From Candidatus Dormiibacterota bacterium (lineage in GTDB: Bacteria > Chloroflexota > Dormibacteria > Aeolococcales > Aeolococcaceae): DNA of 64,000 nt. The notes under the pieces are model-generated. The model searched no databases and was not told where the DNA came from. It saw nothing but the letters and a program-made list of their open reading frames with translations. Numbering within the stretch: the stretch's first letter is position 1; each line of letters begins with the position of its first letter. A program made the translations under genes and the position numbers. The stretch spans positions 83-64,082 of the forward strand of contig CAVQVY010000053.1 of the NCBI GenBank assembly GCA_963717185.1. Direction: 5' to 3'. This document shows, piece by piece, positions 1 to 64,000 of the stretch.

Positions 1-1386
1 GGAGTAGAAGGGCAAGCCCACGGTGTAGAGGTTCCCGTCCGTGCTCCCCGCGAAGATCTCGCCGTTGGAGATGCTGTGGGCGCGCCGTAGAAGGTGGTTC
101 TTCCAGCACCGCAAAGGCATACAGCCGAGACCGGGGACGCCGCGTTCAGCACCTCCATGGTGGAGCCGGGGCCGCGTCGATGACGAGCCCGTTGTCGCTG
201 GCGAGGGCCGGGACCACCTCCGCGGCCGGCGTCGCATGAGCCCAGATGACGCTCCCAGTGGCGGGGTCGAGCGCTCTGACGGCCCCGGGCTCGCTCGTTC
301 CGCCGATTGTCGTGAGCGCCACCGCCGCGAAGAGCTTCCCGCCAGCGAACGTGCATCGATGACGCGGTGCCGCTGCCGGCGTTCGGTCAGACTCCCTGCA
401 TTGGGCCACCACCTGCGTTCGCCCACGTGTAGCCATCGTGGAGGTCTCCAGCGCGGAGAAGGCGTACGTGTGGCCGTTCTTGTTGGTAGGCGGCGGCGGG
501 CCCCGAGTCCCTGTCGGCGGTACTCGAGCAGGTCGGCGTCGTGCCCGTCTAAGTCGCTGGTTTCCTGGTTGGCCGGAAGCGGCCACGAATCGTGGAGCGT
601 GTCGTCGGAGGCGTTGATCGAGAGCACTGCTTCGGCGTACAGGTCATTGCTGTTGGCGCGGGTGCCCGTGGTCAGGTAGATGAGGTTGGTCGCGGGGTCG
701 ACCGTGGGCGACGTCCAGATGCCCCCGCCGACGTCGCCGTTGGGCACCACGTCGAACGTGTTGACCACCTGGTGGCTGGAGAGGCTCACCTGCAGCAGCT
801 GTCCCTGGACGAGCGGGCAGTCTCCAGGCTGGCGATGCCGATGTATGCGTAGCCGTTGTAGATGAGCGGGCTGGCCCAGTTGTAGTGGCCACCCGACGCG
901 CTGTTGTCGCCGGTGTTCACCTTGCAGAGGACTGTCCCGGTGGCGGCATCCAGCGCGTACCAGTACGCGTCACCACCGCCGACGTACACGGTGCCGTTGA
1001 CAACGGTCGCCGCGGAACTGACCCCAAGGGTGTGAGGCGAGCAATTGCTGTTGCCCGTGGTCATGCCGAGGTTGGTGCGCCACTTCAGCGCACCGCTCTT
1101 GGCGTCGAGGGCGTACTCGTAGCCATCCCAGGAACCCACATAGACGACCGAGTTCACCACCGTTGCGGACGCCGCGATGGTTGCGCCGGTCTGGTAGGAC
1201 CAGAGCTTGCTGAGACTTGGGGCATCGCTCACCGAGAGCGATGTCTCCAGCTGGTGCCGTCCCGCGACCCGTCGCTCAGGTACGTGGCCAGTCAGCAGCT
1301 GTGAGCATCAGCGCGGAGGCGACCAGCGCGACGGTGGCAGCCGCTGCGCGGGTGCGCGTCGATCGTCCCCCCATCGCCGCAAGCAT
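1..1386 (-). CDS. Secreted PQQ-like beta-propeller repeat protein (frameshifted, 3' end runs off window)
   Basis: Repeats VYVGSWDGYEYALDAKSGALKW, VYVGGGDAYWYALDAATG, VRALDPATGSVIW, EIFAGSTDGNLY across ORFs 786-1232 and 146-586; signal-like N-terminus from ATG 1386. Confidence 0.75.
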
Positions 1387-1443
1387 ATCAAACGCACCGC
1401 CGGCTGGCGCCGCCTCCCCAGCGGCCGCCGACTGCCCACGGGT

Positions 1444-1469
1444 TGCCGGGAGTGGGAGTCGAACCCACA
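1444..1469 (-). other. Isolated tRNA 3' fragment (T-arm plus acceptor strand, Leu-like); possible att remnant
   Basis: Minus strand TGTGGGTTCGACTCCCACTCCCGGCA: GTGGG/CCCAC T-stem with TTCGACT loop, then an acceptor strand; no matching 5' half upstream. Confidence 0.65.
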
Positions 1470-1584
1470 ACGGCCGACGCCCTGTCTCAACGCTCACGCT
1501 GACTGTTTCAGTGCGTTTGCTTGCATCTGTGCGTCCCGTTGTGGAACGCTGCATGGCCCACACGCAACGAGAGGAGGCCCTGGC

Positions 1585-3223
1585 ATGACCCGACGCCCAC
1601 TCCGATGGCTCGTGATCGCGGGGTTGCTCGGCTCGAGCGCCGTCGCCACCGGGCTTCCGTCCGGCCGTGCGCAGGCGTCCGCACCGGCGGCCACGCAGTA
1701 CTCCGGCGTGCACGGCGTCATCCAGCCCGTGACCAGCCACCCGGCGGCCGCCAGCTCGACCGCGCCTTCCGCCCGCCAGCGGGGCGCGCGCTCCACCCGC
1801 ACCCAGGGCAGCGCGGCCACGCGCACCACGCAGGCGCCGGTCGTCAGCTCGTCGGGCACTGCCAGCACCAGCACGTTGCTGGAGAACTTCAACGGGGTCA
1901 GCAGCCTCGACAGCGAGCAGACGAACTTCGGCGCTGAGTTCGAGCCGCCCGACCAGGGCCTGTGCGCGGGCAACGGCTTCGTCCTCGAGCCGGTCAACTC
2001 CGCGTACCGGATGTACCACACCGACGGGAGCGACGCATCGTCGGTCCGTTCAACGTCAACGACATCTTCAACATCGGTGGTGCCGAGTTCACCTCGGACC
2101 CGCGCTGCTACTACGACCCGGCCACCAGCCGCTGGTTCGTCGAGATCCTCTTCCTCAACAACTCGTCCACCGCGTCGGCCCAGGAGATCGCGGTCAGCAG
2201 ACCAGCGACCCGACCAAGATGTGGACGGAGTACTCGATCGACACGACCGACAACAGCCAGCCGAGCAGCGAGGGCTGCCCGTGCTTCGGTGACCAGCCGC
2301 TGCTCGGCATCGACGCCAACAACGTCTACATCAGCACCAACGAGTTCTCGATCAACGGCCCGCAGTACAACGGCGCGCAGATCTACGCGATCAACAAGGC
2401 GCAGCTGGTCGCCGGCACCGCCTCGAACTTCGCGCACTGGAAGAACCTGCACATCGGTGGCGCGCTGGCCGCCTCGGTGCAGCCCGCGCTCACCAACGGA
2501 GCGCGCCCGGCGGAGTACTTCCTCGACGCGCTCGACCCCAACGGGACGTTCGACAACCGTCTCGGCGTCTGGGCCCTGACCAACACCGCAGCGACGGCAT
2601 CCGGTCACGTCCCCACCCTGTCGAGCACGGTGATCACGTCCGAGCCCTACGGCCTCCCGCCCAAGGCGCAGCAGAAGGGGTCGTCGAGCCTGCTCGACAC
2701 CGGTGACGACCGCATGCAGCAGACGCAGTTCATCGGCGGCACCCTGTGGGGAGCCCTGACCACGGCGGTGACCATCCCCAACGACTCCACCGAACGATCC
2801 GGCGCGGCCTGGTTCGCGGTCAAGCCGACCCTGTCGGGCGCGGTCATCGGCGGCGCCACGATCAGCCGCCAGGGCTACGAGGCGGAGGCCACCCGCTACA
2901 TCATGTACCCGGCGATCCAGGTCGACTCCGCAGGCCTGGCGGTGATGGTCTTCAGCCAGAGCGGGGCAACTACCTTCGCCACCGCGGCGTATGCGCTGCT
3001 GCAACCCACTGCGACGGCGTTCGGGGCACCGATCACCGCCATGACCGGGTCCGGGCCGTACGATCCGAACGCAACGCGCTGGGGCGACTATTCGTGGGCC
3101 GCGCTCGATCCCGGCGGCAAGGCGTTCTGGCTGGCGACGGAGTACGTGCCGCCGACGAGCAGCCAGACCACCGACGGACTGCGCAACTGGGGCACCCGGG
3201 TGATGGAGGTGTGCGGCTGCTGA
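1585..3223 (+). CDS. Secreted hypothetical protein (frameshifted)
   Basis: GAGGAGG RBS at 1571, ATG 1585, signal peptide; motifs EPPDQGLCAG, FTSDPRCYYD, FGDQPLLG, RWGDYS across three frames. Confidence 0.7.
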
Positions 3224-3231
3224 GCGCGTGC

Positions 3232-3272
3232 GCGGAGCCGGCCGGCACGATCGGTGCGCCGGCCGGTTCCGC
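3232..3272. terminator. GC-rich hairpin between convergent genes
   Basis: GCGGAGCCGGCCGGC...GCCGGCCGGTTCCGC inverted repeat between stops at 3223 and 3278. Confidence 0.5.
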
Positions 3273-3277
3273 CTCAG

Positions 3278-6200
3278 CTACAGCATCGCCAGCGAGCCGG
3301 TCGAACTCTCGGCGTCCTCCTGTGGACTCGGGAGTGTCGGCGCCCGTTCGACGAACGCGCACAGCGCGTTGGCGAGCGGGATCTGCGCCGCGGTCGTGCA
3401 CGCGACACGCAGGAGGTCGGGAGAGCAGACGAGCACAGCGAGGCAGCGCGCCCGCGACACGGCCACGTTCATGCGGTGTCGCGAGTAGAGGAACTCCATG
3501 CCGCGGGGGACGTCCTCCGCGAGCGAGGTGGCCATCGAGTAGATGACCACCGCGCCCTCCTGGCCCTGGAAGCGGTCGACGGTGCCGACGGCGACGTCGT
3601 CCGGCAGCGCGCGTCGCAGCGCGCCGACGTGGGCGTTGTACGGGGCGACGACCAGGATGTCCCTTGCGGTCAGCGGTCGCTGCACACCGTGGTGGTCGAT
3701 CCAGTCGCGTCCCAGCAGCCCGGCCACCAGCCCCGACACGGCGACCGCCTCCTGCTCGGAGGCCGATCGGTTGCCTGTGTGGCGCACCGGCAGCCAGCGC
3801 AGGCCCGTGCCCGACAGCTCCCCGTCCCCGAGCACGCGCTGGCGCGCGCTGTCAGGGCTCGAACGCAGACGCGAGTCGTAGAAGTTCTCGGAGATGTACA
3901 CGCAGACGTCTGGATGCAGACGCCAGGTGACGTCGAGGAACAGCCCGCAGTCGGACGGCACGGTCTCCGCTCCGTTGAGCAGATGCCCCAGCGCCGACGC
4001 AGCCGCGCCGGGCGGGTGCGAGCCCTGGGACGGCTGCTCGAGCTGCTGCGGATCACCGAGCAGCACCAGGTTCCGCGCACACCCCGACACCGCGACAACA
4101 TTGGCGAGCGACAGCTGTCCCGCCTCGTCCACGAAGAGCGTGTCGAACCGCTCCGACATGTCCTCGCGGGCCAGCAGCCACGGCGTCCCGGCGACGACGT
4201 CGACCGTGCCCTCGTCGAGGGCTGCCACGATCGGCGCATTGGTCGTCACGCATTGAACCTGCGGGTCGTCGCAGGCGCGGTCGTCGCTCTTCTGGATCAC
4301 GCGGATGGTGACCCCGCTCCCCGGGCCTCCTCGCAGACGCGCGTGGACCAGCTGGGTGATGGCGCGGTGGCACAGCGCGGTGATCGCAACGGGGCGTCGC
4401 GGCGCCGTGGTGACCAGGTCGACGATCGCGATGGCGCCGGTGTGCGTCTTGCCCGACCCGGGCGGCCCCTGGATCGGGATGCAGGCCTGCTCGGCATCGG
4501 CGATGCAGCGCCGGGCGGCTTCGACCGCGTCCTCGCTGGCGCCGGCGGAGCGCATCGCCATCGGCGGGGCCGCGGACGCGCGGACGGTGGCGCAGCAGGA
4601 GGTCGCGCGCCGCGCGGTGGCACCCCGGCCAGTCGATGCCGTGCCCGGCGACCCATTCGCCGAGGCGCATCAGGGCCGCGCGCAGCGCCGCCGCGTCGGG
4701 CTGGCCGCCGGGGACCACGGCGGTGGGCAGGGGTCCGGGCGGTCGGTGCGCTTGATCAGCAGCTCACCTCGGGCCGGGTCGATATGGTGGATGGTGCCGG
4801 CGCGCCGGTCACCCGGTTGCCGGCGTCGTTGAGGTACGTGCGCGGATCCTCGACGGCGTCGTCGACCCGCAGCTTGGTCTCCTGCGGGGGGAACAGGAAC
4901 CGGAACAGGCGTGAGCGGTTGACCACTCCAACCTCGGCGTCGAAGACCAGCCCGCCGACCGACGAGGCATCGTCGATGAGCTCGTCGTCCGTCGCGTCCC
5001 GCCTCGCGAAGTACTCCCACCACGCGGGCTTGGCGTCGCGCCTGTGCCAGTCGAGGAGCGCGGCAAGAAGCGAGAGCGCCCGCTGCTCGGCGGTCTGCTT
5101 CTGCGCGTCGACCAGGGATCCCCGCCGTGAGCTCGGCGGCGAGGCGGTCGGCTGCTGCGGTGGCCGCCGCCACGGCCTCGGGTGCAACGCCCGCGGAGAC
5201 GGGCAGGCGCGGCAGGGGCCCGACACTCCCTCGAGCTCGGTGCGACGAGCCTCGAGCCAGCCACGCAAGCCCACCAGCGAGCGGCAGTCGTCCTCGTTGT
5301 ACAGCGCGGATCGACCTCGAGGATGCGCGTCGTCGGGCGTCGTCGAGCCACAGCTCGTACTGCACGACGCTGGTCCCCGCGTCGGTGATCTGCGCCGCAC
5401 GGGGCGCCATGTACAGCGGCTCGAGCTTCTTGATCGAGTAGGACTCGACGCCGACGCGCACGCCCTGCCTGACGACCCGGTAGAGGTCGACGAAGACCCC
5501 GCGCGCGGAGCAGCTCGTCCACCTCCTCCTCGCGCGTGCGTAGCGGCCCATCAGGCGCTTCATCGCCGACACCTCGTAGGACGCGTAGTGGTAGACGTGC
5601 ATGCCGGGGTCGCGCCGGCGCGCCGCCATGACCATGTCGATGAAGCTCTCGAAGGCGGCCTTCTCGGCGGCGGCGTCGTGTGCCCACAGCTTCCCGGAAC
5701 GTGCGCGCACGGTGCGTCGCCTTCGACCCACCCGAAGAGGTACTCGCGACCGTCGGGCCCGACGAACTGGTCGCCCTCCATGTCGAAGAAGATGTCCCGC
5801 GGAGAGGGGCGGGAGCGCGGCAAGGCCCCGATGTGGCGCGTCGGCGTCGCGGTTCGATCAGCTCCCACGGCGATGGCGCCTTCGCACGCTCCGACGCCAC
5901 CTGCAGACGAGCCTGGGCGCGAGCGCCTCGAGCGCCGGGGCCCGGATCTGGTCCACCTCGGTGCCGGCGGGGCAGCCGGCCAGCGCGGCGCGCGTCGAGA
6001 TGCCCGCCGCGACCAGCCGGGTGCGCTGGTCGCGCCGAGCGCCGGCGACCAGCGAGAGGTGGTCGTCGCGGCGCCACTGGGCGGTGCAGCGGTCCTTCCA
6101 GTCGCAGTACGCGCAGAGCGCCACCGGGTCCGGCGAGGTGGCCATCCAGCCCGCTGTCGACGGCGGCCTCGAAGCGCAGCCGCACGGTCCGCAGGTAGGC

Positions 6201-6760
6201 GGAGATGTCCGCGTAGAGGAACTACTCGACTGTGCCGTCGCCGAGGCGACGTGCAGCGCCGCGGGGCGTGGCCCTGCAGCCGCGCCACCTGGCGCGAGTA
6301 GTCGCCGAGCTGCAGGAGCGTGCCCGCCTTGGTGGAGCGCGCCAGCTTGGTGTCGTGGGCCTCGTAGCTCCACGGCCCGAGCGCGGCTCGGGGTGTCGAC
6401 GCGGCGCAGGAAATCCGCGTGGCCGCGCCAGCGGCCGTCGAAGAAGCTCGCCTGGTAGATGACGTCGACCCCGGCGCGCATCGCCGCCAGCGTCTCCGCC
6501 TCGGCGGCGGAGCCCCGCGATCGTGCCCGCCGGGCGTGCGATCTCGACCACCGTGGCGCCGCGGCCGCGTGAGCGCCTGCAGGTAGCTCTGCTCGTGGAG
6601 CTCCCGTGCTTACGCAGCACGTCTTGAAGGGGTCGTCACGGCGCGGCCGCTCGAGCTGCCCCGCGGGCCACCGGCGGTCGAGGAAGGAGCGGTGCTCGCA
6701 CCCGGTGAACGCCACCAGGTCGGTGGGGCTGAGGACGAGCACGCTCTCGATGGTCTGCAC
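3278..6760 (-). CDS. TM0106-family RecB-like nuclease fused to an SF1 (DNA2/NAM7-like) helicase (frameshifted)
   Basis: N-term LSPTDLVAFTGCEH, WRGHADFLRRV, DIFFDMEGD, YNEDDC; helicase motifs QGPPGSGKT, DEAGQ, LGDPQQL, GTVDRFQGQE, RMNVAVSRA. Confidence 0.85.
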
Positions 6761-6865
6761 GTGCTCCAATGGTGCACAGGCCGCGACGACAGCTGTTGTC
6801 GCACAGCTGATTCGCAGGACAGAGCGCAGGGACAGCACGTAAGGGCGAGCGCGTACCCTGACCGC

Positions 6866-7142
6866 GTGAACCGGACCACGCCCGGCCGACCGCGACCGCG
6901 CCCAGCGGCGCGTCCGCTGATCACCATGGCCACCGCGGCGGGGGCAGGCGTGCTCACCCTCGGTCGGCGCCGCGGTCGCGGCGGGAACGTTCGGCGGCCG
7001 CACCGTCCCTCCTCGCAGACCGACCAGCCGTCCCCACCCAGGACCCGTCACCGGCCTGCAGCCACCCGCCCAGCCCCCCGGGGACGGCTCCGGGGCTCGG
7101 CGGGCGGCGGCAGGCGTGCCGATCGCCTCCGGCGGCTCCTAG
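6866..7142 (+). CDS. Small membrane-anchored Pro/Gly-rich protein ending in SGGS (frameshifted)
   Basis: TACCCT 6 nt before GTG 6866; hydrophobic ITMATAAGAGVLTL; ends GVPIASGGS-TAG at 7142, 2 nt before apbE. Confidence 0.5.
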
Positions 7143-7144
7143 GC

Positions 7145-8075
7145 GTGATCAGCGCCGGGTGGCGCGCGCTCGGGCACGTCGGTGGTGGTCGCGGTGACCG
7201 ACCGGCGGAGCTCCCTCGCCGCCCGCGAGGTGGTCGCCGCCGAGGTCGACGGCGCTCGACCGCGCCTGCAGCCGCTTCCGCGACGACTCCGACCTGAGCC
7301 GCCTCAACGCCGCCGGCGGGCTGCGCCGTGCTCGTCAGCCCGCTGCTCGCCGCAGGCGATCCGCGTGGCCCTGCGCGCGGCGCGCCTCACCGACGGCGAC
7401 GTCGACCCGACCGTCGGCGGCTGCCATGGCGGCGATCGGCTACGACGCCGACTTCGCCACCATCGGCGCCGACGCGCCCCCCTCCCGTGCCGTGCCAGCC
7501 GCCCGGCTGGACCGGCGTCGCATCACCGACGCGCCCGCCCTGGTCACCCTGCCCGCGCGGCCACCGCTCGACCTCGGCGCCACCGCCAAGGCGCTCGGCG
7601 CCGACCGCGCCGCCGCGGCGGCGCATGCTGCCACCGGCTGCGGCGGTGCTCGTCAGCCTCGGCGGCGACATCGCCGTCGCGGGGACGCCGCCCGCCGGCG
7701 GCTGGCCGGTGCGCGTCACCGACGACCACGCCGCCCAGCGCCGAGGCGCCCGGGCAGGCGATCACGCTGCGCACGGCGGGGGCCTGGCGACGTCGAGCTC
7801 CACGCGTGCGCCACTGGCGCCGCGGCGGCGCGGCACGCTGCACCACATCGTCGACCCGCGCACCGGTGCGCCGGCGCAGTCGCCCGTACCGCACCATCAG
7901 CGTCGCCGCGGCCACGTGTGTGGACGCCAACACGCCAGCACCGCCGCCATGGTGCGCGGCGAGCGCGCTGCCGGCTGGCTGGAGTTCACCGGCCTGCCGG
8001 CGCGGCTGGTCGCCCACGACGGCGTGGTGCTGCACCTCAACCGCTGGCCGGTCAGCGGCGGAGCTGGCGGCTTGA
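7145..8075 (+). CDS. apbE: FAD:protein FMN transferase (ApbE family), frameshifted
   Basis: WRALG start, TDGDVDPTVG, LDLGATAKALGAD, VLVSLGGDIAV, GLATSS, HHIVDPRTG, ATCVDANT. Confidence 0.85.
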
Positions 8076-9113
8076 TCGCGGCCTCCGGGCCAACCGCACT
8101 CTGGTACGCGGCTCGCAGCACCGGGTACGTGAGCCTGCTGCTGCTCACCGCCATCCTGGTGCTGGGCATCGTCACCGTCGATGCGCTGGGACAGCCGGGA
8201 CTGGCCGCGGTTCCTGACCCAGGCGCGTGCACCGCAACCTGTCGCTGCTGGTGCTGGTCTTCCTGGCCATCCACATCATCACCTCGATCGTCGACCCCTT
8301 CGCGGGGATCGCCGCGCTCAACACGGTGGCACCGTTCACCGGCTCCTACCGCCCCGTGTGGCTCGGGCTCGGGGTGGTCTCCATGGAGCTGCTGGTCGCC
8401 CTGGTCGATCACCAGCCTGCTGCGCCAGCGCATCGGCTTCAGGGTCTGGCGCGTGGTCCACTGGGCGGCGTACGCGTGCTGGCCCCTGGCGATGCTGCAC
8501 ACGCTCGGCACGGGCAGCGACGTGCGCTCCGCCGTGGGCCCTGGTCGCTCAGCCTCGGCTGCGTCGGGGCGGTGCGTGTTCGCGATCGTCTGGCGGCTGA
8601 CCAGCGACCGCGGCCGCGCGTGCCGCGGGTGCTGCGCGCCACCAGCCTCGTGGCCACCGCGGCCGCGACCATCGCGCTGCTCGGGCTTCGCGGCCGCCGG
8701 GACCGCTGCACAGCGGGTGGGCGAAGGCGGCCGGGACGCCGGACCGGCTGCTTGTCGCCGCCAGCGGCTGCGGCCCAGCCCACCCCCTCGCCGACAAGCA
8801 CCCCCGCGCCGACGCTGCCGGCCGGGCTCACCGACCAGCTGACCGGCACCGTCGTCCAGGGCACGAGCGCGGTGCAGGTGACCTCCGCGACGCGCGCGAT
8901 GCCAACCTCCGCATCGTCATCGCCGTGGCGCGGCCAACACCCGCGGGACAGCTGCTGATCACCGAGAGCGGCGCCACCGTGTGCAACGTCACCGCCGCGG
9001 TCGCGCAGGACGTGCAGGCCACGTGCGGGCAGACCGCCGTCGACATCACCCTCAGCCAGCAGCCCGACGGCACGATCGCCGGCCAGCTGGTCACCCAGGC
9101 GCGGCGCGCATGA
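8072..9113 (+). CDS. Ferric reductase-like transmembrane (cytochrome b) protein with C-terminal extracytoplasmic domain, frameshifted
   Basis: LWYAARSTG, HRNLSLL..LAIH, WRVVHWAAY..LAMLH (four candidate heme His); Pro/Thr linker; starts overlapping apbE stop (TTGA). Confidence 0.8.
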
Positions 9114-10375
9114 TGCCGGCGGTGACGGCATCGCGCCTCCTCGACGGCCCCCCGCCCGCCGACGGCGCCGAGTTGCTCGCGCGAACACCTCGCACGGCTT
9201 GGCCCGCGGCCGCGGTTCCCCGGCGGCGAGCGCTCATCGACCGTCGTCGACGAGGCCGGCCTGCGCGGCCGGGGCGGCGCCGGGTACCCGACAGCCCGCA
9301 AATGGGCGGCCACCCGCGAACGCTCGCGGGGAAACGCCGTGGTCGTCGCCAACGGCGCGGAGGCCGAGCCGCTCAGCGGCAAGGACCGCATGCTCATGAC
9401 CTCGCGGCCACACCTGGTCCTCGACGGCGTCGCTCCTCGCGGCCGAGGCGGTCGGCGCCGAGCGCGCGGTCGTGTGTATGTCAGCAGCGCCCACGACGAC
9501 GCGGCCGCCGCCGTCCGGCAGGCCATCGACGAGCGCCGGACGGCTCGCGACCTGCCCGTCCCCGTCACCGTGGTGACGAGCGCCGCGCCGCTACGTCGCC
9601 GGCGAGGAGTCGGCGGCCATCGCCCACCTCAACGGGGGGCCGCGAAGCCCACCATGGTGCCGCCCCGCCCGTTCGAGAGCGGCGTCGACGGGCGCCCGAC
9701 GGCTGGTCCAGAACGTCGAGACGCTCGCGCATGCCGCCCTGGTCGCCCGGCGATGGGCCGGAGGCCTACCGCCTCGCCGGCGCCGACGAGGCGACTGGCA
9801 CCGTCCTGGTGACCATGACCGCGGCCATCCATTCGCCCGGGGTGCACGAGCTGCCGGGCGGGTCGACGGTCGCGCAGGCTGTCAGCGCCGCCGGGGGAGC
9901 CACCGCCGCCGTCGCCGCTGTGCTGGTCGGCGGCTACTTCGGTCGCTGGGTCGCCGCCGACGACGCCTGGGACCTGCGCCTGGGCATCGACGTTCCGCTC
10001 GGCAGCGGGGTCATCGCCGTGTTCCCGCACGGCCACTGCGGCGTCACCCAGGCCGCGGCGCTGGTCGGCTTCCTGGCGCGGGAGAGCGCGCGCCAGTGCG
10101 GCCCGTGCGAGCACGGCCTCGCCTCACTGGCCGCGACCACCGCCGAGGTGGCCGCCGGCCGTGCCAAGCCGCGCGACGCGGAGCGCCTGCAGCGCTGGAT
10201 CGCCCAGATCGCCGGGCGTGGCGCCTGCCACCACCCCGACGGCGCGCTGGTGCTGCTCTCCAGCGCGCTGCGGGTGTTCTCGGGCGACGTCACCACCCAC
10301 ATCAGGCGCGGCCGCTGCGACCGCAACCCGGCGCCGCTGCTCGCGGCTCCGGACTGGACGCGCGACCGCCGATGA
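9110..10375 (+). CDS. NuoF-like NADH dehydrogenase flavoprotein (FMN/Fe-S), frameshifted
   Basis: GLRGRGGAGYPTARKW, NGAEAEPLSGKD, YVAGEES, QNVETLAH, ESARQCGPC..GACHHPDG; ATGA overlap. Confidence 0.85.
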   Translation: MMPAVTASRLLDGPPPADGAELLARTPRTAWPAAAVPRRRALIDRRRRGRPARPGRRRVPDSPQMGGHPRTLAGKRRGRRQRRGGRAAQRQGPHAHDLAATPGPRRRRSSRPRRSAPSARSCVCQQRPRRRGRRRPAGHRRAPDGSRPARPRHRGDERRAATSPARSRRPSPTSTGGREAHHGAAPPVRERRRRAPDGWSRTSRRSRMPPWSPGDGPEAYRLAGADEATGTVLVTMTAAIHSPGVHELPGGSTVAQAVSAAGGATAAVAAVLVGGYFGRWVAADDAWDLRLGIDVPLGSGVIAVFPHGHCGVTQAAALVGFLARESARQCGPCEHGLASLAATTAEVAAGRAKPRDAERLQRWIAQIAGRGACHHPDGALVLLSSALRVFSGDVTTHIRRGRCDRNPAPLLAAPDWTRDRR

Positions 10376-10584
10376 GCCGGCTGCGCGTGGACCCGATCAG
10401 CTGCGACGGCTTCGGCATGTGCGCCGAGCTGCTGCCGGAGCGGATCACGCTCGACGACTGGGGGTACCCGATCATCGACGGCCGGCCGATGAGCCGCGAC
10501 CTCCTCGAGCTCGCGCGCCGAGCGGTCGCGGCGTGCCCCACCGCCGCCCTGCGGCTGGCCCGCGAGGACGAGACCCACCGCTAG
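10372..10584 (+). CDS. Ferredoxin (single-cluster, 3Fe-4S-like)
   Basis: MSRLRVDPISCDGFGMCAELLPE...AVAACPTAAL; ATGA overlap. Confidence 0.85.
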   Translation: MSRLRVDPISCDGFGMCAELLPERITLDDWGYPIIDGRPMSRDLLELARRAVAACPTAALRLAREDETHR

Positions 10585-13252
10585 CGGTCGTCAGGCGCCC
10601 GTGCGCACCTCGTCGGCGCACGTCCCAGCACGCCGTCGAGCATCTCGAGGAACTCGGTCACCCGCGCGGGCTTGGTGAGGAAGGCGATCGCCCCCGCTTC
10701 GAGCAGCCGGCGCACCTGCCGCTCGGTGGCATCGGCGCTGTACACCACCACCGGGATCGGGGCCGTGCGCGGGTCGTCCTGGAGGCGGCGGAGCACCTCG
10801 TCACCGTTGAGGTCGGGCAGGTGCAGGTCGAGGATGACGAGGTCGGGCCGGTGCTCGCGCGCCAGGTCGATGGCGATGCCACCCTGCATGGCGGTGAGCA
10901 GGCGCACGTTGGGGCGCAGCGCGAAGATCGACTCGACGAGCGCGATCGTGGCCAGGTTGTCCTCGACGTACAGCACGGTTCGCCCGGCGACGGCGTCGCG
11001 CAGCACAGGCGGCCCGGTGGCAGGGATGACCGTGGCGGAGTCCGTGCCCGTGGCCTGCTGCAGGCGGACGATGAAGGTGGCGCCCTCTCCCTTGGCGCTG
11101 CGCAGCTGCAGCGAGCCGCCCATGGCGACCGTGAGCTGGCGGGCGAGGGCCAGGCCCAGCCCCGTTCCCTGGACGTGGCTGCGCTCTGCGCCGAGCCGCT
11201 CGAACGGCTGGAAGAGCCGTTCCTGTTGTGCCTCGTCCAGTCCCGGGCCGTCGTCGATCACCTCGATCTCCACGGCGCCATCCCTGGCCGCAGCGCCGGC
11301 GACCACGTGGCCGCCCTCGGCGCCGTACTTGATGGCATTGGAGAGAAGGTTGAGCAGCACCTGCACGAGCCGCTGACGGTCGGCTCGGATGTAGATGCGG
11401 TCAGGACCCTCGATGCGGCATGCTGATGGTCACGCTGCGCTCGTTGGCGGTCTGGGCGACGAGCCCGACGCACTCCTCGAGAAGTGTGCGCACGTCCAGC
11501 GGCTGCAGCGAGAGGCTCTCGCGGCCCGCCTCGATGCGGGCGATGTCGAGCACGTCGTTCACCAGGCTCAGCAGATGCGAGCCGGCCCGCTGGATCGCGT
11601 CGATGGCGGTGAGCTGGTCCTCGCGCGGCTCGCGCATCTCGAGGAGATCGCTGAAGCCGAGCATTGCGGCCAGGGGTGTCCGCAACTCGTGGCTCATTCG
11701 CGAGAGGTACTCACTCTTGGCGTTGCTGGCCTGCTCGGCCACGTCGCGAGCATGGCGGAGCTCGTCGGCGGCGCGTTTCTCATTGGTGATGTCGCGGTTG
11801 ATCTCCAGCACCGCAATGGGTTTGCCCTCGGCGTCGCGCTGGACCGCCCAGCGTGCGCTGATGGGCAGGGTGCGGCCGTCCTTGGTGACCTGGCGCAGCT
11901 CCCCCTCCCAGTGCTCGTGCTCGAGCAGAGAGGCGACGATCATCTCGAGCGGCATCGAGTGCTCCGACTGCAGCAGCGGCAGCGGGTCTTTGCCGATCGC
12001 CTCCTCCCGGCTGTACCCGTACAGCTCGGATGCCGCCTTGTTCCAGTACTGGATGGCGCGGGTGTCGAAGTCCCAGCTGAAGACCGCGTCGTAGGCGAGG
12101 TCGAGCAGCTCGGCGTTGCGGCGCACCCCCACCACCAGGTGGACACGGTCCAGGGCGACGGTGATCGACACCGCGTACTGAGCGAGTCGTGACAGCTCCT
12201 CGTCGCCGAACAGAGGTGTGAACGGGCCCGCCAGCACAGCGAGGTATCCCTCCCCGGCCTGCGAGCTGCAGCGGAACCACCGCGGCGGGACCCAGCGTGC
12301 TGGTGAACGAGAGACCGGCCGAGCCGCGCAAGCCCTCGAGCTCGTGGTGGAGACGGTCGCCGTCCGTGGGGGCGATCCCGGTCAGCGCGAGCACGCGGCC
12401 GTCCAGGGCGATCATCGCCGCACCGCCGCCGAGCAGACGGGCGGCCCACTCGAGGGCACGAGCGGCGAGCGTCTCCTCATCCGGGGAGAACAGCAGCAGG
12501 TTGTTGAGCGCCTGGCGCAGCTGGATCTCCTCGCCCTCACGCCAGATCCGTCGCAGCCAGCCGGGCGGGGTCAGCGCAATGGCGAGCAGCGGCATGCTCA
12601 GGAGCACCACGCTCTCGACCGCCAGCTGCAGGGTCGCGCTGTTCGATGCACCCACGGCGGCCACGGTGCCGAGCAGCGCGAGGATGATCCCGGCGAACCC
12701 CGCATTCAGCGAACGGAGCCGCGCGCGCTGCACCCGCGGCAGCGTTCCCGACACGCGCCAGAGCCGCACGATCGACGCTCCCACCACGGCGCACCACGTC
12801 AGCAGCAGCAGCACGTCGACCAGCAGCGGCACGCCGGTGGGCTTGGTTGCCGGGTTGTTGAGGTTGACCGCGATGGCTGCACCGGTGACCAGCGCCACCA
12901 CCACGGCGGACGACCGCAGTGCCCACGCGCGCATGGGGATGAGGCTGTTCCGGAAGAGCACGAACCCGAATGCCGACGCCATGAGCAGGAAGATGCTCAC
13001 CGCGGCCAGCACAATCGCGGCAGTGCCGGAGAACTGCGTGACCCTGCCGAGGATCGCGAGGAGGCCGAGGAGGCCCACCGCCACGGCGAGGTAACGGCGG
13101 CTCTGGCCGCGATGGCGCAACCAGTCCACGACGGTGAGCGCGCCGAGCAGGAACAGTGCCGCGCCCACCGCCCATTGAAGTGCCGCGAGTGCCTGGCTCA
13201 CATTCGCGAGTATGACGACCGGGGCCACGAGTGAACGGCGATCCGTTGCCAA
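10581..13252 (-). CDS. Membrane-bound PAS hybrid histidine kinase/response regulator (frameshifted)
   Basis: About 7 N-terminal TM helices, PAS (YWNKAASELYGY), H-box SRMSHELRTPL, N/G boxes NLLSNAIKY, GTGLGL, receiver VILDLHLPD. Confidence 0.85.
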
Positions 13253-13328
13253 TCCTTCACGTGCGGTATGAGCTTTCTGCGCCGCGCGGGCGGGCGAATC
13301 GCGCCGGTTGGGGCGACAATCCGCGCGC

Positions 13329-13945
13329 GTGTCCCACTACTTCGACCGCGACCCACTCGTCCGTTCCCGGCGGCGCCGCGTCACCCTGAAACTGCCGGAC
13401 GTCTCCCTGACGCTGGAGAGCGACGCGGGGTGTTCGGGCACCACGGTGTCGACAGCGGCACGCGGTTCCTGCTGCGGCGCGCTCCCTCGCCGCCGCCCGG
13501 CGGCGACCTGCTCGACCTCGGGTGCGGCTACGGACCGATCGCTGTGACGCTGGGGCTCAGAGCGCCGGCCGCGCGCATCTGGGCCGTCGACGTCAACCGG
13601 CGAGCCCTCGAGCTGACCGCTGCCAACGCGGCGGCCGCCGGGGCGACCAACGTCATCGCCGCGATCACCCGAGGAGGTGCCCAGCAGTCTGCGGTTCGCT
13701 GCGGTGTACAGCAACCCGCCGGTGCGCATCGGGCTGGCCGCTGCTCCATCCACTGCTGACCGGCGTGGCTCGACCGCCTCGAGGCCGGAGCCGCCGCCCA
13801 TCTCGTCGTGCATCGCCATCTCGGTTCGGACTCACTGGCGCGATGGCTCGGCGGGGAGGGGTTCGACGTCGAGAGGGTGGCGTCCCACGACGGCTATCGG
13901 ATCCTGCGAGTGCAGCCGCGGCAGGCCGTGGGGGATGATCGCTGA
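13329..13945 (+). CDS. Class I SAM-dependent methyltransferase (RsmC/MTS-like), frameshifted
   Basis: MSHYFD start, GVDSGTRFLL, LLDLGCGYGPI, VDVNRRA, YSNPPVR. Confidence 0.8.
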
Positions 13946-14818
13946 ATGGTCACTGCTGCGCTGAATGGCGCCCTCGGAACCATCCGCATCGACATCGACC
14001 CCGTGATCCACATCGGCGGCCTGTCGGTCCACTGGTACGGGGTGATGTACGCCGTGGCCTTCCTGGTGGCCTTCCGTTATGGCGTCCTGCCCCACGTGGA
14101 GCCGCGCGGCATCGATCGCCGCACCGCGGAGCGCGCCCTGGTCTGGACGATCATCTTCGGCCTGCTCGGAGGCCGTCTCTACTACGTGCTCCAGCAGCCC
14201 AACCTCGGTGACTACCTGCACAACCCGATTCGCATCATCGCGGTGTGGGAGGGCGGCATGGCCTTCTTCGGCGCCATCATCGCGAGGCCTCGCCGCCGTC
14301 GCCGTCTTCGCGTGGCGCAACCGCGCTGTCGACGTGGCTGCTCTGGGACGCGGCGGTGATCTTCGCGGTCGTCGGCCAGCCGATCGGGCGAATCGGCAAC
14401 GTCATCAACGGAGACATCCTCGGCGCGCCGAGCAGCCTGCCCTGGGCGACCGGCGTACGCCAACCCGCATGCCGTGCTGCAGACGGGGTTCCACCTGGTG
14501 AACTACCCGGGAGGACCGTGGTACTACCAGCCCGCGGCGGTGTACGAGGCGCTCGGCACCATCGTCATCGGGGTGATCCTCTTCGTGCTGCGGCGCCGGG
14601 GCGTGCGCAACGGCGCGCTGGCGGTGGCGTACATCCCGCTGTACGCGGTCAGCCAGCTCATCCTCTTCCAGTTCCGCGCCAGCGAGCCGGTGCTCGGCCT
14701 CGGCCTGCACCAGGCGCAGTGGACGGCGATCATCATGCTGGTGGTGGTGACCCCGCTGGTGTACCTGGCCTGGCGCCGAGGCGTCGACACGGTCAAGCGT
14801 GGCGCGAGCATGACGTGA
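13946..14818 (+). CDS. lgt: Prolipoprotein diacylglyceryl transferase (frameshifted)
   Basis: HWYGVMY, GGRLYYV, WEGGMAFFGA, QPIGRIGNVINGD, QPAAVYE. Confidence 0.9.
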
Positions 14819-15379
14819 CGTCGGCACGGCTCCGCTCGCCTCGATCATCGACCTGCTCTTCACCGTGCTCGAGCTCATCGTGTTCGCACGCGTGATGCTG
14901 TCGTGGCTGCCGATCAGCCCATGGCACCCGATGGCGCGCTGGCTGCGGCGCATCGTCGACCCGATCCTGCGACCGTTCCAGCGCGTGCTGCCGAGCTTCA
15001 GTGGCATCGACTTCTCGCCGCTCCTGGCGCTGGCGGTCCTCTACGTGCTCCAGCAGGTGGTCCACTCGCTGCTGGTGTCGGGCTCGGTGTCGCCCGGAGC
15101 CGCCGTGCTCGACGTGGTGCGCCAGGTGGTGCTGGGCATCGTCGATCTTCTTCTGCATCGTGCTGTTCGTCCGGCTGCTGTTCTCGCTCTTCCACGCCGA
15201 CCCCTGGCATCCCATCGTGCTGATGGTGCGACGCTTCACCGACCCGCTGGTGCGTCCCTTCGCTGGCGATCGTTCCGCGCGGCGCAGCCATCGACGGCGG
15301 CGCCGCGATCGCGTTCCTGGTGTTCCTCGCGCTGTACTTCGTCGGGCGCGCGCTGTTCGACGCCGCGGGAGTGTTCTAG
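14815..15379 (+). CDS. YggT family membrane protein, two YGGT-like repeats (frameshifted)
   Basis: RVMLSWL..HPMARWLRRIVDPILRPFQR..IDFSPLLA and a second HPIVLMVRRFTDPLVRP. Confidence 0.75.
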
Positions 15380-18300
15380 TGCCGCGCCGTCCTGCGCCCC
15401 ACGCCTCGCGTTCGGGAGCGCGCTCGCGGCGGGTCTCGAGCCGGTACGCGCCGGGACCGAGCAGAGCCTCGACAGTGCGCTCCAACCCGGGCCCCGGGTC
15501 GACGGAGAACCCGTCGTGGAGCGCGATGTCGTCGATCAACTCCGCACTCTCGACGTGGATGACCACGGGGGCGTCCCCCTGGTGGTCGGCGATCGCCTGC
15601 TGCAGCGGGCCGACCAGGTGGTGCTGGTCGGGTGAGAGCCGGAAATGCACAGTGCTGTTGCGCCGCCACGCCACCAGCCGTGGGTCGTCGAGCGCGAAGA
15701 TGGCGTCGGCGCGGATCTTCGACGGCTCGCTCTCGCGCTCCTCGTCGTCCACGCCCCGTTCGGGTGCGGGCCGGCTGGATCTCCACCTTGCCGCGGATGA
15801 CCACCACCGCGTCGGGGCGGAGCAGGTCGGCCACCTCCTCGAACACGCGGTTGAACACCACCACCTCGCAGCTGCCGGTGAGGTCCTCGATCTGCAGGAA
15901 CGCCATGCGCTGCCCGGTCGTGCTCTTGCGCGGCACGAACGCGCGCACGTCGCGGATGCAGCCACCGACCTGCACGATGAGGCCGTCGAGGTGACCGCCG
16001 AGCTCGTTGATCGAGGTGTCCACGCGCGCTTGCAGGGTGGTGGCGATGCGGCGCAGGGGGTGGTCGCTGAGGTACATGCCGAGCAGGTCACGCTCCCACG
16101 CCAGCCAGGAGTCGTCGCTCCTGCCCGGGGCGGAGTCGCCGTCAGCCGGCGCGACGTGCGGGACGAGGGTGCCGATGATGTCGACGGCGTCGCCGAACAG
16201 CGCGGTCTGGCCGAGGTCGCGCTCGCGCCGCACCGCCGCCGCATGGTCCATGGCCGAGTCGAGCTGGCGGAGCAACGCGTGGCGGTCGCCCAGGGAGTCG
16301 AGAGCGCCGCACTGGATCAGTGACTCCAGCACGCGGCGGTTGAGGTCGCGGCTGTCGACGCGCAGGCAGAGGTCGAGCAGGCCGGTGAAGGGGCCGCCCT
16401 CGTCGCGGGCGGCGATCAGCGCGCGGGTCACGCTCTCGCCGACGTTCTTGACGTGCTGCAGGCCGAAGAGGATCTCGCCGATGGCTACTTCGCCCACGGT
16501 GAAGCCGGCGCCGCTGCGGTTGACGTCGGGCTTGTGCACGACCAATCCATGCGCGTGTGCGTCGAGGATGGTCTGCTTGAGCTTGTCGAAGTCACCGCCG
16601 CGGCTGTTGAGCAGCGCTGCCATGAACTCGAGCGGATGGTTGGCCTTCAGGTATGCGGTCTGGTAGGAGATCAGTCCGTACGCCACGCTGTGTGAGTTGT
16701 GGACGACCAGGTCGTTCGCAACAAAGTTGTGGTCGGTGTCCACGGTCAGGTCGTACGTCTCCTCGATGCCGTCGAGCCTGATCTCGGTGATGCGGTCCCA
16801 GAAGACGTCTGAGACAGCGGCCTGGCGAAGGCGATCGGAGCCGAAGAAGTCGGCAAGGCGGAGGATGGTGGAGCGCCTGCAAGGGCGCTTGGCGGCCTCC
16901 CCACCATAGAACTCCACCATGGAAACGCCAGTACGTCGTTCGAGGTCGATCCATGTCAACCCGGCTCGGCGCCTCTCTGCGTCGACCACGGTTCGGACAC
17001 CGGCAGGGATCGTATCCACCGATGCCTGACCGCGTCGTGTCGCTGCGAGGTGATCGCGAAGCAGCTGCAGCTGCGCCGTTCCCTGCCGGTGCAATGCGGG
17101 CCGACGCGCTCCAGGAACGCCTCCGCTGCGCCTTCGCCGATGAGATGAACGGTGTAGCCGGCCTTGAGCGTGCCCCGGTACCGGAACTGCTTGGTGTGCA
17201 GGCCGGACGGAATGCCCAGCCGGAGCAGAAGCTGTTGCACGTCGCGAGCAAGGCGCTTCGACGACGTGGCGTAGAACGGCACATGGTTCGTGCCGGTGCC
17301 GGCGATGAAGCCGTCACCCGCCCACATCCTGCCTAGCAGAATCTCCAAGGATTCATCGGCCAACATGAATGCTGCCGCCGGGATGGCTTTCTCCGTGGCG
17401 CGCTTGCCCAGGATGCCGAGCTCCGCGGCCCAGCGGAAGGCGCCCGAGCGAACCGGCACGGCGGCGTCCTCAAGAACGAGGGCGTTGGTGCCATCCGTCA
17501 ACGGTAGGGTCAGTGGCTTGATGTACCCGCTGCTAAGGCACACCTCCATGCGCCCGTCACGCCGCCTGGTGATCCGCGGAAACGTGAGTGGGAATTGAGC
17601 TGCCGCTGACGCGAAGTCCTCGATCGCCGCCGGATTGTTGTTGTAGAAGTACAGGCATGAGGGGTGGCACGTGTTCCCCTCGGATAGTAGGCCGCCCAAC
17701 ACCACCAGCTCGTGCTTCGGCCACTGCGTCCCAGAGGCGACGGGCAGCCGTCTCGCCGATGCGATCCGGTCGCCAACCGAGAGCTCCTGCAGCCGCCGCC
17801 ATCCCTCGAACGTTCGAACGCGATGGTTGGCGGTTGCCCGCAGAGTGCGCCCCTGGGCCGTCTTCACCAAGAGAACAGGTCGGCGGCCATTGCTGACGAC
17901 GTCGGTAACGGGGCGCGGTCGCAGCAACCCGTCCTCTCCAAGCCCGTGAACAGTGAATGGCCTGCGCAACTGTCGTAGAGGTCACCGACGGTGGTGCGCT
18001 CGCCAGTGGTTGCGTCAATGACCTCGGTGTCGCGAACCAAACACTTGTTGAACCCGTAGCCCGCGAAGAACGCAATGAGATCGAAGAGCTCGATGGCGCG
18101 CTCCTCAGCCACGCCGTTGGCCGCCGCGCCGGCGAGGAACTTCTCGCGCTGCTTGGCCATCTTCGGCCTTGTCCTTCTTGCCCATCGCGGCGCGGAGGAC
18201 GTCGGCCTCGCCGAGCGTGAAGCCCGCCACGGCCTGCGCGATCTTCATGACCTGGTCCTGGTAGACGATGGTGCCGTGCGTCTCCTCGAGCACAGGCCGG

Positions 18301-20308
18301 AGCATCGCCTCGAGCCCCACCGGGTACTCGACGGGCAGCTCGCCCCGCTTGCGCTTGATGTACTGCGCGGTCGCTCCGCCCTCGATCGGCCCCGGCCGGT
18401 TCAGCGCACCGCAAGGGCCGACGTCCTCCAGCGTGCGCGGCTGCATGTCGATGAGGATGCGCTTGGCGAATGTCGCCTCCAGCTGGAAGATTCCGTGCGT
18501 GTCGGCCTTCGACAGCAGCGCGTACGTCGCGGCGTCGTCGAGCGGGATCTCGTCGATGTCGATGCGCGTCCCCGTCGACGCCTCGATCATCTGCAGGGCT
18601 CTCCTCGATGACGGTGAGGTTGGTCAGCCCGAGGAAGTCGACCTTGAGCAGGCCGACCGCTGAGACCCCCTCCATGTCGAACATGGTCACCGCGGTGCTG
18701 CGGTCTCCCATCGTCGAGCGCTGAAGGGGGACGATGTTGGTGAGCGGTTCGGCGCCGATCACCACCCCCGCAGCGTGCGTCGACGCGTTGCGGCAGATGC
18801 CCTCGAGACGGCGCGCGTTGTCGATGACCTGCCGCGCCCACCCCTCGCTGTCGTACAGCGCGCGCAGCTCCCTGCTCTCGTCGAGCGCCTTGTCGAGCGT
18901 GATCTTCACGCTCAGCGGGACGAGCTTGGCGAGCCGGTCGACGTCGGGCAGCGGCACGTTGAGCGCGCGGCCCACGTCGCGGATGGCCGCGCGAGCCGCC
19001 ATGGTGCCGAAGGTGATGATCTGCGCCACCCGGTCCTCGCCGTACTTGCCCTGCACGTACTGCAGCACCCGGTCGCGGCGGCGGTCGTCGAAGTCGATGT
19101 CGATGTCCGGCATCTGGACGCGCTCGATGTTGAGGAAGCGCTCGAAGATGAGCCCGTACTTGAGCGGGCAGACGTTGGTGATGCGCAGGACGTACGCGAC
19201 CAGCGAACCGGCCGAGCTGCCGCGTCCCGGCCCGACGATCACGCCGTCGCAACGCGCCGCGCGGATCAGGTCCCAGACGATCAGGAAGTACGGCGCGAAG
19301 CCCGGTCGTCTCGATGACGTCGAGCTCCATCGCCAGGCGCTCGCGCGCCTCATTGGTGATGTCGGTCGCCGTAGCGCTCGCGCAGCCCCGCCTCGCAGAG
19401 CTCGCGCAGGTACGTCTCGGCGCTGTGTCCCTGCGGGATCGGCGAGTACGCGGGAAGCAGGTTGCCGCCCAGCTTCAGCTCGACGTTGCACAGGTCGGCA
19501 ACGGCGAGGGTGTTGCGCACCGCCTCGCCGTACGGCGGCGAACTGGTCGCGCATGTGCGCCGCCCGACGTCACCGAGAAGTGCGGGCCGGCGAAACGGAA
19601 GCGCTTCTCGTCCTCGCGCCGTGCCTGGGTCTGGATGCAGAGCAGGATGTCGTGCGCCTCGGCGTCCTCGACGCCGATGTAGTGGGCGTCGTTGGTGGCC
19701 ACCAGCGGCAGGCCCGGTGCGCCGAGCGATCTCCAGCATGCCGGTGCGGATCGCATCCTCCTCGGGGATGCCGTGGTCCATCAGCTCGAGGAAGTAGCCG
19801 TCGCTGCCGAAGATCTCCATGTGCTGCCGGGCGACGCTCTCGGCCGCGTCCATGTCGCCGCTGAGGATCGCCTGGGGCAGCTCGCCGCCGATGCACGCGG
19901 AGAGGCAGATGAGGCCTTCGGCGTGCTCGGCGAGCAGCTCCTTGTCGATGCGCGGCTTGTAGTAGTAGCCCTCGAGGTGCGACCTGCTGACCAGCTGGAT
20001 GAGGTTGCGGTAGCCGGTCTCGTTGCGGGCCAGCAGGATGAGGTGGTTGGGGTCGCGGTCGGTGCGTCCCTCCTTGTCATGGCGCGACCGCGGCGCCATG
20101 TACATCTCGCAGCCGATGATCGGCTTGACACCGGCAGCGCGCGCCGCCGTGTAGAACTTCACCGCTCCGTACAGCGCGCCGTGGTCGGTGATGGCCAGCG
20201 CGCTCTGCCCGTGGCCCTTGGCGGCGGCGACGAGGTCGGCGATGCGCGAGGCGCCATCGAGCAGCGAGTACTCGGTGTGGGTGTGCAGGTGGACGAAGGG
20301 TTCGACAT
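15376..20308 (-). CDS. dnaE: DNA polymerase III alpha subunit, intein-containing (frameshifted)
   Basis: FVHLHTHTEYSLLDGA, GYYYKPRID, GPGRGSSAGS, PDIDIDFD, STHAAGVVI, GLLKVDFLGL, YGFNK/SHSVAY, C-terminal OB fold. Confidence 0.95.
16696..18043 (-). mobile_element. Intein with LAGLIDADG homing endonuclease inside DnaE
   Basis: Inserted at GFNK|SH; starts CLVRDTEV, block B ATANHRV, LAGLIDADG-like VLGGLLSEG and LLGRMWAGDG, ends TYDLTV..HNFVANDLVVHN|S. Confidence 0.95.
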
Positions 20309-20457
20309 CCTCCGTCGCCGACGGTCACCGGTCCTGTGACCATGCTCTCCTCGCGCTGCCGCCGAACAGACGTACGGTAGCAAGGCCAGGCCCGCCCTTG
20401 TGGGGCCGGTGACGGGCTTGGGCTGATCGGGGCGGCAGCCCGTATCCTCGGGGACCC

Positions 20458-21419
20458 GTGGACTTCCTCACCGGCCTGCACGGCGCCGTCGCCACCGTCC
20501 TGATCTGCGTCCTCCTCTTCATCGACGAGGCCGGGGTGCCGCTGCCGTTCATCCCCAACGAGGTCCTGCTGATCGTGGCCGGCCTGCTCATCGCGGCGGG
20601 CAGCCTCAACCCGTTCGTCTTCTACCCGATCGCCTGCGTCGCGCTCGTGCGGTGGGTCGTTCACCGGCTACAGCTGGGCCCGCCAGGTGGGGCCCCGCCG
20701 GCTGCGCAAGGTCGCCGTCAGGCTGCACGCCGCCAAGGCGTACGACCGGGCCTCGCGCCGGCATGGCGCGCGCCGATGTCCGCCACATCGCGCTGGCCCG
20801 GGTCATCCCGGGCGTCCGGGCCTACGCCACCCTGTGCGCCGGCGCTGCGGAGGTGCCCGCTGCGCACCTTCATGGAGGCCAACATCCCCGCCATCCTCGG
20901 CTGGGTGGCGCTGATGACCGGCATCGGCTTCGTCGCCGGCGTTCCCGCCGAGCACGTCCTCACCGCCGTCGAGGCCCAGCTCTTCAACTTCGCCCTCAGC
21001 GGTGGCCTGCTCGTCGCGCTCGGGCGTGGTCGCATACCGCGCCGCACGCCGCGCCCCGGACCCGCGCCGCGTCCCCGCGGCCGGGCCCTTCTTCGGCATC
21101 GCCCGGCGCGACCGCTACTGGCTGGCGGCCGCCGTCGACGCGGGGATCATCGCGGTCATCCTGGCCGGCTTCGACCGCTTCGACCCGCGCGGTGCTCAAC
21201 CTCAAGTTCCAGATCCTTCCCGAGGGACGCTACGACGTCGGCGTCATCGTGCTCGGCATCGCGCTCGCGTACATCCTGGTGAGCCGGCGCAGCTCCACGG
21301 GCGAGACCGCGGGCGAGCGTCTCTTCGACATCAGCTACGTGCACCGCGGGCCGCGCCGGCCGCCCGCGCCGGAGCCGTTCGACGACGACTCCGATGACGA
21401 CTCCGAGGACGCCGTCTAG
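20458..21419 (+). CDS. DedA/VTT family membrane protein with C-terminal extension (frameshifted)
   Basis: LLFIDEAGVPLPFIPNEVLLIVAG, ARVIPGVRAY. Confidence 0.75.
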
Positions 21420-22700
21420 GTATCGCGTCGCAGCGTCACCACGCTCTCCACGTGGTGCGTCTGCGGGAACATGTCCACCAGCTCGAACGACTCGATGCGG
21501 TACGGCCCGGACACGGTGAGCACGCGCAGGTCACGCGCCAGTGTGGCTGGGTCACACGAGACATACACGACGGTGGCGGGGCCGGCGAGTGCCAGCCACG
21601 CCGTGACACGCGGGTCGCAGCCGGCGCGCGGCGGGTCGAGCAGGACGGCGTCGGCAGCCGCTCCCACGCCGGGCAGTGCGTCCTCGACGGGCTTGGCGAC
21701 GTAGCGAACCCGCGACGCGCAGTCGTTGAGCTCGGTGTTGAGCACCCCGAGCCGCGCCGAGTCGCGGTTGCTCTCGATGCACACCACCGTGGCTCCCCGG
21801 GTCGCCAGCTCGCAGGCGAGCACGCCGACGCCCGCGTAGGCGTCGACGACGGTGCGCGCCGGCAACGTCGCCGAGACCGTGCAGCGCGGCGCCGTAGAGC
21901 AGGTCGAGCGACCCCCAGTTGACCTGGATGAAGGTGTCCGGCGAAACACGGTAGTCATGGCCCCGCCAGCTCAACGTGGTCGACGTCGTGCTCCAGCGCT
22001 GCGCAGCCGCGCGCGCGTGTGCATCCACCGCATCGGCGAGGAATTGATCGCGCGCGGCCGCGGCCGCAGCAGCAGCTCCTCGCCGGCCTCCGCCGACGGT
22101 CAGGTGGAGCGTGGTCAGCCCGGTCTCGCCGGCGTCGCGCACCAGGCGCGTCGAGCGCGGGCAGCGACGTCGGTGATGCGCGGGTGGTGGATGAGGCAGT
22201 CGTCGACCGCGACCGGCCGCCAGCTGCGCACCCTGTTGAAACCGAGGCGCGCATCGCGCATGCCGGCCTCGCCGGGGATGACATGGAACTCGCCACGCCA
22301 GCGGTATCGCCACGGGTCGTCCGCGCCCGTGACGACGAATCGCTCGGGCAAGCGGCACCGCCTGGCGGCGCATCGCGTCGCGCACGATCTCAGCCTTCAG
22401 CTCGAGCTGGTGGCTGTACTCGACGTGCTGCAGCTGGCAGCCGCCGCACTCCCCGTAGTACGGACATGGCGGCTGTGACGCGATGCGCCGATGGCGCGCC
22501 GACGGCGATGGTGTGCGCGAACCACACCCGACCCTTGCGGTGCTGCAGCTCGACCTCGACCTGCTCGCCGGGGAGCGCGCCGTCGACGAACACGCTGGTG
22601 CCGTCGTCAGGCGCGCCAGGCACACCGCCCCGTGCACCATCGCGCCGGCGACGACCGCGAAGCGCTCACCACGCCGGTGGCGCGCCGGCGCAGCCGCGAC
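21416..22700 (-). CDS. TRAM-domain RNA m5U methyltransferase (RlmD/TrmA family), frameshifted; start approximate
   Basis: VFVDGALPGE, CPYYGECGGCQLQH, FIQVN, VDAYAGVG, LDPPRAG, YVSCDPATLARD, DMFPQTHHVE. Confidence 0.85.
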
Positions 22701-22711
22701 CGGCGCGACGC

Positions 22712-24196
<1,485 letters not shown>

Positions 24197-24200
<4 letters not shown>

Positions 24201-25656
24201 GCGGCCACCAGCGGCGCGCGCGCGCAGGTGCCACGTCGTGGCCGCCTCGTAGGCGGCGGCCACCTGGAAGACGCGCGCGTCGTGCAGGCGCGGCGCGATC
24301 ACCTGCAGGCCGACCGGGAGCTCCGTCGCTGAAACCGCACGGCAGCGAGATCCCCGGCAGCCCGGCGAGGTTGACCGGGATGGTGAGCGCGTCGTTGAGG
24401 TACATCTCGACCGGGTCCTGGATGGCGCCGGTGGTGAAGGCGACCTTCGGCGAGGTCGGGCACACCAGCGCGTCGACGGACTCGAAGACCGCGTCGAACT
24501 CGCGCGCGATGAGCGGTGCGCACCTTCTGCGCGCGCCGGTAGTAGGCGTCGTAGTAGCCGCTGCTCAGCGCGTACGTGCCCAGCATCACCCGGCGCTTGA
24601 CCTCGTCGCCGAAACCCTCGTCGCGGGTGCGCAGGTACGTCTCGGTCAGCGACGGGCGCTCGACGCGCAGCCCGAAGCGGACGCCGTCGTAGCGCGCCAG
24701 GTTCGACGAGCATTCCGCGGGGGCGATGATGTAGTACGTCGAGAGGCCCAGGTCGGTGCTGGGCAGCGACACCTCCTCGATCGACGCGCCCAGCCCCTCG
24801 AGCACGCGCGATCGCCTCGGTGACGCGCTCGCGCACGCCGGGCTCGAGGCCCTCGCCCATGTACTCGCGCGGCACGCCCAGGCGCATGCCGCTGACGCCG
24901 TCGCGCATCGCGCGCACCGGGTCATCGACCGCGTCGGGCACCGACGTGCTGTCGCGCGGGTCGTTGCCGGCCACGGCCGACGTACGCCGCCGCGGCGTCC
25001 TCGACGGTGTGCGCGAACGGGCCCACCTGGTCAAGGGAGGACGCGAAGGCGATCAGCCCGTAGCGCGACACCCGCCCGTACGTCGGCTTGAAGCCCGACC
25101 ACGCCGCACAGCGACGCCGGCTGGCGGATCGAGCCGCCGGTGTCGGTGCCGTAGCTGATCGGCACGATGCCCGCGCCGACCGCGGCCGCGCTGCCGCCAC
25201 TGCTGCCGCCGGGGACGCGCTCGACGTCCCAGGGGTTGCCGACCGGCCCGAACGCGGAGTTCTCGGTGGAGGAGCCCATCGCGAACTCGTCGCAGTTGGT
25301 CTTGCCCACGCGGCACCGCGCCGGCGTCGAGCAGGCGCTGCACCGCGGTGGCCGTGTACGGCGGGCGGAAGTTCTCGAGGATGCGCGAGCCGGCGGTGGT
25401 CGGGTAGCCCTCGACGCAGAGCACGTCCTTGAGCGCCACGGGGATGCCGCACAGCGGACCGGCGCCGGCGGGGTCGTCGCGGAGGGTGTGCGTCGGCGCG
25501 CTCGGCCTGGCGGTCAGCGAGCTCGTCGGTGAGCGCGAGGAAGGCGTTCAGCGACCGTCCAGGCGCCGCTGAGCTGGGCGCGCGCGTCGTCGAGCAGCTG
25601 CCGCGGGGTCAGCCTCGCCGCTGCGCAGCGCAGCGGCCATCGAGGCTGGCGGTCAT
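24197..25656 (-). CDS. gatA: Amidotransferase subunit A (frameshifted)
   Basis: [53 protein letters not shown]. Confidence 0.95.
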
Positions 25657-25667
25657 GCCGGCGCTGC

Positions 25668-25957
25668 TCACTCCTGGATCGCCCCCACCCTGAAGTACTC
25701 GCCATCGGTGTCGGGGGCGTTGGCGAGCGCCTGCTCCTCGCTCAGGCAGGGCTCGCGGCACGTCCTCGCGCCAGACGTTGACCAGGCTCGCCCACCTGCG
25801 CCGTCTCGGGGACGTCGGAGATGTCGGCGCGCTGCAGGGCGGAGATGTGGTCGAGGATCAGGTCGAGCTCGGCGCCGATCCGCCGCCTCTCCTCGTCGTC
25901 GAGGCCGAGCCGGGCGAGCATGGCGACGTGGGCGACCTCGTCGGGACTCAAGGGCAT
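25668..25957 (-). CDS. gatC: Amidotransferase subunit C (frameshifted)
   Basis: MPLSPDEVAHVAMLARL...ALANAPDTDGEYFRV; directly upstream of gatA. Confidence 0.9.
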
Positions 25958-25995
25958 CGCCACATTATTCGCGACCCACGGCGTGTGCCGTTCGC

Positions 25996-26470
25996 TCAGC
26001 GATCGGGAAGTGGCAGCCAGGTCAGCACCGCCTGCTCGGTGGGAGCGAAGCCGGCGGCGCGATACGCGGCCAGCGCGGGGTCGTTGTCGTCGCGCGTCCA
26101 GACCGACGCGAAGCTCACGTTGCGGCGGCGCAGGAACGCGATCGCCTCCGTGACCAGCGCTGCGGGCGACGCCGCCGCCGCGCACCTCGGGGCGCACGTA
26201 CAGCTCGGCGATCTCCGCCTCGAGGCCGGTGCCGGGGTCGAACAGCACCACCCAGCACACCCCGACGGCGTGGCCGGCTGCGTCGCGCGCCACCAGCAGG
26301 TGGTTCTCGCCACGAACGTCGGCGCCACCCGCAGCCGGCGCTCCACCTCCGCGCGGGTCTCGCGGCGGGTGGTCGTAGTGGGCCTGCTCGGCGAGGGTCA
26401 GGTCGACGAGCATGGCCGCGACCTCGGCGTCCTGCCCGGACATCTCCTCGATGCGGATCTCGTCGGACAC
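25996..26470 (-). CDS. GNAT family N-acetyltransferase (frameshifted)
   Basis: ELYVRPEVRGGGVA, NDPALAAYRAAGF. Confidence 0.8.
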
Positions 26471-26519
26471 GGGCGGAATTGTGAGCGGGGCGGTGCCCGG
26501 CGCCGCGGCGAGCCTGCGG

Positions 26520-28181
26520 TCAGTGGGTTGGCGTGGCCGCCGGGGTCGCCGGGGGAACCTGCACGGGAAGCGGCTGGACGCAGGGCGGCGGGGCCACGGC
26601 GTTGCCCACGGCTTTGGGGACGGGTCCGCAGGAGAAGCTCGGCGACGGCGGTGGCGACGGCGCGGTGCCGCCCACCTTGCGCCACGCCTTCCCGTCCCAC
26701 AGCCAGGTGTCGGAGCCGGTGGAGCGCGCCCCTGAGCTGCTCGTCACCCCGGAGAACGCCGAGCCCCCGAACAGCACCACTGTCCCCGCCGGCCCCTCGG
26801 CCATGGCCGCGCCGTCGCGGATTCCCGGGGTGGTCGAGAAGTCGTCCTGGGTCCACTGCCCCGCAGCCCACGTCCAGGTCTGCCCGGCGACCGTGAGCAC
26901 CACGATGTGTCCTCCGACAGCGGCAACGGTCGCGCCCGCGAGGCTCGGCGTCGCCTGGGGGAGGCCGACCTGCGAGACCTGCTTCCACGCCGTCCCGGTC
27001 CAGGTCCACGTGGTGACCAACGGCGTCGGAGGCGGAGGACACGGCACCGCCTTCACCGTCGTGCCGCCGCCCGGGCAGGCGTAGCTGCCGTCGTTCAGCC
27101 CGACCCCGTACTGGGTCATCAGGGTGGCGTGCTGGGTGGCCGGGTCGGTGAAGAGCAGCGTGATGCCGCTCCGCTGCACCGTCGAGTTGGCCGGAGCCCT
27201 GCTCCACGAGCCATGCGACCACGTCCACGTGGGGATGGACCCGTTGGTCAGGCAGCCGAGCAGCACGCCGCAGTTGACGGCCGGCTGGGGCGCGCCCGTG
27301 CTTGTACCCAGCGCCGGGCAGGCGATGTTGTCGTTGGTCGGCGCCTCGAGCGGAGGGCTGCATGCGTACGCGGACGGCGGCACCGCCACCACCTGCCGGG
27401 TGGTCGAGTCGTACGCCAGCTCCAGGCCGCCCGGGGGCGAAGTCGCCGACGACCCGGTGGCAACGCGCTTCCAGCCTCCGCCGCTGAACAGCCAGGTCTG
27501 CTCGACCGGTGCGGCCGGAGCAGGCGGAGCGCTCAAGGTGGGGACGCACGTCGCGACCGGCGGAATGGCGACCGCGGTGGGCAACGGGTCACTCAGCGGC
27601 GGGCCGGTCGGGCGGACCGGGGTGCGCCCGGGCACGCCGGACGACGCGCCGCCCGAGGCCGCGCCGGTCGACGATCCCACCGCGCACCCGCTCCCGCTGC
27701 TGCCACCGCCACTGGTCGCCGGCACTGGCGGCATCCCCACCAGGAGCACCCCGCCGTCGGCCGGGTCGTCCACCATGCGGACGCCCACCAGGGAGCCCGG
27801 CCCGCCGGCGGCGGAGCTCCACGAGGACCCGTTCCACGTCCAGGTGTCGTTCAAAGCCTTGCCCGACGAGGCGAACCCACCGAACATCACGGTGACCGCG
27901 GCGGTGAAGTCGTAGGCCATGGCGGCCCCGGTGCGTGCCGGCGGCGCGCCGGTCGAGCTCGAGGGCGCCCCGCCCTGGCGGGCGTTGCGCAGCGCCAGGA
28001 AGGTGCCGGCGCCGGCGACGGCCACCAGCACCGCAAGGGTCGTGGCCAGCGCCTGCGGCCAGCGCGACCCCGTGGTGCGGATCTCGAGGCCCGTCGTCCG
28101 GGTGGCGTAGCCGGCGGTCGAGGCCGGCGCCCTCAGCTCCTCGAAGGCGGCGGAGAGGTCGCGGTCGTCCGGTTCGCTCAT
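26520..28181 (-). CDS. Putative anti-sigma factor: single TM plus extracytoplasmic Kelch-like repeats
   Basis: ATGA overlap with ECF sigma; TM LATTLAVLVAVAGAGTFLAL; repeats GAAMAYD..MFGG..DTWTWNG, TWLWDG. Confidence 0.6.
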   Translation of the reverse strand: MSEPDDRDLSAAFEELRAPASTAGYATRTTGLEIRTTGSRWPQALATTLAVLVAVAGAGTFLALRNARQGGAPSSSTGAPPARTGAAMAYDFTAAVTVMFGGFASSGKALNDTWTWNGSSWSSAAGGPGSLVGVRMVDDPADGGVLLVGMPPVPATSGGGSSGSGCAVGSSTGAASGGASSGVPGRTPVRPTGPPLSDPLPTAVAIPPVATCVPTLSAPPAPAAPVEQTWLFSGGGWKRVATGSSATSPPGGLELAYDSTTRQVVAVPPSAYACSPPLEAPTNDNIACPALGTSTGAPQPAVNCGVLLGCLTNGSIPTWTWSHGSWSRAPANSTVQRSGITLLFTDPATQHATLMTQYGVGLNDGSYACPGGGTTVKAVPCPPPPTPLVTTWTWTGTAWKQVSQVGLPQATPSLAGATVAAVGGHIVVLTVAGQTWTWAAGQWTQDDFSTTPGIRDGAAMAEGPAGTVVLFGGSAFSGVTSSSGARSTGSDTWLWDGKAWRKVGGTAPSPPPSPSFSCGPVPKAVGNAVAPPPCVQPLPVQVPPATPAATPTH

Positions 28182-28711
28182 GTCACCTCCCTCAGCCTGG
28201 CGCGGACGCGCTCCAGGGCACGGTGTGTCGCCACCTTGGCCGCACCCTCGCGCATGCCAAGCACCTCCCCCACCTCGGCGAAGCTCAGGCCGCCGGCAAC
28301 ACGAAGACCCACCAGCTGACGGTCGCGGTCGCGCAGCGTCTCCATCGCCGCGCAGATGGAGCGCAGGTCATAACGCTGCTCGACGCTCTCCTCCACGCTG
28401 TCGGGAAACTGGCGGTCGCGACCGATGCGCGCGAGCAGGGAGCGCCGGCGTCCCTCGCGGCGGTACTGGTCGATCACAGCGTTGCGTGCGATCCGGAACA
28501 GCCAGGTGCGCACCCGGTCGGGGTCGGGCTGGACGCGCTGATACGCGGCGAAAGCGGCGGCGAACACGTCACCGGCGATGTCCTCGGCGGTCTGCTGGTC
28601 CCGGACCTGGGAGACGCAGAAGCGGTAGACGGCGTCTGCATGGTCGCGATACACCTCGTCGAATGGGGCCACCGCCCCTGCCAGACGTGCGCCGGTCATG
28701 GCGGCGATCAT
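28178..28711 (-). CDS. ECF RNA polymerase sigma factor
   Basis: AEDIAGDVF, WLFRIARNAVID, GLSFAEVGEVLG..KVATHRAL. Confidence 0.9.
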   Translation of the reverse strand: MIAAMTGARLAGAVAPFDEVYRDHADAVYRFCVSQVRDQQTAEDIAGDVFAAAFAAYQRVQPDPDRVRTWLFRIARNAVIDQYRREGRRRSLLARIGRDRQFPDSVEESVEQRYDLRSICAAMETLRDRDRQLVGLRVAGGLSFAEVGEVLGMREGAAKVATHRALERVRARLREVT

Positions 28712-28716
28712 CGACT

Positions 28717-28747
28717 GCACAGACGTCTGTGCGGGCGATTCGTCACA
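28717..28747 (-). promoter_or_regulatory. Candidate ECF-type promoter TGTGAC-N16-CGTC overlapping a 16-bp palindrome
   Basis: -35 at 28742-28747, -10 at 28722-28725, 10 nt before ATG 28711; GCACAGACGTCTGTGC at 28717-28732. Confidence 0.5.
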
Positions 28748-28788
28748 GCTCGGGGGCCGGGCGGCGCCGTCGCTACACTGCCAGCGCG

Positions 28789-29232
28789 ATGCAGAGCGAG
28801 GAGCCGTTGGTGACCGAAACGCCCCAGCCGAAGAACCCCGAGCGCCTCGAGAACGAGGCCCTCACCGCGCTGCAGCCCGGGTTCGCGCGTCTCATGCCCG
28901 AGATCGGGACGCGCATGTGGAAGGCGTACCACGCCGGCCGGGCGCAGAACTGGCAGCTGGCCACCTGGCAGCTCAAGGAGATGCGCAAGCTCTTCCGCCT
29001 CGGCAACGTCACCCGGCCCAAGTACGAGGCCAACGTCGAGGCCTTCATCGACGAGGATCTGTCCCCCCTCTTCGCCGCCTGCGAGGCCGCCGACCTCGCG
29101 GCGTTCGAGCGCGCGTTCACCGAGGCGGTCGACGCCGCCAACGAGTACCACCGCCGCTGGAACAAGGCATTCCTGGTGTGGAAGGTGCCGCAGACGCCCC
29201 CAGAGGACCTGGTGCTCGAACCGCAGTCCTGA
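28789..29232 (+). CDS. Hypothetical helical protein
   Basis: TACACT 9 nt before ATG; 147 aa with strong GC3 codon bias; PGFARLM..NWQLA..AANEYH. Confidence 0.75.
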   Translation: MQSEEPLVTETPQPKNPERLENEALTALQPGFARLMPEIGTRMWKAYHAGRAQNWQLATWQLKEMRKLFRLGNVTRPKYEANVEAFIDEDLSPLFAACEAADLAAFERAFTEAVDAANEYHRRWNKAFLVWKVPQTPPEDLVLEPQS

Positions 29233-29271
29233 CCCGGCGCGCGCTGCGGCGACTTCTGCTACACCGGGCCG

Positions 29272-29907
29272 GTGCGTGGTGATGTCGCGGTGATGCTGGA
29301 CACGCTCCGCCGGGGCGGCATCAGCGACGCGCGCGTCCTCGACGCGATGGCGTCGGTGCCGCGCGAGCTGTTCGTGCTCCCCGAGCAGCAGGACGACGCG
29401 TACGCGGACCGGGCGCTGGCCATCGACTGCGGCCAGACCATCTCCCAGCCCCTGATGGTCGCCCTGGTGGTCCAGGCGCTCGAGATCCATGCCGGGGATT
29501 CCGTGCTCGACGTCGGCACCGGCTCCGGGTACCAGGCCGCCGTGCTCGCGGCCACCGGGGCGCGGGTGGTCGGCGTCGAGCGCCTTCCGCTCCTGGCAGA
29601 GGCGGCGCAGCGCCGCCTGCACGAGGCGGGCTTCGACGTCGCGGTCCACGTCGGTGACGGCACCCTTGGGCTCCCCGAGCTGGCTCCCTTCGATGCCATC
29701 GCGGTTGCCGCCACGGCGCCGTGGCTGCCCCCGGCGCTGCCTCGCCAGCTCAGCGAGGGTGGCCGGCTGGTGATCCCGCTGCATCGAGAGGGAGACGCCA
29801 TGGACGAGCTGGTGCGCCTCCGGCTGGTCGAGGGGCGCTGGGTGACCGACAGCCTCGGGCCCTGCCGTTTCGTCCCGCTGATCGGGGGCGACGCCTACCT
29901 GGCCTGA
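29272..29907 (+). CDS. pcm: Protein-L-isoaspartate O-methyltransferase
   Basis: VPRELFV, GQTISQP, VLDVGTGSGYQAA, GDGTLG, CRFVPL. Confidence 0.92.
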   Translation: MRGDVAVMLDTLRRGGISDARVLDAMASVPRELFVLPEQQDDAYADRALAIDCGQTISQPLMVALVVQALEIHAGDSVLDVGTGSGYQAAVLAATGARVVGVERLPLLAEAAQRRLHEAGFDVAVHVGDGTLGLPELAPFDAIAVAATAPWLPPALPRQLSEGGRLVIPLHREGDAMDELVRLRLVEGRWVTDSLGPCRFVPLIGGDAYLA

Positions 29908-30257
29908 GAGGTGCCGGCCGGGACCCGGAACATGCGCACCAGCGGTCCGCCGCCGATCCGCTCCACGGCCTCCCGGGCCGATGCGCCGAAGGCGGTCTGC
30001 AGCACGATCGACACCTCGCTGTCGGCCGGCGGCTGGTCGAGGCTGGTGCGGGTCAGCGTCACCGCGTACTGGTCGATCCCGTCGTCGCGGTTGGGGTACC
30101 GCGACCGGGTCATGGCCACGCGCAGGCCGAGCTCGGCAAGGTCGACCTGGTGCCGCCCGGCGACCTTGATCCCCGGCGGGCTGTCGAAGTCCTCGTCGGC
30201 TCGCTCGCGGAGGCCCCGCAGCAGATCCCCGGTCCCGGCACCTTCGGGTTCACCCAC
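29895..30257 (-). CDS. Hypothetical protein
   Basis: 120-aa ORF with plausible composition filling the pcm-dnaK gap. Confidence 0.55.
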
Positions 30258-30394
30258 GCGCGCAGCGTACCGTCACCGCGGGACGCGGCACGTTTAGCAT
30301 CACGGTGGCGCGAGGTATCCCAGCATCAGCGGCGCAGCGCGCGCGCACCAACCTGAATTCCCCGATTCGCAAGCACCCGGGAGGGATCAACCCC

Positions 30395-32299
<1,905 letters not shown>

Positions 32300-32317
32300 A
32301 GCGCTTTCAGGAGGAGG

Positions 32318-32346
32318 CCGGCACCCTGCGGTGCCGGGCTTTCTTC
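32318..32346 (+). terminator. Intrinsic terminator after dnaK
   Basis: CCGGCACC-CTGC-GGTGCCGG followed by GCTTTCTTC. Confidence 0.7.
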
Positions 32347-32483
32347 ATGTAACGCGCTCTTGGTTGTTCCGCCGACCAATCAGCCCCTTTTATTTGGCCA
32401 CGTTCGCGGCGCATGATCCCTTTCGCCATGCCACCACCGGAGTCGTCCGGAGGGGGCTTCACGACCGAGAGGAGGCGCAGCAC

Positions 32484-33098
32484 ATGGCACAAGGATTCCA
32501 GGACACGGCAGTGAGGACGCCGGAGAACCCGGCGACGCTCGTGGGCGACCCGGCGCCGCTGGGCCTCGCAGGGTTCGCCTTCACCACGGCGCTGCTGATG
32601 CTTGTCAAGACGCAGATCCTTCCGGCGGGCGATACAGTGCTGGTGCTCTCCATGGCCCTGGCCTTTGGCGGCCTGGCGCAGTTTGTGGCGGGCATGTGGG
32701 CGTTCAAGCGCGGGAACACATTCGCCGGCACCGCCTTCACCGCCTTCGGTGCCTTCTGGCTCAGCTTCTACCTCCTGGTGGTGGTCTTCATCCCGCTGGT
32801 CCCGAAGACCGCGGGTGTCCATGACGTCAGCAATTTCGTCGGCTGGTACGAGTTGCTGTGGGGTGTGTTCACCGCCTACATGTTCATCGCATCCCTGGCG
32901 GGGGCCCGTGCGATTCAGGTCGTGTTCTTCCTCCTGGCCGTCACGTTCGTGGTGCTTGCCATCGGTGACTTCACCACCACGACCGGCATCACCCAGGTTG
33001 GGGGGTGGATCGGCTTCGCCACCGCCCTGGCGGCGATCTACGCGTCCTTCGCCGACGTGACGAATGCCAACTTCAAGAGGCGCGTCCTGCCAACCTGA
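32484..33098 (+). CDS. Acetate uptake transporter (SatP/GPR1/FUN34/YaaH family)
   Basis: GGAGG RBS; DPAPLGLAGFA, FGGLAQFVAG, GNTFAGTAF..FGAFW; next to acs. Confidence 0.9.
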   Translation: MAQGFQDTAVRTPENPATLVGDPAPLGLAGFAFTTALLMLVKTQILPAGDTVLVLSMALAFGGLAQFVAGMWAFKRGNTFAGTAFTAFGAFWLSFYLLVVVFIPLVPKTAGVHDVSNFVGWYELLWGVFTAYMFIASLAGARAIQVVFFLLAVTFVVLAIGDFTTTTGITQVGGWIGFATALAAIYASFADVTNANFKRRVLPT

Positions 33099-33156
33099 GG
33101 AGACAGCACAGACGACGGACCAGCGGCGCGCCACGCGCGCGGAGGAGACCAACCTG

Positions 33157-35127
33157 ATGGCTCAGACGGCTTCGGATTCCACCATCGATGCCCTTCTCAA
33201 GGAGGGCCGGACGTTCCCACCCAGCGCGGAGTTCACGGCGCAGGCAAACGTTCGCGACGACAGTCTCTATCGAGAGGCCGAGGCGGATCCGGAGGCGTTC
33301 TGGGCGCGTCAGGCGGAGAAGTACCTGAGCTTCTCGACCCCCTTCGACACCATCCTCGAATGGAAGCTCCCCTTTGCACGCTGGTTCATCGGCGGCAAGC
33401 TCAACGCCAGCTACCAGTGTCTCGACCGGCACGTCGAGGCCGGGCGAGGCGGCAAGGTCGCCTACCTCTGGGAGGGCGAGCCCGGTGACACCCGCAGCAT
33501 CACCTACGCCGAGCTGCTCGAGGAGGTCTGCCGGTTCGCCAACGCACTCCGCGGCCTGGGCGTCAAGCGCGGCGACCGTGTCGGCATCTACATGGGGATG
33601 GTCCCCGAGCTGCCGGTGGCCATGCTCGCCTGCGCGCGCATCGGTGCGGCGCACTCGGTGGTGTTCGGTGGCTTCTCGGCGGAGGCCGTCGCAGACCGCA
33701 TGAACGACTCCGGCTCGGTGTGCCTGATCACCCAGGACGAGGCGTGGCGCCGCGGCGCCACGGTGCCACTGAAGCGCAACGTCGACGACGCGCTGGCCAA
33801 GACGGAGACCATCCGCACGGTGGTGGTGGTTCGCCGGACCGGGAACGACGTCCCCATGCAGGACGGGCGCGATCATTGGTACCACGAGCTGGTCGCCGAG
33901 CAACCCGCGACGTGCGAGCCCGAGGCGATGGACAGCGAGGATCTCCTCTTCACGCTGTACACCTCGGGAACCACCGCCAAGCCCAAGGGCATCAAGCACA
34001 CCACCGCGGGATACCTGCTCCAGACGATGTACACGCACGAGCTGGTGTTCGACATCCACCCCGACAGCGTCTACTGGTGCGCCGCCGACATCGGCTGGGT
34101 GACCGGGCACAGCTACATCGTCTATGGCCCGCTTGGCAATGGCGTGACCTCCGTCATGTACGAGGGCACCCCGGATTTCCCCGACAAGGACCGCTGGTGG
34201 GCGACCATCGAGAAGTACGGCATCACCGTGCTGTACTGCGCGCCGACCGCGATCCGGACGTTCATGAAGTGGGGCCGCGAGTTCCCCGACAAGCACGACC
34301 TCTCATCGCTGCGCGTCCTCGGCACCGTCGGCGAGCCGATCAACCCGGAGGCGTGGATCTGGTACAGGGAGATGATCGGCGGCGGTCGCATCCCTGTGGT
34401 CGACACCTGGTGGCAGACCGAGACCGGTGGCATCATGATCGCGCCGCTGCCGGGGGTCACGACGCTGAAGCCGGGCTCGGCGACGCGTCCGTTGCCCGGG
34501 ATCGGCGCATCCGTGGTCGACGAGCAGGGCAACGACGTGCCGCTGGGCGGAGGTGGCTACGTGGTGCTCACCCGGCCGTGGCCGGGGATGCTGCGCGGCA
34601 TCTGGGGCGACGACGAGCGCTACAAGGAGACGTACTGGAAGAAGTACGGCGACCGCTACTTCGCCGGCGACGGCGCGCGCATCGACGACGAGGGCTACTT
34701 CTGGTTCATGGGCCGCGTCGACGACGTCATGAACGTCAGCGGCCACCGGATCAGCACCACCGAGGTCGAGTCAGCGCTGGTCGACCATCCCAAGGTCGCC
34801 GAGGCCGCGGTGACCGCCAAGGCCGACGAGCAGACGGGCCAGGCAGTGGCCGCGTTCGTCACCCTGCGCGGTGGGTTCGAGGAGAGCACCGAGCTCGCCG
34901 CCGAGCTGCGTGAGCACGTGGGCAAACTGATCGGGGCCATCGCCAAGCCCAAGTGGATCACGTTCACCCCGGAGCTGCCCAAGACCCGCAGCGGCAAGAT
35001 CATGCGCCGCCTGCTTCGTGACATCTCCGAGAAGCGCACCCTGGGTGACACCACCACGCTGGCCGACGCCAACGTCGTCAAGGAGCTGCAGAGTCGCGCA
35101 GCGGAAGAGGCGGATAAGGAACAGTAG
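33157..35127 (+). CDS. acs: Acetate--CoA ligase
   Basis: LYTSGTTAKPKG, DIGWVTGHSY, DTWWQTETGG, PKTRSGKIMRR. Confidence 0.97.
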   Translation: MAQTASDSTIDALLKEGRTFPPSAEFTAQANVRDDSLYREAEADPEAFWARQAEKYLSFSTPFDTILEWKLPFARWFIGGKLNASYQCLDRHVEAGRGGKVAYLWEGEPGDTRSITYAELLEEVCRFANALRGLGVKRGDRVGIYMGMVPELPVAMLACARIGAAHSVVFGGFSAEAVADRMNDSGSVCLITQDEAWRRGATVPLKRNVDDALAKTETIRTVVVVRRTGNDVPMQDGRDHWYHELVAEQPATCEPEAMDSEDLLFTLYTSGTTAKPKGIKHTTAGYLLQTMYTHELVFDIHPDSVYWCAADIGWVTGHSYIVYGPLGNGVTSVMYEGTPDFPDKDRWWATIEKYGITVLYCAPTAIRTFMKWGREFPDKHDLSSLRVLGTVGEPINPEAWIWYREMIGGGRIPVVDTWWQTETGGIMIAPLPGVTTLKPGSATRPLPGIGASVVDEQGNDVPLGGGGYVVLTRPWPGMLRGIWGDDERYKETYWKKYGDRYFAGDGARIDDEGYFWFMGRVDDVMNVSGHRISTTEVESALVDHPKVAEAAVTAKADEQTGQAVAAFVTLRGGFEESTELAAELREHVGKLIGAIAKPKWITFTPELPKTRSGKIMRRLLRDISEKRTLGDTTTLADANVVKELQSRAAEEADKEQ

Positions 35128-35156
35128 AGCGAGAGGAACGCAGTTCCCCCCTCGCT
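35128..35156. terminator. Hairpin between convergent acs and Tim44-like gene
   Basis: AGCGAGAGGAAC-GCA-GTTCCCCCCTCGCT. Confidence 0.5.
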
Positions 35157-36087
35157 ATTGCACTTGATCGATCCTGGCAAGTACCCAGTCGTAGTCGCCG
35201 CTCATGATCGGGGCCTTGCAGTAGGAGCACACGCCGCTGAGATCGACGTCGAGTGGCGCGCCGCAGTTGGGGCAGTGCTGCGCCATCGTGCCGCCGTCGG
35301 GACGGGTGGTGGCCTTCGACGACCGCTCGAACAACCAGTCCTCGTACCACTCGCGCACGCTGTGATCGCCACGCACCACCTTGTTGGTGGCCACGTCGAC
35401 GTCGTAGTCGGCGCACGCGGCGTGCATGCGCAGCTGGATGTGGTCGTGATGCTGGTCGCTCCCGGCGCTGATGATCGTGGCCCCGGCGAGTGCGAGGTTG
35501 TCGAGGATGTTGCGCTGGCCCTTGGCGACGTACTGCTCGATCTGGGCGCGATGCTGGTCCCACAGCGTGTCGGACATGACGCGACGGCTCTCCTCGGGCT
35601 TGCAGTCGCTCCACGCCTTCTCCACGATGAAGAACTCGCGCTGTGCCTGGTTGATGAACTCCGTCTCGTCGAACTGAGGGTCGTGCGCGCGGATCGCCGC
35701 GAGGCCTGACGCCACGGTGTCGACCGGCGCGGCGCCTGGTCGCCGACACCGAAGCCGGCAGGCACACCCATCGGGCGGTCGTCTCCGTACGACGACGGCA
35801 CGTAGCCGCCCTGTGGCACGCGCTGCGGTCCGTGGTACGACATGCGCCGCCAGGCGTTGAACGCGGTCAGCAGCAGGAAGATGAAGAACACCGGGCCGCC
35901 GCCGAAGAAGAGCAGTGACAGGAGTCCCGAGCGAGCCCAGGCCTCCCCCGCCGTAGTAGCCGCCGCCACCGTAGTAACCGCCACCGCCGAACCCACCTCC
36001 GCCGCCGAGGCCGCCGCCGCCGAAGCCCTGGCCGCCGCCGGCGCGGAGCAGGACTGCGTGGTGCAGCAGCAGGTGCGCGGTGGTCAC
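35155..36087 (-). CDS. Tim44-like domain protein with Gly-rich N-terminus and C-terminal zinc ribbon
   Basis: RAGGGQGFGGGG, DPQFDETEF, EDWLFERS, CPNCGAP..CSYC; GGAGG RBS before GTG 36087. Confidence 0.75.
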   Translation of the reverse strand: MTTAHLLLHHAVLLRAGGGQGFGGGGLGGGGGFGGGGYYGGGGYYGGGGLGSLGTPVTALLRRRPGVLHLPAADRVQRLAAHVVPRTAARATGRLRAVVVRRRPPDGCACRLRCRRPGAAPVDTVASGLAAIRAHDPQFDETEFINQAQREFFIVEKAWSDCKPEESRRVMSDTLWDQHRAQIEQYVAKGQRNILDNLALAGATIISAGSDQHHDHIQLRMHAACADYDVDVATNKVVRGDHSVREWYEDWLFERSSKATTRPDGGTMAQHCPNCGAPLDVDLSGVCSYCKAPIMSGDYDWVLARIDQVQ

Positions 36088-36636
36088 TGACGGCCTCCAG
36101 GTGTCGCCGGGCGCCGGGGGCGGCAGCGGATAGCCGTCGACCCGCTCGTCGCTCACGTCGGAGCGGTCGCCGAGCAGGCGTGCGAACAGCCCCTGGAGGA
36201 GGATCGGGATGGCGATGGCGACGATGCCGAGGATGAACGTCGGCGAGTTGGGCAGGTTCGCCTCGTTGCTGAGGCCGTTGTAGCAGAAGAGCGCCTCGAC
36301 GAACGAGATGCCGATGATCAGCGCCAGGCCGACCACCAGGACCACCTCCTGGTTGCTGTCCTCGAGCGGGCCGAACCGTGGAAAGCGCGCCTTGGCGATG
36401 CGGTAGATCTTCAGCGCTGTCCAGGAGTTCAGCATCAGGCCGCTCACGAACGCGAGCACGCTGATGCCGAGTCGGAACTCGGCGAGGTGGTGCACGATGA
36501 ACGCGGCGATGTTGACGACGATCAGCCCGATCGGGGTCACCGCCCCGATGGTCGGGATGGTCCAGCGGCGCAGCTGCGCGCCGACGCCGCGGCGCCTGGG
36601 CAGGTCGAGCTCGCTGCGGTGCGTGCGGGTGGACAT
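36084..36636 (-). CDS. Hypothetical 4-TM membrane protein (appears fused to next gene, probably by an indel)
   Basis: TACTCT 6 nt before ATG 36636; four hydrophobic helices; GTGA junction at 36084-36087. Confidence 0.6.
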
Positions 36637-36762
36637 GGCCTAAGAGTACGGGGCCTCGGGCGCTTGGGGGGCCGCACGATCGGGGTCGCCGATACACAGC
36701 CGTATCCGCTTTGCGAAGGCGTCCTCTGACCCGCGCCGGCCACCCGCCCATAGGCTCGGTGG

Positions 36763-37362
36763 ATGCCCTCTCGTGGACTGCGCGGACTGTGGCTCCGCAG
36801 CTTCACCGCTGTCGCCGCCTGCCTCGTCGCCCTCGCATCCACGGGCGCCCTGGTGGCCGCCGCCGTGGTCGCGCCCACGCCTACCCCCTCACTGTCGAGC
36901 TCGCCGGTCAAGTCCACAGACGGGAAGGACATCACCATCGCACCGCTGCCCAAGCTCGCCACCCCGAAGCCGGTCGCCATCAAGCCCATCCCGGCGCCCA
37001 AGCCTCCCACGGTCGCCCCGACCCCGCGACCCGTGGACCACCCCGCGCCGGCTCCAAAGGTCGCTGCCCCGCCGGCCTCGGTGCACGCGGTGCACCCAGC
37101 GCACCCCGCCGCGCCTGCACCGGCCGTTCCCACCGCACGGGTCGTGGTTGACAGCTCCGACCCGGCGCCGTTCTCTGCTGAGGCGGTCGCCGCCACGGAA
37201 GCCGCGCGGGTGCTCCCCGTGGAGAGCCTGGGACCGCTCAGTGGGATCAGCTTCGGCAGCGGGCTCTTCGTCTGGCCCCTGCTCCTGGCCGTCGACGTCC
37301 TCGCACTCGCCGTGATCGCACGGATGGCTCTTCGCCGGCGCATCGCCTCGCCGGAGGACTGA
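36763..37362 (+). CDS. Pro/Ala-rich exported protein with C-terminal TM anchor
   Basis: Signal peptide, Pro-rich linker, C-terminal hydrophobic helix then RRR; TAGGCT 6 nt before ATG. Confidence 0.65.
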   Translation: MPSRGLRGLWLRSFTAVAACLVALASTGALVAAAVVAPTPTPSLSSSPVKSTDGKDITIAPLPKLATPKPVAIKPIPAPKPPTVAPTPRPVDHPAPAPKVAAPPASVHAVHPAHPAAPAPAVPTARVVVDSSDPAPFSAEAVAATEAARVLPVESLGPLSGISFGSGLFVWPLLLAVDVLALAVIARMALRRRIASPED

Positions 37363-37375
37363 CCCGCACGGCGGG

Positions 37376-39773
37376 TTGGTGATGGCGGCAGCTGGCCGGG
37401 GGTGGCGGAACACCCTGACCGCCCGTTTGCTCATCGGCGGCATGGTGATCACCGTGGCCCTGGTCGCAACCGTGTCCGGGTTCCTGCTGGTCAGTCGCGC
37501 GCTGCAGACCGACCAGGCGGTGCGGTCGGAGGCGAGCAACCGCTCGGCGACCGGCTACCAGCTGCTGGTGCACGTCACCGAGCCACAGACCCAGTTCGCG
37601 GCGACCACGCTGGCCCACGCGGCGCCGCTGCAGAAGGCCCTGGGGCTGCCGGACGCCAGCGCACGCGCCGCCGCGGTCGCCACCCTCTTCGGCTCAGGCG
37701 TTGGCGGCACCTCGTCCCCCGGGAGCCGGGTCGCCGTCCTCGACGGCAGCGGCTCGCCGGTCTACACCGATGAGTGCGGCGCCGGTGAGGCGGTGGTGGC
37801 GTGCGAGACGAACCCGGGGCCACACCTGGCGTCGACGACGACCTCGGTGGCACTGGCAATGGCCGAGGGGCGCCTCGCTCAGTGCGCGGCGGCGGCCGCC
37901 GCCGGCAAGGCGATCCAGAAGCAGTGCCCGGCCGGGTACGAGGGGATCGAGCTCATCGGCAACAGCCTCCCAGCGTTCGATGCGGCGGTAGTCGTGCGAG
38001 ACAGCACCCACCACTTCATCGGCATCGTGGTGTACAGCACCACCGTCCAGGCGCAGTTCGCGCGTTTCGGCTCGGCCCTTCTGTACACGCCGGCGCTGCT
38101 CACCACCGGCAGCACACCCGGCGCTCTACCGTTTCGACCCCGCGCACGACTACGCGCTGAGCCGGGGAACGGCAGACCCACGCTGGAGCCGGGGTGCTCA
38201 CGCACCGGCCGGCGTCCTTCTCCGCCGAGTACCTGGGCGGGGCGGCCGGCGCCGTCGCGGTCTCGTACCTCGCGCTCACCGCGCCGGACGGGTCGATCCC
38301 GGGCTACCTCGGGGTGGAGGTGCCCACCGCGGTCTTCGCGGGACAGACCGGCGCCGACGAACGCACCATCCTGCTGATCGGGGTCACAGCGATCGTGCTG
38401 GTGTTCCTGGTCATCGCCGGCTTCGCGTCGCGTTTCGTGGTGCGGCCCATCGCCCGGCTCGAGCGCGGCGTGCGCCGGATCGCGAGCGGCGACCTGAGCT
38501 CGGACGTCCCCGTCACCAGCGGCGACGAGCTCGGCCGGCTGGCACGCAGCGTCAACCAGATGCGCGCCCAGATCGCCGGGTACATCGGGCACCTCGACAG
38601 CTCCATCGAACGGCTCGAGAGCGTCTCGCACGCGCTGACCGCGACCGGGGAGGGCGTGGAGGCCCTGCAACGCAGCGTCCTCGCGGCCGCTGCCGGGATC
38701 GGTGGCGGCGAGGCGCGCGCCGCCCTGTTCACCGTCGACGACGGTTCGCTCCAGGCCGCCGCCGGCGCCTCGCAGAGTGTGCTGGCCGCGTTCGATTCCG
38801 AGGAGGTCGAGCGGCTGGCGCGCGGTGAACACGTCCGCCGCGTCGCGGACGAGGCCTCACCGGGCCTCCTCGCCGTGCCGATGATGTACCACGCAGAGGT
38901 GGTCGGGGCGCTGGCAGTGTGGTCGTTCGAGCCTCTGTCCGACAGCGACGAGCGGGCGCTGGCCGCGCTCGCCAACAACGCCAGCGTGGCGACCGAGAAC
39001 ACGCGCCTCTTCGAGCAGGAACGCGACACCGTCCAGCGGCTGCGCGATCTCGACATCCTCAAGACCAACTTCCTCACAACCACGCAGCACGAGCTGCGCA
39101 CCCCGGTGCTGGCGATCAAGGGTGAGATCGAGTTGATGACCGCGGCTTGGCAGCAGCTCGACGAGGCGACCAAGCTTGACCTGGTGCGCGACATGGAGAT
39201 CTCCGCCCGCCTGCTCGGCGACATCGTCGAGAACATCGTGGTGTTCTCGCTGCTCAACTCTGAGGCGGTGACGCTGCGCACCGAGCACGTCGACGTGGCT
39301 GCGGCGATCAATGTCACCGCCGCGCAGCTCCGCGAGAACTTCAGGGACGGGCTTCCTGTCGAGCTCACCCTCAATCTGGTGCCCGGGATGTTCATCCTCG
39401 CGGACCGGGAGCGGTTCGAGCAGGTGATGCGCGCGCTGCTCGACAACGCGGTGAAGTTCACGCCGGCGGGCGGCCGGGTCACGGTGGTCACCCGCCAGGC
39501 CGGCGCCAGCTGCCGCATCGACGTCATCGACGACGGCATCGGCATCGACGAGCGCGAGCTGGCCACGGTCTTCGACCACCTCCGCCAGGTCGACGGTTCG
39601 CGGACGCGCCGTTACGGCGGGATGGGCATGGGGCTGGCACTGGTCCGCCGGCTTGCGAAGCCCACGACGCCGCCGTGTCGGTGGCCAGCACGCCCGGGAA
39701 CGGAACCTGCTTCACGCTCACATGGCCGCTGGCCGTCGAGCGGCGCGACCAGGCGGGCGAGCGCGCCGGCTGA
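37376..39773 (+). CDS. HAMP-GAF sensor histidine kinase (frameshifted)
   Basis: Two TM helices, HAMP DELGRLARSVNQM, HELRTP, LLDNAVKFT, DDGIGI, GMGMGL. Confidence 0.85.
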
Positions 39774-39782
39774 GCCCCGCGC

Positions 39783-40680
39783 TCAGCCGATCAGCCCGCT
39801 CCGCCGCCACAGGATCATCCCCGGGCCGCCCATCAGGTCGTTGGCCGCGAAGAACCGCACCAGCTTCGACGCCGCCCAGCGCATCGACTCGCGACGCACC
39901 GGGCTGGCCAGGGCGACCCGAGCTGCTTCGGTGGGGTCGAGCCCACCGCCGCGTAGGCATCGGGGTGCACCAGGCGCGAGCTGACGGTCCACGCGGAGCG
40001 CGCCGCCACCCAGCGTGCCCATGCGCGTGCGGCGGGCGTCGCCGTGGCCATCTGCCGCTCCATCTCCTCGTGCGCGTAGCGCACGTGACGCGCCTCCTCG
40101 ATGACGTGGATCTGGGAGATGCGCCGGACCAGCGGTTGGACGCTCTCGTCCACCATGAGCTCACGCTGGAAGGCGTCGAGGATCTCCTCGGCGATGAGGA
40201 TGGCGGCGAAGACCTCGGGGCCGCCAGCGGTCGTCTTCAGGCGCGGCCGAGGGTGTGCGCAAGCCGGCCCGGGCCGTACGCGGGACAACCGAGCTTCTCG
40301 ATCATCCGCGAGAACATCACCGAGTGGCGGCACTCGTCACCGATCTCGACCAGCGCGTAGCGGACGTGGTCGCTGGTGGCGGGCAGGTCGTAGATGTGCC
40401 TCGCCAGCAGTTGCAGCAGGATGAGCTCGAACCAGATGCCGACACTCGCGGTGCTGGCGATCTCGTGGCGTGAGAGATCGATGCGCTGCCGACGACTCAT
40501 CCGCGCCCACAGGTCTGTGCCGTAGAGGCTGACCCGATGCTCGGGCATGTAGAACATGCCGTCGACGAGCGGCTGCTCCCAGTCGACGTCCACCTCGGGA
40601 TCGAACGACTTCTGCGCCGAAGCCCGCAGCAGGCGCTGCGCGATGGCCTCGCGGTCGGGCGTCTGCAACAGTGTGCTCAT
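39783..40680 (-). CDS. AurF-family diiron oxygenase (frameshifted)
   Basis: SFDPEVDVDW, GIWFELIL, DECRHS, AEEILD, HVIEEARHV. Confidence 0.88.
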
Positions 40681-41531
40681 GCGATCCTCTCCTCCTTGCT
40701 GAGCGCGGCGGGTGCCGGGTCGGGGAAGCCGAGACGGGTGCGCATGGCGGCGGCCAGGGGCGCCGCGGTGTGCAGGCCACGGGCGAGATCACGGCGCAGG
40801 CGATGCCGGATGACCGAGTCGACGGTCCGCGGGAGATGACGTGAGGCGGCCAGCTCGAACTGGCCGCGGGCCGTGCACGCCAGGTCACGCGGAGGCCGTG
40901 CCATGGTGAGCGCGCGCAGCACGGTGGCCACCACGTCCGCGGGCAGCTGCGCTCGGGTGCTGGTCTCCAGTGAGAGACCGGCGGCGACGCTGGCGTCGTG
41001 GATCGGGGTGCGGATGTACCCCGGGTAGACGGTGGTGACGCCGACGTGGCTGCCGTACTCCGCTCTCAGGCAGTCGGCGTAGGCGGTCAGGCCGCGCTTG
41101 CTGACCGTGTAGGCGGCGGCAAACGGGATGGACGCGTAGGCCAGCTGGGATGCGACGAACACGACACGGCCGCGGTGCTCGACGACGTCGTCGATGCATG
41201 CCGCGGTCACCCGCCACGGCCCGAGGAGGTTGACGTCGATGGTGCGTAGCACGGTGTCGCCGGGCACGTCGCCCGCGCTGGTGGGCAGCCCGATGCCGGC
41301 GAAGTGAACCACGGCGTCGATCCCACCCAGCTCTGTGCGAGCCTGTGCGATCGCGGCGGTGACGCCGTCGGCGTCGCGGATGTCGCACGGGATGACACCG
41401 TCGCCGCCGACCACGTCCAGGCCGGCCACAAGGGCGCCGCGCTCGCGCAGAGCGGTGGCGGTCGCGCCGCCCAGCGCGCCGCCGGCGCCGGTCACCAGCA
41501 CGCGCCGGCGGTGCAGCGACTCGGTGCTCAC
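40677..41531 (-). CDS. SDR family oxidoreductase
   Basis: VTGAGGALG, YTVSK catalytic motif, YPGYIRTP. Confidence 0.9.
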   Translation of the reverse strand: MSTESLHRRRVLVTGAGGALGGATATALRERGALVAGLDVVGGDGVIPCDIRDADGVTAAIAQARTELGGIDAVVHFAGIGLPTSAGDVPGDTVLRTIDVNLLGPWRVTAACIDDVVEHRGRVVFVASQLAYASIPFAAAYTVSKRGLTAYADCLRAEYGSHVGVTTVYPGYIRTPIHDASVAAGLSLETSTRAQLPADVVATVLRALTMARPPRDLACTARGQFELAASRHLPRTVDSVIRHRLRRDLARGLHTAAPLAAAMRTRLGFPDPAPAALSKEERIA

Positions 41532-42922
41532 GCCACGCGCTCCGGGGCCGCCACGGCCTTGGCAGGCGCTGTTCGCGGCAGCGCGGCGACGCCGGCGGCC
41601 GGTGCCGCCACGGCTCTGCCGGGAGCGGCGTGACGAGACGAGCGCCGCCGCTGCCGCCAGCTGTAGACGTCGAGGATGCGGTGGGCGACGGCGATCTCCC
41701 GCATCGTCTCGCTGACCCCGACCAGGTGGCGGGCATCGGCGCGGCGAACCCGGGCCAGGTCGATGGCGATGGGGTGGTCGACGGTCGACTGGATGCGCGC
41801 GAGGCGGGCCAGCAGCTCAGCACCGCGGCTGATCAACGGCCCCGCGCCACCACGCGGCTGAAGCACCCCGAACACATACAGGCCCGCCGTCGCCGGCGGG
41901 AGCATCCCGAAGACGCGCTTGGGGATTCCGTTCTCCCACTCGAAGATGTCGTGGTCGAGGAACGGGAAGCTGACGGCGAAGCCGGTGGCCCAGACGATGG
42001 TGTCCACCTCCTCGCGGCGCCCGTCGACGAAGGTGACCACGTTGCCGTCGAAACGCGCGATGTCGGGACGGTACTCGACACGGCCATGCCGCAGCGCATG
42101 CAACATCTCGCTGTTGACCACGGGGTGGCGGTCGAAGAGGCGGTGGTCCGGGGCGGGGATGCCGTACCTCGTATTGCTGCCATGGATGACCCGAACCATG
42201 TTGCGCAGGAAGGCGCGCTGAGCCCACAGCGGCAGCCAGGCCTTGTCGAGCTCCGCGGCGGGAATGCCGAGGACAGTCTTGGGAAGGAAGTGGTAGCCCC
42301 GGCGCATGGAGATCAGGGCATGCCCGAAATGGCGCGAGGCCTCGACCGCGATGTCGCAGCCGGAGTTGCCGGCCCCGACCACCAGGACCCGCGAGCCCTG
42401 GAAGTCGGCGGGGTTGCGGTAATCCTTGGAGTGCAGCTGCAGCCCGCTGAACGCACCCGGTCGGGTGGGGATGCGCCGGTCCCAGTGATGGCCGTTGCAC
42501 ACAGCGACCCCGGCGTAGCGCCGGGTGGTGAGCGTGCCGTCGGGCAGCCGCACGGTCACGTCCCAGCCCCCGACCCCATCAGGGGTGACCGGGACAACGC
42601 TGGTCACCTCGGTCTGGAAGCTGATCAGCTCGCGAAGGCAGAAGGCCTCCGCGTACGAGCGCAGGTAGGCGAGCATCTGGTCGCGGCTGGGAAAGTCGGG
42701 GTAGCTGCGCGGCATCGGGAGCTCCGCGTACCCGGTGGTGTCGCGCGAGCTGATGATGTGGGTGGAGTTGTAGACGCCGTTGAGCCAGTTGCCGCCAACC
42801 TCGGCGTTGCGCTCGACGACCTCGACCTCGATCCCGTCGGCGCGCAGCGCGCGGGCGACGCCGAGACCGGCATACCCGGCACCGATGACCAGGTGAGGGG
42901 CGGCAGTGGCGGTCATGGTCAC
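41528..42922 (-). CDS. Flavin-containing monooxygenase
   Basis: IGAGYAG, GGNW, FSGLQLHSKDY, VGAGNSGCD, WATGF. Confidence 0.92.
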   Translation of the reverse strand: MTMTATAAPHLVIGAGYAGLGVARALRADGIEVEVVERNAEVGGNWLNGVYNSTHIISSRDTTGYAELPMPRSYPDFPSRDQMLAYLRSYAEAFCLRELISFQTEVTSVVPVTPDGVGGWDVTVRLPDGTLTTRRYAGVAVCNGHHWDRRIPTRPGAFSGLQLHSKDYRNPADFQGSRVLVVGAGNSGCDIAVEASRHFGHALISMRRGYHFLPKTVLGIPAAELDKAWLPLWAQRAFLRNMVRVIHGSNTRYGIPAPDHRLFDRHPVVNSEMLHALRHGRVEYRPDIARFDGNVVTFVDGRREEVDTIVWATGFAVSFPFLDHDIFEWENGIPKRVFGMLPPATAGLYVFGVLQPRGGAGPLISRGAELLARLARIQSTVDHPIAIDLARVRRADARHLVGVSETMREIAVAHRILDVYSWRQRRRSSRHAAPGRAVAAPAAGVAALPRTAPAKAVAAPERVA

Positions 42923-42938
42923 CTCCTGGGTGCTGGGC

Positions 42939-42969
42939 GTTACCTTGAGTAACAGTTACTATTAGTAGC
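42939..42969. promoter_or_regulatory. Tandem palindromic operator (GTTAC-N5-GTARC x2), candidate TetR site
   Basis: GTTAC-CTTGA-GTAAC (42939-42953) and GTTAC-TATTA-GTAGC (42955-42969) in the 47-bp divergent gap. Confidence 0.65.
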
Positions 42970-43728
42970 ATGCCGCCCCGAAAAGTCAAGAGCCCGACAG
43001 ACCAGGCTCCCGGCCGGGGGTCCACGGCAGCAGTCCCGGCCCCGGCCGCCGGTCAGCGCGAGCGCTGGCGCGGGCATCGCGAGACGCGCCGCGCCGAGCT
43101 CGTCGAGGCCGCTGTCGAGGCGATCCGCGCCAACGGCGCCGGCGTCGGGATGGAGGACATCGCGGCCCAGGCCGGGGTGAGCAAGCCCATCCTCTACCGG
43201 CACTTCGCCGACCGCGCCGACCTCTGGCTCGCGGTCGGACGCCGCGTCAACGACGAGCTGCTGACCGCCATGTCCAGCGCGCTGCTCGTCGAGCGGCCAC
43301 CGCGCGAGACGATCGCGGCGGTCGTCGACACCTACCTCCTGCTCATCGAGCAGGATCCCGAGATCTACCGGTTCGTGGTCCACGGCTCCCTCGCTGACAG
43401 GGGCATGAGCTCCGACCTGGTGCACGCGCAGATGGCGCTGATGGCCGCCGAGGTCGCTAGCGTCCTCGGTGACCGGCTCCGTGAGGCGGGCGTCGACTCC
43501 GGGGGCGCCGAGCCCTGGGCGCACGGCATCGTCGGGATGGTGCAGGCCGCCGCCGACTGGTGGATCGACCGGCGATCGATGTCGCGTGCCGCGTTGGTCG
43601 ACTACCTGACCGCGATGATCTCAACGGGCATCGAGGGACTGTTCGCCGGCGCCATCACCGACGCGACCTCGAACCCTCGCAACACTCTGCGCGTCATCGA
43701 CGAACCGCACGACGGCGAGGCCGGCTGA
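42970..43728 (+). CDS. TetR family transcriptional regulator
   Basis: HTH MEDIAAQAGVSKPILYRHF; divergent from the FMO operon. Confidence 0.92.
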   Translation: MPPRKVKSPTDQAPGRGSTAAVPAPAAGQRERWRGHRETRRAELVEAAVEAIRANGAGVGMEDIAAQAGVSKPILYRHFADRADLWLAVGRRVNDELLTAMSSALLVERPPRETIAAVVDTYLLLIEQDPEIYRFVVHGSLADRGMSSDLVHAQMALMAAEVASVLGDRLREAGVDSGGAEPWAHGIVGMVQAAADWWIDRRSMSRAALVDYLTAMISTGIEGLFAGAITDATSNPRNTLRVIDEPHDGEAG

Positions 43729-43788
43729 AACCCGGTCGGCTTGATCTGCCGGCAGGCGCGGTACCATGGACTGGCAGCTTCACCTCGT

Positions 43789-44159
<371 letters not shown>

Positions 44160-44185
44160 CAACTGCCCGCCCATCGGGCACGCCG

Positions 44186-44908
44186 TCAGTTGGCGAAGTC
44201 CTCGGTGAGCCAGAGCCGGTGGTGCACCGGGTCAAACAGCACGTCGACGCCGACGATGGTGGCGGTCGTCGACAGGATGTTGAGGCGGTGATCGTCGTTG
44301 GGCGGCTGCTCGTTGATCATCATCCCCTCGAGGCCGAGCGCCCCCGAGGTCGACAGCGACTGTGACTCCCCGATGTTCTCGGCTGCCCACGACCAGCGAA
44401 CGCCCTGCTGGCTGACGCGAGCACCCAGCCCCGCCTCGCCCGGGCACTGGTGCACCATCTCGTCGTAACTCGCCATCGCCAGGTTGTGGAGGTGAGCGCT
44501 GCGGACCAGCCCGGCGCTCGAGGCCAGCGGCCGCAGCCCGGCGGATTCCCGCGCCTGGTTGATGGCCTGGAACACGGCGGCGGCAGCCGCCGACGCCCCG
44601 GTGGGCAGCGCCGCAGCGGGCGGCGCCGGTGCGCTGGGCCGGTGCGCAGCTGCGTGCCAGGGTGCCGTCGGCGGCGGCTGTGGGTTTGGTGGCGGTGTGG
44701 CCGTGGGCGGCGCGCTCTCCCACCCACGGATGGTCCATCCCTGGTCCTCGTCGGTGGCCATGGCGACGACCGCATGAGCAGGCGCGGCAACAGTTGGGAC
44801 CGCAACGTTGGCGATGCTGACACCGACGGTGGCGAGCACGGCGACGACGACCACCACTGCGACGTGGCGCGCGCGGACTCGAATCCGCGCCGGAGCGCGC
44901 CGAAGCAT
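44186..44908 (-). CDS. Exported CAP/SCP domain protein
   Basis: TM/signal, Pro linker, INQARESAGLRPL, AAENIG, HRLNIL, WLTEDF. Confidence 0.85.
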   Translation of the reverse strand: MLRRAPARIRVRARHVAVVVVVAVLATVGVSIANVAVPTVAAPAHAVVAMATDEDQGWTIRGWESAPPTATPPPNPQPPPTAPWHAAAHRPSAPAPPAAALPTGASAAAAAVFQAINQARESAGLRPLASSAGLVRSAHLHNLAMASYDEMVHQCPGEAGLGARVSQQGVRWSWAAENIGESQSLSTSGALGLEGMMINEQPPNDDHRLNILSTTATIVGVDVLFDPVHHRLWLTEDFAN

Positions 44909-45213
44909 CTCTGAACGAAGCCTCCGATGAGGTCGACAACCGGACCGCACGAGGGGCCCGTCGCTCGGGACCGATGGCCCACGGCCGCCAACCCGTTCTG
45001 TGGCCGTTCAACCGGCCTCACCACCAAGAACGACGCTTCGTGGTCGGACCTTGTGGCCTTAACCGGATCGTTACAACGAGGCGCGCACCGCATACGCGTG
45101 AGGAGCACGCAGGGGTGCGTCGATGCGCGCAGTCCCGTCGTGTGGTGTCTGCCTCCTGCAACTGTCGTGGCAGCCCCATTTGCCTGAAACACCGGCGTGG
45201 TTAGCGTGTCCGC

Positions 45214-46456
45214 ATGGCCGGCATCACCAGCGAGATCGACCAGGCGCGCGACGCTGAAACTTCATGAGGCGATCGTGGTGGGAGCCGGCCCTGCAGGTCT
45301 GGCCACCGCCGCGGCGCTGCAGACCCGCGGCTTCGAGACGCTCGTCATCGAGAGCTCGGACGCGGTGGGCGGGCGCTGGAGATCGAGATACCCCGAGTTG
45401 CGGCTCAACTCGTGGCGGTGCATGTCGAACCTGCAGGGGTACCGCATGCCACGCGACTACGGACGTTTCCCGAGTCGCGATGAGTTCGTCGCCTATCTCG
45501 AACGGTACGCCGCGCATCAGCGGCTCAAGCTTCGGACCAACACATCCCTGGCCCGCGTGGAGCGCGCAGCCGGCGGGCTCTGGCGGTTGGAGACGTCGAC
45601 GCACACGATGCTGGCGCGCTACGTTGCGATCGCCACCGGGTGGGACGCGGTGGGTGTGCTGCCCGACTGGCCCGGTCGCAACTCCTTCGTTCCCGAGCTC
45701 ATCCATTCCTCGGAGTTTCGCGGGGCGACGCCGTACCGAGGACGGGAGGTGCTCGTCGTCGGTGCCGGCAACTCAGGTGTCGACATCGCCGGCCACCTGC
45801 ACGATGCCGGGGCAGCGGTGACGCTGTCGATGCGCACGCCCCCGAACCTGGCGATGCGCGAGGTGCTGGGAATCCCGGGACAGCCCATCCTCGTGTTCTT
45901 CGGGGACAAGCTGCCCACCAGGGTCGCCGACCTCACGTTCTCCGTCGTCAATCGCCTGCAGTTCGGGGACCTCCGCCGCTACGGGTTGCCGCGTCCGCGC
46001 CAAGGCCCCTATGCCAACTTCCAACAGCGCCTGCGCAGCCCGGTGGTGGACGATGGCTTCGTCGCCGCCCTCAAGCGGGGCGACGCGCGGGTCGTCGGCG
46101 ACGTGCGGCGGCTGGATGGTGACGACGTGGTGCTCAGCGACGGCACCCGCGTCCGGCCCGATGCCGTCATCTGCGCCACCGGGTACCGGCGCGGCCTCGA
46201 GCCTCTCGTCGGTCACCTCGACGTCCTGCGCCCGGACGGGGTGCCATTCGCATACCGGGGAGCTCCTGAGCATCGATCCGCTCCGCGTCTGTACTTCGCC
46301 GGCATGTGGGGCCAGTTCAGCGGGGAGATCCGCCTCGGGCCGATCCACGGCCGGCGCATCGCCCGGGAGGCGGCTCGGGATCGCGCCGCCTACGAGGCGA
46401 TCGTCGCGGGTGCGCGGCGGCGGCGGCGCACCTCATCGAGAACCTCGGCGGCGTGA
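45214..46456 (+). CDS. Flavin-containing monooxygenase (probable frameshift near 45258)
   Basis: VGAGPAGL, GGRW, LIHSSEF, VGAGNSG, CATGY; TAGCGT 6 nt before ATG 45214. Confidence 0.88.
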
Positions 46457-46872
46457 CGAGCTGCGTTGACGTGTGGCCACACGCGCGCGATCCGTCCGTC
46501 CGGTCCGACCAGGAACGACACGCGCTGCACCACAGGCAGGATCCCCATCATCCGGCCCACGCCGTACGCCCGCCGGATCGAGTGGTCGCTGTCCGACGCC
46601 AAGCCGAACTCCAGCCCGTACTTCTCCGCGAAACGGGTGTGCGACCGCCAGCTGTCGGTGCTGACCCCGATCACGTCGGCGCCGCTCTCGGTGAGCGCGC
46701 TGAGATTGTCGTTGAGAGCGCACGCCTCGGCCGTGCAGCCCGGGGTGTCGTCCTTGGGATAGAAGTACACGAGCACGTGGCGCCCGCGCAGTGACGACAG
46801 CCTGAGCGAGCTTCCGTCGCGACGGCGTGCGTTGATGTCCGGCGCCCTGTCTCCGACCTCGAGAAGTGTCAT
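46390..46872 (-). CDS. bcp: Peroxiredoxin (Bcp/PrxQ)
   Basis: YFYPKDDTPGCTAEAC. Confidence 0.92.
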   Translation of the reverse strand: MTLLEVGDRAPDINARRRDGSSLRLSSLRGRHVLVYFYPKDDTPGCTAEACALNDNLSALTESGADVIGVSTDSWRSHTRFAEKYGLEFGLASDSDHSIRRAYGVGRMMGILPVVQRVSFLVGPDGRIARVWPHVNAARHAAEVLDEVRRRRRAPATIAS

Positions 46873-47002
46873 GAATCGCTCCCTTCACATGGGAGCGTAA
46901 CCGAACCGCCCCTTCCGGCAGACGCGCGCAGGCGTCCGGGCTGCCGCTGGTGATCGGGAATCCGCCCCAGCCCGTCGGCGCCCACGCGCATACTCCGCAG
47001 CC

Positions 47003-47806
47003 GTGATCGATCCGCACGCAGCGGCCGCGAACCTTTCCACGGGTGACCACGAAGACCCCAAGCCGTCGTGGGCAGTGGATTTCCGCGACGCCTCGCTGTG
47101 GTGGCGGCGAGCATTCGCGGAGGTGCTCGGGACCTTCCTGCTGGTGCTCGGGGGCGTGGGCAGCAGCGTCGCGGTGGCGGTGACCGGGATGCCCATCTCT
47201 CGAGCGGTTGCGGTGACCGTGCCCGGGCTCACCGTCATGGCTGTGATCCTGTTCATGGGCAAGGTCGGGGGCGCCCACCTGAACCCGGTGGTGAGCATCG
47301 CGTTCGCCCTGCGCCGCGACTTCCCGTGGCGGCGGGTGCCCGGCTACATCGTCAGCCAGCTCGCCGGCGGCCTCCTCGCATGTCTCTTCCTCTGGGCCGT
47401 GTTCGGGCGGCCCGGCAGGTTCGGTGCGACGGTCCCGGGGCCCACCGTCTCCGACCTCCAGGCGATGCTGGTCGAGGTGGTTCTGACGATGGGCCTGGTG
47501 AGCGTCATCCTCGGCACCGCCTCGAGCGCGCAGAACGTCGGCGGACTGTCTGCGATCGCGGTGGGCGGCTACATCGCGCTTGCCGGGCTGTGGGCGGACC
47601 CGTTCAGCGGCGCGTCGATGAACCCGGTGCGATCGTTTGCGCCCGACCTGGTGCGTGGCAACCTCTCCCATACATGGTTGTACGTGGTCGGGCCGCTGCT
47701 CGGCGCAGTGATCGCCGTGGCGTTCGCGTTCATCCTGCGCGGCCCCGGTGGTGACACCGGCGCCGTGAATGCTGCTCAGGGCGACGGGACGCCGCAGCGC
47801 GGTTGA
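47003..47806 (+). CDS. MIP/aquaporin family channel
   Basis: AEVLGTF, GAHLNPVVS, GASMNPVRS, six TM helices. Confidence 0.92.
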   Translation: MIDPHAAAANLSTGDHEDPKPSWAVDFRDASLWWRRAFAEVLGTFLLVLGGVGSSVAVAVTGMPISRAVAVTVPGLTVMAVILFMGKVGGAHLNPVVSIAFALRRDFPWRRVPGYIVSQLAGGLLACLFLWAVFGRPGRFGATVPGPTVSDLQAMLVEVVLTMGLVSVILGTASSAQNVGGLSAIAVGGYIALAGLWADPFSGASMNPVRSFAPDLVRGNLSHTWLYVVGPLLGAVIAVAFAFILRGPGGDTGAVNAAQGDGTPQRG

Positions 47807-47837
47807 CGAGGCGATAACCACAGGAGGACCAACGATT

Positions 47838-48254
47838 GTGAGCACCACCCCCAAGGAACTCTGGAAGCGGGTGCCGGCTTCGCACGACTACGCAGCGGCC
47901 GCCGACTACCTGAGCCTGCTCTTCGACGCGGTCACCATCCGGACCATCGTGCGCCGGCTGCGCGCCGCAACACCGACGACCAAGAAGGCCAAGGACCTGC
48001 TGCGCGCCAGCGGGCTGGCGCTCCTCCCGGCGGACGACAAGGAGCTGATGAGAGACCTGAAGAAGGTGAGGAAGGGCGAGCAGCTGTCGCCGGTGCTGCT
48101 GGTGCGTGGCGGCCTCTACCACGACCGGGTGCTCACGGTTGCCGATGGGTACCACAGGATCTGCGCCAGCTACCACATCGACGAGGACGCGGACATCCCG
48201 TGCCACATCGCCGACCTCCCGCCGCCGCCGAGCCGGGCGCGGCGGAGCTCGTGA
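47838..48254 (+). CDS. Hypothetical protein with ParB/Srx-like motif
   Basis: AGGAGG RBS; LSPVLLVRG..VADGYHRICA. Confidence 0.7.
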   Translation: MSTTPKELWKRVPASHDYAAAADYLSLLFDAVTIRTIVRRLRAATPTTKKAKDLLRASGLALLPADDKELMRDLKKVRKGEQLSPVLLVRGGLYHDRVLTVADGYHRICASYHIDEDADIPCHIADLPPPPSRARRSS

Positions 48255-48255
48255 C

Positions 48256-48924
48256 TCACGTCTGCGAGCGGTTCTCGATCTCCCACGCGTGGTCGAGCGC
48301 GTGCCAGGCGATGCGCCGCGCGGCGTAGCGCGGCAGCCAGCCGCGTTCCACCAACGCCTCGCCGGCGCGGGCCGCTCCCAGCGTCTCCAGGATTGCCTCA
48401 CGCATGGTGGCGATGGCCTTCTTCTCACCGCGGTGTGGCGCAGCGACCTTGATCCCCACCTTGCGCGCGTACGCCTGCTCCGCCCCGAGGACGTGCTCGA
48501 CGATCGCGTCGCGGTCGCGGCCCCCGCCGCGCGGGCCTTTGTGCAGGGAGGCCGGCGCGGCAGCGACGACACGATCGAACTGGGTCCACGCAGCCGCCAT
48601 CAGGTCGGTCATGCGCCGTGCGCCGGCCGCGGTGAGGCACTCGCTCTCGACGTCTGCGGCGAGGTCCGGCACCCCGAAGTCCATGGTCGGGGTGCCGGCA
48701 AACCGCTCGATGACCTCGTACCTCCCGGGCGCGAACGGAACGCCGGCCTCCGCGGCGACCACGGCGTATCGCGGGGCGTGGTCGGCGAGCGCGGCCAGGG
48801 CTTCCTCCTCGCGCTTGGCGATGCGTGCCCACCCGGGCCAGTCGACGGCGCTCGCGACAGCGCGCCGGTCGGTGGCCTCGACCACGACGCGAACCGTCTG
48901 CGACCGCGTTGTCCTGGGAGTCAT
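48256..48924 (-). CDS. Hypothetical protein (DinB-like C-terminus)
   Basis: DWPGWAR, KGPRGGGRD, HVLGAE, WHALDHAWE. Confidence 0.7.
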   Translation of the reverse strand: MTPRTTRSQTVRVVVEATDRRAVASAVDWPGWARIAKREEEALAALADHAPRYAVVAAEAGVPFAPGRYEVIERFAGTPTMDFGVPDLAADVESECLTAAGARRMTDLMAAAWTQFDRVVAAAPASLHKGPRGGGRDRDAIVEHVLGAEQAYARKVGIKVAAPHRGEKKAIATMREAILETLGAARAGEALVERGWLPRYAARRIAWHALDHAWEIENRSQT

Positions 48925-48979
48925 CGGCGGTCGAGCATTGCACAGCCTGCGCTCCGAGAATGCAATAGGCTAGGCACGC

Positions 48980-50236
48980 ATGGCACGACACAGAGGCGGC
49001 GGCTCCAGCCCGGTGGAGTCGTCCGCCATGACGCGGGTGCTGCTCGCCGGCGCGTTCCAGCGCAGCTCGCGTCGCGAGCAGACGGAGATCGAGCTCGATG
49101 AGCTCGAGGAACTGGCGCGCACCATGGGGACCACCGTGGTGGAGCGCGCCGCGGTTCCGCTGCGCGAGGTGCACCCTGGCACCTTCTTCGGCTCCGGCAC
49201 GGTCGAGGCGCTGGGCGCGCGAATCACGGAGCTCAAAGGACCCGCCGCACTCGTCAACGACGAGCTCTCGCCACGCCAGCAGCGCAACCTGCAGGAGGCA
49301 TGGGGTGTCCCGGTCCTCGACCGCACAGACGTCATCCTGGCCATCTTCGGGCGGCGCGCACGCAGCGCCGAGGGCCGCGTCCAGGTTGAGATGGCCCAGC
49401 TGGAGCACCAACTCTCACGCTTGGCCGGCGGGTGGGCGCACCTCGAACGCCAGCGCGGGCGCGTCGGCACCGGCGGCATGCGCGGCGGCATGGGCGAGAA
49501 GCAGATCGAGGTCGACCGCCGGCTGATAAACGCGAAGCTGCGCCGGCTGCGCCAGCGGCTCAAGGAGATTCAGAGGCAGCGCACCACCCGGCGGACCGCG
49601 CGCACCGCGGTGCCGCTGGCCTCGTGCGCGCTGGTCGGCTACACCAACGCGGGCAAGTCGACCCTCCTCAACCGGCTCACCAACTCGACGGTGCTCGCGG
49701 ACGACCTGCTGTTCGCGACGCTCGACCCCACCTCGCGCCTGCTCGGTCTCGCCAGCGGCCGCCGGGTCATCGTCACCGACACGGTCGGGTTCATCCAGTC
49801 GCTGCCCCACGAGCTCGTCGAGGCGTTCGGCGCCACCCTCGAGGAGGTGCGCGAGGCGCACATCCTCACCATCGTCGTCGACGCCTCGCACCCGGACGCG
49901 GAGGCGCAGCTGGAGACCGTGCTCGAGACGCTCGACGAGATGGGCTGCGACCAGCCCGCGATCCTCGCGGTCAACAAGGTCGACCGCCTCGACGGCGCAG
50001 AGGCCGCCGAGATGGCGCGACGTCTCGGGGCCATCGCCCACCTGGCGCCGGTGCCGATCTCCGCGACCAAGGGCACGGGCCTGCGCGAGCTGCGCGCGGC
50101 CATCGACGAGCTGGTCGCGCAGACGGTGCCCGACACCCGCGCCAACCGCCCGATCATCGCCTCGGAGCCGTTCGACGAAGTGGCGGCGGACGATGCACCG
50201 GAGGAGCTGGTCGCGCGGAGCCGCGCCGCGTCCTGA
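48980..50236 (+). CDS. hflX: GTPase HflX
   Basis: LSPRQQRNL, GEKQIEVDRR, GYTNAGKST, LFATLD, DTVGFI, NKVD. Confidence 0.95.
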   Translation: MARHRGGGSSPVESSAMTRVLLAGAFQRSSRREQTEIELDELEELARTMGTTVVERAAVPLREVHPGTFFGSGTVEALGARITELKGPAALVNDELSPRQQRNLQEAWGVPVLDRTDVILAIFGRRARSAEGRVQVEMAQLEHQLSRLAGGWAHLERQRGRVGTGGMRGGMGEKQIEVDRRLINAKLRRLRQRLKEIQRQRTTRRTARTAVPLASCALVGYTNAGKSTLLNRLTNSTVLADDLLFATLDPTSRLLGLASGRRVIVTDTVGFIQSLPHELVEAFGATLEEVREAHILTIVVDASHPDAEAQLETVLETLDEMGCDQPAILAVNKVDRLDGAEAAEMARRLGAIAHLAPVPISATKGTGLRELRAAIDELVAQTVPDTRANRPIIASEPFDEVAADDAPEELVARSRAAS

Positions 50237-50248
50237 CCCGGATCGGAT

Positions 50249-50391
50249 CGAGTCCAAGCCGGAGGCGGGCGGCATCACTCCGGTCGCGGTGCTCGCGGGC
50301 GCTTCGGAGCCCCCGGGCTTCGCCCAGTCGGTCTCCTCGCTGCTGCGCAATGCTCTCTCCGCGATGCCGCCCACCTCCCTCCCGTTGGTCG
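50249..50391 (-). ncRNA. Candidate structured RNA (long hairpin, 6S-like) or palindromic repeat element
   Basis: 18-bp arms 50261-50278 and 50361-50378; both mismatches are G-U pairs on the minus strand; apical CTGGGC-GAA-GCCCGG stem. Confidence 0.4.
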
Positions 50392-50461
50392 AGGTCGCGC
50401 CTCGGTAACGGTCGCGCTCCGTCTTCGGCAGGCCGGCCGCGCGAGCGCTGACACTTGCGTC

Positions 50462-51793
50462 GTGTCGGTGATGACCTGGCGGCGGTGGTGGCCGCCGCGC
50501 GCGGACCGCTCCTCTCGCGACTGGCGGTGGATCCTGCACGTGCTGCTCACCGCGGGCGCCGTCGCGGCCGTGATCGGCGCCGTCTACAACTTCGTGGTGC
50601 TGCCGATCGCGGGCAGCTTCACCGGGCCGTTCGAGGACTTCGGCGCGTACTCCGGGGCTGCACACGCCGTCGCCACCGGGACCAGCCCATACGCCTCCTT
50701 CGGCGGCGCCACCATCGTGATGACAGGGTTCGACTATCCCCCGTTCGCCGCGGTGCTGCTGCGGCCGCTCGCTGCGCTCTCCGCACGGTGGCAGGAACTG
50801 ACCTGGCTGTGGATCGCGTTGGTGTCGCTGGTCGGCGGCGCGGTGATCACCGCCCGAGCGCTGCTTCCCAAGGCGTGGCCACGCGCGCGCATCGGCGTGT
50901 TCGTGGCTCTCACCTTCCCGCCCGCCACGTACAACCTCTGGCACGGGCAGATGAACACCGTCATCTTCCTCCTCCTCGCGGTGGCGCTCTCCGACTACCT
51001 GTCGGGCCATCGCACCCGCTGCGCGGTCGTCCTCGGCGTTGCCGCCGGCATCAAGATCGCCCCGGTTGTGCTGCTGATCGTCCTGGTGCGGCGGGGCTGG
51101 TGGCGCGCCGCGCTCGCGGGGGTTGCGACCGCCGCGGCCACCGTGGCCGTGGGCATCGGCGCGCTGGGCTGGTCGGTGACCCACCAGTACCTCACCTCGG
51201 TGCTGCCGGTGCTCAACCGTGACAACGGGTGGATCTACAACCAGACGTGGAACGGCGTGGTCGACCGGCTCGCCCAACACTCCGTGCTGACGGTCGACGC
51301 CCCCTCACTCTGGTTGCACGGCGTGGCAACCGCGCTCTCGCTGCTGACCGTGGCCGCGCTGCTGGTCGCGGTGAGCCGGCGCGAGCGCACCCGGGCGGAG
51401 CGTGGGGCTGAGTTCGCCTGCGGCGTGATCGTGATGCTGCTGGTCGGCAGCATCGCCTGGTACCCGGTGTACGTCCACCTGCTCATCGCGATCGCGGCGG
51501 CGGCCGGCCTCGCATACGAGCGCCGCCGGCTCGGTCGCACCCTCGCCTGGTGGAGCGTTGCCGCGTTGGTCGGAGTGGGCGTCGTCGGTGGCGCGGCCAT
51601 CGCGGCTCTCAGCGTCGCCGGCATCGGCCCAGTGGCGACAAGCCCGGCGTGGTGGCTCTTCCTCCAGGCCTGCTCGCTGCCCGCCATCCTCGCCACCGCG
51701 CTGCTCGTCGCTCTGACCAGGGCGGTCCGCTCCCGTGCGGTCCGCTCCCGTGCGGTCGCCGCTCCGCTCAGAGGCGCTGCGCTCGAGCGGTGA
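50462..51793 (+). CDS. GT87-family (GT-C) glycosyltransferase
   Basis: EDFGAY, FDYPPFAA, GQMN, GIKIAP, multiple TM helices. Confidence 0.85.
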   Translation: MSVMTWRRWWPPRADRSSRDWRWILHVLLTAGAVAAVIGAVYNFVVLPIAGSFTGPFEDFGAYSGAAHAVATGTSPYASFGGATIVMTGFDYPPFAAVLLRPLAALSARWQELTWLWIALVSLVGGAVITARALLPKAWPRARIGVFVALTFPPATYNLWHGQMNTVIFLLLAVALSDYLSGHRTRCAVVLGVAAGIKIAPVVLLIVLVRRGWWRAALAGVATAAATVAVGIGALGWSVTHQYLTSVLPVLNRDNGWIYNQTWNGVVDRLAQHSVLTVDAPSLWLHGVATALSLLTVAALLVAVSRRERTRAERGAEFACGVIVMLLVGSIAWYPVYVHLLIAIAAAAGLAYERRRLGRTLAWWSVAALVGVGVVGGAAIAALSVAGIGPVATSPAWWLFLQACSLPAILATALLVALTRAVRSRAVRSRAVAAPLRGAALER

Positions 51794-52238
51794 CGCGCTC
51801 AGCGTCGCGCCGGGCGTCGCGCTCGGCGATCGCCTGGCGCTTGTCCCAGAGCTTCTTGCCCCTGGCCAGCCCGAACTCGAGCTTGATGCGGTTGCCCTTG
51901 AGGTAGATGCGCAGCGGCACCAGGGTCAGGCCCTGCTGAGCCACCTTGGCGCCGAGGTACTCGATCTCACGCTTGTGGAGCAGCAGGCGGCGGCGGCGCT
52001 GGGGCTCGTGGTTGCGCCGGTTGCCCTGTGCGTACTCGGCGATGTTGACGCCGAGCAGCCACGCCTCCCCGTTCTCCACTCGCACATAGCCCTCACGAAG
52101 CTGGGTGCGACCGTCGCGCAGGGCCTTGACCTCGGTGCCGGTGAGCTCGATCCCCGCCTCGAACGTCTCGAGGATCGAGTACTCGTGCGTCGCCTGGCGA
52201 TTGCGCGCCAGCGCCGAGTTGGTCGCCGTGCGCGTCAT
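51768..52238 (-). CDS. smpB: SsrA-binding protein
   Basis: NRQATHEY, EAGIELTGTEVK, LLLHKREI, GKKLWDKR. Confidence 0.97.
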   Translation of the reverse strand: MTRTATNSALARNRQATHEYSILETFEAGIELTGTEVKALRDGRTQLREGYVRVENGEAWLLGVNIAEYAQGNRRNHEPQRRRRLLLHKREIEYLGAKVAQQGLTLVPLRIYLKGNRIKLEFGLARGKKLWDKRQAIAERDARRDAERVTARAQRL

Positions 52239-53161
52239 CGCCGCGCTGGTTGTGCGCGCCGTCCGCGCAGGTAGGCCGCCGTGGTCATGGGACGGCCACC
52301 GGGGGGCTGGACGCGGGCTAGGCGATACAACCCCGACATGGTGGCGACGTCGGCGGCCTCACCGCTGATCGCAACCACCTCCCCAGGCGCGGCCGCATCG
52401 GGCGCCGGTCCCGCAGGCGATCCCTCGAGCAGTCGCACCGCCTGGCCGGCGAGGGCGGCGGTCACACCCGGCCACGGCTGCAGTGCCCTCACACGACGGT
52501 CGAGGTCGGCCGCGGTGACCGATGCCCAGTCGGCATTGCCGTTTTCGCGGCGCAGCCGAGGCGCCAGCGTCGCCTGCGAGTCGTCCTGGGCCACCGCGCT
52601 GACACTGCCGCTCTCCACGCCGGCGAGGACCTCGATGAGCAGCCGCCCTCCCAGCGCCGCCAGCCGGCCCGAGAGCGACGGGGTGGTGTCGTCCCCGGCG
52701 ATGACGGTCTCGCCGGTGGCGTACACCGGCCCGGTGTCGAGCCCGGTGTCCATGCGCATGATCGACACCCCGGTGCGATCGTCGCCCGCCAGGATCGCCG
52801 CGGCCACCGGTGAGGCCCCCCGCCAGCGTGGCAGCAGTGAGCCGTGGACATTGATGCCGCCGTGGCGAGGCTCGTCGAGAAGCGCAGCAGGAATGATCTG
52901 GCCATAGGCGGCAACAACCAGCGCGTCAGGACCGAGGCCCAGGATCTCCTCGACACTCTCGGGCGCGCGGATCCGCTCCGGGCGCAGCACCGGGACGTCG
53001 AGCAGCGCGGCCGCCTCAGCGACGGGCCGGGGCGCCGGACGGCCGCGCGAGCCGGCGCGGTCCGGCTGCGTGACCACGGCGAGCAGCTGGTGTGCGCCTG
53101 CGACGGCTCGCAATGACGGGACCGCGAACTCAGCCGTGCCACAGAAGACGATGCGCATCAC
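52235..53161 (-). CDS. fmt: Methionyl-tRNA formyltransferase
   Basis: FCGTAEFA, VVTQPD, INVHGSLLPRWRGASP, GLDTGP. Confidence 0.96.
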   Translation of the reverse strand: MMRIVFCGTAEFAVPSLRAVAGAHQLLAVVTQPDRAGSRGRPAPRPVAEAAALLDVPVLRPERIRAPESVEEILGLGPDALVVAAYGQIIPAALLDEPRHGGINVHGSLLPRWRGASPVAAAILAGDDRTGVSIMRMDTGLDTGPVYATGETVIAGDDTTPSLSGRLAALGGRLLIEVLAGVESGSVSAVAQDDSQATLAPRLRRENGNADWASVTAADLDRRVRALQPWPGVTAALAGQAVRLLEGSPAGPAPDAAAPGEVVAISGEAADVATMSGLYRLARVQPPGGRPMTTAAYLRGRRAQPARR

Positions 53162-53189
53162 AGTGCTGTCGCGGCGGTCGCGGCCCCGG

Positions 53190-53702
53190 TCAGCCGACCA
53201 GCTCGCCCTCGGGCGCCTCGGCGTCCTCGTCGGCCGGGTCCCAGCTCCGCAGCGTGCCCTCGATCACCTTGGTGGTGAAGAGGATTCCATCGAGGTGATC
53301 CACCTCGTGCTGGATGGCCCGCGCCAGCAGACCGTCACCCTTGACGCGGATCTCCTTGCCGTGGCGGTTGAGTCCCCTGGCGACGACGCGCTGACAGCGG
53401 GTCACCTCACCGATCAGCCCGGGCACGGAGAGGCAGCCTTCGAAGCCCGTCTGCTCGCCCTCGCAACGAACCATCTCCGGGTTGGCGACCTGGTACAGCT
53501 GGTTGTCGACCTTGAGCACGATCACCCGCAGCGGGACACCGACCTGCGGGGCGGCGAGGCCGGCGCCGTGCGCCTCGATCATGGTCTCGACCATGTCGTC
53601 CATCAGCTTGCGGATGGTGTCGTCGACGCGCGGCACCCGTGTCGCCCTGCTGACCAGCACGGGGTCCTCGTCAGCGGCGAGGACGATGGGAAGCACTGCC
53701 AC
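53190..53702 (-). CDS. def: Peptide deformylase
   Basis: GAGLAAPQVG, EGCLS, QHEVDHLDG. Confidence 0.96.
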   Translation of the reverse strand: MAVLPIVLAADEDPVLVSRATRVPRVDDTIRKLMDDMVETMIEAHGAGLAAPQVGVPLRVIVLKVDNQLYQVANPEMVRCEGEQTGFEGCLSVPGLIGEVTRCQRVVARGLNRHGKEIRVKGDGLLARAIQHEVDHLDGILFTTKVIEGTLRSWDPADEDAEAPEGELVG

Positions 53703-53710
53703 GGGTCACC

Positions 53711-55774
53711 TCACGGTCCGGGATCGACGTCGATGCTCCAGCCGCGTCCGTGCGGCAGGTGGGTGAACGCCCTCTCGATCGCCTCGCCTCGAACCGTGAT
53801 CTGCCATCGGTATTCACCGCGCAGACGGTGGAGAAAGGCGGGAGTCGGCCCGAGGACTTCGAGGCCCGATCCGGCGCCGAGTTTATCAGACACCTCCGCG
53901 AACGCCCGCCGCGCCTCGATCTCGGCGCGGGCGTCGTCGCGGTGGTTGACGGTGCACACGACCATGCGCGTGTACGGCGGGAAGCGCAGCGCGCGCCGGA
54001 CGCGAATCTCCTCACGCGCGAAGGACAGGTAGTCGTGGGTGACCGCGTGGCGCACCGCGTAGTGTTGCGGGCTGTACGTCTGCAGGATGACGCGGGCTGG
54101 TTCGTCGCCGCGGCCGGCGCGGCCGGCCACCTGGGTGAGCAGGGAGAAGGTCGACTCGCCGCTGCGGTAGTCGGGGAAGTGCAACGACACGTCGGCGTTG
54201 ACGATGCCCACCAGCCGGACGTTGCCGAGGTCCCAGCCCTTGGCCACCATCTGGGTCCCGATCAGGCAGTCCGCCTCGTGGTTGGCGAAGCGGTCGTAGA
54301 TGGTGAAGTACGCGTCACGGCTGGCGGTCGTGTCACGGTCCATGCGCAGCAGCCGCAGGCTGGGAAAGCGCTCGTGCACCTCCACCTCGAGTCGCTCCGT
54401 GCCCATGCCAAGTCCGCGGATCGCGGTCGACCCGCAGCTCGGACAGATGTCCGGGAGCCCGCGCGAGGCGCCGCAGTAGTGGCAGTCACAGCGGCGCCTG
54501 TCGGCGTGGTACACGAGCGAGACGCTGCAGCTCTCGCAGGTCAGCGCCTCACCGCAGCTGCGGCACACGACCACCGTGGCCGTGCCGCGGCGGTTGAGAA
54601 AGAGGATCGACTGGCCGCCACCCTCGTGGCATTCGGCGAGCGCGCGGTCCAGCTCGAGCGAGAGCGGGCTGCGATTGCCGGCGCGCAGCTCCTCGCGAAG
54701 GTCGACCACCTCGATCGGCGGCAGCGGCCGGCCGCTGATGCGCTGGTCGAGCGTGACCAGCTCGAAGCCCCCGGTGTGCGCCGCGTAGAAGGTCTCGACC
54801 CGTGGCGTGGCGCTGCCCAGGACCACGGGCACGTCCTCGAGCCGGCCGCGCTCCAGCGCCACGTCCACCGCGTGGTAGCGCGGGATGCGGTCCTGCTTGT
54901 AGGCGGACGCGTCCTCCTCGTCGACGACGATGATCCCGAGCCGCGGCAGCGGCGCGAACACGGCGCTTCGTGAGCCCACCACCACGTCGAGCTCGCCGTC
55001 GCGCAGACGCCGCCACTCCCGCGCGCGCTCCGCCTCGGTCAGCGCGGAGTGCAGCACGGCGACGCGGCCCGGGAAGCGCGCCGCGAATCGCCGGATGGTC
55101 TGTGGCGTCAGCGCGATCTCCGGCACCATCACGATCGCCTGGCGACCTTCGGCCAGCGCGGCTGCGATGGCGACCAGGTACACCTCGGTCTTGCCGGAGC
55201 CGGTGACGCCGTGGAGGAGCACACGACGGTGGCTGTGCGACGCGACCGCTTCCAACAGCGGCACGGCGGCGGCGTGCTGCGCGGGCGTCAAAGGCAGCGG
55301 CGCCTCGGCCACGGCGCCGTCGTGGGCGCGGGTCGCAGCCACCGCCGCTGACGTGGTGCGCGGGCCGCGCTTGCGCCCGCCGGGGCGAGCCGAGCGCACC
55401 CCCTTGGGGAGCATCGCCCGGATCACCTCACCCAGCGGCGCGCAGTATCGAGCCGCGATCCAGCGCGCCAGCTGCAGTGCCGTCGCCCCGAGGATGGGAG
55501 CCTCGTCGAGGACGTCGGAGACCGGCCGGGCCTCTCCGCCCGGGAGAGCGCCGTCACGCGCGACGACGTAGCCCATAACCTCGCGCGAGCCGAACGGGAC
55601 CGTCACCCGTGCCCCCGGGACCGCCACCTCGACCAGGTGGTCGGGAACCGAGTAGGTGTACGTGTCCTTGGGGAGGATCGCGCCGGTGTCCGGCGATACC
55701 GCGACGTGCGCCGGAGGGCCGGGGACATGTCCGACGGCGGGGGCCTCCTCGAGGCTCTGCCGCTGCTCACTCAC
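53711..55774 (-). CDS. priA: Primosomal protein N'
   Basis: GVTGSGKT, PEIALTPQ, Cys-rich Zn region, QVAGRAGR, IDVDP; GTG 55774 overlaps coaB stop. Confidence 0.95.
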   Translation of the reverse strand: MSEQRQSLEEAPAVGHVPGPPAHVAVSPDTGAILPKDTYTYSVPDHLVEVAVPGARVTVPFGSREVMGYVVARDGALPGGEARPVSDVLDEAPILGATALQLARWIAARYCAPLGEVIRAMLPKGVRSARPGGRKRGPRTTSAAVAATRAHDGAVAEAPLPLTPAQHAAAVPLLEAVASHSHRRVLLHGVTGSGKTEVYLVAIAAALAEGRQAIVMVPEIALTPQTIRRFAARFPGRVAVLHSALTEAERAREWRRLRDGELDVVVGSRSAVFAPLPRLGIIVVDEEDASAYKQDRIPRYHAVDVALERGRLEDVPVVLGSATPRVETFYAAHTGGFELVTLDQRISGRPLPPIEVVDLREELRAGNRSPLSLELDRALAECHEGGGQSILFLNRRGTATVVVCRSCGEALTCESCSVSLVYHADRRRCDCHYCGASRGLPDICPSCGSTAIRGLGMGTERLEVEVHERFPSLRLLRMDRDTTASRDAYFTIYDRFANHEADCLIGTQMVAKGWDLGNVRLVGIVNADVSLHFPDYRSGESTFSLLTQVAGRAGRGDEPARVILQTYSPQHYAVRHAVTHDYLSFAREEIRVRRALRFPPYTRMVVCTVNHRDDARAEIEARRAFAEVSDKLGAGSGLEVLGPTPAFLHRLRGEYRWQITVRGEAIERAFTHLPHGRGWSIDVDPGP

Positions 55775-56437
55775 CGGAGGCGCTCCTCGATGAGGTCGAG
55801 CAGCGCTGCGGCAACCTCGGGCTTGGGACTCTTGCGCGACGCGCTTCACCAGGCCACGTTCGTCGAAGACGGCGACCTCGTTGTCCTCGCTGCCCATGCC
55901 GATCTCGGGCCTCGACACGTCGTTGAGCACCACGAGGTCGAGGCGCTTCTCGGTGAGCTTGCGGACGGCATTGTGCTCGACGTCATCCGTCTCGGCAGCG
56001 AACCCGACCACCAGGACGCCGTCGCGCAGAGGATCGTCGACCAACGAGCGGAGGATGTCCACGGCGGGAACCAGCGTGAGCGTCAGCCGGTCACTTTTCT
56101 TGATCTTCTGTTCGCAGACCTCTGCGACACGGTAGTCGGCGACCGCCGCGGCCATCACCAGGACCGCAGCCCCGGGCAGCGCCGCACGGACTGCCTGGTT
56201 CATCTCGTCGGCCGTCTGGACCGCGACAACCGTGACGCGCTGGTCGTCAGGTGGCGAGGCCGCGGTGATCAGGGTGACGGCCGCACCGCGTTCCGCGGCC
56301 GCCACCGCGATGGCGTTGCCCATCCGTCCGCTGCTGCGGTTGCCGAGATAGCGGACGGGATCGATGGGCTCACGGGTGCCACCCGCGGTGATCACCACGG
56401 TGTGGCCGGCAAGCCGCGACGATCCACTGGTGGGCAT
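55771..56437 (-). CDS. coaB: Phosphopantothenate--cysteine ligase (CoaB domain; indel near 55830 fuses it to priA in the ORF track)
   Basis: ITAGGTREPIDPVRYLGNRSSGRMG, AAAVADY, VGFAAET. Confidence 0.88.
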
Positions 56438-56455
56438 GGGCGAAGGCTCCGCGCT

Positions 56456-57028
56456 TCAGCGGGGCGCCGAATCCCCGAGCGTGTCGATGATCGCCGCCAC
56501 GACGTCGTCGACCTCGGCCATCCGCCCGTCCCCCTCGGCGCCGCTCGCCAGCCGGCCGCGGACGGGGCCGACGAAGGCGACGCCGCGTGAGCGCAGCGTC
56601 TGCACGTTGGCCTGCGTGGCTGGGTGCTCCCACATGGCTGTCTCCATCGCGGGCGCGATCAGCAGCGGGGCGCGGCTCGCAAGCAGGGCCGCGGTGACCG
56701 CGTCGTCGGCGAACCCGTGGGCGAGCCGCGCCAACAGGTTTGCGCTGGCCGCGACGACGGCGTGCGACTGCGCCCACGAGCCGATGTCGATGTGACCCAT
56801 GCCATGCCCGCCGGCGCCGCCCTGCCAGATGCTGCGTGCGACCGGGTGGCCGCTCAGGCTCTGCAACGTCGTCTCGGTGATGAAGTGGCGCGCGCTCCTG
56901 GTCATCGCCACGCGCACCTCGCAGTCCTGCTTGCGCAGCGCGGTGATCACCTCGCAGGCCTTGTACGCCGCCACGCTCCCGCAGACATGGACCGCGACGC
57001 GCCGCTCGGGTGCGGCGGCGTCGGTCAC
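56456..57028 (-). CDS. coaC: Phosphopantothenoylcysteine decarboxylase (CoaC flavoprotein domain)
   Basis: GSVAAYK, HIDIG, APAMETAMW, GRLASG..GRM. Confidence 0.88.
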   Translation of the reverse strand: MTDAAAPERRVAVHVCGSVAAYKACEVITALRKQDCEVRVAMTRSARHFITETTLQSLSGHPVARSIWQGGAGGHGMGHIDIGSWAQSHAVVAASANLLARLAHGFADDAVTAALLASRAPLLIAPAMETAMWEHPATQANVQTLRSRGVAFVGPVRGRLASGAEGDGRMAEVDDVVAAIIDTLGDSAPR

Positions 57029-57621
57029 GTCTGAACCTCCGCTCGACGGCGGCGCACGATGTCGAGGATCTCGCGGGCGGCCCTGCCGACGTCGTCGTTC
57101 ACCACCCGATGATCGTACGCCGCGCCGTCGGCGAGCTCAGCAACCGCATTGGCGACACGCAGCTCGACCGAGGCCTCGTCCTCGGTGTCGCGCTCCACCA
57201 GGCGGCGGCGCAGCTCTTCTTCCGACGGGGGCAGCAGGAAGATGAAGATCGCCCCATCCACGCGCGGACGGATCCAGGCGGCGCCCTGCACGTCGATCTT
57301 GAGCACGATGTCCTCGCCGCGGTCGAGCGCCTCCTTGACCCTCTCTTCGGAGGTGCCGTAGCGGTGCCCATGAACCTCGGCCCACTCAAGGAACTCGCCG
57401 CGCTCTGCCATGGCGTTGAACGTGTCCTCGTCGACGAACGAGTAGGCGACGCCGTCGAGCTCTCCCGGCCTGGGCTCACGAGTCGTGTACGAGACGCTGT
57501 AGCGCAACGATGGGTCGAGCCTGCGCAGCTCGTTGAGCACCGTGTCCTTGCCGACGCCACTCGGCCCCGAGAGCACGATCAGCCTCCCTGGTTGCGTGGT
57601 GACGCGCGGGGCGCGTGCCAT
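57025..57621 (-). CDS. gmk: Guanylate kinase
   Basis: SGPSGVGKDT, SYTTREPRPGE, YGT, IDVQGA. Confidence 0.96.
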   Translation of the reverse strand: MARAPRVTTQPGRLIVLSGPSGVGKDTVLNELRRLDPSLRYSVSYTTREPRPGELDGVAYSFVDEDTFNAMAERGEFLEWAEVHGHRYGTSEERVKEALDRGEDIVLKIDVQGAAWIRPRVDGAIFIFLLPPSEEELRRRLVERDTEDEASVELRVANAVAELADGAAYDHRVVNDDVGRAAREILDIVRRRRAEVQT

Positions 57622-58523
57622 CAGGACAGCTCGGCCACGGCAAGCGCGGCGACGAGGTCGGCGGGCAGAGGCGACTCGAACTCACAGCGCTCACCGGTGT
57701 CCGGGTGCACGAAGCTGAGTCGCTGCGCGTGCAGGGCGGGGCGCGCGGACGTGGTGTCGCCGCGCCGCCCGTACACCGGGTCGCCGGCGATGGGGTGGCT
57801 GATCGACGCGAGGTGCACGCGAATCTGGTGGGTGCGGCCGGTGAGCAGGCGGACCTCGAGCCGGCTGAAGCGACGCATGCGCTCCACCACCGCGAACTCG
57901 GTGATCGCCGCACGGCCCTCGTCGACGACCGCCATCCGCTGGCGGTGTCCCGGGTCGCGACCGATCGGCGCCTCGATGCGCCCGGTCGTCTCGCGGAAGG
58001 AGCCGTGCACCAGGGCCCAGTACACGCGGCCGAGCGTGCGCCGCTGCAGCTGCAGCGACAGCGAACGGTGCGCGGCCTCGGTCTTGGCCACCACCAGCAG
58101 CCCGCTGGTGTCGCGGTCGAGCCGGTGCACGATGCCCGGACGCTGCTCGCCACCGAGCTGTGACCAGGTGGCGCCCCGTTGCCGGAGCCCGTCGGCGAGC
58201 GTGCCGGCCGCGTGGCCCGGCGCAGGGTGCACCACCATGCCCGCCGGCTTGTCGATCACCGCCAGCGCACTGTCCTCATAGACGACCGACAGAGTCACCA
58301 CCGGCCCGGCCAGCTCGGCCGGTGCCACCGGGGTGGGCGGGATGACCACCGCGACGTCGTCACGCGCTCGCACCCGCTGCCCCGACTTCGCGGGCCGGTC
58401 GTTGACGCGCACATGGCCGCCGGCGATCAGGGATTGGGCCGCGCTTCGGCTGACGTGCTCCTGCTGCATCACGCGGAGGTCGAGCCGGGTCGCCGGCTGA
58501 GGATGGTCGGCCACGCTGGTCAC
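57621..58523 (-). CDS. RluA/RluD family pseudouridine synthase
   Basis: S4-like N-terminus, DKPAGMVVHP, HRLDRDTSG, TGRTHQIRVH. Confidence 0.93.
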   Translation of the reverse strand: MTSVADHPQPATRLDLRVMQQEHVSRSAAQSLIAGGHVRVNDRPAKSGQRVRARDDVAVVIPPTPVAPAELAGPVVTLSVVYEDSALAVIDKPAGMVVHPAPGHAAGTLADGLRQRGATWSQLGGEQRPGIVHRLDRDTSGLLVVAKTEAAHRSLSLQLQRRTLGRVYWALVHGSFRETTGRIEAPIGRDPGHRQRMAVVDEGRAAITEFAVVERMRRFSRLEVRLLTGRTHQIRVHLASISHPIAGDPVYGRRGDTTSARPALHAQRLSFVHPDTGERCEFESPLPADLVAALAVAELS

Positions 58524-59020
58524 GTCGAGTGGTCGCCGTCGCCGTGCGCCGCGGCTGCCGGCACCATCCGCAGCGTGAGGACTCCGACCAGGAGCCCGAG
58601 CACGATGGCCATGTCGGCGACGTTGAACACCGGCCAGCGTTGCAGGTCGATGAAGTCGACCACGTAGCCCTGCACGACACGGTCCACCGCGTTGGACAGC
58701 GCGCCGCCCAGCACCATGCCCAGCAGCACCTGCGGGAACACGCCGGGGCCGAAGCGCCTGCCGGCGATGAGGATGTAGCCGGCGACCGCCACCGCGACGG
58801 CCAGGAAGACGAACTGCATCTGTGGGAAGAGGCCGAACGCAGCGCCCCGGTTCTCGATGTGGTGGATGGTGACCGGGCCGCTGCTCGGCACCTGGCTGCC
58901 GAGCGCGATGTTCTGCGTGACCAGCCACTTGGTCGCATGGTCGAGGATGAACACCAACGCAGCGGTGCTGAGCAGGACGCCGAGCTGGCGGCGACGGCCG
59001 GGCAGCGCCGCCTCAGCCAT
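58520..59020 (-). CDS. lspA: Signal peptidase II
   Basis: DHATK, NRGAAFG, GALSNAVDR, VVDFI, FNVAD. Confidence 0.95.
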   Translation of the reverse strand: MAEAALPGRRRQLGVLLSTAALVFILDHATKWLVTQNIALGSQVPSSGPVTIHHIENRGAAFGLFPQMQFVFLAVAVAVAGYILIAGRRFGPGVFPQVLLGMVLGGALSNAVDRVVQGYVVDFIDLQRWPVFNVADMAIVLGLLVGVLTLRMVPAAAAHGDGDHST

Positions 59021-59801
59021 GCCGCCCGGGTGGCACGGGGGACGTGCCGGTTGAATCGATCACGGTTGGCTCAGGATAGCCGTGGTCTTCGTGGTCCCCG
59101 GCGAGAGGGTCGCCGAAGAGCACGCGACCGAGCCGGATGTGGGTGGACCCGTGGGCGATGGCGATCTCGAAGTCGTCACTCATGCCCATGCTCAGGCCGT
59201 CGAGCGCCACGCCGTGGCGGTCGACGAGCGCGTCACGCAGCGCACGCAGGCGCGCGAAGCAGTCCGCGGCCGCCGCCGGGCCCGCCGGGGGTGCGATGGT
59301 CATCAGGCCGACCGCTTGGAGCTCGGCCAGGCCGCGCAGCTCTTCGAGGAGGGCGGGCGCGCCGTCAGGCGCCACCCCGGAGCGCCCGGGGATGCCAGTG
59401 AGCTCGACCTCGATGAAGACGGGCAGCGGAGTCGCGACTCCCCGGCGGTGCCGTGCCAGGGCGATCGCGAGGGCTGTGCTGTCCACCGAGTGGATGGTGT
59501 CGAACAGCGACGCGGCGGCTCGAGCCTTGTTGCGCTGGAGGTGACCGACCATGTGCCAGCGCACGCCGCGGCCACCGAACGCCGACCTCTTCGACTCCGC
59601 CTCCTGCACGCGGCTCTCGCCGACGTCGAGCAGCCCGAGCGCCGCCGCGGTCTCCACCGCAGCAACGGCGTGGCCCTTGGTGACCGCGACGAGCCGGATC
59701 GAGGCAGGGTCCCGCCCTGCCGCCTCGGCCGCGTGACCCACGCGCGCACGAACCGCTGCGAGGCGCTGCGCGACAGCGTTCCTGTCGATGTCCTCGCTCA
59801 C
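59013..59801 (-). CDS. yggS: YggS family PLP homeostasis protein
   Basis: LVAVTK, GESRVQE, WHMVGHLQRNK, LSMGMSDDF, RLGRVLFG. Confidence 0.92.
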   Translation of the reverse strand: MSEDIDRNAVAQRLAAVRARVGHAAEAAGRDPASIRLVAVTKGHAVAAVETAAALGLLDVGESRVQEAESKRSAFGGRGVRWHMVGHLQRNKARAAASLFDTIHSVDSTALAIALARHRRGVATPLPVFIEVELTGIPGRSGVAPDGAPALLEELRGLAELQAVGLMTIAPPAGPAAAADCFARLRALRDALVDRHGVALDGLSMGMSDDFEIAIAHGSTHIRLGRVLFGDPLAGDHEDHGYPEPTVIDSTGTSPVPPGRHG

Positions 59802-59835
59802 CCGCGCACGTCCGCAGCGCTGGGATGAAGGCGGC

Positions 59836-60376
59836 TCACTTGCCCATGTCGAGGGGCAGCTCGCGCCCGTCGTCGGCGCCACGCCGGCGCTTGCGCGGCG
59901 CCTCGGGCGGACGCGTCCCCGGCGGGTTGGCGAGCACGTCCTCGATGGTGGCGCGCATCTGCTCGACATCGCGAAAGGACCGGTACACCGACGCGAAGCG
60001 CACGTACGCGATCTCGTCGATGGTGCGCAGGTGCTGCATCACCATCTCGCCGACCTCGCGGCTGCGCACCTCGGTGACGTTGCGTGCCGCGCAGGGCATT
60101 CTCGATGTCGTCGACGATCGCCTCGAGCTGCGCCGACGCGATGTCACGCTTGGTGGACGCATTGACCAGGCCGCCGAGCAGCTTGCGCCGGTTGAACTCC
60201 TCGCGCCTGCCATCCTTCTTGACCACCCACAACGGCACAGCCTCGACCCGTTCGTAGGTGGTGAAACGCTTGTGGCAGACAAGACATTCCCGCCGACGCC
60301 GGATCGCCTCACCGGTCTCCGAGTCGCGCGAGTCGACGACCTTGGACTCAGGCTGCGAGCAGTATGGGCACTTCAT
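59836..60376 (-). CDS. nrdR: Transcriptional repressor NrdR (frameshift near 60085)
   Basis: MKCPYC..VVDSR..IRRRREC..RFTTYE, ATP-cone [19 protein letters not shown]. Confidence 0.95.
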
Positions 60377-60433
60377 GGCGCTGGCAGCTCGCCCCCCGCA
60401 TCGCGGGGGGCGGCTGCGACGATGACCGGGTCC

Positions 60434-61536
60434 CTACCTGCGATCCCGGAGGAACGCGGGGATGTCGAGGTCATCCGCGTTGGGCGGCGTCGCGGAGCGG
60501 CCGCCGATGGTGAACGCCGGCGAGGCGGCAACCACCGGGCGCGCCGCGGGCTCGTATGCGAGCGTGCCGAGAACGTCGATGTGGCCGGTGAAGCCGGTGG
60601 CGATCACGGTGATCTTCACCTCGCCCTTCATCTGCTCGTCGATGACCGTGCCGAAGATGATCTGCGCGTCGGGGTCGGCGAACTCGCTGACCAGCTGGGC
60701 CGCCTCGTTGACCTCGTACAGGGTGAGGTCGGGACCGCCGGTGACGTTGAGGAGGATGCCCTTGGCGCCGGCGATCGTGGTCTCCAGCAGCGGGCTTGCC
60801 ACCGCGTCACGCGCCGCGTCGGCGGCACGGGTGTCGCCGTTGCCGAAGCCGATGCCCATCAGCGCGGCGCCCTGGCCGGACATGATCGCCTTGACGTCGG
60901 CGAAGTCGAGGTTGATGAGGCCGGGGAAGACGATCAGGTCGCTGATGCCCTGCACGCCCTGGCGGAGCACGTCGTCCGCGAGCTTGAACGCCTCGGTGAT
61001 CGGGGTGCGCTTGTCGACAACCTGCATGAGCCGCTCGTTGGGGATGGTGATGAGGGTGTCGACGCGTCCCTGGAGGTTGGCGATGCCGTCGTCGGCGGCA
61101 CGCTGCCGCTTCAGGCCCTCGAACTTGAAGGGCTTGGTGACCACGCCGATGGTCAGCGCGCCCTGCTCGCGTGCGATCTCGGCGATGGCGGGCGCCGCGC
61201 CGGTGCCGGTGCCGCCGCCCATGCCGGCGGTGACGAACACCATGTCGCAGTCGGTCGAGCAGCTTGGTGAGCTCCTCGCGGGTCTCCTCTGCCGCCTCGG
61301 CGCCGCGCAGCGGGGTCGCCGCCCGCGCCCAGGCCGCGGGTCAGCTTGGAGCCGATGCGCACCTTCTTGTGGGCGTTGCTCAGCTGCAGCGCCTGGTGGT
61401 CGGTGTTCACCGCGATGAACTCGACGCCCTTGAGGCGGCTCTGGATCATGCGGTTGACGGCGTTGCTGCCGCCGCCGCCGACCCCCACCACCTTGATGCG
61501 TGCGTTTCCTTCCAACGTCCGGTCGAGATCGTTCAT
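60434..61536 (-). CDS. ftsZ: Cell division protein FtsZ (frameshifted)
   Basis: [35 protein letters not shown]-term LDIPAFLR. Confidence 0.97.
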
Positions 61537-61672
61537 GTGCGTCTCCTCACGCTGCCTGCTCTTCGGACGCAGCGAAACCTTCCCCGCACGCGTCGTTTCA
61601 TCATCGTTGCCGCGACTGACGGGCGTCGCCGGCGGCGTGTCGCCGTCATCGAGCCCGTACAACTTCATCCGT

Positions 61673-62914
61673 TCAGAAAAGTTCACGCAACCACCGTCCA
61701 AATCCGATCCCCGACGTGCTGTCCGTTGCCGTTCTGCGCCCTGCCGGTCAGCGCCACGCTGCGTCCCATCCGTCCGCGCGCGCCCCAGCGCAGCAGCCCG
61801 ACCACGGTGGCGTGGTGCGGACCGCTGATCTCGTCGTTCATGCCGTGGATGCCGCGTCGGCGCAGCCACCCGCGCGGGCAGGTCGGTGACCTGCTGGATC
61901 ACCTCGACGAAGCCGCGCAGCAGCGCGCCACCGCCGGTGAGCACGATGCCGCCCGGGAAGCTGCTCGGCGGGCCCGCCAGCTCCACCTGCTCGGCGATGA
62001 GCTGGGCCATCTCGCGGGCCCGCGGCCCGATGATCTCGGCGAGGAAGCGCTGCGGGACGTTGACGGGCTCGTCGTACCCCATCGGCGTCAGCTTGCACCT
62101 CGGCGTCAGCGGGCAGAGTGAGCTGCAGGCAGTGCCCGTAGGCGCGCTTGGTGGCCTCGGCGGTCTCCAGGTCGCACCGCAGTCCCACCGCGAGGTCGCC
62201 GCTGACGTGGTTGCCGCCCACCGGGATCACCGCGGTGTGGATGATGCTGCCCTTGGCAAAAACTGCGACGTCGGTGGTGCCGCCCCCGATGTCGGCCACC
62301 ACGACGCCGCGGTCGAGCTCGTCCTCGCCGATCACCGCCTCGGCGGAGGCGAGCACCTGCAGCACCAGGTCGTCGACGTCGAGCCCCGCCTTGTGCACCA
62401 CCTTGACCACGTTCTGGATGGCGGTGTTGGTGCCGGTGATGATGTGGGCGTCGACCTCGAGGCGCGTGCCGGCCATGCCGAGCGCGTCGCGGACGCCCTC
62501 CTGTCCGTCGATGGTGAACTGCTGGGGGAGGACGTGGAGGATCTTGCGGTCCGACGGAACGCTGACGGCGCGCGCCGCCTCCACGGCGCGGGTGACGTCG
62601 GCGTCGCGCACCTCGCGGTGCCCGGCCGACACGGCCACCACGCCACGCGAGTTCTGCGAGGTGATGCTGGTGCCGGCCAGGCCGACGACCGCGGAGTCGA
62701 CCGGCACGCCGCTCATCTGTTCGGCCAGGTCGACCGCTTCGGCGACGGCCTCGGCGGCCCGGTCGATCTCGATGACCGCCCCTTTGCGGATGCCCCGGGA
62801 GACGGCTTCGCCCACACCGATGACACGCAACCCGGTGCTGTCCAGCTCAGCGATGGCGCAGCAGACCTTCGTCGTTCCTAGATCGAGTGCAAAGACGCGG
62901 CGAGAACGGGTCAC
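61673..62914 (-). CDS. ftsA: Cell division protein FtsA (frameshifted)
   Basis: [24 protein letters not shown]-terminal amphipathic FGRWLRELF. Confidence 0.95.
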
Positions 62915-62974
62915 ACTGGCCTCCGAGTATAGCCGGAGCCCATCCCCTTAAGAAAGGGGTTGTCAGGGGCAAAA

Positions 62975-63023
62975 CCGCAAGATGCTGAGTTTGCCGCCCG
63001 GAGTATGCCACAAGATGTGGCCT
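62975..63023. promoter_or_regulatory. Tandem NrdR-box-like operators upstream of ftsA
   Basis: ccgCAAGATGCTGagt (62975-62990) and ccaCAAGATGTGGcct (63008-63023) against consensus acaCwAtATaTwGtgt; 33 bp apart; -10-like TATACT at 62926-62931. Confidence 0.6.
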
Positions 63024-63375
63024 GCCCGGACCCAGCTCCAGACCGACCGAACGCACCAATCGGAGCCGAGGGAAAACAGTCCTCCGCCCCGTGGACTGGG
63101 GGACCGCAAGCCCCGTCCGGGATCGCGAGCGAAGCGAGCCGGCGCGCGAGGCGCGCCGAGGGGTCGGGGTGAGGATGGTCGGATTCGATTCTCGACCGTC
63201 CGAGGGGCGGGGATCTGCCTCGCCCCTGTTGAAACACATGGTCCCCGCGCGGCCGCGGCCGCGCGGGGCACCGCCACTGCACCTTCCGGACGAGACCCCG
63301 CCGGCCGCAGCCCCTGTCGGGCCGCGCAGCGCGCGCCATCATGCCACCGGTCGCGCCTCCTGTAAACGTCGCGGC

Positions 63376-64000
63376 TCAGGAACCCGGACGCAGCACCAGC
63401 TTGCCGCGGCGGTCGCCGCCGGCCAGCGCGGCGAACGCCTCAGCCGCCTCGGCCAGCGGACGGACCGAGTCGATGAGCGGCTGCAGCCGCTCCGGTGGCG
63501 CACAGCTCGACCACGCGCGCCAGCTCGTCGCGCGTCCCCATGGTGCTGCCCGCCATGGTCAGCTGCCGCCAGAAGATGCGGTTGAGCTGCGCCGGCGGGT
63601 TGGGCCCGCTGGTGGCTCCCGACACCACCACCGTGCCGCCCGGGCGCAGCGACACGCAGGGAGAAGTCCCAGGTGGCCTCCCCCACCGTGTCGAGCACGG
63701 CGTCGACGCCGCCCTCGCTGGCGCCGATCACCTGCTTGACGCGACTCGCGGTCGGTGGCGAACGCCGCGGCGGCTCCGAGCTCGATGGCGGCGGCCCGCT
63801 TGGCCTCGTCCCGCGAGGTGGCGAAGACCGTGAGGCCGCCGGCGACGGCCAGGAGGATGGCCGCGCTGGCCACGCCACCGGTGGCGCCGTGCACCAGCAC
63901 CGTCTGTCCCGGCCGCAGGCCGCCGCGGACGAAGAGCATCCGGTACGCGGTGAGGTACGCGGTGGGCAGGCACGCCGCGGTGGTGATGTCCACGCCCGGC
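63376..64000 (-). CDS. Zinc-binding dehydrogenase/quinone oxidoreductase family (5' partial, frameshifted)
   Basis: LPTAYLTAYRML, VHGATGGVA, VLDTVGEAT, GSTMGT, GKLVL. Confidence 0.85.

Follow-up and report, generated by a model that had tools for sequence, protein, structure and literature searches.

The window, that is, the whole 64,000-nucleotide stretch of DNA analysed here, contains five tightly coupled genes (Table 1). Two nucleotides separate the TAG stop of the small gene (7140-7142) from the ApbE start codon. The ApbE and heme-protein genes meet in a cTTGA overlap at 8072-8075, and ATGA overlaps join the heme-protein gene to the NuoF-like gene (9110-9113) and the NuoF-like gene to the ferredoxin gene (10372-10375). 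The five coupled genes and all four junctions lie where the initial annotation had placed them. Its statement that the cluster has no canonical FMN-binding domain gene also held, as Pfam found no FMN_bind (PF04205) among the five cluster proteins, read from the intact orthologues of locus L008. The absence of other nuo or hydrogenase subunits, claimed there as well, was confirmed for the immediate flanks, which are a divergent SF1 helicase/nuclease gene and a convergent PAS-HisKA-HATPase-receiver kinase gene, the latter split by sporadic indels. The neighbourhood of the cluster contains no conserved acceptor gene.

Table 1. Genes of the cluster, with their state in the window
Feature	Position	Strand	State
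Small bitopic membrane protein gene	6866..7142	+	Frame-broken; 1 internal stop in the window match
ApbE-family FAD:protein FMN transferase gene, without signal peptide	7145..8075	+	GTG start; frame-broken
MsrQ-like / ferric-reductase-domain membrane protein gene (predicted di-heme b)	8072..9113	+	Frame-broken
NuoF-like flavo-iron-sulfur protein gene (putatively NAD(P)H-oxidising)	9110..10375	+	Frame-broken to ~9760, then intact
70-aa single-cluster ferredoxin gene (Fer4_15)	10372..10584	+	Intact

The window copy is frame-broken, and thus its first four genes can be read only via relatives; all five ORFs are intact in those of the same genus (Candidatus Dormibacterota). Compared with seven same-genus loci, the window has 39 unique indels (20 + 11 + 8) of a length not divisible by three between 6866 and 9760, each of 1-2 bases, and the ApbE Pfam match is split across two frames. 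Both observations speak for a decayed pseudogene set in the source genome in place of a working operon, a reading that we consider improbable. The same comparison gives 15 such indels in the upstream gene (5300-6800), none in 9760-10584, one in 10585-12150 and 0-1 in each relative; the indel-dense stretch enters the unrelated helicase gene and ends abruptly within the NuoF-like gene. Nucleotide identity to the relatives is kept at 78-80% across the full 4 kb, and as the coding frame switches again and again, GC3 remains high in whichever frame is locally coding. The source assembly is 69% complete, in 57 contigs, and together with the sporadic indels in the kinase gene this fits a local error of assembly. 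We read the window indels as such an error, because they run on into an unrelated upstream gene.

The initial annotation had proposed a survey of cluster conservation, and in the 80 loci that the heme-protein profile picked up in Dormibacterota and Actinomycetota the genes proved to be co-conserved: downstream lie a NuoF-like gene in 72 and a ferredoxin gene in 66, and ApbE lies upstream in 49. ApbE, NuoF-like and ferredoxin genes are all present in 42 loci, NuoF-like and ferredoxin genes lack an adjacent ApbE in 24, ApbE and NuoF-like genes occur in 5, ApbE only in 2, NuoF-like only in 1, and none of them in 6. At the genome level, a search of 31 related genomes found ApbE in 25 and FMN_bind in 2, both times beside a different ApbE; this scarcity of FMN_bind against ApbE appears to be undescribed. 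The small-protein family occurs in 24 of the 31 genomes and is concordant with ApbE in 30. By coordinates, 26 of 33 small-gene matches lie within ~185 nt upstream of an ApbE match.

On the cytoplasmic side, the NuoF-like protein has the Complex1_51K, SLBB and NADH_4Fe-4S domains (Pfam, L008 orthologue) and the GLRGRGG Gly-rich loop of NuoF, the 51-kDa complex I subunit. Assignment to the NuoF equivalog (TIGR01959) was rejected, at 212.9 bits against a cut-off of 558.65. Besides this low score, the protein differs from NuoF in that Ala stands in place of the first CxxCxxC Cys, so that of the four Cys ligands of cluster N3 the second and third of the triad and the distal one are conserved (C327, C330 and C370), in the additional conserved residues C307, C400 and H394, and in the lack of other nuo genes nearby. 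The ferredoxin matches Fer4_15 with 39.1 bits (cut-off 22.4), and its C11, C17 and C55, conserved in 67 sequences, suggest a [3Fe-4S] cluster.

The membrane protein of the cluster matches Ferric_reduct with 29.9 bits (cut-off 28; Pfam, L008 orthologue). It has six TM helices and a putatively extracytoplasmic C-terminal 8-stranded beta-barrel with two conserved Cys, which aligned to its end in only 44 of the 80 loci. Four His are invariant in 68 sequences, H53/H67 on TM2 and H129/H142 on TM4 (spacing 14 and 13), and are the predicted ligands of two b hemes. Two His pairs on two helices are also the arrangement of NOX, STEAP and MsrQ proteins; Foldseek matched the TM domains of STEAP4, NOX5 and STEAP1/2 (6hcy, 5o0t, 7tai, 8ucd, 6y9b) with probability 1.00 and E 0.018-0.15. 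In contrast to NOX, the first NOX helix is missing and a seventh-equivalent helix is added; from the positive-inside rule and the position of the NOX dehydrogenase domain, we infer that both termini face outward. In place of a fused FAD/NADPH domain, this protein has a separate NuoF-like/ferredoxin pair as its putative donor, and in about half of the loci the C-terminal beta-barrel comes as an addition.

The small protein (97 aa in the orthologue L008:1665-1958) has a basic N-region, one TM helix, an FPG[RH]-like turn, a low-complexity Pro/Ser/Thr linker and the end ...PIASGGS-stop. The L008 orthologue matched no family in Pfam or NCBIfam, and the protein appears to be an undescribed, conserved bitopic subunit. 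In a complex model that carried two hemes and FMN along, it paired with the heme protein at 0.84 in three of three runs (best control 0.00), a mark that applies only roughly here and that 58 of 80 solved complexes reached, as did 2 of 110 mismatched pairs. Partner pLDDT was ~60 and contact agreement at least 55%. In the modelled interface, residues 12-48 of the small protein would contact residues 4-24, 45-66, 148-154 and 222-225 of the heme protein, the n-region forming a helix packed against it; the tail is unplaced in this model, whose interface names residues 12-48 only.

The only strongly conserved C-terminal feature of the small protein is ...P-V-V-S-G-G-S-stop, present in 55 of the 80 loci. 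Among all six-frame stop-to-stop segments of at least 35 aa in the 80 loci (n=10,971), 65 end in [ST]G[GA][ST] and 55 in SGGS, and each of these 55 directly precedes an ApbE or heme-protein gene on the cluster strand. A profile search of metagenomic representatives found 1455 proteins at E<=0.001, 135 of them at E<=1e-10. In the best 150 of the 1455, 128 end in [ST]G[GA][ST] (117 in SGGS), a further 17 carry 1-5 residues after [ST]GGS, 3 end in SGSS, and the remaining 2 do not fit. The 128 motif-ending representatives carry S (124) or T (4) at position -3, G throughout at -2, Gly (121) or Ala (7) at -1, and S (127) or T (1) at 0. Position -6 is most often V (41), P (25), A (13), S (11) or H (8), with Asp outside these five commonest residues. 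The tail resembles the ApbE motif [S/T]GA[S/T]; tested against the longer form D-x-x-[S/T]-G-A-[S/T], positions -3, -2 and 0 fit, and Ala at -1 and Asp at -6 do not.

As to which cluster protein is flavinylated, a point on which the initial annotation did not commit itself, the evidence points to this C-terminal SGGS. Two patterns speak against it: 24 of the 80 loci and 7 of the 33 relatives' copies have an SGGS gene without an adjacent ApbE, and in 11 loci with an adjacent ApbE the tail is of another type, ...PPPPP-x-CHSTP[ST][HR]PC-stop, and therefore the ApbE target there is not SGGS. This subfamily retains the motif GPLxxGWAxAAGTP of the heme protein, in which G207, P208, G212, W213, A214, A217, G218, T219 and P220 are invariant in 68 sequences. 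It is conceivable that ApbE modifies the heme protein at Thr219, at the outer end of TM6, with the small protein purely structural and SGGS used for sorting, for docking or for some other modification; the complex model sets the motif next to the segment of the small protein that follows its TM helix (contact at heme-protein residues 222-225). We consider this improbable. A-A-G-T offers Ala at both -3 and -2, then Gly at -1, where [S/T]-G-A-[S/T] would be expected. A signal-less ApbE would stand across the membrane from this site, which lies in a polytopic protein, and that is harder to reconcile than modification of a free C-terminus. Nor would the reading account for the strict SGGS conservation across phyla.

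ApbE itself is well preserved: the L008 orthologue matches PF02424 with 169.8 bits (E 1.1e-49, profile positions 2-258 of 266), and the DLGA.AK, ATS, HH..DP.TG and D-A-x-x-S-T-A-type positions, which presumably include the catalytic residues, are conserved in 44 cluster ApbEs. Export was checked by looking for hydrophobic windows in the upstream in-frame extensions of 46 loci. No signal peptide emerged: 14 loci have at most 25 upstream codons, and 30 of the 32 with longer extensions have no hydrophobic window, the other two being wrong-frame reads of the small gene. A signal-less cluster ApbE appears to be undescribed. The initial annotation had drawn a path from NADH through the NuoF-like protein and ferredoxin to heme b and a surface flavin, with iron reduction, repair or extracellular electron transfer among the candidate functions; the domains, the heme His, the NOX/STEAP-like fold and the co-conservation agree with it, and the signal-less ApbE complicates its last step.

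ApbE-family proteins can have FAD-pyrophosphatase activity, and NOX/STEAP-type proteins can reduce their substrates directly at the outer heme. On a further reading, ApbE acts in the cytoplasm only and no flavin is bound covalently at the surface: the enzyme would serve as an FAD pyrophosphatase or in flavin trafficking to load FMN into the NuoF-like protein, or would modify a cytoplasmic partner, and the outer heme would reduce a soluble or cell-wall acceptor directly. Besides the absent export signal, the existence of cytoplasmic ApbEs, noted in a review (PMC12052999), agrees with this reading. We hold it to be unlikely, if slightly less so than modification at Thr219, considering that the NuoF-like and ferredoxin alignments contain no conserved [ST]G[AG][ST] and that it explains neither why ApbE starts 1-4 nt past the SGGS stop codon nor why the small protein and ApbE are concordant at the genome level.

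The cluster is a NuoF-bearing variant of the 'MsrQ-like' flavinylation system as published (Méheust 2021, eLife, PMC8238504). There, 31 of 1797 MsrQ-like clusters contain a NuoF-like (PF10589) protein, presumed to be where NAD(P)H feeds in, and electrons are proposed to run from NAD(P)H in the cytosol to a flavin outside it. The path is in essence already contained in that description, and so is less new than the initial annotation took it to be. The published definition asks for a PF01794 gene within five genes of an ApbE, FMN-bind, DUF2271 or DUF3570 gene, and for a signal peptide or lipidation site on one of these target genes. Here, the Ferric_reduct gene (29.9 bits) lies directly downstream of ApbE, and 44 of 46 loci have no hydrophobic ApbE N-terminal extension. 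MsrQ-like clusters are said there to 'typically include' an FMN-binding-domain gene; PF04205 occurs in the 2 of 31 related genomes already mentioned, away from the cluster. The present cluster thus shares with the NuoF variant the PF01794 di-heme protein, apbE and the NuoF-like entry, and differs in having no FMN_bind, a signal-less ApbE, a conserved SGGS subunit and a ferredoxin, a difference drawn against the general published description of these clusters.

Flavinylation of a tail has precedents. FMN_red proteins have proven flavinylation sites in unstructured C-terminal stretches (Huang et al. 2024, mSystems, PMC11334425), and according to a review the modified residue may be the last of the ApbE motif, short tags do best when placed terminally, and the Asp to Ala change has minor effects only (PMC12052999). 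Like FMN_red extensions and engineered 'flavin-tags', the small protein has an unstructured terminus with a short motif of the [S/T]G[A/G][S/T] type; unlike the motifs described in these sources, it carries Gly at -1 and lacks Asp at -6, and where FMN_red has a folded flavin-binding domain, it has a TM anchor and a linker only (PMC11334425, PMC12052999).

We propose, at roughly even odds (a probability of about 0.5), that the operon encodes a self-contained transmembrane electron exporter in which a tethered carrier, putatively flavinylated on its tail, replaces the FMN-binding domain. In the cytoplasm, the NuoF-like protein would oxidise NAD(P)H and pass electrons through the three-Cys ferredoxin to the inner heme of the MsrQ-like (NOX/STEAP-type) protein, whose two hemes would carry them to the outer face of the membrane. 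The small protein would be a fixed subunit, with its helix on TM1/TM2 of the heme protein, its N-terminus inside and a disordered tail of 50-150 residues, predicted to lie outside, whose last Ser may be esterified with FMN by the co-encoded ApbE. A flavin on such a flexible leash could substitute for the FMN_bind domain of canonical systems, shuttling between the outer heme and an external acceptor, and perhaps docking in the C-terminal beta-barrel where this is present. Because ApbE has no export signal, the modification would most likely take place in the cytoplasm, on the free C-terminus, ahead of tail translocation. Two more observations stand against tail flavinylation: a signal-less ApbE is set against a tail predicted outside, and SGGS departs from the ApbE motif, with Gly at -1 and Val, Pro or Ala at -6. 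That the small protein founds a new natural class of ApbE substrate (a 'natural flavin-tag' of anchor, leash and ...VVSGGS, with FMN loaded on the last Ser in the cytoplasm, then exported as a swinging-arm flavin from the outer heme to wall or outside acceptors) is more tentative, somewhat short of even odds.

Bacteria that wire redox chemistry outside the cytoplasm without cytochromes do so mainly through covalent flavinylation by ApbE, and all substrates known to us have a folded flavin site. If the proposal is correct, a domain-less, tail-tagged carrier would widen the ApbE substrate rules, flavinylation could precede export, making FAD export unnecessary, and the common ApbE and rare FMN_bind of Dormibacterota, an abundant, uncultured soil lineage, would be explained. 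The family is large, with its 1455 representatives in soil Dormibacterota and Actinomycetota, and published surveys, which demanded Pfam substrate domains as well as signal peptides, would have overlooked such substrates. If the tail reading is wrong, the cluster would still serve as a clear case of the published MsrQ-like/NuoF system, found in a new phylum. As for twin-arginine export, RR is absent at the aligned place in L038, L040, L066 and L074 and occurs in many other members of the small-protein family, and TatC is present in 30 of the 31 related genomes.

The five genes and their junctions were located in the window where the initial annotation had put them, with a 2-nt gap, a cTTGA overlap and two ATGA overlaps. 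A divergent gene for a 1165-aa SF1 helicase/nuclease and a convergent gene for a PAS-HisKA-HATPase-receiver kinase flank the cluster; given the identity of both flanking genes, the five form a bounded unit that has, as had been noted, no nuo or hydrogenase genes beside it.

Genes of the flavinylation-linked cluster in the window, with their coordinates and junctions
Gene	Position	Strand	Boundary or junction
Small protein	6866-7142	+	TAG stop at 7140-7142
ApbE	GTG start 7145; ends in overlap 8072-8075	+	2-nt gap after small protein gene
Heme protein	8072-9113	+	cTTGA overlap with ApbE gene at 8072-8075
NuoF-like protein	9110-10375	+	ATGA overlap with heme protein gene at 9110-9113
Ferredoxin	10372-10584	+	ATGA overlap with NuoF-like gene at 10372-10375

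The cluster is thus real, but it lies in a badly assembled stretch. The copy in the window is not open: the GC3 signal switches frame repeatedly, and the ApbE profile match is spread across two frames. We aligned the DNA of the window to seven same-genus loci and counted window-unique indels of a length not divisible by three. There are 15 of these frame-breaking indels in the upstream gene (5300-6800), 20 in 6866-8000, 11 in 8000-9100 and 8 in 9100-9760, then 0 in 9760-10584 and 1 in 10585-12150; each of the seven relatives has 0-1 in the same comparison. Nucleotide identity between the window and the relatives is 78-80% along the whole 4 kb. The broken frames could also reflect gene decay, which we regard as unlikely. 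Because the dense stretch reaches past the cluster into an unrelated upstream gene and breaks off sharply within the nuoF-like gene while identity remains steady, we favor a local assembly error, with a probability of about 0.85. The source assembly comprises 2.8 Mb in 57 contigs, is 69% complete and has a G+C content of ~72%. The source names of close homologues assign it to Candidatus Dormibacterota. One public sequencing run, in which a fraction of 0.06 of the sampled words was present, gave no evidence on the habitat or the true sequence. Dense 1-2-nt indels at ~4600-9760 break the helicase/nuclease gene besides the operon, and the downstream hybrid histidine kinase is split into three frames (minus-strand ORFs 10581-11366, 11401-12237 and 11780-13252, with an indel site at 11370-11400). 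Gene calls in this contig require frameshift-aware handling.

The whole 4-kb region is conserved within the genus. At the related locus L008, to which L016 is identical, the five ORFs are intact and encode 97, 307, 342, 418 and 70 aa. Its ApbE has a Pfam match of 169.8 bits, its heme protein matches Ferric_reduct at 29.9 bits against a cut-off of 28, and its ferredoxin matches Fer4_15; no Pfam or NCBIfam family matched its small protein. The NuoF-like protein has the Complex1_51K, SLBB and NADH_4Fe-4S domains and scores 212.9 bits, far under the 558.65-bit NuoF equivalog cut-off of NCBIfam. A scan with the heme-protein profile, with one genome per species, yielded 595 pattern matches, 565 of which were confirmed, and 80 loci were kept from Dormibacterota, Solirubrobacterales, Acidimicrobiia and other Actinomycetota, several of them truncated by contig ends. 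In tblastn searches with the L008 proteins, the cluster described by the initial annotation indeed recurs: ApbE, NuoF and ferredoxin are found together at 42 of the 80 loci, and NuoF and ferredoxin without an adjacent ApbE at 24; the remainder have ApbE and NuoF (5), ApbE only (2), NuoF only (1) or none of them (6). From this split in gene content, the genes for the heme protein, NuoF-like protein and ferredoxin stay together as a stable set of three; ApbE is often beside them but is dispensable. The heme-protein profile matched 55 of 121 genomes at E<=1e-20; phylum-wide co-occurrence was not taken from this count, since the profile matches any MsrQ-like transmembrane domain. Clustering of the flanking ORFs at related loci showed no universally conserved neighbor, hence no conserved acceptor gene, and was noisy due to wrong-frame ORFs in high-GC DNA. 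The alignment loci L005-L013 come from G001, G002, G007, G009, G010, G011, G013, G017 and G018, none of them unpublished; the 121-genome count, the same-genus locus comparison and the 31-genome tallies described below include the unpublished genomes G012, G014, G015, G021, G026, G030 and G068.

The small gene immediately precedes ApbE or, at loci lacking ApbE, the heme gene. Its product always follows one plan. A basic n-region containing 5-9 Lys/Arg leads into a single hydrophobic helix and an FPG[RHK]-like turn; next comes a low-complexity linker of Pro/Ser/Thr/Ala, whose length differs widely (whole proteins are 73-189 aa), and the C-terminal end is P-[VI]-[VA]-[VIT]-S-G-G-S-stop. As a control for this tail, we took all 10,971 six-frame stop-to-stop segments of at least 35 aa in the 80 loci: 65 end in [ST]G[GA][ST] and 55 in SGGS, and all 55 of the latter are on the cluster strand at that single position upstream of the ApbE or heme gene. 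A family profile run against 1.84 billion representative proteins gave 1455 matches at E<=0.001 and 135 at E<=1e-10. Among the best 150 of these matches, 128 end in [ST]G[GA][ST] (117 in SGGS), 17 in [ST]GGS plus 1-5 residues and 3 in SGSS, and 2 do not fit. The ESM Atlas lists this family as 'hypothetical protein' only, with no Pfam assignment. As to a possible Tat route for the tail, with Sec as the alternative, TatC is present in 30 of 31 related genomes, but the twin arginine is not kept throughout the family. At four loci of same-genus species (G016:C2:85510-88456, G003:C6:230442-233361, G012:C88:4291-7219 and G008:C238:33-864), ApbE is lost, leaving the SGGS gene directly next to the heme gene, and each genome retains ApbE elsewhere; for G012:C88, the absence of ApbE between the two genes rests on an unpublished genome.

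In the published ApbE motif, D-x-x-[S/T]-G-A-[S/T], FMN is attached to the final residue; tags of seven residues work best at a terminus, and changing Asp to Ala had only minor effects (PMC12052999). In FMN_red proteins, flavinylation sites have been proven on unstructured C-terminal extensions (PMC11334425). The SGGS tail agrees with the motif at positions -3, -2 and 0; at -1 it mostly has Gly in place of Ala (121 of 128), and at -6 it has no Asp. ApbE starts 1-4 nt past the SGGS stop codon. By a reading of the coordinates, 26 of the 33 matches to the small gene are followed within ~185 nt by an ApbE match; the other 7 are directly upstream of a heme gene. Among 31 related genomes, ApbE occurs in 25 and the small-protein family in 24, concordantly in 30, which is a pattern rather than a statistic because kin are not independent. 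FMN_bind occurs in 2 of the 31. Both of these matches (G008:C206:6649-7651 and G019:C34:42734-43662) are directly beside a different ApbE, off the cluster; they are canonical ApbE/FMN_bind pairs, separate from the cluster studied here. The conserved, uncharacterized tail-motif subunit is thus the best candidate for the flavinylated component. The space upstream of ApbE was inspected and has no room for a signal peptide. It is possible that ApbE flavinylates the free C-terminus of the small protein in the cytoplasm, where FAD is available, and that the tail is translocated across the membrane afterward; with a signal-less ApbE and a proposed target residue outside, this order would be the simplest reconciliation. 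A read-through fusion of the small protein with ApbE was also considered, as the two are in the same frame with one stop between them in 6 of 8 relatives with a located ApbE start. It was rejected: the stop is TAG in 7 of 10 sequences and TAA in 3 of 10, the spacer is 1, 2, 3 or 4 nt, a GTG/ATG start is conserved, and the ATG in L007 is out of frame.

At eleven loci (L047, L050-L055, L063, L064, L068 and L088), ApbE is kept and the upstream protein is longer, ending in PPPPPPP-x-CHSTP[ST][HR]PC-stop. This protein has ~180-230 aa with a poly-proline run and the end [AV]CHSTP[ST][HR]PC-stop (e.g., L050:3545-4084), matches no Pfam family above threshold, and is followed by ApbE, the heme protein, the NuoF-like protein and the ferredoxin. 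In this subfamily, the ApbE target is not SGGS; rich in Cys and His, the end of the protein resembles a set of ligands for a metal or heme. In 9 of these loci, a gene for an ECF-type sigma factor is close by on the opposite strand.

We modeled the heme protein together with the small protein, including two hemes and one FMN. The complex scored 0.84 in three of three runs, and the best of three controls 0.00. Among solved complexes, 58 of 80 attain this score, as do 2 of 110 mismatched pairs; these counts apply only roughly here because our own alignments and ligands were supplied. The partner has a pLDDT of ~60, with a contact agreement of at least 55%. In the predicted interface, small-protein residues 12-48 run along heme-protein residues 4-24 and 45-66, and the segment after the helix contacts residues 148-154 and 222-225; the tail itself is unplaced. 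The modeled orientation would put the small-protein N-terminus in the cytoplasm and the tail outside. The model supports binding, short of showing it.

In the heme protein, H53, H67, H129 and H142 are invariant in 68 homologues, as is a GPLxxGWAxAAGTP motif directly after the sixth helix. Its AlphaFold model (mean pLDDT 82.8) shows six helices and, at the C-terminus, a beta domain of 8 strands. In Foldseek, the helical part matches the transmembrane domains of STEAP4, NOX5 and STEAP1/2 at a probability of 1.00, yet with E values of 0.018-0.15. By the positive-inside rule, the Arg-rich loops at 38-52, 117-121 and 173-187 are expected on the cytoplasmic side. NOX has its cytoplasmic dehydrogenase domain at the place of the loop that follows the counterpart of its TM6 helix. 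From these two considerations, we infer that the N-terminus, the GWAxAAGTP motif and the beta domain are outside. Modeled alone, the beta domain folds confidently (pLDDT >90 across strands); it matches no Pfam family, and Foldseek with the whole model and with the isolated domain gave no match at E<=0.001. The VIA-align wide search gave Z 9.4 to 7x80_A (rmsd 2.9, 97 aligned), 8.3 to the pyocyanin demethylase 5k21_A and 8.1 to 2q03_B and the streptavidin permutant 4gd9_A. These matches, at Z 9.4-8.0, are small-molecule-binding barrels, namely a Diels-Alderase, pyocyanin demethylase, an uncharacterized Shewanella protein and streptavidin/avidin. As such scores are near the tool background of Z 7-8, we describe the modeled domain as a generic 8-stranded barrel of the ligand-binding type, with no closer assignment. 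One may speculate that the barrel docks the flavin; this idea is weakened by its aligning through to its end in only 44 of the 80 related loci, so the barrel is not a universal part.

Conserved positions in 58 NuoF-like sequences include C307, C327, C330, C370, C400 and H394; another residue takes the place of the first Cys in the canonical CxxCxxC (Ala in L016:6026-7279). This altered ligand pattern suggests that the cluster site has been re-wired or that there is an additional metal site. Of the Cys in the ferredoxin, only three are conserved across 67 sequences.

The published survey of flavinylation systems includes 'MsrQ-like' clusters (n=1797), mostly from Actinobacteria; 31 of them have a NuoF-like protein, with NAD(P)H proposed as the donor (Méheust 2021, PMC8238504). 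The mechanism put forward in the initial annotation is the one in this MsrQ-like/NuoF-like model. Its general reading, from NADH to a surface flavin, appears right and is already in print. Clusters like ours would probably have been filtered out of that survey. Our literature search found no paper joining 'ApbE' with 'SGGS'; Supplementary file 1 of Méheust 2021, outside this search, may list such clusters. What this analysis adds to the published model is the conserved tail-motif subunit, the consistently signal-less ApbE and the extension of the system to Dormibacterota.

Several paralogous clusters, and as many as four ApbE matches, occur in related genomes. In the source genome, a paralogous pair of a short MsrQ-like and a NuoF-like protein follows a two-component system (G000:C26:2596-4537), and a separate signal-less ApbE is encoded at G000:C28:33582-34406. 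A cytochrome b561-type membrane protein lies near the cluster in 11 loci, mostly from Actinomycetota, in variable position; the one at L038:3930-4661 matches Ni_hydr_CYTB at 39.4 bits and DUF4405 at 24.1 bits. This neighbor may act as an additional heme conduit or as an acceptor.
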